DNA of 64,000 nucleotides from Heteronotia binoei (Eukaryota): assembly GCF_032191835.1 (NCBI RefSeq), contig NC_083228.1, forward strand, positions 78,306,001 through 78,370,000, written 5' to 3'. Of this stretch, positions 1 to 64,000 are shown piece by piece; the first letter of the stretch is position 1; each line of letters opens with the position of its first letter. A program made the position numbers and the translations under genes. The notes under the pieces are model-generated. The model did not search any database and was not told the DNA's origin. It saw only the letters and a list, made by a program, of their open reading frames with translations.

Positions 1-60
1 ACCCAGTGAGCCTCCGTGGCATAAGTGGGGATTCGAACCTGGGTCTCTCAGAACCTAGTC
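1..60 (-). mobile_element. Sauria-type SINE fragment (B-box region)
   Basis: acccagtgagcc...gtggggattcgaacctgggtctc. Confidence 0.55.
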
Positions 61-338
61 TCATTTTTAAACAATACCCTAAACATGAACTTAGCATGTG
101 ACCTTAGGCAAGCTATTGTCTGTCTGTCTCTCTCTCAGCTTTTTGCCCACCACTTGTTGCAAATATGAAGATGATTAATATCGATCCACCTTGCAGAATT
201 GCTGTAAATGCATAAAGGCTTTTGACCACTCAAAATCATTAAACAAGCATTATGGTATTAGTAGAATTATGTCACTCATAATTCAACAGTCCATTACCAG
301 AAAACTCCAATTTCCCAACTTAATACATTCCTAAGTAC

Positions 339-3300
339 CTTTAGTCTCTTCTTCCTCTTCCTCGTCACATATGATAAGGCGTCCATCAGCAGACACCTTG
401 AAGTCATGGCTGACTTTCCCAGCCTTACCAGTGCCTGGCTTGGTAGCTGCATGAAAAATAAAAGAGAATGCAAAACCCTTACATGGAAGTGGAACATCTA
501 GTTTTTCCCTCCCCACACAGTTATGCATGTCTGGTCTTTATCTTGCCATTCAGCTACGGGATGGATAAAGGCCTCCAGCAGTCTGAGTTCACCACTTGGT
601 CCTTACCCAGAACCCTGTGTGCCACATGGGGGTCCAGGAAGTTGAGGGGCTCATCGCCTTCTCCCTCTTTGAGCCAGGCCTGGCCTTTTTGCCGTATCGC
701 TTTCCTGGTCTCTTTACCATCATGCTGTTTGCTGTCATCTTCCAAGTCAGAGTCAGAGTCTGCCAATAAGTCCTCCAAGCTGCAGGTGGGAGGCAATGCA
801 TGTTGCACTTAGTCAAGGGTAAGGGACTCACATCCGTTCTGCTCCCAAAGTACTTCAGAGGTCAGAACTTCCTCCTGCCCTGACCTTGAAAAGGCAATAC
901 TTCTCAGCCTCAATCTATACCACCTCCATACCTGTCTCCCTTGGATCTCACTGGTCTGTCCTCTTCCACAGAACTAGCTGCCCGTTTCAATGCTTGCCGT
1001 TTGCGATTCCTCGCCTCAGCCTTGCGGATATTCAGCAGTACCTTGCGATATGAATCTGGGAGCAAAGCCTGCACAGGCTCAAAACTAGGGAATGAAGATA
1101 AGAGCTCAGTGCTACAGAAGCCAGCCAGACCAGGCACACCCAAAAAAAATTCTTGCAAGACAAGGTCAGCTAAAGTCATGGGACATGGAGAGCTTTTGGC
1201 CTGTGACAAACTATGCTTCTTCTTACTAACATCCAACACTTGACAGGTGAATATGATGGTACAGAAAACTTGCATAAAGTTTAGTATTAACTGCTAAAAG
1301 TAGGCTATGACAAATGAAAGGAGAAATCTCTTCCTGATAATCCATATCTGCAGACAATCACAAAGACTATCTTCCTCCAGGAGAGGGGAGGAGGAAGAGA
1401 CAGGGTGATGGATCAAAGAGGATTCATCCATTTTTTCTTATATCAATCTAATACCAATTTCATCTGTCAAAAAGCAAGCAAACCACAGTTTCTGGCTTTA
1501 TAGACGTTACAGCTCAGTCCTATAATCTCAAAATAATAATCCCCTTTTCCTTTGACACTTGCAAAATTATAACCCCTTGCCCAAAAATTTACTTATTCCT
1601 TACCTAAATGGCCCCCCATACCCTGGGACATAGAAAGGGTCTGTGTAGCTTTGTCCAAAGGAACTGCTATCAATGGGAAAACCTAACATGGGTGGGTCTT
1701 AAAATAGCATCTTAAATTAACTCAGCCACCCAAAAGCTGAATAAGGCATGTGCCCCTTGAAGCAACTCCTCCACCTTTCTCAGGATTTCTTTGGAAAAAG
1801 CAATCATGCCTACCATAAGTGGCATAAAGTGATGTCAAAGTTAGAAACTGTTTAAAATCTTTTGATTTCATGAGCTGCCTGTTCTCAGATTTCCCCCCTA
1901 TCTCTAATCACTGCCAATGAAAGTACCTTGCTAGATTCAGGTGCAATCCCGTAAGTGCCACATACCCACACCCCATGCTTAGTTATTCTATAATGCTACT
2001 GATGGAAAAGAAGAAATACAAGGAAAGTTGAGAAGACCAAGTGCCTAGACAGACTTAGATGGGGGAGGATGAGCTACATTATCCAGGGACATGGCCTCAA
2101 GAACCCCTGTGCTGGCCTTGGGCAGAGTTATTATAGCATAAAAGAATTGGTAGCAGCAAAATACAACTCTCAGGCACAAGTAAAAAACCACAAGACTGTT
2201 TTAAAGGGAGGGGATGGATATGCATTTTCATTTCATATGACGGGAAGGGTCTCTTGCTTTCTGTTGGCCTGTGCAGAAGAAACAGACTCAGTCGCTCCCC
2301 TGAAACCTCTGCATGTGTAAGAACTGGGAGTGGAAGGGAGTCAGCCAGCCACTTTGTAAGCTCAGAAGTGATAAGAATCTGAGTGCCTCCCAGCTCAGCA
2401 TGAAGGAAGTGAATGAGCCTGCCTGTCATCCTCAAAGGAGAGAGGCTGAGAGCGTCCCAGTCCTCTATAATGCCCTCATTCGCACATCTCACCCTGTGGT
2501 GGGAAACACTCCTAAAAGGGTAGAATCGCTACTACCGCTCATGAGTGTTTTCCAGCCTAGAGCAAGGATATCCCCTCTTCCACCAAAGTAGCACAAATGC
2601 TCCCAATAATAAGAGCATCTCTGCTGTCTGCCGCCTTTCAAACCTGTTTAGATTTGATAGATTGGCAGATAGATATTATTATGGTCATTAGGCCATTCAC
2701 AGTTATAATAAAAAATGTTGTATACAAAATACAAGATATGCAAAATAAAAAGTTAAAACAACAATAAAAGTAACAAAATAAAAACATTGTTTATACAAAA
2801 TGTTAGGACTCTGATGTCTGCAGCCTTTCAAATCTGTTTGTCCATCTCAAAAACATGTGTACTCTTATGCAGGGTGGCACAATCCAAGACAAGCTATTCT
2901 AAGCAGAAAGTGCACCAGAGTAAAACAGGGGCAGTGTAGTGTGTGCTTGAAGGGAGTATCATGGAGGGTGGGTCCTTCCCCTTATTTATTTTTAGACTCT
3001 GCCCTAAATCACCATTCAATATTCTGCATTTTACTCATCCTTCCACCAATCCTGGCACTAACCCAAATTTCCGGATCAGCTTGGAGAGAAGGTTTCGCAG
3101 CTTCATGCGGAAGTGCCGTCTCATGTCATCACTCATGCCTCCTATGGCTTCCAGCTGTAAGCGGAAAACTGGCATCAGAACTCTGGGCAGATGGCAATAA
3201 AGTTACCCCTATCCACCAATCACACCAATTAGGAAGCAAGATTCATCAATCTTAGACCTCTCCCTTCCTCCAGGGATGGCTCCCTCTACTTTCTAAGAGC

Positions 3301-6300
3301 AGTAGAAGGGACATGGTGTCTTGTGGGACTGGCATAAGGATAGGGCTGCAGGTCCTACAGGGCAGCAGTTCCAACATGCACACGTCTGTGCTAAGTTCTA
3401 AACAGACTTTTGTGAGGCAGGGCTAGGATCATTCAATGAAAGAACTTTCCCAATTCCTTCATTTTAAAGAAAATTAAAAGACAGGCAAGCTGGAAGTACT
3501 CATTTCCAGCACCCTCCCTTCCCTCAGCCTGACCCAAACATGCCACATCAATCTCACCATTGTCTGCAGGTGCCGTCCCAACAGTGCTACATCCAAGAGC
3601 AACAGTGCCACCTTGAGGAAGCCCAGAGCTGACTTGACGACATCTCGTGTCCGTGAGCCTACCATGAGGCAGATATGTTGCACGAGCTGCTCTAAAGCTG
3701 CTGGACTGATATGTTCTGCAGGGCAACAGATTGGCTTAGGAGAGGTGTGTTCCAATGCTTCAGATCCCCTCCCATCCACAGCTATGCGAGTTCTCTGGAC
3801 TGCTACCTCACATCAGAGAGTTTTCTGTCCTGCAAGACTATCCCAGTGCCTGTAGGAGCCCCCCCCCCACACAAAAAAACCCCCTCAGAGTCCAGGAACT
3901 GAGACTGCATACAGCTACAGGTATCTCCTTGCACAACCTCATGGAAACACCCATTTTTGTACAAACTCGGATCAAAAGCTCCTAACCAATCCCAGTGGGA
4001 AGGCCAATTCCCAGTTTGAGGCCTTTAGCATCATCCGGTCAACCCAAGTTTGCTCACCTTTGAACTCAAAGAGCAGCCGGGCAAGTGCAAGAACAGTGCA
4101 GCTCATCATGGTGACTGAGCCAGTCAAGCCCGCATAGACCAGGAGAAGGTAACGATGCATAGCATCTAAAAGGAATTTAAAAACTGGGTGTAAGAGGATC
4201 CGAATCTTGTCTTGTCCCAGTTAGCTTAAGAGTAAGGCACACACAACCCCATATAGTATGCTAAGAGATTCTTGCAGAAGGTAGACTGAAACTGTACAGA
4301 AATCGCCATGATAAAGAAAGAATTTAAGGCAGAGCAAGCCATTGCCTAAATCCAGGTACCCTGGACACAGAGAGAATAATCACATGAGGAAAGGGGCAGG
4401 AAACTGCCACAGGGCCAATACAGCAGTCTGGAAAGAGCAGCAAACCCTTCCTCTGAAAGCAAGAGGTTGTCAGGAAGTTCTGCTCTCTGTAACATAAGAA
4501 CAGCAAGCAGAGTGCACAAAGCCTTGGTTACAGGCAGAGCTACGTGTATTCTACCTTTCAGCGGCTGTGCTGCTATAGAATGGAATATGCAAAATTTAGC
4601 AGTGTAATAATCTGGAATCCATGAGACAATGCCTGATGAAATCTTAGTAAGTAAAAGAAGAGCCAAGTAGGATTACTAGTGATCAGATGGCTGGTTTAGC
4701 TCACCCCTTCCCATGGTAACAGAATTATGTACAACAGAATGTGTGCAAGTTTGCTTCACTTCTTCAGGTCTCACAACCCAGCAATCTAATGGAAAATTTG
4801 AACTAAACATACCTCAAATCAAGATGCATCCAAGGTTATGAAACCCAGCTGGGAAGGAGGGCAATGGTAATTGCAACTGTAGCACCAGAGGTAGTAAAAC
4901 AGACAAGAGTAGACAGGAGCTAGGAAGGACTTCAGTGAACATGGGGAAAGTAGCGCACACACCCCTCCCAAATTCCAGCATATTAATGCAGCATCCCAGT
5001 ATGGGCAACCAGGACTCACCATCTGCGGTAGGGCCAAACCTCAGGAAGGCATGACCAATCTCTACAAGCAGATTGTAAGCATTCTTGCGGGCACCCACAG
5101 ACACCTCCTTGGTGCAGAGTATCACCTGGAGGAAGCAAAGAGATCATCAGCATCCTTGTACTACTCTGTATTAGGTCTAGGAGTTTCCCCACCACCGATG
5201 GCCTGAAACACCAGGATATGATGGCCATTCTCTTCCCACAAAGCAGAAGATAAGAAATTGCTAGGATCGCAGCTGGAGGAAAATTTAGACTACTACAAGT
5301 TGATTTGGCATGAAAAACAATCTGCCATTAGTAGGACAACAGATACAGAATAAACTGGGAAGGACAGTGGGATGTCTATAGTTGCATTTGCCACAGGCCT
5401 ATCTTTGTAAAAAAAGCTGGAAGAGGTATTGCCATGTGTATTACAGTGAGGTGTGGGTTTCCAGACTATACAAGTGGGGGTCCATTAAACTCACAAGGGC
5501 ATCTCATCTCCTCCTCACAAGTCCAGTCCTACCACCCACCTTGAAGTCCAGCAGTGGCAGCATTTGAGAGCCGCTTTGAGCCAACAATCTTGACCAAGAG
5601 TGACATTGCTCCCTATCTTCAGATAGCTAGCATAGCATAAGCTTTCCTCTTTAATTGTTCTTGCTCCACCTCACCTCTGGCACCAGGGCAGTGACAAAGT
5701 CCTCATGCTCTGCTGTGAGTTGTTTGACAACGTGGAGGAGGCACTTCAGCCGGGGCTGGGAACAAAAGATGACAGAGTGCAAGATTAAAAATGACAGCAC
5801 CCAGAATATAGCCTTCCATCGTTCTGCTATTCTTCTCGCAAGACTACTCTCAGCATCTTTCCCACTTCATCTTCCAAAGCAGTAATGTCTTCTCCTTACC
5901 CTCTTGGCAGGTGAGGCAGCACTGGGCAAGGAGCCCAGCAGAGTACTTTGCAGCTCCTTCAGATAGCTTCGCACAAAGTTCTGACATGCAGGCCGGTCAG
6001 AGGCACACACTTCCTCCAGTACCCGATACGCCTTCTTCTGGATCCCATGGTCTTTGTTCTAGGCATTTGAATCAGACAGATCATCATAGAAACACAATTT
6101 CCATGCATGCACAAACTCCTTTCATCCTTAGCTGCCTGCCCTGTTCAAGTTAGAAAAACACAAAGGGACTCCAAGTCCAACACCAAACAGGACTAGTGTT
6201 CTCTTGAGGTGGGAACTGCTAAGTCTCAATTAGCCATGTATCTGAGATTGATAATATGGTTCTCTCTAGCAGAAATGGCATCACCTGAAAGTGCTAATTC

Positions 6301-9300
6301 CATCTGCAAAACCCATATGATTGGTCCTTTTGCATCACATGGTTGCGTCATTGGAACATTTGTTCTGCGGCCAGGAAGCAAATCATAGATAATTGATTCC
6401 AATGTGGCTGGGAAAATGTCTAAAAACATCACTTAAGTGGCACAGAACCTGGATGAGGATGGGCATCAGACATGAATCAGTGATGACTAGGTATTCAGCA
6501 TGGCCAATGAAAGGGTCTTTCTCAGATCAGATATGGCTAGAACTGTTGACATATCCTACACATAAGTTTTCTCAAGCACCAACACAGCTTCAGAGGGCAG
6601 GAGTGGTCCCAGGAATATATTGATAGGCTCAAACTACTCCTGCAGACCTTTTCCACAGCTGTGTACTTGGATTCTTCTCCTAAATGGAGGGAGATACCCA
6701 TTGCCTTTATATCTAAGGTTTCTCCCCATCCCCAACTCTGGCAATATTAATCTGGCAGTCTCCGCATAGTCAGAGAAGAGAGTAGGCAAGCAACAAGCCT
6801 GAAGTTTGTGACAGGACAGTGATAGGACAGCTCACCTGCAAGGAGGGCTCTATGTTACTATAGAGAGAATGCAGAGATTTCTCATCAACATAGGGAGCCA
6901 TGGCTACAACAAGGTCCAACAGGGAGAGCCTGCAGCAGGGACAGCACTGTTAGCAAAAGTAAATACAGAGCTAAACATCTTTATGACTCTGCTAGTTCTT
7001 GTGACCCTTTCTTACACACCCAAGGAAATCCTGACTGCCAGTTTGGGGTCAGGAAGCAATTTTCTCCAGGACAGTATGGCCAGGGATCCTGAAAGGTTTT
7101 TTTGCCATTCTCTGAGCATGGAGCAGGGGTCACTGGGTGTGTGCTGAAGGGGAGGTAGTTCCTGGATTGTGCAGGATGGGGTTGGACTAGATGACCCTGG
7201 AGGTCCTTGCCAATTCTATGATTCTCTGGAACAGAGCAGAGGGAACTGTGATATTTTTCTAGGAAAACAGGTAGGAAACACTAAGGAAGGCAAGGAGGCA
7301 ACATGACACATGCCATCTCAGAACACTACAAACAGGTGCCATTACAGGTGTTACATATAAAGGGGTCTCAGAAAAGAAGCAAAATATTACAGGAACTCTT
7401 AAGGCTGCTCACTGGTATGAACTATCCCGTCCCACACCTACTGAGGGTAAGGACCAGAAAGGCCACACATATCCAAATACAGGAAGAGCTGGACCCCAAC
7501 TTGGGGCTGGGCTTACTTGGTAAACTCTGAACTATCAGGGCTGGTCAGTTTCTCAGTAGCTTTCTCCAGGAATCCACACACCATCTGCAATAAAAATAAG
7601 GCCCCTTTCCTGACACACAAGATCCACCAACAGACATTGGTCTCCATCCCAGCCCTTTGGCAAGTGGCATCTGTGCCATTTTGCAGAACTCTGCCCACCT
7701 GAGGCTCTGTGACTGTCAAATAGGCTCGGATAGTCTCCAGCACAGAACGCCTTTGCACAGGGCTCTCAGTGGCAGCATCCTGTTGGCTATAAGCATTGAA
7801 CAGGATAGGCAGGAAGTTCTTTGCAAAGCGCCCCACCTCAGCACGTTCAGCATCTACAAGTGGAGGCAGAGAAACACAAGACTGAAAAGCCAGACAGAGA
7901 TGGGTAAGGATAATTCCAGATATTCACCCAGTGCAGGCATGCATCAAGTATGCCAAAAATGTGACTCAGGTTGTTCTCTGTCTGGGATTAAAATGTTAGG
8001 CAGATGGAGCATTGTTCCACTGCAAGAGAAGAAGTCAGCAGCTGATAAAATGGCATTTAGTCAAGACTGTAAGCTGTCATCTATAGGGGGGCATGAGGAA
8101 CACAGAAGGATATTCCTTTACACAGAGCAAGGCAAGGGAATTCAAAGAAAGACTAAATGGTACATGCTATGAACAGGCATGGATCAGCCCGTTCCCTCCT
8201 TTCTCCATTCTTGCTCTCCAGCAGGAAGCAGAACGAATCCAGAAGTGCCACCAGCCACAATGAGTTCATGGTGGACGGCAGCAGTGCAGGCACCTCTCCC
8301 ACAAAAAGACCTCACCTGTCTGGCAACCCTTATTTATTAGCCTGCGAAGAGCTTGGCAAACTATAAGCCGCAGATCAGATCGGTCACTGATGGCCATTCC
8401 CAATGTGCGTGCCAGTCCCTTGAATGAGGATCCTGCATCTGTAGGGTGGGTGCAGAAACTGGGCAGGAGGTTCCAGACCTAAAAAGACAAAGAGGGGCAG
8501 ATTAGCAAAGTTGACCATCACTAGGATGCCCCCCAAACCTCGCCCGCAAAGCCACAAAAGACACAGGATGAAGAGCTGTGGAGGCCCCTCCTCACCTGGC
8601 ACTGCAGAGTATCATAGATCTTGGCTTCTAAGTGCCGTTCTGCCTGGGCAAGGGCTGTGGCTACAGAGAGACAAAGGAAACATTATAGCCACAGATAGTT
8701 AGACAAAAGATGCTACAAGCTATTAACCTGGGAAAAGAACAACGAAAATGCTCTTCTGCTGCACAGAATATACTATAGCAGAGTCAAGTATCTGTGCAGA
8801 CCTGAAACCACCTGCTTCTTGAATTCAAGCCTAAAATGCCTAATGTTCCCATGCTACAATTTGCTAAATTAAATCCTGAGGTGCAATTGGCATTCGGACA
8901 ACAGTAATTAAACTGCAAACATAGCCACAAACTTATTTTATTTACTTCATTTGTAGTCTCCCTTTTTCCTCAATGGAAGAGAACCAAAATGGCACAGACT
9001 GTTCTCCTCTCCTCCATTCTGTCCCCACAAGAATGCTCTGAGGTAGGTTAGGCTGAGCGTGTGTGATTGGCCCAGGGTCACCCAGCAAACTCCCATGGCA
9101 GAACAAGGATTTCTCCCAGATCCCAGTCTGACACTCCACCCTCTGCATCAGGGGTGGCCAAACTGGCTTGGGAGTCACATGTGGCTCTTCCACAAATATT
9201 TTCCCCAATCTGGCATGGCAGATTTGCCAATGGCAGTTTCTCCATGCAATTTGCTTAGTTCTAATGAAACCCTTAGACCCAGAGATTGGGCTTCTCTCGT

Positions 9301-12300
9301 TTGCCCTTGGGGTCTGTGCATTTGTGCTCTGGGTTTAATTCATTCACATATTCAATTACCTCTGTTTTTTAGAGTGGTAGCTAGTGGTAAGAAGTAAGTG
9401 CAGAAGTAGGCAAGTGGTGCATCACGGATGTGGTCACGAAGCACAGGAAGAAGCCAGCTGCGAGGGAAATCTAGTGTCTCCCTGTGGAAAAGGATAGGCG
9501 GCAGAAAGAATAAAGTCACAGCATGTAAACATAAATGGACTCAGGAAGCCTGGCCATCGGATACATTGATCTGGGCACTTTATTATCTAGTGAAATTATC
9601 TAGTGATTTCCGCTTCCAGTCACAAAACCTGAAAGCCACTGGAGGTGTGAAAGCTCCATGTAGTGAACACCCTCAGCATGAAAGTATACGCAACAATTGT
9701 TAGTTTTGGAGTATGAGGCGGGTTGGCACAAATAGATGTAAAAGAGATTAAAAGGGCACTGTTTCCAGATGGTCTGGCAACTCCTCCATACCACACATCA
9801 CCTTGCAATGTGAAGCAGAATCCCCAGCCTACATCACAGAGAGTCACAGTTCTACCATAATCAAACACTCTATAGTGCTGAGCAGTTTTTGCAAGCTGTG
9901 TGGGCAACATCCTCTCCCAGCCAAAGATTCTTCAAACAAGGAAGGATGGCTGGAGGAGATTTCTGACAACCCTGTTCCCACTGGAGAACCAGCCCAGAGG
10001 GAGAGTTGAGTAAAGAAAAGAAAAGCCCTCCATTGCCCGATTATTGAGCACTGCACCAGAAAAGAAGCAAATGGTAAGACAGGCAGACAAGAGCACTGTG
10101 GCAATAGACAACACTGAGAACTCAGAGTGAGGACTGGGGATCTCTCTCAGGATCTTCACCACAGACAGAGCGCATGCATATTCCTCCCATTCTGCAGACG
10201 CTTTATTGGCTGTCCATCTGTTACTGGGTTCAGTTTAAAGTATCAGCTATCACATACAAAGCCCGTCATGGCATTGGCCCCTCTGATTTCTGGGACCACC
10301 TCTCTCCCTATGTTCCACCACCACAACTTCACGCAAGTTGGGGGTTGGACTAGATAACACTGGAAGTCTCTTCCTACTCTATGATTCTATGGTAAGTCAG
10401 CAGAGGCTTCTGCAGATTCCAACCTGCAAATGGGCAAACTTGACAACTGTCTGTATAAGTGCCTTCTCCACTGTGGTTCCTGCCTTGCAGAATGCCCTGT
10501 CTGAGGAGGGCAGGGAGACTCCCACACTCCTGGTTTCCCTCAAAGTATGTGTGAAATGGTACTATTCAAGAGGGCTTTTCTGCACAGGTAACAGGGTCGC
10601 CCTTCACATAATGCTTTTACAAACTTTCTTGGATGAATGAGTAGGAACTGCAATCTATACTGCTGTGTACAGCTTATTGTAAGTAGGATCCTGTTTATGT
10701 AATTTCTGTCTTGCTTAATGTGTCATGTGAATACTTATGCTATGCTTCAGTTCTTTCTGGTGGTTCCAGACTTCTAAAATTCCAATGCGCTTCTTATTGA
10801 ATGTCCCATTTTGTCAACTGTACTGACTCACTGTGTGTAATTTGCCTTGAGTCCCTGTGAGAAAGGACTATAATGTTAAAAAAACAAAATAAATTCATAT
10901 ACTCATTATCTATTTTGTGCCTCATACAGGCATCTATGCATTTTTTGCCTACTATGTTAGTTACCTCAAATTTGTGCTCTTAACCAGGCATGTTCCCCTC
11001 CAGAGAGGAAGGGGCCAAGGGCCACCTAGCATGGAGCATCTTCTGAAATGCAGTCTGACAAGCTGCTTAGTGGCCAAGCGCAACTGCTCAAGCAAGCCTT
11101 CACTCCTCCTTCCCAGTGCCATGCTGTTCCAAGCCTCTCCAATGTGCAAAGATTCTCAAATGGAGCCTCCACTTTTCTCCAGGCTCTGTAGCTCTTCTCA
11201 GCATTTTAGAAGGTGCTTGCCAGATTTCATCAGATCTCAGAAGCTAAGCAGGGTCGACTCTGGCAAGTACTTGGATGGGAGACTTCCGTGGAATACCAGT
11301 AATTGGGAGGATGGGAGCAGGCTTTATTCAGCCACCTCTCTGAATATCCTCCAGCCCCCCGTCAGTGTCCAGACCATGACTTCCTGGTGGAGATACATAC
11401 ACACAAATACAAAAATACCCCCTCAAAAAGGTGCTTGCTAGCCAATGTGTAAACTCTTGCCCTACATGTGCACCAAAATTACTGATTTGTGGTATTTATT
11501 AACTGGCTGTATTCTCCACAAAGTTAATGCAATATAAAAAAGTCAAAACAGAGTAAGAACCATCACTAAAATTCAGTAAAGCAGCAGAATAAAAGGTGTA
11601 AGAAAAACAAAGGAGGTTGAGGGAGAAAGGAAGGACATAAAATGATATCACAACCTTGCCAGAGATCATACTTACTCTGTGCCATCAATATCTAGGGGCA
11701 CAGCCTGCAGCACCACCTCAGGGCCCATGGTAGCCACAGCAGCCCCCACAGCCTGGTCAAGCAACATGGTGTGGGGAAAGTGTGGGGAGCCACGTAGGTC
11801 AGCTAAGGATTGCAGACACTGCAGAAGAAGGAACCAATAAAAGGGGGAGGGGTGAGCCACACAGTGGGAAGTACTTGCTACCAAGATAGACAAAATAACT
11901 TCCTGTGTTTTCTGATCTTCCTGTTTCTAACCTCTTGATCATTTTGATCTTCACACTGTACATATTAGTAATCCTGTACCTTACAAACATTATTCTTTTT
12001 TATTTACACATGTTATATCCCGCCTTTCTGTCCTTACAAAAGCCATGATGGTGGTTAATGATTTAAAACATAAAATTACATTATAAAACCATTAAAATCA
12101 AGCCTCTCAAATATACATTGTTAAAACAATTTTAGAAGTTTTTTTTTTAAAAAAAAAAGATTTAAAATACATACAAAACAAAAACAATGAAAGGAGGGAT
12201 TATTGAGGGAATGCAGTCTTCACCTGCCAGCTGAAGACAACAACAGAAGGGGACAGACAGATGGCCTTAGGCTGGGTCTCCCAAAGCTCTGGTGTCATGA

Positions 12301-15300
12301 CCAAGAAGGTCCTCTCCTGGGTTGCCACCCGCACAAACTCAGAAGGCAGGGACATCCTAAGTAAGGTTTCCAAAGATGACTCTAATGGTTGGACAGGTTC
12401 ATAAGGGATTAGATGGTCCTTCTTGCAAACCTGGATATCTAAATAATCTCTTTATTGTGACATAAACTTAGACAGCATCCCATTACCTAGCAACAAGGAA
12501 AGCATCAACAGCTATAGTGGCCCCCTTTACCTTTCTCATCATGGGATGAAACTGATGCCCACATGCCTCAAAGAAAGCCTTCAGAACCTGAAACACAGAT
12601 GCCCAGGCTGCATGGAACTGGTACATCAGGGCTTCTTCCACTGCTCTACAAGAAGAAAAACAGATGCCTAATTAAAAACAACCTACATTGGCGCCATAAC
12701 TCAGATAGCCCAGGCAAGCCCAATCTCATCAGATCTCAGAAACTAAGCAGGGTTAGCTCTGGACAGTACTTGGATGGGAGACCTCCTTGGAATACCAGTA
12801 GTCAGGAGGTAGGGACAGGCTTTATTCAGCCATCTCTCTGAATGCAAGGCAACCAGAGCCAGGGCCTTTTCTGTTCTGGCCCCTGCTTGGTGGAATGAGC
12901 TTCCGGAGGTGGTTAAGGCCCTGTGAGAGATCTCACAGTTCCGCAGGGCCTGCAAAACGGTGCTCTTCCACCAGGCATTTTTGAATTAAAATCTACGACA
13001 ACAGAAAAAACAGATATTACACCATCCGGTCCAAAAACAAATAAACACTACTTGGTCCACCTCCAATACTCCACTGTGTCCTGGGACCTTTTGCTTAATA
13101 CGCAGTAACAGCTAACAATACAATTTACATTGATTGAATTCGCAGTTATCCACCATTACTAATAAAACTTACTGTAAGATCAAATAGCACCTACCATCGT
13201 TGTATGATATTGTTTTATATGTTTTATCTATGATGCATTTTACATTTTTATGTTACAGCTTACTAATACTGGTCTTTATGACCTTTCAATGTGAGCCACC
13301 CTGAGCCTGCTTCGGCGGGGAGGGCGGAATATATGTCGAATAAATAAATAAATATCCTCTAGGTCACGAGTAGGCCATGACTTCCAGGTGCACATAAACA
13401 TTCATGTGTATGCATGCACACACACACACACAAATACAAAAGAAAAAAACATTGGCAAAACCTACAACAGATAGAGATGGCTGCAAGACAGGCCAGACCT
13501 CCCAAGCTGGCTGATCCTTTTACCTGAACATCTTGCAGACATGGGCAGCAGGGCCAGAAGGGGTGGCAGAGGACACCAGACCCAGTTCTGCCATGTGAGG
13601 AGCCACACACTCGTTGAGCAGAACCTGCAAAGTGCAAATATATTCGGATACAACCTGACACCAGCATCAGTTCACACTACCCAGAGGCCAGGAGAGTACA
13701 TATGCTGGCTACAGCTGCCCAGAGAGAACCCCAGAGCATGTACACCCCAGCATTAAATGTAGAACCACAGAAGTTCTCCATCCTTGTATTTCTTTGAAAG
13801 GCTACAAAAGCACTGTTATAGACAGCTCTGCCATCATGCAGATAAAAGTAAGAATACCTTTAGGGTTTGGGCAGCAGCTGATACCACCTGGTTGTGCGGG
13901 GAAAGGAAGGTGACTATTGTTGCGCTGAAGAGGCGAGAAAGGTGAGCCCAGCAAAGTTCCCATTGCAGCCTACAACAGAGACAAACTTCATTACAGCCCA
14001 GTTGCACATCCAAACCCTCCCCATTACTATCCCAACTTCTCCCCTTACCTTGCCAGGTTGATATGTGCCCGCTCCATGACAGCCAGCCACGCCAGCAGAG
14101 GCTGCAAGTCACCCTCACCAGGCATGTAGTCATACAGGGCCTGGTACAGCAAAACACAGAGATTAACCTAAGTGTCTCATGCTGACTATACCCCACCCTG
14201 GTCTGGCCTTTGCAGGACTCACAGTAATTATCTGGGCATTGAGCTCAGCTGGCAGGGACGATGAAGGTGGCTGGGCAGCAAACAGGCTATGAAAGGCATT
14301 CATGGCACATGCCGTTACCAGCTGGGGGTGAAAGTAAATAAGAATCTTTATGATGCACACACCTTCACACGGATCCCATAAAGCCAGAAATGGCAACCCA
14401 ACCAAAGGGACAGGAAAGGTACTTTCACCCACAAGAAATAGAACATGCAGTCAAAGCCACAAGAATAACTGCATGAGCAATAACATCACAGTAGCACTCC
14501 CCCACCAAGGGCTCTCTGTCCCACTCCCTACTGGAAAGTGCAGACCGCCCCCCACCCCAACAAAGTCAAGGCAATGTCAGAGAACCACAAGAAACAGGAG
14601 GCAGGGGAACTCACCACATGGCTGAGGGTCATGACCCGAAGCAAGGTCTCACAACAGGGTTTAACAGATGAGGCAGGCAGGGAAGGCAGCAAGTCACGAA
14701 GCAGAGTGAGTACATGCAAGGTGGTGGTGGCCTCTTTTGCACCTGGAGGAACCAGAGAAAGTCAGTCCTGCTGCTCATCTCAAGAGCGCAGCCACAAAAA
14801 ACCCCTAGTTTACTTTATTAAGATAGTTATATCCTGCCTGTCCTCTTAGCAGTCTGCATATGAACCCTGTGGGTCTCTACGATCAGCTGTCTCTATTATC
14901 AACATCTCCTGGTGGTCCCTGGTCCCAGAAATCTCTAACTTGCCTCAACCAAGGCCACAGTCTTTTCAGCCCTGGCCCCTGCCTGGTGGAATGAGCTCCC
15001 CTTGGAAATCCAGGCTCTGCAGGACCTGCTTCAGTTCCACAGGGCCTGCAAAACAGAGCTCTTCCACTGGGCCTTCAGTTGAGGCAGCAACTGGGATCCA
15101 ATAAACTTTTTGGACTGATCGTTTTTAAAGTGTTTAGCTTTAGCTTTATTTTTAGCTTCTTTTGTGGTAATTTTAACCTGTTCAATTTGTTTTAATTGTT
15201 TGCTTTTTGATGGAACCTGCCTGGAGCCTGCTTCGCAGGGAGGGTGGGATAAAAATCGTATGAAATAAATAAAATAAAATTTTAAATGATGATTAAAACA

Positions 15301-15600
15301 TCACAGGTTAAAAACAAATACCCCCGAATGCCTCCTCCTCTTAAAAGTTACTTGCCATTCATACCCACCAAAAGCCCTGACAAACAAGACAGCCCTGCAG
15401 CACCTTCTGAAGATTTCCAGTGAGCGGGCTTCTCCCACCTGTTCAGGAAGGCCATTCCACAGTGTGAGAGCCAAAACAGAAAAGGTCAGGGCCATGGTCA
15501 ATACCAGGTACCATTCTGAGTGAGGAAACAGCCAGCAAGTGGCAGCCTGATGACCACAGTTGGTGCACAGGAACATATGAGACAGACCTTCAGATACAGG

Positions 15601-15642
<42 letters not shown>

Positions 15643-18600
15643 CAAAGACCATAACCAGCACTTTGAACTCAAAAACAAACAGCTAATGAAATGAGCCACG
15701 AATGTTCCCATTGACAACAACTGGATGCCAAATTCTAAACCAGCTGCAGCTTCCAGGTTGTCATCATGGACAGCCCAAAGTACAACACATTTCAGTAGTC
15801 CAACTGCAAGGTTACAAAATAATGAATCAGCACAACCAGATCAGTTCATCCTAAGAAAGGAAAGAGTTGGCAACCAAACAAAAGTGACAGAAGGTGCTCT
15901 TGATCACTGTGTCAGTTTATGGTTCAAACAGCTAGGATGGGCCCATGAGTACCCTCAAGTTTTTAACCTGCTCTGCAAATGCCAACTCTACTCCATCCAA
16001 GTGTTTGCTTGGTTTTTCTATATAACTGTCAACTACAAAGGGCTCAATGCAGTGGAGAACAGAGCTAACCTAACAGATTACTAGGACAAGAGGTGCAGTT
16101 CTGCTGGTGTATCTGCATTTTCACTGGGAGTGGAAGGGAATTCCTCTCCCATTGCATGTGCCCCACTTTTCCACCCCACTGTCCCTAAGAGGCCTCTGAC
16201 CACATCCTGGAGCAGAATTTGGGCAGATTCAATGCTCTGCAGCAGGAAGTGAGACATTCCTACATCTCACTCTGCTATGGTTATGCTGATTTGGATCCAA
16301 CACAGAGTCTTCCTACACAAAGTGACTGCAAGACAGTCTTGGAAAGGAAGCAGATTCCTTGAAACGAGATATGTGGACCAGAAAAAGACCCCCCGAAATA
16401 GAATTTATCAGATCCAGATTTCAGAGGTAGCATAATTATCAGTATTATGGATTACTCAGATCTCCAATAATAATTCAATATTCAGATTTGGGTTTTGTTT
16501 GGGATTCCAAAATTATTCACATCCATTATTCCCTATGGAGAATCATTCCAAGGAGCTAGAGACGTTGTTTTTAAGCAACTTCAGCAGAGCTGGTATTGCC
16601 TGTCCACTTTAGAACTCCCAAGTTTTCAGTTGGACCAAGTAATTCAGTTCTATAGGCCCCTGAATAAGGTGCCCCAGCTGTCCTCCACTGTTTCTTATGG
16701 GAAAGAAAAATTACATGCTCACCAGAGCAATGAATAGCCAAACACACAAAAGCAAGCAAACACTGGCCAAAAGCCTCCTAATGGAAACAGAACCAACAAG
16801 CCCAACAGAACCAATGTCAAATCAGATAAACTCAGCAGAACTACAGGTCAGTGTGGCTAGCCCAACATATGCAATGTCCAGCTACAGAATCCAGTCCAGC
16901 TAACTGAAGCAAGGGAAGGAAGTACTTCCCAACAGAACCTATTGTCAAACCAGAGGACCCCAGCAGAACCAAAATGGCAAATTCCTCCTAATTTGTGATC
17001 CTACTTGCCTATCAGAGCTGCCTCTCCCTGCCCCCACTGCCCAGGAAACCCACCCAAAGCAAAAAACACATACATACATACACAAAAATACCCCCTTCCC
17101 ACCATAAGTTTGGAGTTTTAAAAACCTGGACTTGGATATTCCAGAATAACCAGGATTGGGATACTGGTATTGTAGAGAATCCTGAATCTATCCAAGTGCA
17201 CATCCCTACTTGGAACTATCTCCAATTCAAAAATGGCATTTTGATAGGCAGAGACTAGATTAATTCTTTCCCCATACAATGCTGGTTCAACCAACTGTAG
17301 CCTATGAAGGCACTTAACAGTATCACTGTCACCCATATATAACAACTGCCTATGAGTAGCTGCTGCCCAAGAACTGGTTAAGCTCTTCTGAACTTCATTA
17401 AGCACAGCATTTATGTAGACAAGAGCTAGAAAAGTCCTCATGCAGGGCCTGGAAGTAAGGAAGTGTGTGCAATGTTGAGCAGGCAAGAAGGCTTTTCAAG
17501 AGGGGGCTCAGCTTTTCTGGACATCCTAGTTTATTATAAAGCTACCATACTGGCATTTATGGTTAAAATACTTTACCACAAGCCCCTCCCAGCTTGGGCT
17601 AGCATTGAGGAAGCCCACTTTAAACCTCTTAAATACTATTAATTTCTTTGAAACCTAAAGACCGACCACATTGGCTACTTTTAAACCCATTTGTCAAAGC
17701 TTTATTAACAGTATGGGACCACGAACGTAAACGCCTGGCCTCTGGTATTTCTGCTCTTTCCATCTTTATGGCCAACTATGGTTCCCCCCAGCTCAATCCC
17801 CCAGTGCCTTCTCCATCTGGAGACAGTCAGCTTTAATTTATCTCTTTAACCTTTTCCACCATCAGGAATTTCTTTCCAAACAGCAACTAGAGCAGAAAGT
17901 TTCTCACTCTCTACCTTGGTACAGATATTTCCAAATCCATCACTTATTCAGTAATCCTCAATTTCGTGAGGTTAATAGATGCCCCTGAACGGACGTTGAA
18001 CATCTGTTGTCACGTCCCAAGCTCTCCAACAAAAGCCTTCTCTCCAAACTCTACCAAATCCTGTTGTCTTCAATACACAAGGGTTTACTGTCATATAGCT
18101 CCTGATGGCACAAAGACTGTAAATTACACCTATCTTCTGAGCAGTGGGAAGCGATTTGGACATCTGAAGCATTTTGCACCCGCTCTCTAAATATCTTCCA
18201 ACAAAATTTTAAGCTAATGTCCAGATGGTATTATACCCCTCTCCATTCAGCTCACATTAGCAACCAATTTTCCCCACTGTGTTGGGAGAGATTGTGGAAT
18301 GTTAGCTTCTTACCTGCACTGTTGGTGAGATTGTTCTGTGGTTAAATTGTTTTGGGGCCGAATTCTGATTCTTGTCAATGATATTGCTCAAACATCTACC
18401 CCATTGAATCCTAATATAATCCTTCTTAATAATTGGTCCAACTACATTATATCTCTTGTTAAAAAAATCTCTGGTTATTGAACTCCTGACAGCAGGCAAA
18501 TCTGTAATAGCCCAATCCTGGAAGGACTCAAAAAACCTAACTACAGATTCCTGGCTTATTAAGATATGGGACCATATGATCAAAATTTCCTCAGGCCTAA

Positions 18601-21600
18601 ATCCAGTGGATCTGTATCAAGCTTACTAAAATTATATCTCCAAGTGATCCCCATTCTTGAGAAAATTGACAATGACTCTCTTTATGCCGACTCTTTTGCA
18701 AAATGTGCCATTTATCGGAAAATCTTATTATATAAACTGTGCACTAAAGGAAGGAAGGAGAGACCATAGGCCAGGAAGGAAGGGAAAGGAGGCAGCTGAG
18801 CTTTACAAAATTAAAAACTGAATACTAGATTTCAACTGTAGTTGTATCTGTAATAGGCATGGACAAGTGTAAAGGAGAGCAAATGATACTTGAAGTAACC
18901 AGAGCCTGCAAAGAAGGAATAGGAACACATACCTAAACCAGCATGGTGCATCCATCACAAAGTATGGAACAAATCTAGTACAGTAGGCTTTATACTCCAA
19001 ACCAGCTGTGCAATTCCTGGGAAGTGCCAACTGGAGAATTACATACTCTGCCTTTCCACAGAGGGATTGGCAAACCCAATAAATCAGTGCTTTAATTTGC
19101 AAGTGGTAAAGTAATGTGTCATCAGATCTCTATAATGCAATGACTTCTCACTGAATGATCTTCTCCCACCCCTATACCTCCAGCCTTCTCAATCTCTTGC
19201 ACACAGAACTTTGCAGCCGAGGTTGCAGCTGGGTGATTTGAGGGAGCCCCATCTCCAAACAGGAATTCACTGCCTCTCAGGATCGAGCAAACACCATGCT
19301 GAGCAGCCTTGCGGACCTGAGCAAAGGAGAGGAGTGTCAGAGGACAGTGAGCTGGGATGTAGCATTCCCAAAACTCACCATCCATATACTAAAAGCATGG
19401 CCTTGGATCCACTGAAATTTTCCATATGTGGAAAAGTGTCCACCTTGGCAGCATAACTGTTTCCCTTTTCTTCTCCAGATGCAGCCCCAAGTGCCCCCCG
19501 GAAAAGCTCATCCTGCCTCCACAGGAACAGCATTTTGACTTGCTGAGAAGGCTCTGGTGGATCCAAGTCACTACTTTGCATAACTATGACTGAAAAACAT
19601 ACTGTCTGTTTGCAGTGAAATTTACCAGAGTAAGCAGAATTGTGCCTGCCTGGGGTCTCAACTAACATCTCCAAAATGAACAAATCCCAAAAACACTGTG
19701 TATAAATCAACACTATTTATATTCTGTAATCACCAAAAATATTTTTAACAATTAAAGCATAATAATGTCATATTTATGTATTCATTTATAATACAAATTT
19801 CAAAGATAATAAATAAAGCATGATTGCTATCTCTAATGCTCCCACCACATAGAAAGACAATAGGTATAAAGTTGAAGTTCCAAGATACAAGTGATATGCA
19901 GCGATGTTATTAATTAATTGGATTTAATAATAGGAGCTACAAAAATAAATAATAAATAGCTAATAGGAGCTACAAAAATAAAGCCTCTTGGCTGCAAAGT
20001 ACAGATGAAAATGTGGCCATCCTGCAGTTTGTGACTTCTGTGATCTAATGCCTGACAGGACTCGTAGGTTAATGATTTTCATTTCTGTTCTTCATCAGAA
20101 TGCCAATGTAAGACTATGCAAGAGACTTGAATCTGGAGCTGTCCCTAGCAAGTGTGAAACATCTGTTCTTCTCACCCAGTTGAGAAAGGTCATTATTGGC
20201 AATAAAAGCATTTGGATAAGTACAATTTTATTTTAGGATGCCCAAAGAGTATACTAATTTGCAGCAAGATTACCATTTTTATACATATGTATGCTTATGC
20301 TTATCAGCTCCAAATTCAAGCTTCTTGTGAAGATTTACATTAGCACTCTAACAAAGAGCCAAAATGAGCACCATTAACCTAGGAGCCTCGTCAGGCAACA
20401 AATCATATGCACTGTGTTCCTTTGTATTGCTTGACATCTCCAACATGGTTGAGCTGATATCTCCAGTGACTCACCTTGGGCTTGACATGCACAGTAAAGC
20501 TGAGAAGGCCATGGAAAACTTGCATCGTGACTGGATAGTTCCAAGTTACTAGATTCTGTCTCCGCAGCAATGTGGCTAAGCAGGAGAGCACCTGACAGGA
20601 AGAAGACGAAATAAGGACTGATGTGGCATTAACAGTATTAGCTATGTCCCAGTACATGATGAATATTAGCTATGTCCCAGTACATGATGCTGCTGCTTCT
20701 GGCAATTCTCAGCAATGAGATCAATTGGACTTCCTGATATATCTGACAAAGAACAGCTGAACAGCATCTTGCACCTTTTAGCCAGCAATGGTATAACCTA
20801 AATTCCAACAGCGCTCCTTACACTTTGTTTAAGGGAAAAAGACCAACAGCCTGTTGGTCTCTCAGATGCACATCACACTTTTGAATGAGGCCCACCAATC
20901 ATGACAGGTCCTCCCACCCTGCAAACACACATGCTCATTTTGCCTCACAATTTGGTTCCTTCTGGAACACTTACCCAGCGCAGAGCCAAGGTGGAGCTTC
21001 CACAGGCTTGAGAGCCCAAGATCCCCATGAATGCCTTAGAAGTATCAGAGAACTTCTTGATAAGCACAGGACCTGGTACCCTTTTAGGGGTGTAGAAGAC
21101 GGGATAATAGTATGAATAATAGCAAGCTTTCCATTACCCATTCAGCAGTCTCACTTTCTATTGCATTTAGGCTCAGTGACTTCCACACTTTTACACTCCT
21201 AGACCTTTTGATCATTCTTTTAACCTGATAAAAGGCCGCAGGAGCTATCAAAATGTAGGACAACACAATGTTCTTCTCAGCTCACTGAAACATGGGTTAC
21301 AGATTTCAGCCCATCTAAAACAGGATATAATGTAATCCAAGATATATACTGCAGTGGCTAAAATGATTAAGGACGCAAAATCTATTTCATACAAGGAAAG
21401 ATGGAAAAACTGTGGTAGTAAAAGTTGCTATGGAATCTTATTATACTGAATGTACCAAAACGAGATGGTATACAATAAAAGTTGAAAGTAAACTCAGTTA
21501 ATTTGTTGACCCATTGGAAAAGGTAGTAGTAGTTTTTAGTCACTGGCCATCGAATTTGGTAAAACCACAGGAAACGTTAACAAAATAGCCTTGGTGGTTA

Positions 21601-24600
21601 AAATATATCAAGCTACAGTATCTAAGAAGCTTCTCCTTTCAAGGCCTTATCTTCTTTGCTGCAAAAGCAAACAAGGAAACTCTGTAGAGGCATAGGCATC
21701 AGTATCAGATCACAGGAATACAATTTTCTCAGCGTCTGAATACAGATCTATGGTGGGTAAAATTCTTGCCACAAATTTATCCTTGAGATCAGTATATAAT
21801 GGACAGTTTAGGACATAATGGGGCAAGTCTTCTCATTTGAAGGAACCACATATACATACATGTTGATCCACTGGTGTTTGAGAATAATGGCCAGTCAACA
21901 GGGTTGTTGGCATTATTTGAAAATGCAGTGAAGTAAAAATCATTCTGAGCTTATGATTATAAATGTAGCTAAATAAAGAGACTTGAAGAGATCAGATTTG
22001 ATTAGTTTACACCATGGTGCTTGCTTTAGATTTTAAAATTAAAGTTTAGTCAATCAATGCATCAAATTTGTATCTCCAATCCTATAATGAAAATTATCAT
22101 CTAAAAGATCACTGAGGATGGAGAATCTTGAAATAATTCTATTTTAAAAAACCAAAGTGCTGTGCGTCTTTCAATAACAAAAAACAGAATGATTGTTGAC
22201 TAATGGATTAGGTCTGGAAATTTTAGTCCTTTTCCAGTATTTTAGAACTGCAAGATGTAACCAGGCCCTGTTTCTGCTCTCATCAAGGCAGCTGATTGGT
22301 CATATTGTAAATCCATTTAAACCTTTTCCAAACAAATTCAATGGCTAAATCTTCTTTTCAAGGCTGAATGAAACTTGATCCTGAAAGTAATTAACACGGT
22401 TTTCTGTTTGCACCTTCCAAGTTATTCTATACTTCCTTCTCCAAAGCATCCTGATTGTGGGTCACTGGTCTGGGTCTGGAACACTTCTCATGTTCTTAAA
22501 ACTCACCGCTTCAGCACCAGATTCAGCAAATAAGCTACAGCAGCCATGGATTCTGGTGATTCAACTGCTTCTAGAGTTGTCATCTGTGAAAACATAGTAT
22601 GGTGGTGTGAGGCAACCAGAGAGCAGATTAGGCAGCTTGAACATCATCCTACACAGAGGGGAGATACATAATCCCTTCCATGGAAAACCTTGCCATTAAC
22701 CTGTGATTTGCCCTACTGGTACAAGATTAGAACACAATTTGCAGAGCATCAGCCCAGCTGCTCCAACATGTCTATGATAACATGAAACTACAGGGGGCAA
22801 CTTAACACCACCCTTCTCAGAAGGGGACAATAGGAGACCAATAAAAATCAAACATTTTCTTGATGGGAAAGGGAACTTTCCTCCTCCACAGGCACCCGCC
22901 AGACCATTAACGCAAGATTATCACTAGTTCCTGTTATCATGGCAATTGAATTAAACCATATTCAGTTATATGTGCTGGTGCCCTGGAAGCTCAGGGTTAC
23001 CAGCTCCACTCTACAACTCTGACACTCACCAGTGCACCAAAATATTCTGTCTCACTCTCTATGCCACCCTGTGCCCGGATTACTTCTGTGACAGCAGCCA
23101 ACACAGCACAGATCTAAAATAAATAAACAAAAGCATAACTGAAGAGTTGGAAGCAATTCAGCAAGCTATTCCCTAACACACACAGGCATATCATGCCCAT
23201 CCCTGTGAATGTTTCCATACTGCAATCTGGCAAGAAAAAAGATTCAGAAGGTGGTACCCAAGCAGAGGCTTGACAGAGCAACTTTCTACCCTCCCTTCTC
23301 TGATAGCACACACTTAAAATGTCAATGCCATTGCTGGGTGCCTCTCACTTCAGCCGTACTCCTTCCTTTATCAATGCTGTACCTCTTTGTGAGCAGCAGA
23401 ATTGGATTCCCAGAGACGCTGCACTCTACTGAAGGTAAGATTGGTGCAGTCACTTAGGCCACTCAAGAAGGTAGCTGAAGATTTGTGGGTCTTAGTTTCT
23501 GCATCGTTATCCTCCTCCATGCAGGGCTGGGCACCCTCCACATTCCGAAAAGAAGGAAGTGGTCCTGATGACTGCAGCTCATTGTGCAGTTTCAGTGCAT
23601 CCACAGTCAGATCACTTTTTTCTGTAAGAGAAAGATCAACATTCAGTTAAATCTTAGCATGACAAACACGTCATACTCGATCCCTACAAGGCTGCAGGTG
23701 AGTCACCAATACCAGCTACACTACACAGGACACATACAAGGGCTTAATTTGAGCCAGCTGAGGCATCTGTTTTTAATACCACAGCTCAGCAACATGGGAT
23801 ATGAAATAAATGTGATTGCTTTCCTGCACAAACAGAATTCTTTCTCCTCTGTTCCATCCTGAATAAGTCCATTTTCTGGTGGCATGAGTTCAACTTATTC
23901 ATAATAATACAAGCCACAGCACTTCTCCCATTATTGTAGATATTCAAGTAACATTGTCCCATGGAATTCTGTAACTGCTGGAACACAAAAGTGGATTATT
24001 CATAGACTTTGCTTGAAAAAGCAGGTGTGGAGAGTGTGCCTAAACAGATTAACAGAGTAACCAAAAAAGCCTGCATTGTCAGCTCACTGTCTGCCTTTCT
24101 TCACATAGGCTGGAACTCCAGGAGACCACCATGGACCACATAATACACCAGGTAAAGATGTTTTTCTGCCACTACATGTAGCATCCATAAATAAGCCAGA
24201 CTGAAGCACAATTTTCTACGAGGACTTATTCAGGATGGAACAGAGGTATGGGCCTGTAACTAAATCAGCATCAACCTTGCAAATACAAATTCCAAAAACT
24301 GTCCTTGTTAAAAAGAGCTAGGAAGAAGCAGCTACTGTCCTGGTTACAAACAGACCAGATCTGGGGTAATAAGCCCAAGATCTGATCGCTTCGTACCCGG
24401 AACAATAGCTGCTTCTGTAGTCTTAAAGATACCATTAAAGAGTTCTATATAACGTACGTAATATAACCACAACCGCTCTTTAAGGTAAGTTTAGGAAGAA
24501 TAATCGGTTCAGGATTAGCCAGTGCAATTTACGAATAAACAGGGATTTTGAGGGGGGCCTGTATCACCCGGGAGGGTCTCCACTACACCACCACATTAAA

Positions 24601-24855
24601 TCCAGCACGGAGACAGAGCGAACAAAAAGCTCTCCTTGCTTCCCCATCACGCCCTAAACTCTTGCCACAAGTCTGCTCTGCCTTCAACACTCAGGCACAG
24701 TCCACTGATCACAAACCTGATCGGGGAGCGAGCAAACGACCGCGAGCTGCCAGGCGATAGCGCCGCCCCTCCGGGTTGCTGTCGCTGCTGCATCCTTTAC
24801 GCCAACGCTTGAGTTTACCGGCAGAGCCCGAGCGCAGCTTTCCCGAACGACCCAT
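339..24855 (-). CDS. RRP12: RRP12-like protein (ribosomal RNA processing 12 homolog), coding exons 1-29; 3' exons lie beyond the left edge of the window
   Basis: N-terminus [21 protein letters not shown] at ATG 24855 and recognisable RRP12 peptides throughout ([32 protein letters not shown]). Exons in transcript order, all GT-AG with consistent phases: 24717-24855, 23383-23621, 23030-23113, 22507-22583, 20975-21080, 20475-20591, 19178-19316, 14615-14742, 14223-14321, 14049-14140, 13858-13969, 13524-13624, 12531-12645, 11676-11818, 9360-9481, 8596-8660, 8316-8478, 7699-7853, 7517-7584, 6836-6929, 5900-6058, 5675-5755, 5020-5125, 4058-4165, 3558-3715, 3063-3154, 932-1084, 607-779, 339-446 (3496 nt in window). 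Synteny with PGAM1-EXOSC1-ZDHHC16 matches the known amniote arrangement. Confidence 0.96.
2650..2808 (-). mobile_element. AT-rich LINE 3' tail flanked by a 31-bp direct repeat
   Basis: Direct repeats 2619-2649 and 2809-2839 (3 mismatches); tail motif ggcctaatgaccataata on the minus strand. Confidence 0.55.
7050..7225 (+). mobile_element. CR1 3' end fragment
   Basis: ggggttggactagatgaccctggaggtcc...ctatgattct; a similar tail occurs at 10340-10390. Confidence 0.65.
8995..9140 (-). mobile_element. Sauria-type tRNA-derived SINE fragment
   Basis: cctccattctgtccccacaag...gaggtaggttaggctgag...cagggtcacccagcaaactcccatggc; related fragments at 1-60 (-) and 46770-46930 (+). Confidence 0.65.
11221..11427 (+). 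mobile_element. 5S rRNA-derived SINE (SINE3-type), 5'-truncated, with 11-bp TSD
   Basis: cagatctcagaagctaagcagggtcg...gtacttggatgggagac...gaatacc matches the 5S rRNA internal control region; unique body and CA/A-rich tail; TSD aaggtgcttgc at 11210-11220 and 11428-11438. Confidence 0.8.
12010..12370 (-). mobile_element. L2 3' fragment
   Basis: ttatatcccgcctttct tail start and L2-like 3' sequence on the minus strand. Confidence 0.55.
12712..13449 (+). mobile_element. Second 5S-derived SINE copy (12712-12843 plus 13351-13449) split by an L2 3' fragment (12844-13350)
   Basis: Same 5S head and body as 11221-11427. The body stops at ctctctgaat and resumes aatatcctc...ccatgacttcc after the L2 tail. 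Confidence 0.75.
14930..15280 (+). mobile_element. L2 3' fragment
   Basis: gcccctgcctggtggaatgagctccc...gggcctgcaaaacagagctcttcc and the L2 tail with (aaat)n. Confidence 0.7.
15300..15950 (-). mobile_element. L2 3' fragment (different subfamily) with internal (TA)n
   Basis: [29 protein letters not shown] motif; (TA)n at about 15603-15632. Confidence 0.65.
17480..18760 (+). mobile_element. Degenerate L1/Tx1-type 3' ORF2 fragment in RRP12 intron 7
   Basis: YYKATIL..., [25 protein letters not shown] and later ORF2 C-terminal remnants, with stops and frameshifts. Confidence 0.65.
21525..22450 (-). mobile_element. Degenerate non-LTR retrotransposon C-terminus with CCHC knuckle (RTEX-like, clade uncertain)
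   Basis: Minus-strand translation [14 protein letters not shown]...[28 protein letters not shown] and upstream [13 protein letters not shown]. Confidence 0.55.
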
Positions 24856-25400
24856 ACCGACCGGCTGAGGCCACGAGCAACCCACGTGCAACCTTCTTCT
24901 TCCGTCTTGCTAGAAAAACTAGTTCCGGGTCTCTAGTTCCATGAGGCATTGCAACTTCCACTTCCACGCTTTCAATCGTCACAACATTTCCTTCTTGCGG
25001 CATTATGATTATAATTTATTACATTAATTGTTGGTTGGATTTCTGTTTGGAACATGGCCTTTAATGATACAGAAGTTCTGCTTCCTCTCCATGTTTACTG
25101 CCTATGGCTTATTTTGAGTAGACAACATCTTCCCAAACCACCGTAAAGAAATGAGGTCCTATAAATCAAAAAGTACTGCGGCATCTTAAAAGTCTAAGGT
25201 TTATTGTACCTTACGCTTTGGTGTGTGCCGACGTCCGTCGTCAGATGACGCAATGAAACTTAAGAAAATAAGATACGCAAACATGAAAATAGAATTTAAA
25301 GAATCCTGAAATACAGATCTCGGTCTACAATATTCCTGTGCAGAACGCTTTCGAGTTATATTCATAGTTTCCCCCGCTATGCGCGTGCATATCTGTATTA
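24856..25400 (-). promoter_or_regulatory. RRP12 promoter/5' UTR, CpG-enriched
   Basis: CpG-rich region upstream of the ATG. Canonical E-box CACGTG at 24883-24888 (consistent with MYC control of ribosome-biogenesis genes), ETS-like CTTCC motifs, and an ATF/CEBP-like ATGACGCAAT near 25245. Confidence 0.6.
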
Positions 25401-26120
25401 ACTCACTGAGGTTTCATCTCATGCATCTGAAAATTTATGGAATAAATAAACCAATCTTTAAGGGGCTGCAAAATACTGCAGTACAAATGCATTGCTAGGA
25501 AAAGTAACTTTTTGGAGTGTATCTTTTTCACTACAATGACAAGGGCATTTAACTCTTCCTGCTTGCTGGATTTTTACATTAATCCTACATATTTCCGTCG
25601 CTCTTGCCCGTAAATGAAGAACTGTACCGTCCGCAATAGAAGACACTACGATAGAAGACAGGAATTTCAGCAAGAATCTTTAAAACCGTAGTCCTTCGTG
25701 CGCAATAGAAGACAGGAATTTCAGTAAAAATCTTTAAAACATAGTCCCTTGCAGAATTTTGCAACCGGAAATGTTACACTGTTTTTCTGTCTCGATGACT
25801 GAAAGTAGGAACACAGACCGGGGCAGGCACAAATGCAGCTACGAAGAGACAGCAAAGGACGGAAGTTGTATGCAGTCTTGCACTCCCGGTTTCCAATTGA
25901 ACACTCTCCCACATTTAAGATCAAAACGCGAGGATCAAAAACTAAAAGGAGTTGCTTTCTTCATCCTAATATCTTTGGTACTGTACCCCAATATCTCTGG
26001 CACTGGCTTGAGATCATTCATTGATTACAATCATAGCGTTTTGTATTCTCGTTTAACTAAGCAGTTATATGTATATTTAAATCCCCAGAATCCGAATTCC
26101 AGAAGGATGGTGAGGGGCAT

Positions 26121-26634
26121 TAGGGTTGCCAAGTCCAATTCAAGAAATACCTGGGGACTTTGGAGGATGGAGCCAGAAGACATTGAGGGTGGAGTCAGGA
26201 GCAAGGTTGTGACAAGCATAATTGAACTCCAAAGGGAGTTCTGGCCATCACATTTAAACGCACCGCTCGCCTTTTTAAATGCCTTCCTTCCATAGGAAAT
26301 AATGAAGGATAGGGGCACCTTCTTTTGGGGCTCATAGAATTGGACCTCCTGGTCCAATCTTTTTGAAACTTGGAGGGTATTTTGGGGAGAGGTGCTGAAT
26401 GCTACACTTAAACTTTGGTGCCTCTACCTCAATAAACAGCCCCCCCCCCCGAGCCCCAGATACCCGCGGATCAATTCTCCATTATTTCCTATGGGAATAA
26501 GTCTCCATAGGGAATAATAGAGTTCCCAACAGACATTTCCCTCCTCTCCCCCCGCTTTCTGATGACCCTGAAGTGCAGGAGAGGGCCTCCAATCTGGGGG
26601 ATTGCCTGCCCCCACCTGGGGATTGGTAACCCCA
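26121..26634 (+). mobile_element. Non-autonomous DNA transposon (MITE) with TAGGGTTGCCA-type termini
   Basis: Imperfect TIRs tagggttgcca / tggtaacccca; internal sequence shared in reverse orientation with 43687-44130; no clear TSD. Confidence 0.7.
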
Positions 26635-26959
26635 GCTATACCACAGAACCATGGGTTGCCTCTCCCTCAAATATACATTATAGTAAATCAGTCTTGTCAT
26701 CCTGTGGTATTTTGTTGTTTCACTGACCACTGGCCAATGTGAAGAATTTATATCTTCTGGTGCCATCTGGATGGAAGCAGAGGAATTCAAGGAATTGCAT
26801 CCTAATATATGAACGTTTCACTAATTTTCTTTAATGCTAATAAGTTATATGCTTCAGCATCTATTTAGGAAAAGAATTCTACAATGGTGCCTGCTGCTTT
26901 TGTCAGGGTCACTATTCATATTAAAATTAGAATCTCTGAGTTTTGAAAGACTTCATTCT

Positions 26960-29900
26960 GAGGTTTGTGCGGCTGCCTAAAATTCTGAGGATAGCTGGGG
27001 AACTGCTGTTTGTTTGGTCTTTGTTTGCTCTTTGTTTGGTTGAGTGGGCTAAAGGAGAAAGAGATTGAGAGTGATTGAGAGTGATTGCTGCTGATTGTTG
27101 AGGAGTGCCTCTGCTCCACCCTCTTTGCATTTTAAGCTGCGCCTTGCCAAATGTGTGGGAGCCAGTGGCTGTTTGCCTGGGGGCTCCCTAAGGACCAGGA
27201 ACCCAGATCCCTGATTTCCTTGTTCTCCCAATAAGGTAAGTTGACCCTCCAGAAGGGGAGCCACTTAAACAAACAACATTTAAAGAGGACTGTATATTTT
27301 ATATATATTGAAGATAGAATGCCAGCAGGGGGTTGGGGGCTTTCCAGTGTTTTGCACTGAGTGTCACATGTACGACTATCTGCCCAAAGGACAGAGGTCT
27401 TGGGTGTGTGCTCGATGCAAGGAGCTCCTGGTCCTCAGGGAACGAGTTCGTACCCTTGAGGCCGAGATGACTGCCCTGGAGAAGCAGAGACGGTCAGTTA
27501 GGCACTTGGGGAAGACTCTCGGGGGCGTATTAGATGAGCCCCGCTCTGAACGTAGCAGCCCCGTTGCTGCCAAAGAGCATGAGGGTCGAGAGGGAACAGG
27601 GCACCGGGCTGAGGATAAGGGGAATGCGCCCTCAGAAGGGACTCTTCTTCGGTTGGTGAGCGGGAATCCTTTCGCGCCAAGGAACCATCCCTGGGCAGGG
27701 GGAGAGGGGGGGGGGGTTGGTAGTTGGTGATTCGATCCTTAGGCAAGTAGACAGCTGGGTGGCAAAACCGTGTACTGACCGTATGGTGACTTGCCTGCCT
27801 GGTGCGAAGGTAGCAGACATTACGTGTGTAGTAGATAGGCTGATAGACCGTGCTGGGGAGGAGCCTGTGGTCGTGGTGCATGTTGGCACCAACGATGTGG
27901 GGAAATGCAGTCGTGAGGTCCTGGAGGAAAAATTTAGGCTGCTAGGCGGGAGACATAAGGCCAGGACCTCCAAGGTAGCCTTCTCAGAAGTGCTACCTGT
28001 TCCACGTGCAGGGCAGGAGAGACAGGCACAAATTAGAAGTCACAATGTGTGGATGAGACGATGGTGTAAGGAGGAAGGGTTTAAGTTTGTTAGGCACTGG
28101 GATGCTTTCTGGAACAAGCGGGAGCTGTACAAAAGAGACAGTCTTCACTTGTCCCCGGATGGAACCAGGCTGCTGGTGCTTAAAATCAAAAAGGTGGCAG
28201 AGCAGTTTTTAAACTAAATCTTGGGGGAAAGCCGACAGAAGATGAAATGTCTCTGGTTCGGGAGGACTCGTCTCAAAGAGATGAAGGGTTGGCTGCTATT
28301 TTTCTACCATGTAACGGACCAGAGTTGTCCACTGTGATGGTGACAAACAGTATGGACTGTCTGCCAGAGTCTCGAGGCGGCAGGAGGAAGGCGGCGGGAC
28401 TAGCTTGCCTGGGAAATTATAGATGTTTGTATACAAATGCTAGAAGTGTTCGAAGTAAAATTGGTGAATTGGAATGTTTAGTGTTGGGAGAAAACATAGA
28501 CATTGTGGGAATTTCAGAAACTTGGTGGAATGAGGAGAATCAGTGGGACACGGTGATTCCTGGATATGTTATATCGGAAGGATAGGGAGGGAAGGGTTGG
28601 AGGTGGGGTGGCTCTGTATGTCAGAGAGGATATACGGTCCAGTAAGACTGAGGTCAGAGAATTAGATTCCCTTTTAGAAATGCTTTGGGTTGAAATAGAG
28701 GGCCCAAAAGGAAATTTAACTATGGGAGTTTGTTATCGCCCACCAAATCAAAAGAGAGAGGACGATTATAATATGATGGAAGGCTTAAAGATAGCGGCTA
28801 AACGTAAAAACTGTGTCGTAATAGGTGATTTTAACTACCCGCAGAATGGGTCAATATGTGTTCTGGTCGAGAGAAAGAGATTGAGTTTCTTGATGCTCTC
28901 AATGACTATGCTATGGAGCAGATGGTCTCAGAACCTACCAGGGGTGGGGCGATCCTGGATTTGGTCCTAAGTAATCCCCAAGACTTGGTGAGAGATGTAA
29001 AAGTGATTGCGCCGCTTGGGAGCAGTGACCATAATGTTATTGATTTCACCGTTTGTATAAATAGGGAGTTGCCCAAAAAGACCGCCACAACCACGTTTAA
29101 CTTTAAAAGGGGTAAATACACTGAGATGAGGAGACATGTGAGGAGGAAACTGAAAGGAAAGGTAAATACGGTCAAAACCCTTGGGGAAGCTTGGAGACTA
29201 TTTAAAACTATAATCCTAGAAGCTCAGATAAAATACATACCACAAGTTAGGAAAGGCACAAACAGGCATAAGAAAAGGCCTGCATGGTTAACAAACAAAG
29301 TAATGGAAGCTGTAAAAGGTAAGAAGGACTCCTTTAAGCGGTGGAAAACCAGTCCAAGTGAGATTAGTAAAAGGGAACACAGGCTGTGGCAAATCAATTG
29401 CAAGACTGTGATCAGACAGGCAAAAAGGGACTATGAGGAGCATATTGCAAAAAACATAAAGACCAACAATAAAAATTTATTCAAATATATTAGAAGTAGG
29501 AAACCAGCCAGGGAGGCAGTGGGGCCCTTGGATGACCATGAGGTAAAAAGATTACTGAAGGAGGATAGGGAAATGGCTGAGAAGCTGAATGCACTTTTTG
29601 CCTCCGTCTTCACTGTGGAAGATGAGAACTTTTTGCCCGCCCCAGAACCACTAATTTTGGAAGGGGTGTTGAAAGACCTGAGTCAGATTGAGGTGACAAA
29701 AGAGGAGGTCCTACAAAACTAATAAGTCACCAGGTCTGGATGGCATACATCCGAGAGTTCTGAAAGAACTCAAAGTTGAACTTGTGGATCTTCTAACAAA
29801 AATCTGTAATCTTTCATTGAAATCTGCCTCCGTTCCTGAGGACTGGAAGGTAGCAAATGTCACCCGCATCTTTAAAAAGGGTTCCAGAGGAGATCCGGGA

Positions 29901-31297
29901 AATTACAGGCCAGTCAGTCTGACTTCAATACCGGGAAAGTTGGTAGAAACCATTATCAAGGACAGAATGAGTAGGCACATTGATGAACACGGGTTATTGT
30001 GGAAGACTCAGCATGGGTTCTGTAAGGGAAGATCTTGCCTCACTAACCTGTTACATTTCTTTGAGGGGGTGAACAAACATGTGGACAAAGGAGACCCGAT
30101 AGATGTTGTTTACCTTGACTTCCAGAAAGCTTTTGATAAAGTTCCTCATCAAAGGCTTCTTAGAAAGCTTGAGAGTCATGGAGTAAAAGGACAGGTCCTC
30201 TTGTGGATCAAAAACTGGCTGAGTAATAGGAAGCAGAGAGTGAGTATAAATGGGCAGTCTTCGCAGTGGAGGACGGTAAGCAGTGGGGTGCCGCAGGGCT
30301 CGGTACTGGGTCCCATGCTCTTTAACTTGTTCATAAATGATTTAGAGTTGGGAGTGAGCAGTGAAGTGGCCAAGTTTGCGGATGACACTAAATTGTTCAG
30401 GGTGGTGAGAACCAGAGAGGATTGTGAGGAACTCCAAAGGGATCTGTTGAGGCTGGGTGAGTGGGCATCAACGTGGCAGATGCAGTTCAATGTGGCCAAG
30501 TGCAAAGTAATGCACATTGGGGCCAAGAATCCCAGCTACAAATACAAGTTGATGGGGTGTGAACTGGCAGAGACTGACCAAGAGAGAGATCTCGGGGTCG
30601 TGGTAGATAACTCACTGAAAATGTCAAGACAGTGTGCGTTTGCAATAAAAAAGGCCAACGCCATGCTGGGAATTATTAGGAAGGGAATTGAAAACAAATC
30701 AGCCAGTATCATAATGCCCTGTAGAAATCGATGGTGCGGTCTCATTTGGAGTACTGTGTGCAGTTCTGGTCGCCGCACCTCAAAAAGGATATTATAGCAT
30801 TGGAGAAAGTCCAGAAAAGGGCAACTAGAATGATTAAAGGGCTGGAACACTTTCCCTATGAAGAAAGGTTGAAACGCTTGGGACTCTTTAGCTTGGAGAA
30901 ACGTCGACTGCGGGCTGACATGATAGAGGTTACAAGATAATGCATGGGACGGAGAAAGTAGAGAAAGAAGTACTTTTCTCCCTTTCTCACAATACAAGAA
31001 CTCGTGGGCATTCGATGAAATTGCTGAGCAGACAGGTTAAAATGGATAAAAGGAAGTACTTCTTCACCCAAAGGGTGATTAACATGTGGAATTCACTGCC
31101 ACAGGAGGTGGTGGTGGCCACAAGCATAGCCACCTTCAAGAGGGGTTTAGATAAAAATATGGAGCAGAGGTCCATCAGTGGCTATTAGCCACAGTGTGTG
31201 TGTGTGTGTGTGTGTGTATAAATTTTTTGCCACTGTGTGACACAGAGTGTTGGACTGGATGGGCCATTGGCCTGATCTAACATGGCTTCTCTTATGT
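26960..31297 (+). mobile_element. Near-full-length CR1 LINE (ORF1 zinc-finger/coiled-coil/SGNH esterase; ORF2 APE-RT), frameshifted
   Basis: ORF1 27308-28217 (CTEC...CARC, GDSILR, HVGTND, DSLHLS). ORF2 about 28360-31188 (YTNARS, GDFNYP, YRPVSLTS, YLDFQKAFD, KFADD, LGVVVD). Typical 3' end with (TG)n and ...gcttctcttatgt. 5' boundary approximate. Confidence 0.93.
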
Positions 31298-31344
31298 AAT
31301 TACAGTCTGCAAGAAAATGAATTTTATTGAGAACATCATACATA

Positions 31345-31500
31345 AGATGTGCTCTGCTGTATCAGATCAGTGGTCCATGTAGTCCAGCATCCTGTTTCAC
31401 ATAGTTACCAACCAGCTGCCCAGAGGGCCAATAACAAGGCATAGAGGTCAAGGCCTCACATTGATGTTGCTTCCCACCACCAGCATTTACAGTTCTTCAG
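31345..31500 (-). mobile_element. CR1 3' end fragment, tail-to-tail with the large CR1
   Basis: Reverse-complement similarity to 53880-54070. Confidence 0.55.
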
Positions 31501-32244
31501 GATGTGAAGGTGCTATAAAAAGCACAGGTAGGAGGGCCAGGGCCTGTAGGAAGCCAGCTCCTGACCTATACCTCAGTACTCTAAAGAAGGAGTTGCCAAC
31601 CTTTTCTTTCATGAGAGCTGCTTCTGGACAATATTCCAAGCTACTCTCCTCCTCACCACCACCAACATGCTATCAAGCTTTGTTCTATCCTGGGAACATG
31701 AGATACACTTGAATCTATCAGCTGAAAAGCACAGAGAAAAATCCTATGAAGAGCTTTGCAGAAATATATGTTCTAGGCTTCTCTTTTTTTGTAATCTTCT
31801 AGGTTTTCTAGCAGATTATGAGGTACTCTATAGCAATGAGCTACCTGTTGGAGACCCCTATTATAAAGAGATTCCTCCAGATTCCCCATGTTCTGATTCA
31901 GGACTACTTGAGGCAGCCAATCATGTTAAGTATTGGTCATAAATTTTGAAATGTATGCATCTGGAAGATTATAGCAAAGTCTGAGTTTTTGTCTCACAAT
32001 ATAGCAGGATGGCTACATATTAGGGATTTTATGATAGAGGAAGAGTAAGTTCATTTTGTGTTTCTGAGGACATGGCTGAGTCCTTCCATCCCCATTTCCT
32101 CAGAAACTTATGTTACCTTCCTTGTCAAGAGGCCTTGCATTTCTACAAACCTCTCTCTGCTGCTTCATAACATATGTAGGTCTTCATATACTTTATTGTT
32201 GATTTCTGGAAAAGTGGGGGGAAATGCACAAAATTATCACATTT

Positions 32245-34905
32245 CTTTTTTCTCAATATTTTATTGAAATTTTATAAATACAAAAATAAACAACAGAATT
32301 ATTCAGCACATACAGTGGGTCTTATAAACTTAATAGTATTGCATATAAAGTCTAAAGATAGGTCAAAGCAATGTAAGGAGACTGGAATAGAGAATTTAAC
32401 AACTATTACTTAAGTTTTATCACAAACATAAGTTGTCAATTATTTTAGGAATCTCCTGCTGAGAGGTCAAATATTCTAAGAAGGGGGACCAGATAGGGGT
32501 AAAATCAGAGACTGAAGAATGCTTGTCAAAATGCATAAGATTATCCATGAGCTTAACGATGATATAGAAGTCTCACAACTTTTTATCCCAATATGAAAGA
32601 GTGAGTATTGTTGCAGTTTTCCAATTTGTGGCAATATTTTAGCAGCAGAAAGTAGAAGAGAGACCCATTCTATGGTAGAAGAACAACTCTTGAGACCCAT
32701 CCATTCAAAAACCCGTTTTCCAGTGTCAGTGAAATGTCCATGTGTGATGGATTTGATTTGAATCAATACAGATTCCCAGAAGGGAGCAATTTTGGGACAG
32801 TGTATCCAGCAGTGCAGATAGTCTCCTTTATTACCACATTTCTCCCAGCATAATGGATTACTAGTTGGATTTATGTAAGCCAATTTCCGGGGTGTGAGAT
32901 ACCAGTGTGAAATAATTTTAAAGGATTACAGTTTTACTTCAGTTATATTGGAATGGAAAGAAAGAACAGTTTGAGTCCCAAGATTCACAGTTCTTTTTTT
33001 CAGTATTAATATTTTATTAAGTGTGTATATATCAATTTATTTATACATCTAAAATAAATACATTTCGTTTTTTGCTTATTACCTTCTACAAATCGAACTG
33101 AATACTAACAACAAATAAATAAACCCCTTCTTCTTTATCTTATTTCCTTTCTTTACCCGATTTCACCCGATCCCCGTACCACTTTTCCCAGTTCTTATTC
33201 TAATCAAAATTATATTCTTTCTTTTGTTTCCAAAACTTCTTTACTTCTTCATGGACTTTCATCTTTTCACACTTAATTTTTAAAACTTTAACTATCTTCT
33301 CTCATGCCTACAAAAGAAAGCTGGACAGGGTTACCTCCAGAACTGGGTGCTGCAGAAAAATCTCTACAGTCGAAGGTCTAGGGGGGGACACATCCACCAC
33401 CTCCTTGCTACTCCATTGGCTTTAACAATTCATTTCCCATTTATCTTCTAACTATGTACATATTCTCCTATTAATTCGCCTCAAGAAAATATAATTCCCC
33501 AATTCAAACTCTTCCAGACTTTAGTTTAATTACACTGTCTATTAGTTCCTTGCCAGATGCCTCATTATATGCAGTAAAAGTTTGATTTTCCATATTGACC
33601 ACTAGATGGCCTAGTGGTAACCATCTATACAGAATTCCTTTGTTCCACAGAATCTTTGTTGTTTCTCTCAGTCTCCTTTTTGCATTAATTACTTCAGCTG
33701 AGATATCAGGAAATAAACCTATCCTGTCTTCAAGGCACAGTCCTTGTTTTTCCCTGGTGATTTAAAAAAAAATTGTTCTTCATCTGTAGTTGTTTAAATT
33801 CAACAACAATGTCTGGGGAAATGTCAGGAGCCTTTTTGGAAATGTTTAATCGGAAGGCAGAGGTGACAATCTCTTGGGAAAATTCTGCTTCTCCTTCTGT
33901 GAGAAGAATCTGACTCAGCCGTCTATTTAAAGCTATAGTAAGGTTTTCCGTCTCTCCAAAATTTACTGATATTCCACAAAGTTTGGCCTTTCTTTCTCTT
34001 AATTTTAACTCCTGGAGTATAATCTTATTTTTGGCCCAAGACTCAAAATCCTTGAAGTTTTTCAAATCCTCTGCTGTCTTTTTTGCCATTTGATATGAAG
34101 CTTTAGCTTTCTTATCTGTTGTTTTCAACGCTGCAGTGAGTTCATCCAATTTCTTATCGATTCGGCTGACTGTTTGAGAAGTCCTAGTTCCTTTTTTAAT
34201 TGTCCAACCTCTCCACTAAGAGACTTTATCTCACTCTTAATTTAATTCTTTATCTCTGTTAGGGCATGCAATATCTCAGTCTGTTCACTTTGGGGAGGGT
34301 TACTCCCTTCCGCTGTCAAATCCTCTAACAGAGAAGTCTCCAAGTCAGAATTTTCAGATTCTTCTAAGTCAGTTTTACCCTTTCTAGGAGGTCTGTAGGG
34401 AGGGTTTTTAGTACCTCTTTTTGCTCTAGTCCTTCCCATGCTTGACTTTGATGTTCTTTCCAAAATTGGCTGTGTTTTCTGGGAGTAGTCATTAATCTTA
34501 TGCAGAAATAGCAGGAGCTCAGGAGGGATGCAACCGGCCTGAAGCTCAGTCACCATGCCCCCCACAGTTCTTTTTTAATCCCAGTAAAGGGCTAGGATGT
34601 TAGTTTATTTAAAACATGTGCAGCCTGCCTTTCCATTCTACATAGGATCTTTTAGAGTGACCTCCCCCCACTCCTTCAAGTTTAAATCAGATGTTTACCT
34701 CCTCTGCCAACAATATGCTGGCCTTCATCTCAAAAATAATGCAGGAGGAAGAGGACCTGCTTTGATAATAAAGTTATTATCTCCTCCGAGTGCTGCCTTG
34801 GTAGAGGAGGGGTGTTCTAAAATCAAACAAATAAATAGATTCTGGATGAATCATTCCCAGGTTTCCTCAAAATGTCACCAAGAAGCTTCTGCTTTGCTCT
34901 TCTGT
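32245..34905 (-). mobile_element. Old 5'-truncated L1 (3' ORF2 end and tail), interrupted at 32986-34576 by the ORF1-only element
   Basis: CWEKCGNKGDYLHCWIHCPKIAPFW zinc-knuckle (ORF 32476-32883), T-rich tail at about 32245-32270; the degenerate sequence continues across the TSD into 34577-34905. Confidence 0.75.
33000..34562 (-). mobile_element. ORF1-only L1-derived element (HAL1-like), apparently full length
   Basis: 14-bp TSD cacagttctttttt at 32986-32999 and 34563-34576. ORF1p remnants 34439 to 33504 (frameshifted; C-terminal domain IGLFPDISAEVINAKRRLRETTKILWNKGILYRWLP). About 500-nt 3' UTR with AATAAA (33013-33018) and an A tail. No ORF2 sequence seen. Confidence 0.8.
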
Positions 34906-34906
34906 T

Positions 34907-36699
34907 AATTTATTATTTATCGTATGGCAGAATTACATACAGGAAGCATATAATAATATAAAATACATAACCAAGTTGATACAATGGACATGCAGCCTGA
35001 TTGGGCAAACCCCCTAAATCTAAATTTTCAGTCCACTCAGTCGCAACTGGGGAAAGTTTAAAGAGCTCCATCACATCACCCTGGAAATCATGACACTCAC
35101 ATACCTGTGACAGATGGAAAAGAGTTTGGCAGTATGCACCACAATTGCATTCACGTCCTGGTATTTTGTCTCATTTAAACGACAGGTCTGCACAACTACC
35201 AAAGCCTGTTCATCCTCTTTTAAGCATCTCCCATACTTTACATGGCAAGTCAAATCCTGCAGGCCTCTCACTGATGTTTATCAGGTTATGGATATTGAGT
35301 AGAACCAGGCCTTGGATTCAGTGGGAGCTCACAGGAACGCAACTCCTGAACCTTTCTGAGAGTTCCACCTCCTTTTCCATTGAATTGTAGGTGCAGCTCC
35401 ATAACAATCCCTGGATGAGCTCCACCACCTATTTTTCAACAAAACAACCCCTGGGTAGAACTGATTGCATCCATGTTCACAACCATTCATTCCCTATGTC
35501 GAAATGTTGGGATTGCAGGATTTGTGCAGATCTTATTGGTGGGTGTTGGGACTTTAATCTGGATAGGCCCATGTCAATCATGTCTTTGTGGATGGGCAAC
35601 TCTCTGTTTTCAATTATTTTTCTATATTTATGAAGAGCATCTTGTCTTCGAAGATGTGAAGGAGTGATGTGGCACAGTATGGGTAGCCAATAGGTCAGAG
35701 TAGGATTAATACAGCCACTGATGGCTCTCATTGTTGTGTTGAATCAGACATCAAGCTTGTGGACATGGGGGCTCTTGAGCCACACTGAAGCACCATATTC
35801 TGCAGTGCTAACCCCAAAGCTGAGCATCTAAGTGTTGCAGCAGATGTACCCCAAGTTGTACCACATAATTTTTGGATAATATTGTTTTGCATGTGTATTT
35901 TTGCTGCTACGATGTTACGTACCAACCCCAAAGCTAAGCGTCTAAGTATTGTAGCAGACACACCTGAAGCTGAACCACATAATTTTTGGAAAATGTTATT
36001 TTGCATGTATATTTTTGCTACTACATTGCTAAGATGGTGTTTATAGTTCAAGGTCCTGTCCAGGGTAATGCCAAGGTACTTAGGTTTATGGTTGTGTGTA
36101 ACCTGAGTGTCATTAATGTAAACACTCAGTTCCCAGTTGGCAAGATTGTTATCGAGATGGAAACAGGGCAAGGGGGATTATTACACTTGGGATAAGCTGC
36201 TATTTCAAAAATTTAGCTCCCTAGTAAGTATTTCCTCGCCCTTTCAATTGATTTGAGCCTTACTGCAATCGCCATGTCATTGGCACAAGCAAACTTCCTG
36301 GGTATCATCTTGGGAACATCAGAAATGAATAGACTGAAAAGAACTGGAGTGAGGGTTGAGCTGTGGGGTAGACCATTATTCAGTTTCTTCTGCTTGCTGA
36401 TTGAGTGACCCATAATTAATTGGAAAGTTCTATTATTCTGCATATTAATTAAGAAACAAAATACTGTTCTGCTGGGAAAAAACTTGTAAAAACTTGTACA
36501 GTAGACCATCCCTCCAGACTGTGTCATAAACATCAGTCACATCAATGAGAACCGCTAATATCTTAAGACATTTTTGATACCCTGCCTCAATGAAAGTTGT
36601 TAAGCCTGGTCTTCACAACTACAATGGGGTCTAAATCCTGCTTGCTCTATAGAGATATGTTCATTAATTTTGTCACTGATTCTGTTCAGGATTAGTCTC
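34907..36699 (-). mobile_element. Vingi/Ingi-clade LINE, 3' part (RT and C-terminus)
   Basis: EQAGFRP, KPKYLGITLDRTL, KLCGTTWGTSAATLRCSAL and frameshifted STAEYGASVW motifs; 3' tail gccatacgataaataata. Confidence 0.8.
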
Positions 36700-39600
36700 C
36701 AGTTTTCAAAAGTTGTATTGATTTCAGAAAGATTGAGGGTAGGGAATAGAGGGAGTAGAAAACAATACATTTTGACCTTGTTCTGCATAAAATATTTTCA
36801 AAAAGTACAAGCTTAGTTCTACAATACTTCCTTTACATGAATTGTTCCATATTATTATGTCTAAACTAAACATCATCCACATTTCAAATTTTATAGCATA
36901 AATCTATTGTTACAATTATCTATTAGTTTTGACAATTCTAGTAAAGGCAATTTTGTAATATAAAATACAGGGGGGCGGAAAGGGAGAAATAAGTTCACAC
37001 CAGAGAATCTTAAGAGTCTTGAATGTCTAACCAGGAATAGAATTTCATCCAATATTTTCTTGTTTCTTCTTTAGATTTCCCAGCCAACAGCTGGGATAGA
37101 AAGTCCAGCTCTGCTGTTTCCAAAATTTTTCCCACCAAGTCCATTCTCGTGGAAATTTCCTGAGATTTCCATCTCTGCACCAGAAGAATCCTAGCTGCTG
37201 CGTTAAAGTGTGCCAACAAATGTCTCATTTCTTTGGAATAGTCCTCAGGAAATATGTTCAATAAAAATAGTTCTGGTTTGAAATGAATCTGTGTCTTCAT
37301 AATCTTCTGTAATATTTCATGCACCATTTTCCAATAACCCTTCACCATCTCACATGTCCACCACATATGGTAAAAAGAACCAACCTGTTTAGTGCATTTC
37401 TAACATTTGTTAGACAATTAGTATAAATCTTACACAATTTCTGTGGAGTCAGGTACCATCTATAAAACATCTTCTACAAATTTTCTTTACAAATTGCTGA
37501 CCTAGTTAATTTAATGTTAAGCTTTCACAATCTCTCCCATTCTTCTAAGGTAATATTATGACCAAAATTTTTTACCCATTGGACCATACAATCTTTTACA
37601 ACTTCGTCTTGTGTCTTCATTTGAAGTAAATATGCATATAATTTTAATAATAATAATTATTATTATTTGTACCCCGCACTCCCCACCGAGGCAGGCTCAG
37701 GGCGGCTCACAGACACGAAGATTAGTTTTTACTGTGGACCCAAAAGGATTTTATCAAATACATATTGATCTGTATTGAAACATGTCACCTTGTCTTTGGC
37801 ATATCTGAATTCAACTTTTATTCTTAACCACCAGTTCATTTTAACATCCATATTTTCCACCTCTTCTCTGGTTTTCAATTGATTATTTTTTCCCAATGGA
37901 TCTACATACCTATAATTCTGATTTAATTTTAGGAGATTTGGATGAGTAAATGCTTCTACTGGAGAAACCCATCTTGGAATTTTTTTTATAAATTCTAGTC
38001 TTTAGCCATGACCACGTATGGTATAAGGATTTTCAAAACCAGTGATTCTTAAAATAGGAATGGCCTTCAAGTCTTTGATACCATAAATATGCATGCCACC
38101 CCATAGTGAGATCATGTCCTTCCAACAACAATTGTCTCTTGTCATTCAGCAGTATCCAGTCTCTTACCCATAGAAGTGCAGAGGCTTTATAATACAATTG
38201 CCAATACAATTGCCAGTCTGGAAGACCCATACCTGCTCTTAATTTAGAGTCTTGTAATGTCTTTAATTTAATTCTAAGTTTTTTGCCTTGCCAGACATAT
38301 TTAGAAACCATCTTGTTCAGTTCTTGGAAGAATCCACAATTTAAAAATATTGGAATTGTTTGAAACAGAAATAGTAACCTTGGAAGGATATTCATCTTTA
38401 TTAAGGCTATTCTTCCCATTAAGAATAGATTTAAGTTGTGCCATTTTTCCAAATCTTTTTTAATTTCTTTAAGCAGTTTGTCATAATTATCTGTTTTCAA
38501 GTTACTACACTTATTTGAAATAACACCTAGATATTTGATTCTTTTTTCATACAAAACCCTGATCTTTGCTGGAAGGATTGAATTTGTTCCATCGTCATAT
38601 TCTTTGTCAGAAATTTTGTTTTATGATAGTTAATCTTTAATCCTGCCCAGTGACCAAATTGTTTAATCTTATTTATAAGACAATCTATTGAGTCCATTGG
38701 TTGTTCTAGTATAAAGACAAGGTCATCTGCGAAAACTATAAGTTTGTATTGTTCATCTTTTATCACAGCTCCCTTTATACTTGTATCTTCCCTTATTTGA
38801 TTATTCAATACCTCTAGAGATAAAATAAAAAGTAGAGGTGACAATGGACAGCCTTGTATTGTACCTTTTTTAATGTTAATCACATCTGTTAGTTCGCCGT
38901 TCACTGTCACCCTTGCATTTTGTAAAGAATATATTGCTTCCACTGCTCTCAATAAGTTTTCACCACATTCCATGCCTTTCAGTTGCTGCAGCATAAAATA
39001 CCAACAAATATTATCGAAGGCCTTCTCAGCATCTAAACAGATTAAAGCCGTTTGTTTCTCTGGATGAGTCTCATAATATTCCAAGATATTACAAACTGTT
39101 CTAACATTATCTTTCAAATATCTTCTAAGAAGAAATCCTGCTTGATCATAATGTATTATAGACTGTAGAACTTTCTTCAAACATTGTGCCAGTATTGTAG
39201 CAAAAATGTTATAGTCCACATTTAAGAGGGAAATTGGACGATAGTTTTTAATATCTTTCAAATCATTATTTTCTTTTGGAATCAAAGATATTGTAGCTTC
39301 TTGCCATGAAACTGGTATTTGGCCTTCCTCTTGAATCTTTTCAATAAGAAGTTTAAATAGCAAGAGTAAAGACTCTTCATAAGCTTTGTAGAATTCTGCA
39401 GGTAATTCATCTGGACCCGGAGTTTTACCATTCTTTTGAAGTGCTGTTGCATCTCCAAGTTCCCTTATTATTATTGGCTCATTTAAATTTTTTGTTGTTT
39501 TGTAAATTTATTGAGATTATTTTGGTTGATATATTCTTCTAAATCTATTTTATGAACTTGCTTATCTTCATATAATTTTTTATAGAACTGTTCCACAATT

Positions 39601-42600
39601 TGACATATTTTTTGCTTTTGAGTTTTCTCTTTGATGTTCTCATCTTTCAATGTCCTGATTATTCTTTTGGCCTTTTCTTTTCTCATCCTATAAGCCAATC
39701 ACCTTTCAGGATTATTGGCATGTTCAAAAAATTTTTGTCTACCATACCTCAATTTAATCTCCATCTCTTTCATCAGAATTAAATTCAGTTTATGATGCAT
39801 TTCTTTCACTTTTTTTGAAATTAATGCTTTGTTGGCTATTTTTTAAGGTTCTTTTCAGCTTCTCCAGCTTGTGATATTAAATTTTGAAAATTTTCAGTTC
39901 TTTTTCTCTTTTTCTTGATACTATATCTAATTGCAAGGCCCCTATAATAAGCTTTAGTGGTGGTCCAAACTACTTGCATCTTTACCTCTGGTGTTACGTT
40001 CTGTTTAAAAAAAGATTCCATTTCCACCTTAGATTCTTTGAGAAAGTCTTTATCTTTCAAAATTGAAATATTTAGCCCCCATGATCTTCTCATCCGTGGA
40101 CCTTTGAGCTTTATCATTACAGGGCTATGGTCTGAAATAACTCTTGTTTGAATTTCTGTGTCAACTAAGTCTTTAATCATACTTGCAGAAAGCTAACACA
40201 TATCGATTCTTGACCAAGTTTGATGGCTACAGGAATAGTAAGTAAAATCTTTGGAGTTGGGATATCTTGTTCTCCATACATCAACCAGATCTACTTCTTC
40301 TGCTAATTTCCAAAAACTTGTTGGCAACTGAAGACCTTTACTTTTCATCTGTTTGTGCATTTTTTTGTCCAGTTGTCTGTCAGAAACTGCATTGAAATCT
40401 CCTATTAGACAATATTCTACATATTCCAAATTTGATAATTTAAGGCGCAAATCTTGAAAAAATTTCTCTTGATGGTCATTTGGGGCATAGATATTTGCCA
40501 ATAAAATTTTCTTATTATCCACTGTAATTTCCACTAATAGAGTTATTCCATCTTCAGAAGCATACTGCAATTGTGGGTTAAATTTATCTTTACTATATAT
40601 TGCCACTCTCCTTTTCTTCTTATTCATGTCTGTTGCTGTAAATAAATTACCAAGTTTTTTATTTTTTAAAAAATGTTGATCTTTAGTTAAAATATGAGTT
40701 TCTTATAGGCAAATTATGTCCATTTCCATTTTTGTCCAATATCTAAAAGTCTTTCTCTTTTTTGGCAGGAGAGTTAAGTCCATTCACATGAATTGAAACT
40801 ATTGAAGCCATTATGGGTTTTGTTTATCATTATCTTTTTAAATCTTTTTTGAAATGCTGTCTTGTATGATATCTCTGTGGTTCATTTGGATTTTCTTCAC
40901 CAGAACTTTCTTCCTCCTCCTCCTCCTTTTCCTTGCCTTCTTTTTCCTTCACTCTATCCAGAAAATTCTGAGCTTTAAAAGTGGAGTTAATCCTGTATCT
41001 GTTCTCCTGGTAGGTAAAAAGCAGGCCTTCTGGCATTAGCCACATATAGGGTATTTCTATTCCTCTCAAAAAATCTGTTAGCGCTTGGTATTCTATCCTT
41101 TTTTGCCTCACTGGCCACGGTACTTCTCTTAGGATTTTCACCATATTGCCAACCATCATCATTCTGTCTCTTACTTGCTTCAAGATGTCATCTTTAGTCC
41201 TCTTTCTTGTGAATCTCAAATGAACTTCACTAGGTAATTTGTTTCATCTTGTATAACTTGATGGCACCATTCTAACTTGATCAAACTCTTCTTCCATCCT
41301 CTGCGAAGTCACCTGTAAAATTTCAGCCAAGGCTTCAATTAAAATTTTCTGTAAATCTTCATCTTTCTCTTCTGGTATATTTTGAAACCTCAACATATAG
41401 GCGACTCTGTCTACTTCCAATTGCAAGAGTTTAGAATCATGTATATTCTGTTCTTTTTCCAGATGTTCCACCTTTTGGATATTCTCTGTCACCTGACCAT
41501 CTAGTACTTTTAAGTCTTTGTTAGTCTCAGTTGTCTGTCTGCTATTCTCCAGAAGCTCTTGTTTAATCTCTGCCATCTGTTCATCAGTGTTGTCTACTTT
41601 ACTAGCCAGCTGTGTTATAGCCGTCATTAAGGTGTTTTTCATTTCTTTCATATCTCCTTGCATGGTCATAAATTTCCCTGGCCCAGGTAGAGCACTGGGC
41701 GAAGGAAATGGTGGCTTTCCTTCTCTGTTATCTTTTTTTTACTGTTTCTTTGAAGCCAATCCCAGCTTTATTTTCCATTCTTATTAGAGTAAGCACACTC
41801 ACAACCACAAGTTCAATAAGTGCCTCTTCAACGTTTGTTTTGGAACTCTATGTTCCTGTCTATAACAGATAAACTAATCTCCACCAAGCAATACCCTTAT
41901 TGTGAAGTAGTTTAAAAAAACAACTTTTTAACTTCTATCAACAATTTGTGGAAGCCAAAACAATGTAAAGAATAATAGTAAACAAAAATTTTTAGTCAAC
42001 CACACTAGATAGTCAATAGGCAAAACAATTCAGTTCGTTACAACAACTTCACTATTACAAGTCTTCTAGCAATGCTGATTCAGCTGCAATCCAATTACAA
42101 TGACGTCTTTCAAATAACTTCAAACTTCAGAAACTTCAAAATGTAAAATTGTAATCCAGGGCTGAATGCCCTATTTATAATCCAAGGGTGAAATCCAAGA
42201 TTGAAAAATAAACCAATAATCCAAACAGAAAAAAAGAAAATCAGGCACTCCCAAAAATAAAGGTAAAAATTAGTAGAAAATAGGAAAAAGTTCCCCTATT
42301 TAATGATACAACAAAACATGAAAAATAAAAGGGGCATAAGAAAAAAGGAATCCCAAATCAAAAAATATTTAAACCATGTCAAAAAATATTCCAACCACTA
42401 ATAAAAAGAAGGCAGAGAAAAAAGAAAAACAAGTTTAAAAGGTTATATCCATATCATCCAACAAAAATAGATAAAAAACCAATTTGGAAATTTATAAAGT
42501 TATTCTTCTTATAGCCAGAGATCCTTCTATACCTTATAAGTCACCACCAGCCTTTGGAAGTTAATTAAAACTCTTATAAGTTCATTCAGAGCACTTCAAT

Positions 42601-43284
42601 TTAAGCTTCAAAGTGTTTTTAAGCCAGCTGTCTTTCACATCCATATACACTTGCAAGCAAGCATCTTTCCCAAAATCCAAAACATTTTTCTCCCCCAAAG
42701 AAGGTTTAAAGCAGATCAGTTAAATTTAGCCATCCAGTCTCTTACAGAACTAAAAGTTGGTGTGATCTCCTCATGCAGGTGTTTTCAATGTTATCACATT
42801 AGGCAGAAATTTTTGTAAGCCGAAAGAATGAGGGAGAGTTCCGCCCCCCTTTCTCGGTCTTTAGCCCCACTTGAAATCTGCTTCACTCCTGATTCTCCTT
42901 CTTCCTGCTTGTTAGAGAAGTTGCCATTCAAAGAAAAGAGTAAGGGAAAAAACAACACAGTAGTAGAGTCTTGATGTTACATGCTTTTAAGGTCCAAAAT
43001 GTAGAGTGTAAAAGAATAAAAGAAGAAGCCAGTGGCTGATCCTCTTGCCATTTAAAAATGGTGATTGGAATGATGAGGCTAGAGGCAAGCGGGATCAGAG
43101 AGCAGCCGCCTTCGCTGACACCCCTGATCTACTGCTCAAGCCCCCTGCCTTCCGGAACCCTTCCTGGGCCCCAGAATCGAGTTGTCCTTCAGGGGTGACT
43201 CCTCTTCAGACTGATTTGGAAGCAGCTCTGGACACGTCGGTCCAAGCCACTTCCAGCCACGTGTCGCCAAAACAGGAAGTCATT
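36700..43284 (-). mobile_element. Full-length L1 (about 6.6 kb): long 5' UTR, ORF1, ORF2 (APE-RT-CCHC), disabled
   Basis: 17-bp TSD tgttcaggattagtctc at 36683-36699 and 43285-43301. ORF1 about 41778-40830. ORF2 from ATG 40811 (NIYAPND, GDFNAV, WSRID, YRPISLLNVD, DAEKAFD, QGCPLSPLLF, FADD, CGSF...HMWWTC) to 37010, with several stops and frameshifts. Confidence 0.93.
37648..37717 (-). mobile_element. Short L2 3' tail inserted in L1 ORF2
   Basis: Reverse complement gtgagccgccctgagcctgcctcggtgggg followed by (aat)n matches the L2 tails at 13290-13350 and 51147-51200. The L1 frame (KLI/LKLYAY) rejoins on either side. Confidence 0.75.
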
Positions 43285-43686
43285 TGTTCAGGATTAGTCT
43301 CTTGAGGAGTTTATAACAGAAGCTCAGAAGGGAAATAGGACTGTAACTTTCTGCCAGAAGTTTTGGTTTTCCAGATTTCAGAATAGTAACTACCTATGCA
43401 TTTTTGAATTCCCCTGGGAGTCTTTGTGTTCTCATGTCATCTGTGAGAAACTTTGCAAGCCACTTCTTAGTGAATGTACTGCTGTTGATCAGGAGCTCAT
43501 TATGGATGCAGTCAAAGCCTGGTGCTTTTCTGCTCTTGATGTCCTTCAGTGCTTTGGAAATCTAATTAGCACTTAAATCCCCTAACAGCTCACAGTCTTC
43601 AGGACAGGTGCGTTTCAAAATCTGGAGTTCTTTTTTATCCTTATTGTAAAATCTCAATCCTTCAGAGCTCTGGATAGGAATACTAG
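43285..43686 (-). mobile_element. Vingi/Ingi-clade LINE, upstream part separated by the L1 insertion
   Basis: Translates to ...KPKLLAESYSPISLLSFCYKLLKRLILN, joining RISDKINEHISIEQAGFRP on the other side of the TSD. Confidence 0.78.
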
Positions 43687-44130
43687 TAGGGCTGCCAATC
43701 CCCCAGTTTGGAGGCCCTCCCCCTGCTTCAGAGTCATCAGAAAATGTGGGGGGGGGGGCATAAAGAAATGACTGCTGGACACTCTATTATTCCCTATGAG
43801 ACCAGTTCCCATAGGGTATAATGGATAATTGATCTGTGGGTATCTAGGGCTCTGGGAGGGCTGTTTGTTGAGCTAAAGGCACCAAATTTGCAGCATAGCA
43901 TCCAATGCCTCCAAATACCCTCCACATTTCAAAAGTGGGTCCAATTGTATGAGCCCAAAAGAAAGTGCCCCTATCTTTCATTATTTCTAATGGAAGGAAC
44001 GCATTTAAAAGTGTGCAGTCACTTTAAATGTGATGGCCAGAACTCCCTTTGGAGTGTAATTGTGCTTGTCACAACCTGGCTCCACTCCCAAAGTCCCCAG
44101 ATATTTCTTGAAATAGACTTGGCTACTCTA
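43687..44130 (-). mobile_element. Second copy of the TAGGGTTGCCA-type MITE
   Basis: Termini tagggctgcca / tggctactcta; internal match to 26121-26634 in the opposite orientation. Confidence 0.7.
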
Positions 44131-44379
44131 GGGATAGCAGCTTGGGGATGGAAAACCTCTGGCACAGACAGTTAAAGGCTTTCAGGCTGCAGAAGCAGCT
44201 AAGAAAGATCTTTCAGCTCCAGGGATCCTGGACAGCCACTGCCAATCAGAGCAGACAGTACTGAACTGGATGGATCCATGCTGCACCATCAGCTTGGAAC
44301 CCATCAACTTCTGATATTCATGAGATCTATTAGGCCATAGCTCAGCAAATGGTGGGGGGGTGTCATTCTCCAAGCACGG

Positions 44380-44734
44380 TGTTCCTGCACCGGTGGCACC
44401 GGTGACATCATAGCGAATGAAGGTCACGTTGCCCTTCGCGTGAGCTCCGGGCCCGAAGAAGGGGTCAAACACTCACTCCTCGACGCACGCGCAAAACCTT
44501 GGAGAGCGCACGTGCAGATTCTGGACCTGGCATTGTGAGCATGCGCATTATGCGAAGCTTACTACACGCCCGGAGACGTTTAGGAGCCGTGGACGCCTGC
44601 GTAGTGAAATCGTGTGAAGGCTGTGCTTCCGACGCATGCGCTTTGTGCGGCAAAGCTGCTTCTGTCCTCTTAGCGCGGTGAGAGAGAGAGAGATAGAGTC
44701 TTCTGCACCTCTTCTGACCCGATTTGTTTCCGGC
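44380..44734 (+). promoter_or_regulatory. PGAM1 CpG-island promoter
   Basis: CpG-dense. NRF1-like GCATGCGCA at about 44539-44547 and CGCATGCGC at 44633-44641. ACTACACGCCCGG (ZNF143-like) at 44561-44573. Confidence 0.7.
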
Positions 44735-48910
<4,176 letters not shown>

Positions 48911-49688
48911 GGGTGGGGCAGCCAAGCAGTAGAAGATCCCCCTCCTTAACCCTTTTCCTTCCCAGCACACATCTGCCACAGCCTGAGGAATGGGGTTCAA
49001 AGAGCCAAAGGAGGTAGTTTCTTGGGACCATATCCCTACCTTTAGGACCAATTTCCTTTCACATTCATTCCTCCGTTAGGTTCTGGAGAGATAACCACAA
49101 GGATGTGGTCCACCAGGGGCTCTGGAACTGCATCTAGTCAGTCCATGTGCAAGGGACTACAGTGCTTCTAAAATCAGGACAGTAGGACCTCTGGCATTTC
49201 CAAGAGAACTAACCCACCTTTATTCCACTTCATGCAGCTGCTGTCATTAAAATCACTTCATTTAAGTGTCGTTTGACTTGATTTGGGCATTCACAGCTGT
49301 GATAAGAGTAGGGATGCTTCAGAGCACAGTGGTGATGCAAGGACCACACCTCTGTTGCAGCTTTGTCTTGTGCCATTGAAGGGCCATACCATATTTTGAA
49401 TTATCTCGAACTATTGGTTCCATGTCAAGTAACAATTGCCAACATATTCCATTGCCACCAAACCAGTATGAAGCAATCAGGCTAGGGAAGGGAAGAGTAT
49501 CCACCCTGGAATCCTCAGATGTAGTCCCATAATCTTGCTATGTAGTGCCAGTAAATCCAAATACTATGTATCATTCTGTATTGCTTCTCAGCCCCACAAT
49601 CTCCGTGGTATCCAAGCCTGTCATAGGATGGGTCTGCACTGGAGCTCACTTCACTGTACAATGGCTGAATTTGCCCTAGTCTCAGTAA

Positions 49689-49694
49689 AATAAA
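49689..49694 (+). terminator. Probable PGAM1 polyadenylation signal AATAAA
   Basis: First AATAAA I found downstream of the stop (48910), followed by a T/GT-rich stretch. Confidence 0.6.
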
Positions 49695-50143
49695 GGAATT
49701 ATGTGCAATATCTACTGTGTCTATGTCACTTAAAGTATGGTTGAGATAGCCTTTACCATACCAATGAAAAAAGATACCGCAAGTACTTCCAGTTTACAGC
49801 TCAGGCTTCAAAGGTTAAGTGAGAGAGAGCTGTAATAGAATTGAAATATTTGGTTACCACTTGCCCTCCCACTAGGAGACTTCCCTGCTCCTTTTGCTGT
49901 TTAGTTGGTGGCATACTGTATTCACTTTAAAAGACAACAACTTTGAAGGATGACTCCCTTAATTTCATACACAAAATACTGGATATAGCTTGTATGTCAA
50001 TCCACAGATAACACTACTAGAAGAGCATACCCTTGCTCAAAACTATACCAAATGTAATTTTTAAATGTAACTATTAACACCATTCAATATTCAGTCAGCT
50101 CAAAGGCTTTCTGGAATAGAAACAACTTCATCTTAGTCTAGAA

Positions 50144-50265
50144 CAGAGGTGTCAAACTCATTTGCTATGAGGGCTGGATCTGACATAAATGTAACATTTT
50201 ATGGCACATATGGCCCAGCCCAACAAAGTAACACAAGATACTGGAGATACACGGTAACTTTTATA
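50144..50265 (+). mobile_element. hAT (Charlie-like) MITE left arm
   Basis: cagaggtgtcaaactcatttg...gacataaatg; reverse-complement match to 52960-53155. Confidence 0.7.
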
Positions 50266-50341
50266 AAGGCGATTTCAGATGCTGAATTACAATAGCAGAT
50301 TTGATTGGATTAGGTGTGATAGGCAGAGGGGTAGTAGGTGA

Positions 50342-50603
50342 GATAGCCAGCATTGGTCATGAGACAGGAAACCTAGGTCTCAATTCCGTCCAGGAGGATT
50401 CAATCCAGAAGGATGCAAAGAAGACATGGCGCTAATTCTTACATTAGAAACCACAACATTCAGTTGCTGACCTAAGAGTAGTAGTGACCTTAAAGAAATT
50501 AGACTGCTGAGTTGCAGTTGATAATGAAGCTCAAGACAATGCATCCTCCTGGACTGAACTGAGAGCTAGTTTTCTTGTCTCATTACCAATCTGTGCTATT
50601 ATC
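50342..50603. repeat. Long inverted repeat / fold-back MITE-like element
   Basis: Arm 50342-50401 (attggtcatgagacaggaaacctaggtctcaattccgtccaggaggattc) pairs with 50541-50603, roughly 80% identity by eye. Confidence 0.7.
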
Positions 50604-51143
50604 TTTTGGCATCTGAAATAACTCTCCAGGATATAAGACCAATCCAAATGTTCTATTTCCTAATCAGGGTCTTTTTTTGAAAGAAAAATCCAGAGGAGGT
50701 AGGGGCCTTAGCCAATGGAAGAGCTCGGCTCTGTAGTTCTACCGTGTGATTGAGTTTGCCATGCTCAATCACACTGCAAAGCTACCGAGCCAAGCCTCTC
50801 TTCCTTCTTGTAGCTGAGGCTTCTTCCTCACTCATCTGGGGAACGAGGGAGAATCTCCTTTGCCCAGTTCCGTTGATATCACTGGAGAGATACAAAGAAA
50901 ACAGTTGTAAGACCAGCAACATTTTGTTCAAGGTATGAATTTTCGCCTTGCTACGGAGAGTGTGAGTGTGTTTTGTTGGATTTGTTATGGGTGCAACTGA
51001 GTTTGCCTACCCCTTTATTCATGCTCTCATGATCCAGTCTTAATAGGAAAGCATGCAGACTGTTTAGAAGAAGAACAAGAAGCCAAGATTAGACTGTGTG
51101 TCCAGACCAAGTTTACCCAGCACATTTCTTCAATCAACCAATC

Positions 51144-52510
51144 ATTTTATTTATATCCCGCCCTCCCTGCCGAAGCAGGCTCAGGGCGGCTAACAACATC
51201 AAATACCGTAGAGTATACAATAAATATTTAAAAATAGTAGCTAATTTTAAACAGTCTAATTTAAAATTTCTAAAATTAACATTCTGGTGCTATTTCAGCA
51301 TGACGGTAAAAATCGCTTGGGCGAGTCCCTCTGTCATTTTAATCGGTGAAGGCCATCCCAAAAAGGATGGTCTTGCAGGCCCTGCGAAACTGTTCAAAGT
51401 CCCACAGGGCCCGCACTTCTTCCGGGAGCTGGTTCCATAGGTGCGGAGCTACGATAGAGAAGGCCCGCATGCGAGTGCTCTGCAGTTTTGCCTCCTTCGG
51501 CCTGGGGATCATCAGTTGGTTCTTCCCTGCTGACCTCAGTGCTCTCTGGGGTTCATATGGGGAAAGACAGTCCCTCAGGTAGGCAGGTCCTTGGCCATAT
51601 AGGGCTTTAAAGGTAATAACCAGCACTTTGTAACGAATCCGGTATGTAACTGGCAACCAGTGCAGTCCGCGCAGCCCTGGCTGTATGTGCTCCCACTTCG
51701 GGAGCCCCAATAACAGCCTAGCCGCCGCGTTCTGCACCAACAGCAGCTTCCGGATTCGGCACAGAGGCAGCCCAATGTAGAGGGCATTACAGTAATCTAA
51801 TCTCAAGGTGACCGTTGCATGAATCACTGTTGCTAGGTCCCGATGCTCTAGGAAGGGGGCCAACTGCCTTGCCCGCCTTAGATGAAAGAAGGCTGACTTG
51901 GCGGTGGCTGCTATCTGGGCCTCCATTTAGAGTGAAGGCTCCAGTAGAACTCCCAAGCTCCTGACCCGGTATTTCCCTCCCCAAAGCGCCACGACCTATG
52001 CAAAGGACCTCTGTCTTCGTTGGATTCAACCCACTCAGCCTTAGCCAAGTTGCCACGGCCTGCAGTGCCAGGTCCAAATTCCCTGGGACGCAGTCAGGCC
52101 AGCCAGCCATTAGTAGATAGAGCTGGGTGTCATCTGCATATTGATGACACCAAGCCCGTGCCATCTGGGCAAGGGGGCGCATATTAAATAGCATCGGGGA
52201 GAGAACTGCTCCCTGAGGCACTCCACAATCTAGTGTGCGCCTCTGGGACAGCTCACCCCCAATTGCCACCCTTTGTCCCCGACCCTCAAGGAAGGAGAAG
52301 AGCCATTGTAAAGCCGACCCCCTAACCCCTACGTCGGTGAGGCGGCGGGTCAGTAGCTGATGGTTGACTGTGTTGAACGCAGCCAACAGATCTAACAACA
52401 TCAGCACCGCCACGCCACCTCGATCCAGATGCCGCTGGAGGTCATCTGCCAAGGTGACCAGTACTGTCTCCGTCCCGTGACCTGGACGAAAGCCGGCCTG
52501 GCAAGGGTCA
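51144..52510 (-). mobile_element. 5'-truncated L2 LINE (RT C-terminal half and 3' UTR)
   Basis: GVPQGAVLSPMLFN, QYADDTQLY, LDYCNALYIGLP, LHWLPVTYRIRYKVL, APHLWNQLP motifs; L2 tail. Confidence 0.9.
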
Positions 52511-52959
52511 TTTCTTTTGATTTTTCCTTCATATATTCCTTTGATTGTGGATTTTGAACTTAGGCTTCCCAGACAGTAGGCTGGTACTACCCACTAGTTG
52601 GCTTGTCTCTGTTTCTGCACTGCCTCATAACAGTTGCAGTTATTTTTCTAGAGAAGACTACAGTTTTGTAAATAAACACAAAGCCCTCAGTCTGTGCCAT
52701 GGTGCCTTCACATGTTCTTGACCAGCACATGAAACAGCTTATGTACAAAAGCACACGATGCCCCAGCCATCTCATCTCATATTTTCCTCTGGGTCATAGG
52801 ATCAAATCATTGACCATGAGATTTCTGCAATGAATGTCAAAAAATCAAAAGTAGGTTTGCAACTCACAGATGCACACCTGAACAGCATATTCAGGATTGC
52901 TACAGCTGACAGTGTCTCCAGTTTCCGATGCAATAATTCAGAGCCAGAGGTGTCAGTTA

Positions 52960-53155
52960 TCAGAAACTGTTGAAATATCGCAAGCATGCTAATGTTTTAA
53001 GCATGTCTTATTTTAAGTAAAAAATATTTGTTTGTCTGTACCCTTTATAAAGCTTATATCTGTTCTACCTGGCATTACATTTTATGACACATGGCCCAGC
53101 CCAATAACGTCTCATTTATGTCAAATCTGGCCCTCATAATCAGTTCGACACCTCG
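52960..53155 (+). mobile_element. hAT (Charlie-like) MITE right arm
   Basis: ...catttatgtcaaatctggccctcataatcagttcgacacctcg, followed by atccagaa. Confidence 0.7.
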
Positions 53156-53160
53156 ATCCA

Positions 53161-54070
53161 GAATGATGAATAATGTAGTGGCTAAGTTTGCAGATGACAC
53201 AAAATTATTCAGGATGCTGAAAACTAAGGTTGACAGTAAAGAGCTCCAAGAGAATCTCCATAAATTGGGTAAGTGGGCAGCAATGTGGCAAATGAAGTCC
53301 AGTGTTGGTAAATATAGGAACAAAAAAAATCTCAACTTCAAGTATAGGCTAATGGGATCTGAACTTGCTGTGACTGAGAGGAAAGGAGATTGTGGGGTTG
53401 TTGTGGATAGCTCAATGAAAGTGTAAACCCAGTGTGCTGCAGCAGTGAAAAGAGCAAGCTCTTTGCTGGGAATTATTAAAAAATAAAACAGCCAATATTA
53501 TATTACCCCTATATAGATCTATGGTGTGGCCTCATTTGGAACACCGTGTGCAGTTCTGGTCACCATATCTATCTCAAAAAGACATGATGGAAAGTGCCAT
53601 AAAGTCACAGCCATTTGCCATCCTCTCAAAAGGGACATTGAGCTGGAAAAAGTATAAATGAGGTTACCCAAGATGATTAGGGGGTTGGAGCACCTTCCCT
53701 GTGAGTACAGGCTGAAAAGTCCAGAACTTTTTGGTTTAGAAAAGAGAAGACTACAGAGGGAGATGATAGTTTTATATAAAATTATTCACAAGGTAGAGAG
53801 AATTGACAAAGAACTCTTTCTCCACCTCCCAAAATATGAGGTCTATATATAGGTCTATTGCTGGCTGCCACCCCTGGGGATTAAAGAGAACCTCCATGTT
53901 CAAAGGCAGTCAGCCTCTGAATCCCAGTGCCAGGAGACAACATCAGGTGAAGGCCCTGGCATCTATGCCTTGTTATTGGATTGCCAGAGGAACTGTTTGG
54001 CCGCTTAGTGAGAGAGGATGCTAAACTAGATGGGACTACTGGTCTGATCCAGTAGGGCTCTTATGTGACT
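53161..54070 (+). mobile_element. 5'-truncated CR1 fragment
   Basis: VAKFADDTKLFR, GVVVDSSMK, MIRGLEHLP, GLEKRRL; CR1 3' end ctactggtctgatccagtagggctcttatgt. Confidence 0.88.
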
Positions 54071-54531
54071 GAAGGTAGCACAGACAGTATATTCTCCTGT
54101 TATGCCTGGGAAACAAGTTCCTAAGAAAGTCCATAGATATCCATTTCAAAGTTTCTGTTATCCATATCTAGAAATAGGGCCTGTCAGACAGTCTTGCCCA
54201 ATATCAAACCTTTGGAAAATAGGCTATACCAGTAGTCCATTAGTACTTTCCCTGGTTGATGTTCCTGGATGCAATTCTGTTCCAGGCACTACTGCAGTAG
54301 GAAACTGGAAACTACAGCAGAGGTTGTGAACATTATAACACAGGTTCAAAGGCTGGAATATCAGCTTCAGCTTCCTCTGGAGAGAAGATCTCCATATCTC
54401 TTGAGATTAGTCACTTACAGCTAAAGGAAGAACAAACATAAGCAGCTACATTCATTAACATTGCTATGGCTCCAGGAATTACTAGAGCCCTACAATTTTA
54501 GCCATGAAAGTGTAGACACCATGGAAAAGAG

Positions 54532-54537
54532 TTTATT
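54532..54537 (-). terminator. Probable EXOSC1 polyadenylation signal AATAAA
   Basis: TTTATT on the + strand about 225 nt downstream of the EXOSC1 stop codon. Confidence 0.6.
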
Positions 54538-54759
54538 GGCTTATAAAACAGTACAATTATGACATAAAATAGAGGAAAAGGGAGTAGTTAGGTCCTTTTT
54601 CTCTCAGGCCATTCTGGAGGTGGACGTGTACGTGGGTGTTTCATTTCTGTCTTGTACACTTAGCAATAGTTCAAAAAAGTTTCCTTTCCAGTGTCCTTTA
54701 TCTCTCTCTCCCCTGAGGTAAGCCTTACCAGTACTTGTACATCTTGGGGTATGTACCAT

Positions 54760-57700
54760 TTAGGTCTGCAGAAATTGTGGCTGCACCCGGGCTACCTTGC
54801 GCAGTTCCTTGGCATGTGTACTGGGACACTGCATTTCACACCAACTGATCGGCACCATCTGTACTCCTGAGAGCAAAATAAAAGTAATTAACAATCTAGG
54901 TTATGTTTTTGATATTCCTGCAGAAGCAGGAGTCCTCTACCAATGAAAATAACCTATGACCAATTCCTGCCACAGCTCAAGCTACCTTGAGGGAAATTTA
55001 ACTGCTCTGCTTCTGCAAAGCTCTCAAAACTCTGCACCTGCCTCATTATCATAATTATTCTATTCAAATATTATTCTATTCCTACCAATGCTACATTACT
55101 ACGGCTGGCAGTGCTTTCTATATAGCCATGGGTTTAAAAAGTTGTGGCCTAGAAGACTTTTTGCAATACATTTCAATCTGTGCAGAATGAAACTGTTCTT
55201 ACCTGCTTCACTATGAGCCACCACTACCCCCAGCTCATTTTCAGCTGTTGTCAGCAAGTAGTTGGATTGTGCATCTCCCAATGAGATCTAGTCCCACAAG
55301 CTAGGTTAAAGAAAACTGATTAATGGCTTTCACTCTAACTAGAAGTTAACAGATTCCTAAACTGGGCATAAAAACGACAACAAAAAAAGGATACAACTTT
55401 GGCCAGAACGATGTCTCCTGGGCGGAAACTCTTGTAAACCTCTACCTGCCAGTGTGGGGGAAAGAAAGACAGAAGATAAACAAAGTTGTAAGACTAGTAC
55501 AAGACTCTTATGTCACAGAGAAAATTCATGGAAGCAAGCCTACACTATGCATGAAAAAAAAATCAAAGAAATTAATGGGATCTGTGCTAAGATACTCTCA
55601 ACAGTGGAACAGCTGAATAGCACCTTATTCCACATGGGTTGAGTTTTCATTAAGAAATTTTCCAAACTTCAAAAATAATTTGGGGGAGAGGGTAAGTTAG
55701 GTGATAGATATTCTAATAAATTAATAAAATGTGTAATAGTGTCAGAAAGAAATGCTCTTGGCTCCATTTGCATTAGTGTGCTCATCATATGCTGTAATTG
55801 AGATGCTTATTCCACTGACCTTGTCTTTCTCTGTAGCTCGGATATCTTCTCTCCTGTAAAGGGAGACATTGAGACCTTACCCTTGCCATCCCCTTTTCTG
55901 CCTGCTGTCTATAAGTGAATTGTAATGTGATTAGCTTGCTTTAAAAAGAAGGGTTAGCTAACTTAATAGGTAACTGCTCTGGAGTAAATAAACCAGTGAC
56001 CCCCAACTAGGTGTGTACGTATTGGCAACATGCCTATGTGTTTCTAGGCGCCTGCTTCTTCCCCAGAACAAAGTGCCAATCCTGACTTTCCTCCAATTTA
56101 GTGGACAGGAAATGTGGCAGAACAGCCCAGAAGGCATCACTTTTGCATGTTTTCAGCATAGTAGGATGCTTGGGTTGGAACCTCTGAGCATTTTGTCATT
56201 GGCACCAGCCTTCAAGGTAGCCATTTTGTGTTCGCACCTCTATTTTTCAAAACATCAAAAGTGCCTACAGGTTCAGCAATATTAGGGGCTTCTAAAGTAA
56301 ACAATGAACTGCTGACAGGTACGGAAAGTAAAAAATCACTGATTCCTTAGTGTTCATCAGCACTCAAGTGCAAATGATGAGAATAAAACATGGTATTTAT
56401 AAAGGATAGAAGCCTAATCTCGCCTTGCCAAAAATCTCTTCCTACCGTATTGTTCCACGGAAGGGGGATTTCAGTGGTGTAGAGCTGACATACAAGATGT
56501 GGACCTTTGCAAAACGTGAATTAATGCTGCAGACCTGGGAAGAAGATTGAGAAAGAAAAAGGCCATTCACGTTTACTTTCAGGTTAAGCAAATCCAAACT
56601 AGTCAATTCAGGACATGACACACTCTGTAGAAGGAAGATGTGCCACATCTTCTGCTTAGCATCTTTCTCATTTTTCCTGTTCCCCCTCCCCTTCTGCTGA
56701 GGACAGATGCTTGCCAGGACTCACTGAGTCCATTGGAGAAAAAAATTCAAGGGCTTATAGAAAGCCTGTATATGAATAAACCACAGCAAAGGAGACAACA
56801 CTGCCCATACACAACAATCAAGTTTGCAGCACTCAATATCTTCTAGTTCGTTCACTTCCTGGCACATTAATAACCAAATTAAGGATGTTTCTATCTAATC
56901 TAGCAAGATCTGCCAATATTACCTTGCATGTCACCGTGGCCCCCACATCAGGTAGAAGTTGAGAATCTGCATCCCTCATTACAGAGACTACTGGCAGCTG
57001 CAAAAAAGCAAAGAAAACTGGTCTATCATCCACTGGTCGCATTGCATCAGGCTGTCTGCTGGCACAATAAGCCAACTTTGTCTCTGATCTCTTCTGGATT
57101 TCCAAAAGATCACACACTGATTCTTGTCCCACTCGTGCATCAAAACATACAGCATATCCAAGTGAACTTTGCTTCATTTTTACCATGCCATTTTCACTTT
57201 TCTTAATGAAACAACCAGCTAGAGAGGCAAATATAGAGCCATGACGGGTGTAGGTGCCACTGCCGGGGGTTCCTTCTTCTAAGCTGCAGAGTCTCTCTCC
57301 TGGGGAATACAATATAAAGGTGAAGTCAGTGCTGGAACTCCAAGTTTGTCTGCTTGTGATAGACTGTATGCCCAGGCTCTTCCAGATAGTATCTAACAAA
57401 ACATAATGTGTTGGTGGAATCAAAAGCAGCATTGTGAAATCCGGCCTATATAGTGATCACCACTGGGTTTGCATAACTTCATAAACTATTTTAAGGCCAC
57501 AGTAAATGAAACAGGTAAAGTTGGTGCCATAGTGGAAGCAGGATCAGCCTAGGTGTCCCAAATTTGCCAAGGTTTCTATTGTATTATTCTGCATGTTCAG
57601 ATACATCAGGGAAAAATATCTGTAAAGTGCTATTTTTTACCTCTTCCCCCAAAAACCTTTGCAATGGAAGAGGGAAGGCTTCCTGTTACTAGGAAAATAC

Positions 57701-59257
57701 CAAAAGCACTGACACTTCCTTGAGTGATGTATGGCTGATCTTCCTCCTTCTCTTGGCTCTCACAAAGGTGGTGGTGGGGGAAGAGACAGCATGCCCACCA
57801 TCTATAAGAGTGGCTATAGCAGCTCCTGAACCAGGATTTCAACAACTTTCAATCCAACAACTTGAGCCGGACCACTCTATGCAACATGTACATTTTCTGG
57901 ACATCCCTAAATAACTTTGCAGTTGACACAAAAACACCACTTTATACTGAAAATCCATTGTCCAGCATATATGCCTGCATGTTTCTAGTTATTACCTGGA
58001 GCAAATAAAACAATTCATTGCCTATAGCCAGCCACTACATTACAATCTCATTTGCTCCAATCCCTCAGGGACCTGAAGGATTTACAATACCCATTCAATA
58101 AAGTAAAAAAGTTGATCAACAAAACCAGACTGTCCCCAACACTAACCTGCTACACTACAAGCCCAAAGGAGAAATAATAGAACATCACTGATTGTCACCT
58201 ACAGCTCACAACATAAACCAGTCCAATAATGACATTCTCTCATTTGGGTGGCAGACCTTTCCTTGTTAACCCAAAGCAGCTTCTCATTAAGAACTACAGA
58301 CTGCTTAGCAGAGACTCAAAGCATAAGAACCAAATCCAGCAACAAACCTAGACACCCGTTTTGCCCCCATGCATACTCAGGCAGTATTACAGCTAATAGC
58401 ATCAGTCATACAACCCTGGGGACATCCTTCAACTGAATACATGCCATCAGGTGTCAACAATGCCCTACTCCATCTATGGGACAAAACCTAAAAACAAAAA
58501 AAGACCCCCCCCCCCCCCACCCCCAAAAGCCTCAGAAACAAGCAACAGGCACATATTAACCTCACAGCGCATACCGCGGGTCTATTTCACTCGGGTTCCT
58601 AATTATTCTCAGGATTACAGAGCCGAGTCTGAAAGATGTACAGCTCTCTGCGTGTTTTGCCTTGCCTCCTTTTAGTCCGTTCCTGGTATTTTCTTTTGCA
58701 TAGCCATTTATGCTTCTAAATTTGCGCTTGCACCTCTACGCTGGCTGCCTTAGAGCCGCATACACATGGCCACCTTCTTCATCCGGCCCCTTTCAGCAAC
58801 TTATTATTTCCGCTTTTTAGTACACTTCTCGCCTCCGCCCGACGGATCCTACTTACTGCCAGCCCATCTACCGCTCTAACCTAAACTGCGGCTGTTCTGC
58901 GCACGGCGAACTACACGTTCTAGGGATGCCAGCCTCCAAATGGGACTTGGGATCCCCCAAAATTACAGACCACAGAAATCAGTTCCCCTGGAGAAAATGG
59001 AAGCTTTGGAGGGGGAACGCTACGGTATTGTACCCCACTAAAGTCCCTGTCCTCCCCAGATTTCACCTCCAGTCTAGGAGTTTCCCAACCTGGATGTGGT
59101 AACCCCCGGTGGCCACGGGGTACCTGGCAACCCAAGCTCCGGCAGAATCCCCTGAGAGAAGTTCGATTTTCAATCCAACTCAGCTTTCCTCCCCCACAAT
59201 CCCGTACACATTTGCCGCCATTCACCTACCAGGAATGCAGTGTCGCGTCGGAGCCAT
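54760..59257 (-). CDS. EXOSC1: Exosome complex component CSL4 (194 aa), complete
   Basis: Exons in transcript order 59230-59257, 57184-57299, 56923-56997, 56446-56534, 55820-55853, 55395-55445, 55203-55287, 54760-54866 (585 nt). Peptides GERLCSLEEG, SQLLPDVGATVTCKV, SINSRFAKVHILYV, SFRPGDIVLAKVISLGD, KVARVQPQFLQT*. Confidence 0.96.
55288..55394 (-). other. EXOSC1: U12-type (minor spliceosome) GT-AG intron 6 of EXOSC1
   Basis: 5' splice site GTATCCTT; branch-site TTCTTTAAC (55305-55313 on minus) 17 nt from the 3' AG; no polypyrimidine tract. Confidence 0.85.
58921..59135. mobile_element. Short TAGGG(A/T)TGCCA-type MITE in EXOSC1 intron 1
   Basis: Termini tagggatgcca / tggcaacccaa. Confidence 0.65.
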
Positions 59258-59510
59258 GCTGTAGTTATGGAGGACAGAAGCTGCAAATCCCGCTTCCCCC
59301 TCAATTAGACCTCCTACCACTGGGGGCAGCTGTAACCAGTCACATCATTATTTAGTCTTGCTGTCACGTGTTTCTCTCCACGCGCTCCTTACTGTTGGTT
59401 TGGGTGAATTGACACAGAAACAAGTACGTTAGAAGGGGAAAGTATGACGGCGTCGCGCGATACCTGATGGGATTTGTAGTTCCGTTCGGGGAAGTGCATG
59501 CGCAATAAGG
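59258..59510. promoter_or_regulatory. Bidirectional CpG-island promoter EXOSC1/ZDHHC16
   Basis: Head-to-head genes a few hundred bp apart. TGGGATTTGTAGT at 59468-59480 is the reverse complement of the ACTACAnnTCCCA ZNF143/THAP11 motif. NRF1-like TGCATGCGCA at 59495-59504. Dense CpG from about 58560 to 60060. Confidence 0.8.
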
Positions 59511-59600
59511 TTTGGATAAGGGTGACCAAGACGAGAGATGTCTGAGTGGATGCGGTGACTGGAGAGCTGTTCGCCTCGTCCCAGAGAATGGAGGCGTCGG
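59500..59600 (+). other. ZDHHC16: Probable non-coding first exon of ZDHHC16 (start position approximate)
   Basis: CpG-rich segment downstream of promoter motifs, ending in the donor CGG|GTGAGA at 59600/59601. The transcription start is not determinable from sequence. Confidence 0.6.
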
Positions 59601-60428
59601 GTGAGAAACGGATCCTTCTCACGCTGTGTTCCTGCGGTGCATGCTGTGGTAGGTTGTCTTTAGCTCGGCATGCTTTTCCCCTGCCTTTCTCCATTGCTGT
59701 TAGGGGCACAGCCTTTTGCTAAGACCTTGTTATCTCCCCCCATCCTCTTTTTTTAACGTTTCTGTGAGTGCTGTTGTGTGATGTGCTGTGTGGGACACAA
59801 CAGGAAATCAGTCCCCTTCGCTCCCGCAGAAGTTGCCTAGCTTATTCCCCCTGCTATTCTGTTACTATACGTTCAGCGTTGTTGCAGCGGACCTCCTTAG
59901 AATATAAAGCTCTGGGTTTATAGAGGCACTCCCTTCAGTTCTCAAGCCTACAAAGGTTGGTGGAGGATATGCCCCGGCTTCCCTCCCCCGCCCCGACTAT
60001 GCACTCAGCAACCGTTATCAGGTTTGTCTCATGCCCACGAATCGGAGAAGAGAAACGGGGTTCACACAAGGGTGGAATTACAACACTGGCTGGCCTTTTT
60101 TCCATAGAGAATGTTGTGACTACAATGCACCTCAGGGAGGTCTTTCACTACAAAGTGTATTCTGATTTTCACCCACGCAGGTCTGATGAGCATTTCAGTT
60201 ATGTTCTCCCCCCAGTGAAGATTGTCTGTGCTGCCATCTGCTAGAAGGGTGATGCTGGTTTTTAAAAAGATTGCCCTTAATCTGTGCCTAGGAATTATGC
60301 CAACTCTGTCCAGCTGGCAGAGGACAAGCTGGGTGATTTGGCTGCTCTCAACAATGTATATGTATATTATTATGTACTGTAATCTCCATATGAATAGACT
60401 AGTGGAGCTGGACACTCAGCATCTAGCC

Positions 60429-60769
60429 CAGGGGTGGCCAAACTTGCTTAACATGAGAGCCTCAGAATAAATGTCAGATGTCTGAGAGCCGCAAGACATG
60501 ACTGCAAGATGTCTGAGAGCAGCAAGACATGAACATCAGATGTTTGAGAGCTGTGAGAAGAGGGAGGAAGGAAGGCATTATAGATGTGGGTGGGAGGAGA
60601 GAGAGGTGGAAAGAGAGCAACTTTATCTCTGGCTTGGTTGGAGAAGTGATTTAAAGAGAGACAAATGCCTTCCCCAAGCCAGCTGATAGGGCAGTGGGGA
60701 TTTCAAGAGCCACACAATATGTCTGAAAGAGTCACATGTGGCTCCCAAGGCACAGTTTGACCACCCCTG
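60429..60769. mobile_element. hAT-family MITE with perfect 8-bp TSD (ZDHHC16 intron 1)
   Basis: TIRs caggggtggccaaac / gtttgaccacccctg; TSD atctagcc at 60421-60428 and 60770-60777. Confidence 0.88.
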
Positions 60770-62665
60770 ATCTAGCCCCATGTGAACCTGACCCCTGAAA
60801 CTATGCTTCAGAATATTTCACTGTAAAAAAACTGAGTGACCACATCATTATGTGTTTTAATGTAAGAAACTCTCCTATGTTATGGGAGAATTTTGGGAAA
60901 AGGGACTGGTGTACTGCCCATGAAAAACCTGGGCATGGGCAGAGCTGGCAAGAATTTCCACTATCTATAGCCAAATGCTACTGAAGTTTCTGTCATTTAA
61001 GAATTAACAGGCTTCAGACCAATACAGGTCCACACTGACCCCTTTCTTCTAAAAATCTGTTAATGTGTTAAAGGCTATGCAACAGTCCTATCCTGCTTAA
61101 CATTGTACATTACTAATGGATATCATACTGGTGTTTTAATGGCCTGCTGAATCTCTTTGTCTTCTTTTGGATGATGCGTCCTTGAGATGAACCAAACAGC
61201 ACTGCTAGGTTTCATATAAGAGACTAATAAAAGAAAGTATGCTCCCTTTTGATAGCACAATAACATGTTTTACCCAAGCTGGAGTAGTTTCAGAATAACT
61301 CTTCTAATGTAAATCAAGAATTTGAAATGAATAGATGGTGTGTGTGGGGCGGGGAGAGACTGCTGTCCCAAGAAGACTGAGTGAAGTCTGGAAATCATGT
61401 TTGCTGCTGAGCTAGGCTCAAGCCTGCTAGCCTACTCTTGTGAGGTGTGCTATTCTGTCTTGCCATTCTCAGTCCCTTTGTGCTGTTGCTGCCTGCCACA
61501 CCTTGCTGGGTTGCTCCTTGCTTAAGGCCACCACCCCTTGAGGTTCATAAGATCACCGTTGGTTAATATTAATTGGCCAAGATCAGCTTTCTCCAGAGCT
61601 GGCCTAGCTCAGGTTCCTTCTTGCTCTTACATTAGTTGCAGCTTGACAACAGGGTTCATGCAAGCAGGTAAGCTCCATCATTTTTTCAGCCCCTCTGGCT
61701 TCTTATTTGAATCTTTCTGGCTGTGTCAGGTACAGTAGGCTGGTTTAAATGGGATAATTGTCCCATTTTAAGAAAAGAGACCAAGGCTTTAGGCGGAACC
61801 CCCACCCCACATGACTGAACTTGGTTTTGGGAATATTAATGGCTGTTTTGTCCCTTCCTTGCTTGGTGTGTTTTTCAACCTGCAGAGATTCTGCAATAGT
61901 GAAAATGAGCAGAAAGGGATGGGAGGAAGGATTCAGGCCATCTCAAGTATTCAGATAGCCATCTGAACTGTACATGTGCCCAGCTCTGTAACACATTATG
62001 TATGTATTTATTTATCACTGACCTTAATTCACCTCTTCTCCTTTCCCTCCCCAACTCTGGGGACTGCTAACAGGTCTTGAGACTTGCTTAGTGTGAATAC
62101 TGTCCATATCTCTAGTTTCCTCGGTGTCACTTTTGTCTTTCCCTTTATCTTGATTGTCTTTAGTTAATTCAATAGGTTGGCTCATTCATAATGTTTTCTA
62201 CTATGGTGACATTTTCCACCATTGTAAGAGAGTCTTCAGTTGGCTCAAGGCAAATTAGCAGAGAGGTTCTGTAGGATCCAATCCGATGACACTTGGGGAA
62301 GGATCCCAGAACTTACTCTCACTAAATATGCCTCTTTGGCACATAGTATCTGGCCAGCATGTTATCTCTTGAACTTAATGTGTGTGTGGCCGCACAAGAT
62401 TTGCTGTTCCATTTGGGGGGGAGAGGGTAGAAGGAAATGTTAGCAAAGTCACACCTAAAACACTATTCTGGGTTGGCAGTGACCATTCCTTGCCCCTGCA
62501 GCACCGGTTGGCTCCTTTTGTTGTAATGCCAATGAATTAAGTCCAGCACAGTCTTCTGAATCCCAGGCTTCAAGCCTTTGCTCACACTCTTGAAATGTCT
62601 GAGTTACAAAGAGGGTGGTGTTAATGAAGCTGCCTCCCTCTTTCCCCAGGATTCGAGTGACAGGA

Positions 62666-63916
62666 ATGAGGACTCGCCGGTGGATATTCTCTGCTGTCAT
62701 GCGCCTCTTACTGAGGTGCCTGAGAATAGGTCAGCGCCACCGGTTCTGGCCAACCCAGAAGGTGTGGCAGCTGTGGCTATATGGACGTCTGTGCCTGCGC
62801 TCTCTGCTGTACAACTCTTTCACTGACAGTGACACTGCCCTTGATGCTCTCTTTGAGCCTGTCTACTGGCTGGTGGATCACATCACCCGTTGGTTTGGAG
62901 TGGTAAGTACCCTTAGGAAGAGGAGTGGAGCCTAAATTCCATGAGAGGCAGTTCCAGCTCTTGACTAGAGATCCTTCCCCCAGCCATTTTGAGTAGCTAC
63001 TTCAAACACATGAAGATGCCCTAGACTACCAAGGCCAACATTGATCACTTTGACTGGCAGCAGCAGCGTCTCAGCCCAGTTTTTCATATCACCCACTTCC
63101 TGATTCTTGTGATGACTACTGTACGCAAAGGAGATGCTTTCCCACTGAGCTACAACCTTTTCCACCAAGCAAAGGGGAGATACAGATGTGGGAGGAAATG
63201 AAATTGATTCATGTAATCCTTTGTTTGCTCCCCAAAGTTGTTGAGCTCTTTGGGCTAATGGGAGTCCAAGTAAGCTTTATCAAAGGGATTCATCCAGCAA
63301 CACTGTGCTAGTGACTCAGTCCTTTCCCTGATCTGTCTTAACAGGTGTTTGTTGCATTGGTGATTATTCTGACCAGTTCAGTGGTGTGCATTGTGTATGT
63401 TTGCCTCTTGCCACTCATACTGCGGACCTACCCTCTTCCCTGGATCTTCTGGCACTTCATCTATGGCCACTGGAACCTTGTCATGATTGTCTTCCACTAC
63501 TACATGGCCATCACTACTCAGCCCGGTTGCCCTCCACAGGTAGGGCAGAGGCCTCAATATTTCTGCTTCATTCAGCAGGGGGTGCAGGATTTTGATGCCT
63601 CATAGAGGGTTTTTTATTCTGGTATCTGAAGCAGAGCTGCTTGGCAGGATTTCCCACCATTTCATGCCTTGCAAATCGACAGAAGTCAAAGGAGCTACCC
63701 TTATGTGGGACTGTTGAAGTCCTGGGTCCAAGTGTTCTTGACTCCGGCTTGTTCTGAGTGAGTGTAAGGTGGCAGCATCCTTGCAACAGAATGCTGAAGA
63801 ACCTCTGCTGTTTCCTTCCTCTAGCAGTCGAAGAGTGACATCGCTGCTGTCTCCATCTGCAGGAAATGTATTGCCCCGAAGCCTGCCAGGACCCACCACT
63901 GCAGCATCTGCAACAG
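62666..63916 (+). CDS. ZDHHC16: Palmitoyltransferase ZDHHC16, first three coding exons (gene continues right of window)
   Basis: Exons 62666-62902 (acceptor at 62650), 63345-63539, 63828-63916 (tandem acceptor also at 63825). Peptides LRSLLYNSF, FEPVYWLVD, GHWNLVMIVFHYY and the start of the DHHC cysteine-rich domain ICRKCIAPKPARTHHCSICN. Confidence 0.95.
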
Positions 63917-64000
63917 GTGGGCATTCTTGCTATGTCAGAATCAGTGCTTCTCACTCCTCTGGCATGTTGTGACTTGTGCTTGGACTTTAAATAGCATCTC

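What the first reader, a model, noticed from the sequence alone, without database searches (positions are those of the whole stretch)
32986..34576. Complete ORF1-only (half-L1/HAL1-like) retrotransposon with TSD, in a squamate
Seen in sequence: a 1.56-kb minus-strand insert bounded by a 14-bp TSD (cacagttctttttt at 32986-32999 and 34563-34576). On the element strand the target reads gatt/aaaaaagaactgtg, the canonical L1 endonuclease TT/AAAA site. The element starts GGGGCATGG and has an approximately 120-nt 5' UTR. It carries a single L1-type ORF1 (34439-33504, about 310 codons with a few frameshifts; basic N-terminus, coiled coil, RRM/CTD-like end FPDISAEV...LWNKGILYRWLP). About 500 nt of purine-rich non-coding 3' UTR follow, with AATAAA 12 nt before the A tail. 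I see no endonuclease or RT remnant. Established: ORF1-only HAL1 elements, mobilised in trans by L1 ORF2p, were described from placental and marsupial mammals. Inference: this may be an independently evolved reptilian non-autonomous family that supplies its own RNA chaperone and parasitises L1. Its ORF1p looks quite different from that of the neighbouring full-length L1.
Basis: partly seen in the sequence, partly recalled or inferred. Interest (0 to 1): 0.75.

Follow-up and report, generated by a model that had tools for sequence, protein, structure and literature searches.

The report
Dead ORF1-only L1-type retrocopy in gecko
This 1.56-kb insertion is a decayed copy of a short jumping element that has only the RNA-binding gene of an L1-like retrotransposon and no copying enzyme, so an L1 must have moved it; mammals have the same design (HAL1), and I could not test here whether this copy belongs to a self-propagating reptile family.

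Summary
A 1,563-nt minus-strand unit (34562->33000) lies between two exact 14-nt repeats at a TTTT/AA-type nick site. It has a 123-nt leader, one 312-codon reading frame and a 504-nt non-coding tail. AATAAA sits 12 nt before a 1-7 nt A run. The frame is broken by one TAA and two frameshifts. There is no endonuclease or RT remnant.

The protein has a basic N-terminus, a long confidently predicted helix and an alpha-beta-beta-beta-alpha end. Language-model neighbours carry the L1 ORF1 RRM and CTD families. Pfam, PDB and fold searches give nothing significant. They also give nothing for the ORF1p of the bona fide L1 7 kb away, so that blank is uninformative.

Whether this is a HAL1-like family or a by-product of a full-length L1 could not be tested.

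The scan has reported the same design on other DNA of this genome. One follow-up (s1-340664) claims about 200 copies of a 1.6-kb unit. That is a lead I could not check.

New here: the 14-mer occurs a third time (13/14) at the 3' end of the adjacent 5'-truncated L1. Two insertions therefore used one target.

The parts
34563..34576 (-). 5' copy of the target-site duplication (T1). On the element strand it reads A6 then GAACTGTG, preceded by GATT.
   Evidence: Exact 14/14 repeat.
34440..34562 (-). Leader of 123 nt beginning with five G. The first ATG (34556-34554) is in frame with ORF1 and has no stop before it.
33504..34439 (-). Decayed ORF1, 312 codons. It has a basic N-terminus, an acidic/Ser-rich stretch, a long helix (coiled coil), an RRM-like middle and an alpha-beta-beta-beta-alpha C-terminal domain.
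   Evidence: Translations. Stop-codon deficit P about 2e-9. AlphaFold helix at pLDDT 78-90. CTD topology. ESM neighbours PF17490 and PF02994.
34242..34244 (-). In-frame TAA, codon 66 counted from ATG 34439.
34158..34170 (-). Approximate site of the first frameshift, between ...KQSAE and IDKKLDEL...
   Evidence: P0002 aligns from just after it.
33764..33772 (-). T9 run holding the second frameshift, inside the RRM-like part.
33000..33503 (-). Non-coding 3' region of 504 nt, purine-rich and C-poor. It has AATAAA at 33041-33036 and 33018-33013 and ends in a single A before the TSD's A run.
   Evidence: composition, stops, signal positions; no ORF2 similarity.
32986..32999 (-). 3' copy of the target-site duplication (T2). 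It is at the same time the 5' flank of the adjacent truncated L1.
32252..32985 (-). Adjacent 5'-truncated L1 fragment. It holds an ORF2 C-terminal Cys/His piece (32925->32479), a 3' UTR of about 227 nt and AATAAA at 32264-32259.
   Evidence: The L1 assignment of the Cys/His motif is from my knowledge; Pfam gave nothing.
32238..32251 (-). Third copy of the 14-mer (T3, 13/14), directly after the truncated L1's 3' end.

Best explanation
This is a dead copy of an ORF1-only, L1-type non-autonomous retroposon, the 'half-L1' design.

Inferred mechanism:
1. An RNA of about 1.56 kb carried a short leader, one ORF1 gene and a 0.5-kb non-coding tail with its own AATAAA.
2. The RNA was polyadenylated. A co-resident L1 supplied ORF2p (endonuclease and RT) in trans.
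3. ORF2p nicked the bottom strand at TTTTTT/AATC. Reverse transcription was primed on the T run, and the whole RNA was copied, including a G-rich 5' end.
4. The result is a 14-nt target-site duplication.

Its own ORF1p (basic N-terminus, coiled coil, RRM-like and CTD-like domains) would have coated the RNA as in L1. Since insertion the copy has acquired one stop codon and two frameshifts.

I consider it more likely than not that it belongs to a multi-copy family that spreads as ORF1-only units in this gecko-type genome. That last step rests on unverified notes of this scan, not on a test made here.

Shown: the anatomy, the absence of ORF2, the target site and TSD, and the recent coding state. 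Inferred: trans-mobilisation by L1 ORF2p, the RNA-chaperone role of the ORF1p, and family membership.
For: - Exact 14-nt TSD at a TTTT/AA-type site, with AATAAA 12 nt before the A run.
- One 312-codon frame with 1 stop where about 23 are expected.
- The 504-nt tail has 11-17 stops per frame and no similarity to EN, RT or the C-terminal pieces of the window's L1. It is therefore not a recently truncated ORF2.
- A long helix with pLDDT 78-90 and alpha-beta-beta-beta-alpha topology for the last 65 residues.
- ESM neighbours: 24 of 30 hits for the C piece carry PF17490 (L1 ORF1 dsRBD-like CTD), and PF02994 stands at rank 5 for the middle piece.
- Weak matches colinear with known L1 ORF1p CTDs: the neighbouring L1's CTD core (p = 0.013), mouse ORF1p CTD 2jrb (64 of 65 residues aligned, Foldseek E = 1), and human ORF1p 2ykq residues 249-323 (Z 2.7, 18% identity).
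- One true relative, P0002 (38% identity over 81 residues, E 4.7e-4), from an unrelated Logan contig. This shows the gene type exists elsewhere.
- No annotated host orthologue among 1.84 billion representatives.
- Leads only: s1-340664 reports about 200 copies of a 1.6-kb ORF1-only unit in this genome, and three further first-reader notes describe units of 1.62-1.72 kb.
Against: - No second copy was seen by me: the window has none and no outside copy could be fetched.
- Identity with the family of s1-340664 is untested.
- No significant match to any L1 ORF1p by Pfam, PDB sequence, Foldseek or VIA-align.
- The structure models are of low to moderate confidence (pLDDT 63 and 57).
- The A tail is at most 7 nt.
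- A 123-nt leader is short for an internal promoter.
- Two other follow-ups in this genome judged similar-looking ORF1-only copies to be one-off products (s1-345459, s1-322590).
Confidence: 0.5

Rival explanations
1. By-product of a full-length L1, not a lineage of its own. The RNA was an ordinary L1 transcript that was polyadenylated early, at an AATAAA in a long ORF1-ORF2 spacer, or that lost ORF2 by splicing or internal deletion. Another L1's ORF2p then copied it in trans. Such copies can recur many times without ever serving as sources themselves.
For: - This rival predicts the same anatomy as the best explanation.
- A first-reader note in this genome (s1-340797) reports an intact L1 whose spacer holds an AATAAA that would give exactly this RNA.
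- Two follow-ups judged other ORF1-only copies one-off.
- No family evidence was obtained here.
Against: - The 504 nt after ORF1 show no ORF2 coding remnant. The parent would therefore need a spacer of 0.5 kb or more.
- The one full-length L1 in the window has a spacer of about 130 nt and an unrelated ORF1.
- Several notes describe units of nearly the same length (1.6-1.7 kb), and one reports about 200 copies (unverified).
Confidence: 0.33
2. The gene is not L1-derived. The unit is an ORF1/gag-only derivative of another LINE clade, or a coiled-coil protein gene of unknown origin that L1 retro-copied.
For: - No significant match to Pfam Transposase_22, Tnp_22_dsRBD or Tnp_22_trimer, or to solved L1 ORF1p.
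- The best ESM hit for the C piece is Baculo_FP_2nd, not an L1 family. The recognition value (2076) is below the tool's 2300 mark.
Against: - The control fails in the same way. The ORF1p of the neighbouring element, which has EN and RT in L1 order, also gets no Pfam or PDB hit.
- Both pieces independently point to the L1 ORF1 families among named ESM neighbours.
- There is no zinc knuckle, esterase or PHD domain as in other clades' ORF1. The window's CR1-like element, by contrast, shows a GDSL esterase.
- The target site and AATAAA fit L1-type mobilisation.
Confidence: 0.08
3. Processed pseudogene of a host gene, for example a domesticated ORF1-derived gene like mammalian L1TD1: a cellular mRNA copied once by L1.
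For: The anatomy (leader, ORF, 3' UTR with AATAAA, A run, TSD) is exactly that of a processed pseudogene.
Against: A full HMMER scan of 1.84 billion representative proteins, which include annotated vertebrate genomes, found no orthologue. It found one 145-aa fragment at 38% identity. A conserved squamate gene should have given strong hits.
Confidence: 0.05

Closest known systems
Mammalian HAL1 (half-L1) non-autonomous retrotransposons (Smit 1999; Bao and Jurka 2010, as described in PMC5753468 and PMC5322556)
   Same: It encodes only ORF1p. It has its own 3' end with a poly(A) signal and is flanked by TSDs. It depends on the RT/EN of full-length L1. HAL1 is said to have arisen independently several times.
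   Different: - The host is a squamate, not a mammal.
- The ORF1p has no detectable sequence similarity to mammalian sequences, so it is not a descendant of those families.
- Copy number, transcription and selection on ORF1 are documented for HAL1 and untested here.
- The A tail is nearly absent.
Prematurely polyadenylated, spliced or internally deleted L1 retrocopies
   Same: Front half of an L1 (leader plus ORF1) retro-copied in trans with a TSD.
   Different: Those are sporadic products of a full-length parent. Here no parent is known, and the 0.5 kb after ORF1 is non-coding rather than the start of ORF2.
HeT-A of Drosophila telomeres (gag-only non-LTR element; my knowledge; ORF1-only telomeric elements are discussed in PMC13534243, found)
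   Same: A non-LTR element that keeps only the first (Gag/ORF1) gene and relies on an RT supplied in trans.
   Different: It belongs to a different LINE clade (Jockey) with a different ORF1 type. It is targeted to telomeres and is not flanked by TSDs.
L1TD1, a host gene derived from L1 ORF1 (PMC4161310)
   Same: An ORF1-derived coding sequence that exists without ORF2.
   Different: L1TD1 is a single-copy, conserved host gene. This unit is a TSD-flanked retrocopy with a broken frame and no orthologues.

Membership tests
HAL1-type (ORF1-only, L1-dependent) retroposon | Encodes ORF1 only; no endonuclease or reverse transcriptase | tested here: met
   There is one 312-codon frame. The remaining 504 nt have 11-17 stops per frame and no tblastn similarity to the window's L1 ORF2 pieces.
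HAL1-type (ORF1-only, L1-dependent) retroposon | The ORF1 is of L1 type (coiled coil, RRM, CTD) | tested here: inconclusive
   Positive signs: a long helix is predicted with confidence, the CTD-like topology is alpha-beta-beta-beta-alpha, and ESM neighbours carry PF17490 and PF02994. Negative signs: no Pfam, PDB, Foldseek or VIA match of significance. The neighbouring bona fide L1 ORF1p fails the same searches.
HAL1-type (ORF1-only, L1-dependent) retroposon | Inserted by L1 machinery: TSD, TTTT/AA-type nick site, poly(A) signal and A tail | tested here: met
   14/14 TSD, target GATT|AAAAAAGAACTGTG, and AATAAA 12 nt before the A run. The A tail is only 1-7 nt long.
HAL1-type (ORF1-only, L1-dependent) retroposon | Multi-copy family whose members share the same ORF1-to-3'-end structure, each with its own TSD | not testable with these tools
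   There is no copy in the window. Searches of protein and metagenome collections were empty. Scan notes claim such a family, but I did not verify this.
HAL1-type (ORF1-only, L1-dependent) retroposon | ORF1 kept under purifying selection; element transcribed from its own promoter | not testable with these tools
   This needs other copies and RNA data. The present copy was coding until recently but is now broken.
Mammalian HAL1 families of Repbase (descent) | Sequence similarity to HAL1, HAL1b, HAL1M8 or mammalian L1 ORF1 | tested here: not met
   phmmer against 1.84 billion representatives and against PDB (human and mouse ORF1p) gave no mammalian match. Repbase and Dfam themselves were not available.
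Processed pseudogene of a host gene | A parent gene with orthologues in related species | tested here: not met
   The only relative is a 145-aa fragment at 38% identity from one Logan contig.

The most novel reading that the evidence does not exclude
Geckos carry a self-propagating ORF1-only parasite of L1 that arose independently of mammalian HAL1. Its ORF1p has diverged beyond recognition from the ORF1p of co-resident autonomous L1s. This would imply that keeping a private RNA-binding protein helps a non-autonomous element capture foreign ORF2p.
Probability: 0.4. Interest if true: 0.55.

Novelty: new member of a known kind. Interest (0 to 1): 0.35.

Why it matters
In the papers I could read, HAL1 elements are described only from mammals. 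They are the one class of L1 parasite that brings its own ORF1p. A reptilian counterpart would show that the design arises repeatedly wherever L1 is active. It would also give a second, independent system for asking why ORF1p is kept and how ORF2p is captured in trans. This single broken copy adds one dated insertion and one example of target-site re-use. The biological weight lies with the family, which this scan has already reported from other DNA of the same genome and which still needs a genome-wide check.

Tried and rejected
Family scans and sequence searches:
- Pfam on the four stop-free ORF1 pieces found no L1 family.
- PDB sequence search with the middle and C pieces gave only chance hits.
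- Word-based protein search with the middle piece, the C piece and the neighbour's ORF1 C piece found nothing. The last was meant to build an L1 ORF1 profile.
- The full HMMER scan with the middle piece returned one true relative (P0002) and two repeat-protein artefacts.

Attempts to reach other copies:
- The look-up of sequencing runs: none was listed, so read laying could not be used.
- Metagenome scans by protein and by a 30-mer were empty.
- Scan-note look-up by sequence was blank.

Structure:
- AlphaFold of the C piece gave pLDDT 63. Foldseek, VIA wide and VIA re-rank gave no significant match. L1 ORF1p CTDs appear only at E = 1 (2jrb) and Z 2.7 (2ykq).
- AlphaFold of the middle piece with P0002 was confident only for the helix.

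Other checks:
- Rfam and the tandem-repeat scan of the unit found nothing.
- The bacterial promoter/terminator scan is irrelevant for this genome.
- I tested whether the unit's 3' UTR is homologous to that of the adjacent truncated L1. It is not significantly so (p about 0.18).
- I rejected the idea that the unit plus the adjacent L1 fragment is one internally deleted L1, because the junction holds an exact copy of the target 14-mer.
- Literature: no open paper joins HAL1 with squamates. Bao and Jurka 2010 is not held.

A join with X was used only inside one script.

Full report
**What is there.** On the minus strand a 1,563-nt unit runs from 34562 to 33000. It lies between two identical 14-nt repeats, 34576-34563 and 32999-32986. 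On the element strand the target reads GATT|AAAAAAGAACTGTG. The bottom strand is therefore TTTTTT/AATC, the kind of site L1 endonuclease prefers (established knowledge). A 14-nt exact repeat somewhere in such a 2-kb AT-rich region arises in 3.9% of Markov simulations. Here one copy directly follows the A run after AATAAA and the other directly precedes the first base of the unit. The pair is therefore a target-site duplication.

**Anatomy.**
- The unit begins with five G.
- A 123-nt leader precedes the ATG at 34439. The very first ATG (34556) is in the same frame with no stop between, so the protein could be 39 residues longer.
- The reading frame ends at TGA 33506-33504 and has 312 codons.
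- It is broken by a TAA (34242-34244), a frameshift near 34158-34170 and a frameshift in a T9 run (33764-33772).
- From its base composition about 23 stops would be expected, and one is present (P about 2e-9). The gene was intact at or shortly before insertion.
- The last 504 nt are purine-rich (61.5%) and C-poor (9%), and closed in all frames (11-17 stops each).
- AATAAA lies 12 nt before the end.
- Only one A lies between the unit and the six A of the TSD.

**No ORF2.** I ran tblastn with the endonuclease, RT and C-terminal pieces of the full-length L1 in this window, and with the C-terminal piece of the adjacent L1 fragment. It finds only scattered chance matches in the unit (best E about 0.1). 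Because ORF1 has only three lesions, a recently truncated ORF2 would still show long open stretches. The tail is therefore natively non-coding.

**The protein.** The order of parts is:
- a basic N-terminus;
- an acidic, Ser-rich stretch;
- a long helix, which AlphaFold predicts at pLDDT 78-90 over about 60 residues of the middle piece;
- a middle part that aligns with the one relative found;
- a C-terminal 65 residues predicted as helix, three strands, helix (pLDDT about 70-76).

This is the topology of the dsRBD-like CTD of L1 ORF1p (my knowledge; the Pfam name of PF17490 says the same).

Language-model neighbours support this as a lead. For the C piece, 24 of 30 nearest clusters carry PF17490. 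For the middle piece, PF02994 (L1 ORF1 RRM) appears at rank 5.

Formal tests are not significant:
- Pfam: none.
- PDB by sequence: none.
- Foldseek: mouse ORF1p CTD 2jrb at rank 23, E = 1, 64 of 65 residues aligned.
- VIA-align: human ORF1p 2ykq residues 249-323, Z 2.7, rmsd 4.5 over 65 residues, 18% identity.
- The wide VIA search gave nothing.

A control matters here. The element at about 41800-36900 has EN (Exo_endo_phos) and RT (RVT_1) downstream of its ORF1. Its ORF1p also gets no Pfam or PDB hit. These libraries are therefore blind to squamate L1 ORF1p, and the blank does not count against an L1 origin.

The two ORF1 proteins of the window are not alike by BLASTP. Smith-Waterman finds only a weak match in the CTD core, colinear in the two proteins (z 3.1, p 0.013).

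**Relatives.** A full HMMER scan of 1.84 billion representative proteins with the 145-residue middle piece returned one true relative. P0002 is a 145-residue fragment from a single 2.8-kb Logan contig. It is 38% identical over residues 5-85 and also aligns around the SAF motif further on. There is no annotated vertebrate orthologue. This argues against a retrocopy of a conserved host gene.

**Family or one-off.** This is the crux, and I could not test it. The window holds no second copy. Word-based protein searches and metagenome scans were empty.

Notes of this scan on other DNA of the same genome describe the same design. One follow-up (s1-340664) reports about 200 copies of a 1.6-kb ORF1-only unit. 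Three more first-reader notes give units of 1.62-1.72 kb. Two follow-ups judged other ORF1-only copies one-off, and one note (s1-340797) points to an AATAAA in the spacer of an intact L1 that would yield just such an RNA. These are leads only. I could not compare sequences, so I do not know whether this copy belongs to that family.

My estimates are:
- 0.5 for membership in a HAL1-like family;
- 0.33 for a by-product of a full-length L1;
- 0.08 for an ORF1 that is not L1-derived;
- 0.05 for a host-gene retrocopy.

**A new detail.** The 14-mer occurs a third time, 13/14, at 32251-32238. It directly follows the 3' end of a 5'-truncated L1 fragment (32985-32252), whose AATAAA lies at 32264-32259. 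That fragment begins right after the second 14-mer. The layout on the minus strand is therefore T1, ORF1-only unit, T2, truncated L1, T3. Two L1-type insertions used the same 14-nt target.

The simplest order is as follows. The truncated L1 inserted first at GATT|A6GAACTGTG. Its 5' TSD copy recreated the same nick site, and the ORF1-only unit then inserted there with the same second-strand cut. This fits T1 = T2 being exact while T3 differs at one base. The reverse order is not excluded.

The 3' UTRs of the two elements are not significantly similar (p about 0.18). The internal exact copy of the target sequence rules out a single internally deleted L1.

**Comparison with the known.** HAL1 is described as an L1 derivative that encodes only ORF1p, has a poly(A) tail and TSDs, depends on L1 RT/EN, and arose several times in mammals (PMC5753468, PMC5322556; the primary paper, Bao and Jurka 2010, is not held). 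This unit works like a HAL1 in every feature that one copy can show. It is not a descendant of the mammalian families (no similarity). I found no open paper that links HAL1 with squamates. Repbase and Dfam could not be queried.

**Verdict.** This is an ordinary-looking dead retrocopy of a known design in a new host group, already noted elsewhere in this genome by the scan. Interest is moderate to low for this copy. It would be higher for the family if a genome-wide analysis confirms it.

Noticed in passing
window 32238-32251, 32252-32985, 32986-32999: A 5'-truncated L1 fragment (ORF2 C-terminal Cys/His piece, 3' UTR, AATAAA) is flanked by the same 14-mer as the ORF1-only unit. The downstream copy is 13/14. 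One target site was therefore used by two successive L1-type insertions with the same TSD boundaries.
   Followed up: partly
window 34554-34556: The first ATG of the unit, at its seventh base, is in frame with ORF1 and open for 39 codons. The real leader may therefore be only 6 nt.
   Followed up: no
window about 36900-41800 (minus strand): Near full-length L1: ORF1 41738->40833 (one break), EN from 40702 (Exo_endo_phos), RT 39507->38530 (RVT_1), Cys/His C-terminal piece 37399->37013. The ORF1-ORF2 spacer is about 130 nt. Its ORF1p gets no Pfam or PDB hit.
   Followed up: partly
window 27284-31185 (plus strand): CR1-like LINE whose ORF1 has a Cys-rich N-terminus and a GDSL esterase domain (Lipase_GDSL_2, E 3.7e-10), followed by ORF2 with RVT_1 (E 1e-36). 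Related RT fragments lie at 51342-52593 (minus strand) and 53088-53564.
   Followed up: no
window 35731-36797 (minus strand): Decayed RT fragment of another LINE, with an internal tandem duplication of about 101 nt (35810-35910 and 35924-36024, 84% identical).
   Followed up: no
window 44618-45028 and 47028-47336 (plus strand); 56836-57432 (minus strand): Host exons. Two pieces match a phosphoglycerate-mutase-like gene (His_Phos_1, E 1e-11 and 1e-10). One piece has an exosome RRP4/CSL4-type N-terminal domain (ECR1_N, E 4e-10). This resembles the PGAM1-EXOSC1 neighbourhood of other vertebrates (my knowledge).
   Followed up: no
P0002 (Logan contig, 2,762 nt, not fetched): This is the only relative of the ORF1p in 1.84 billion representatives. 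Its first 105 or so residues align with the unit's coiled-coil and RRM-like part, then it diverges, as a frameshifted copy in another species would.
   Followed up: partly
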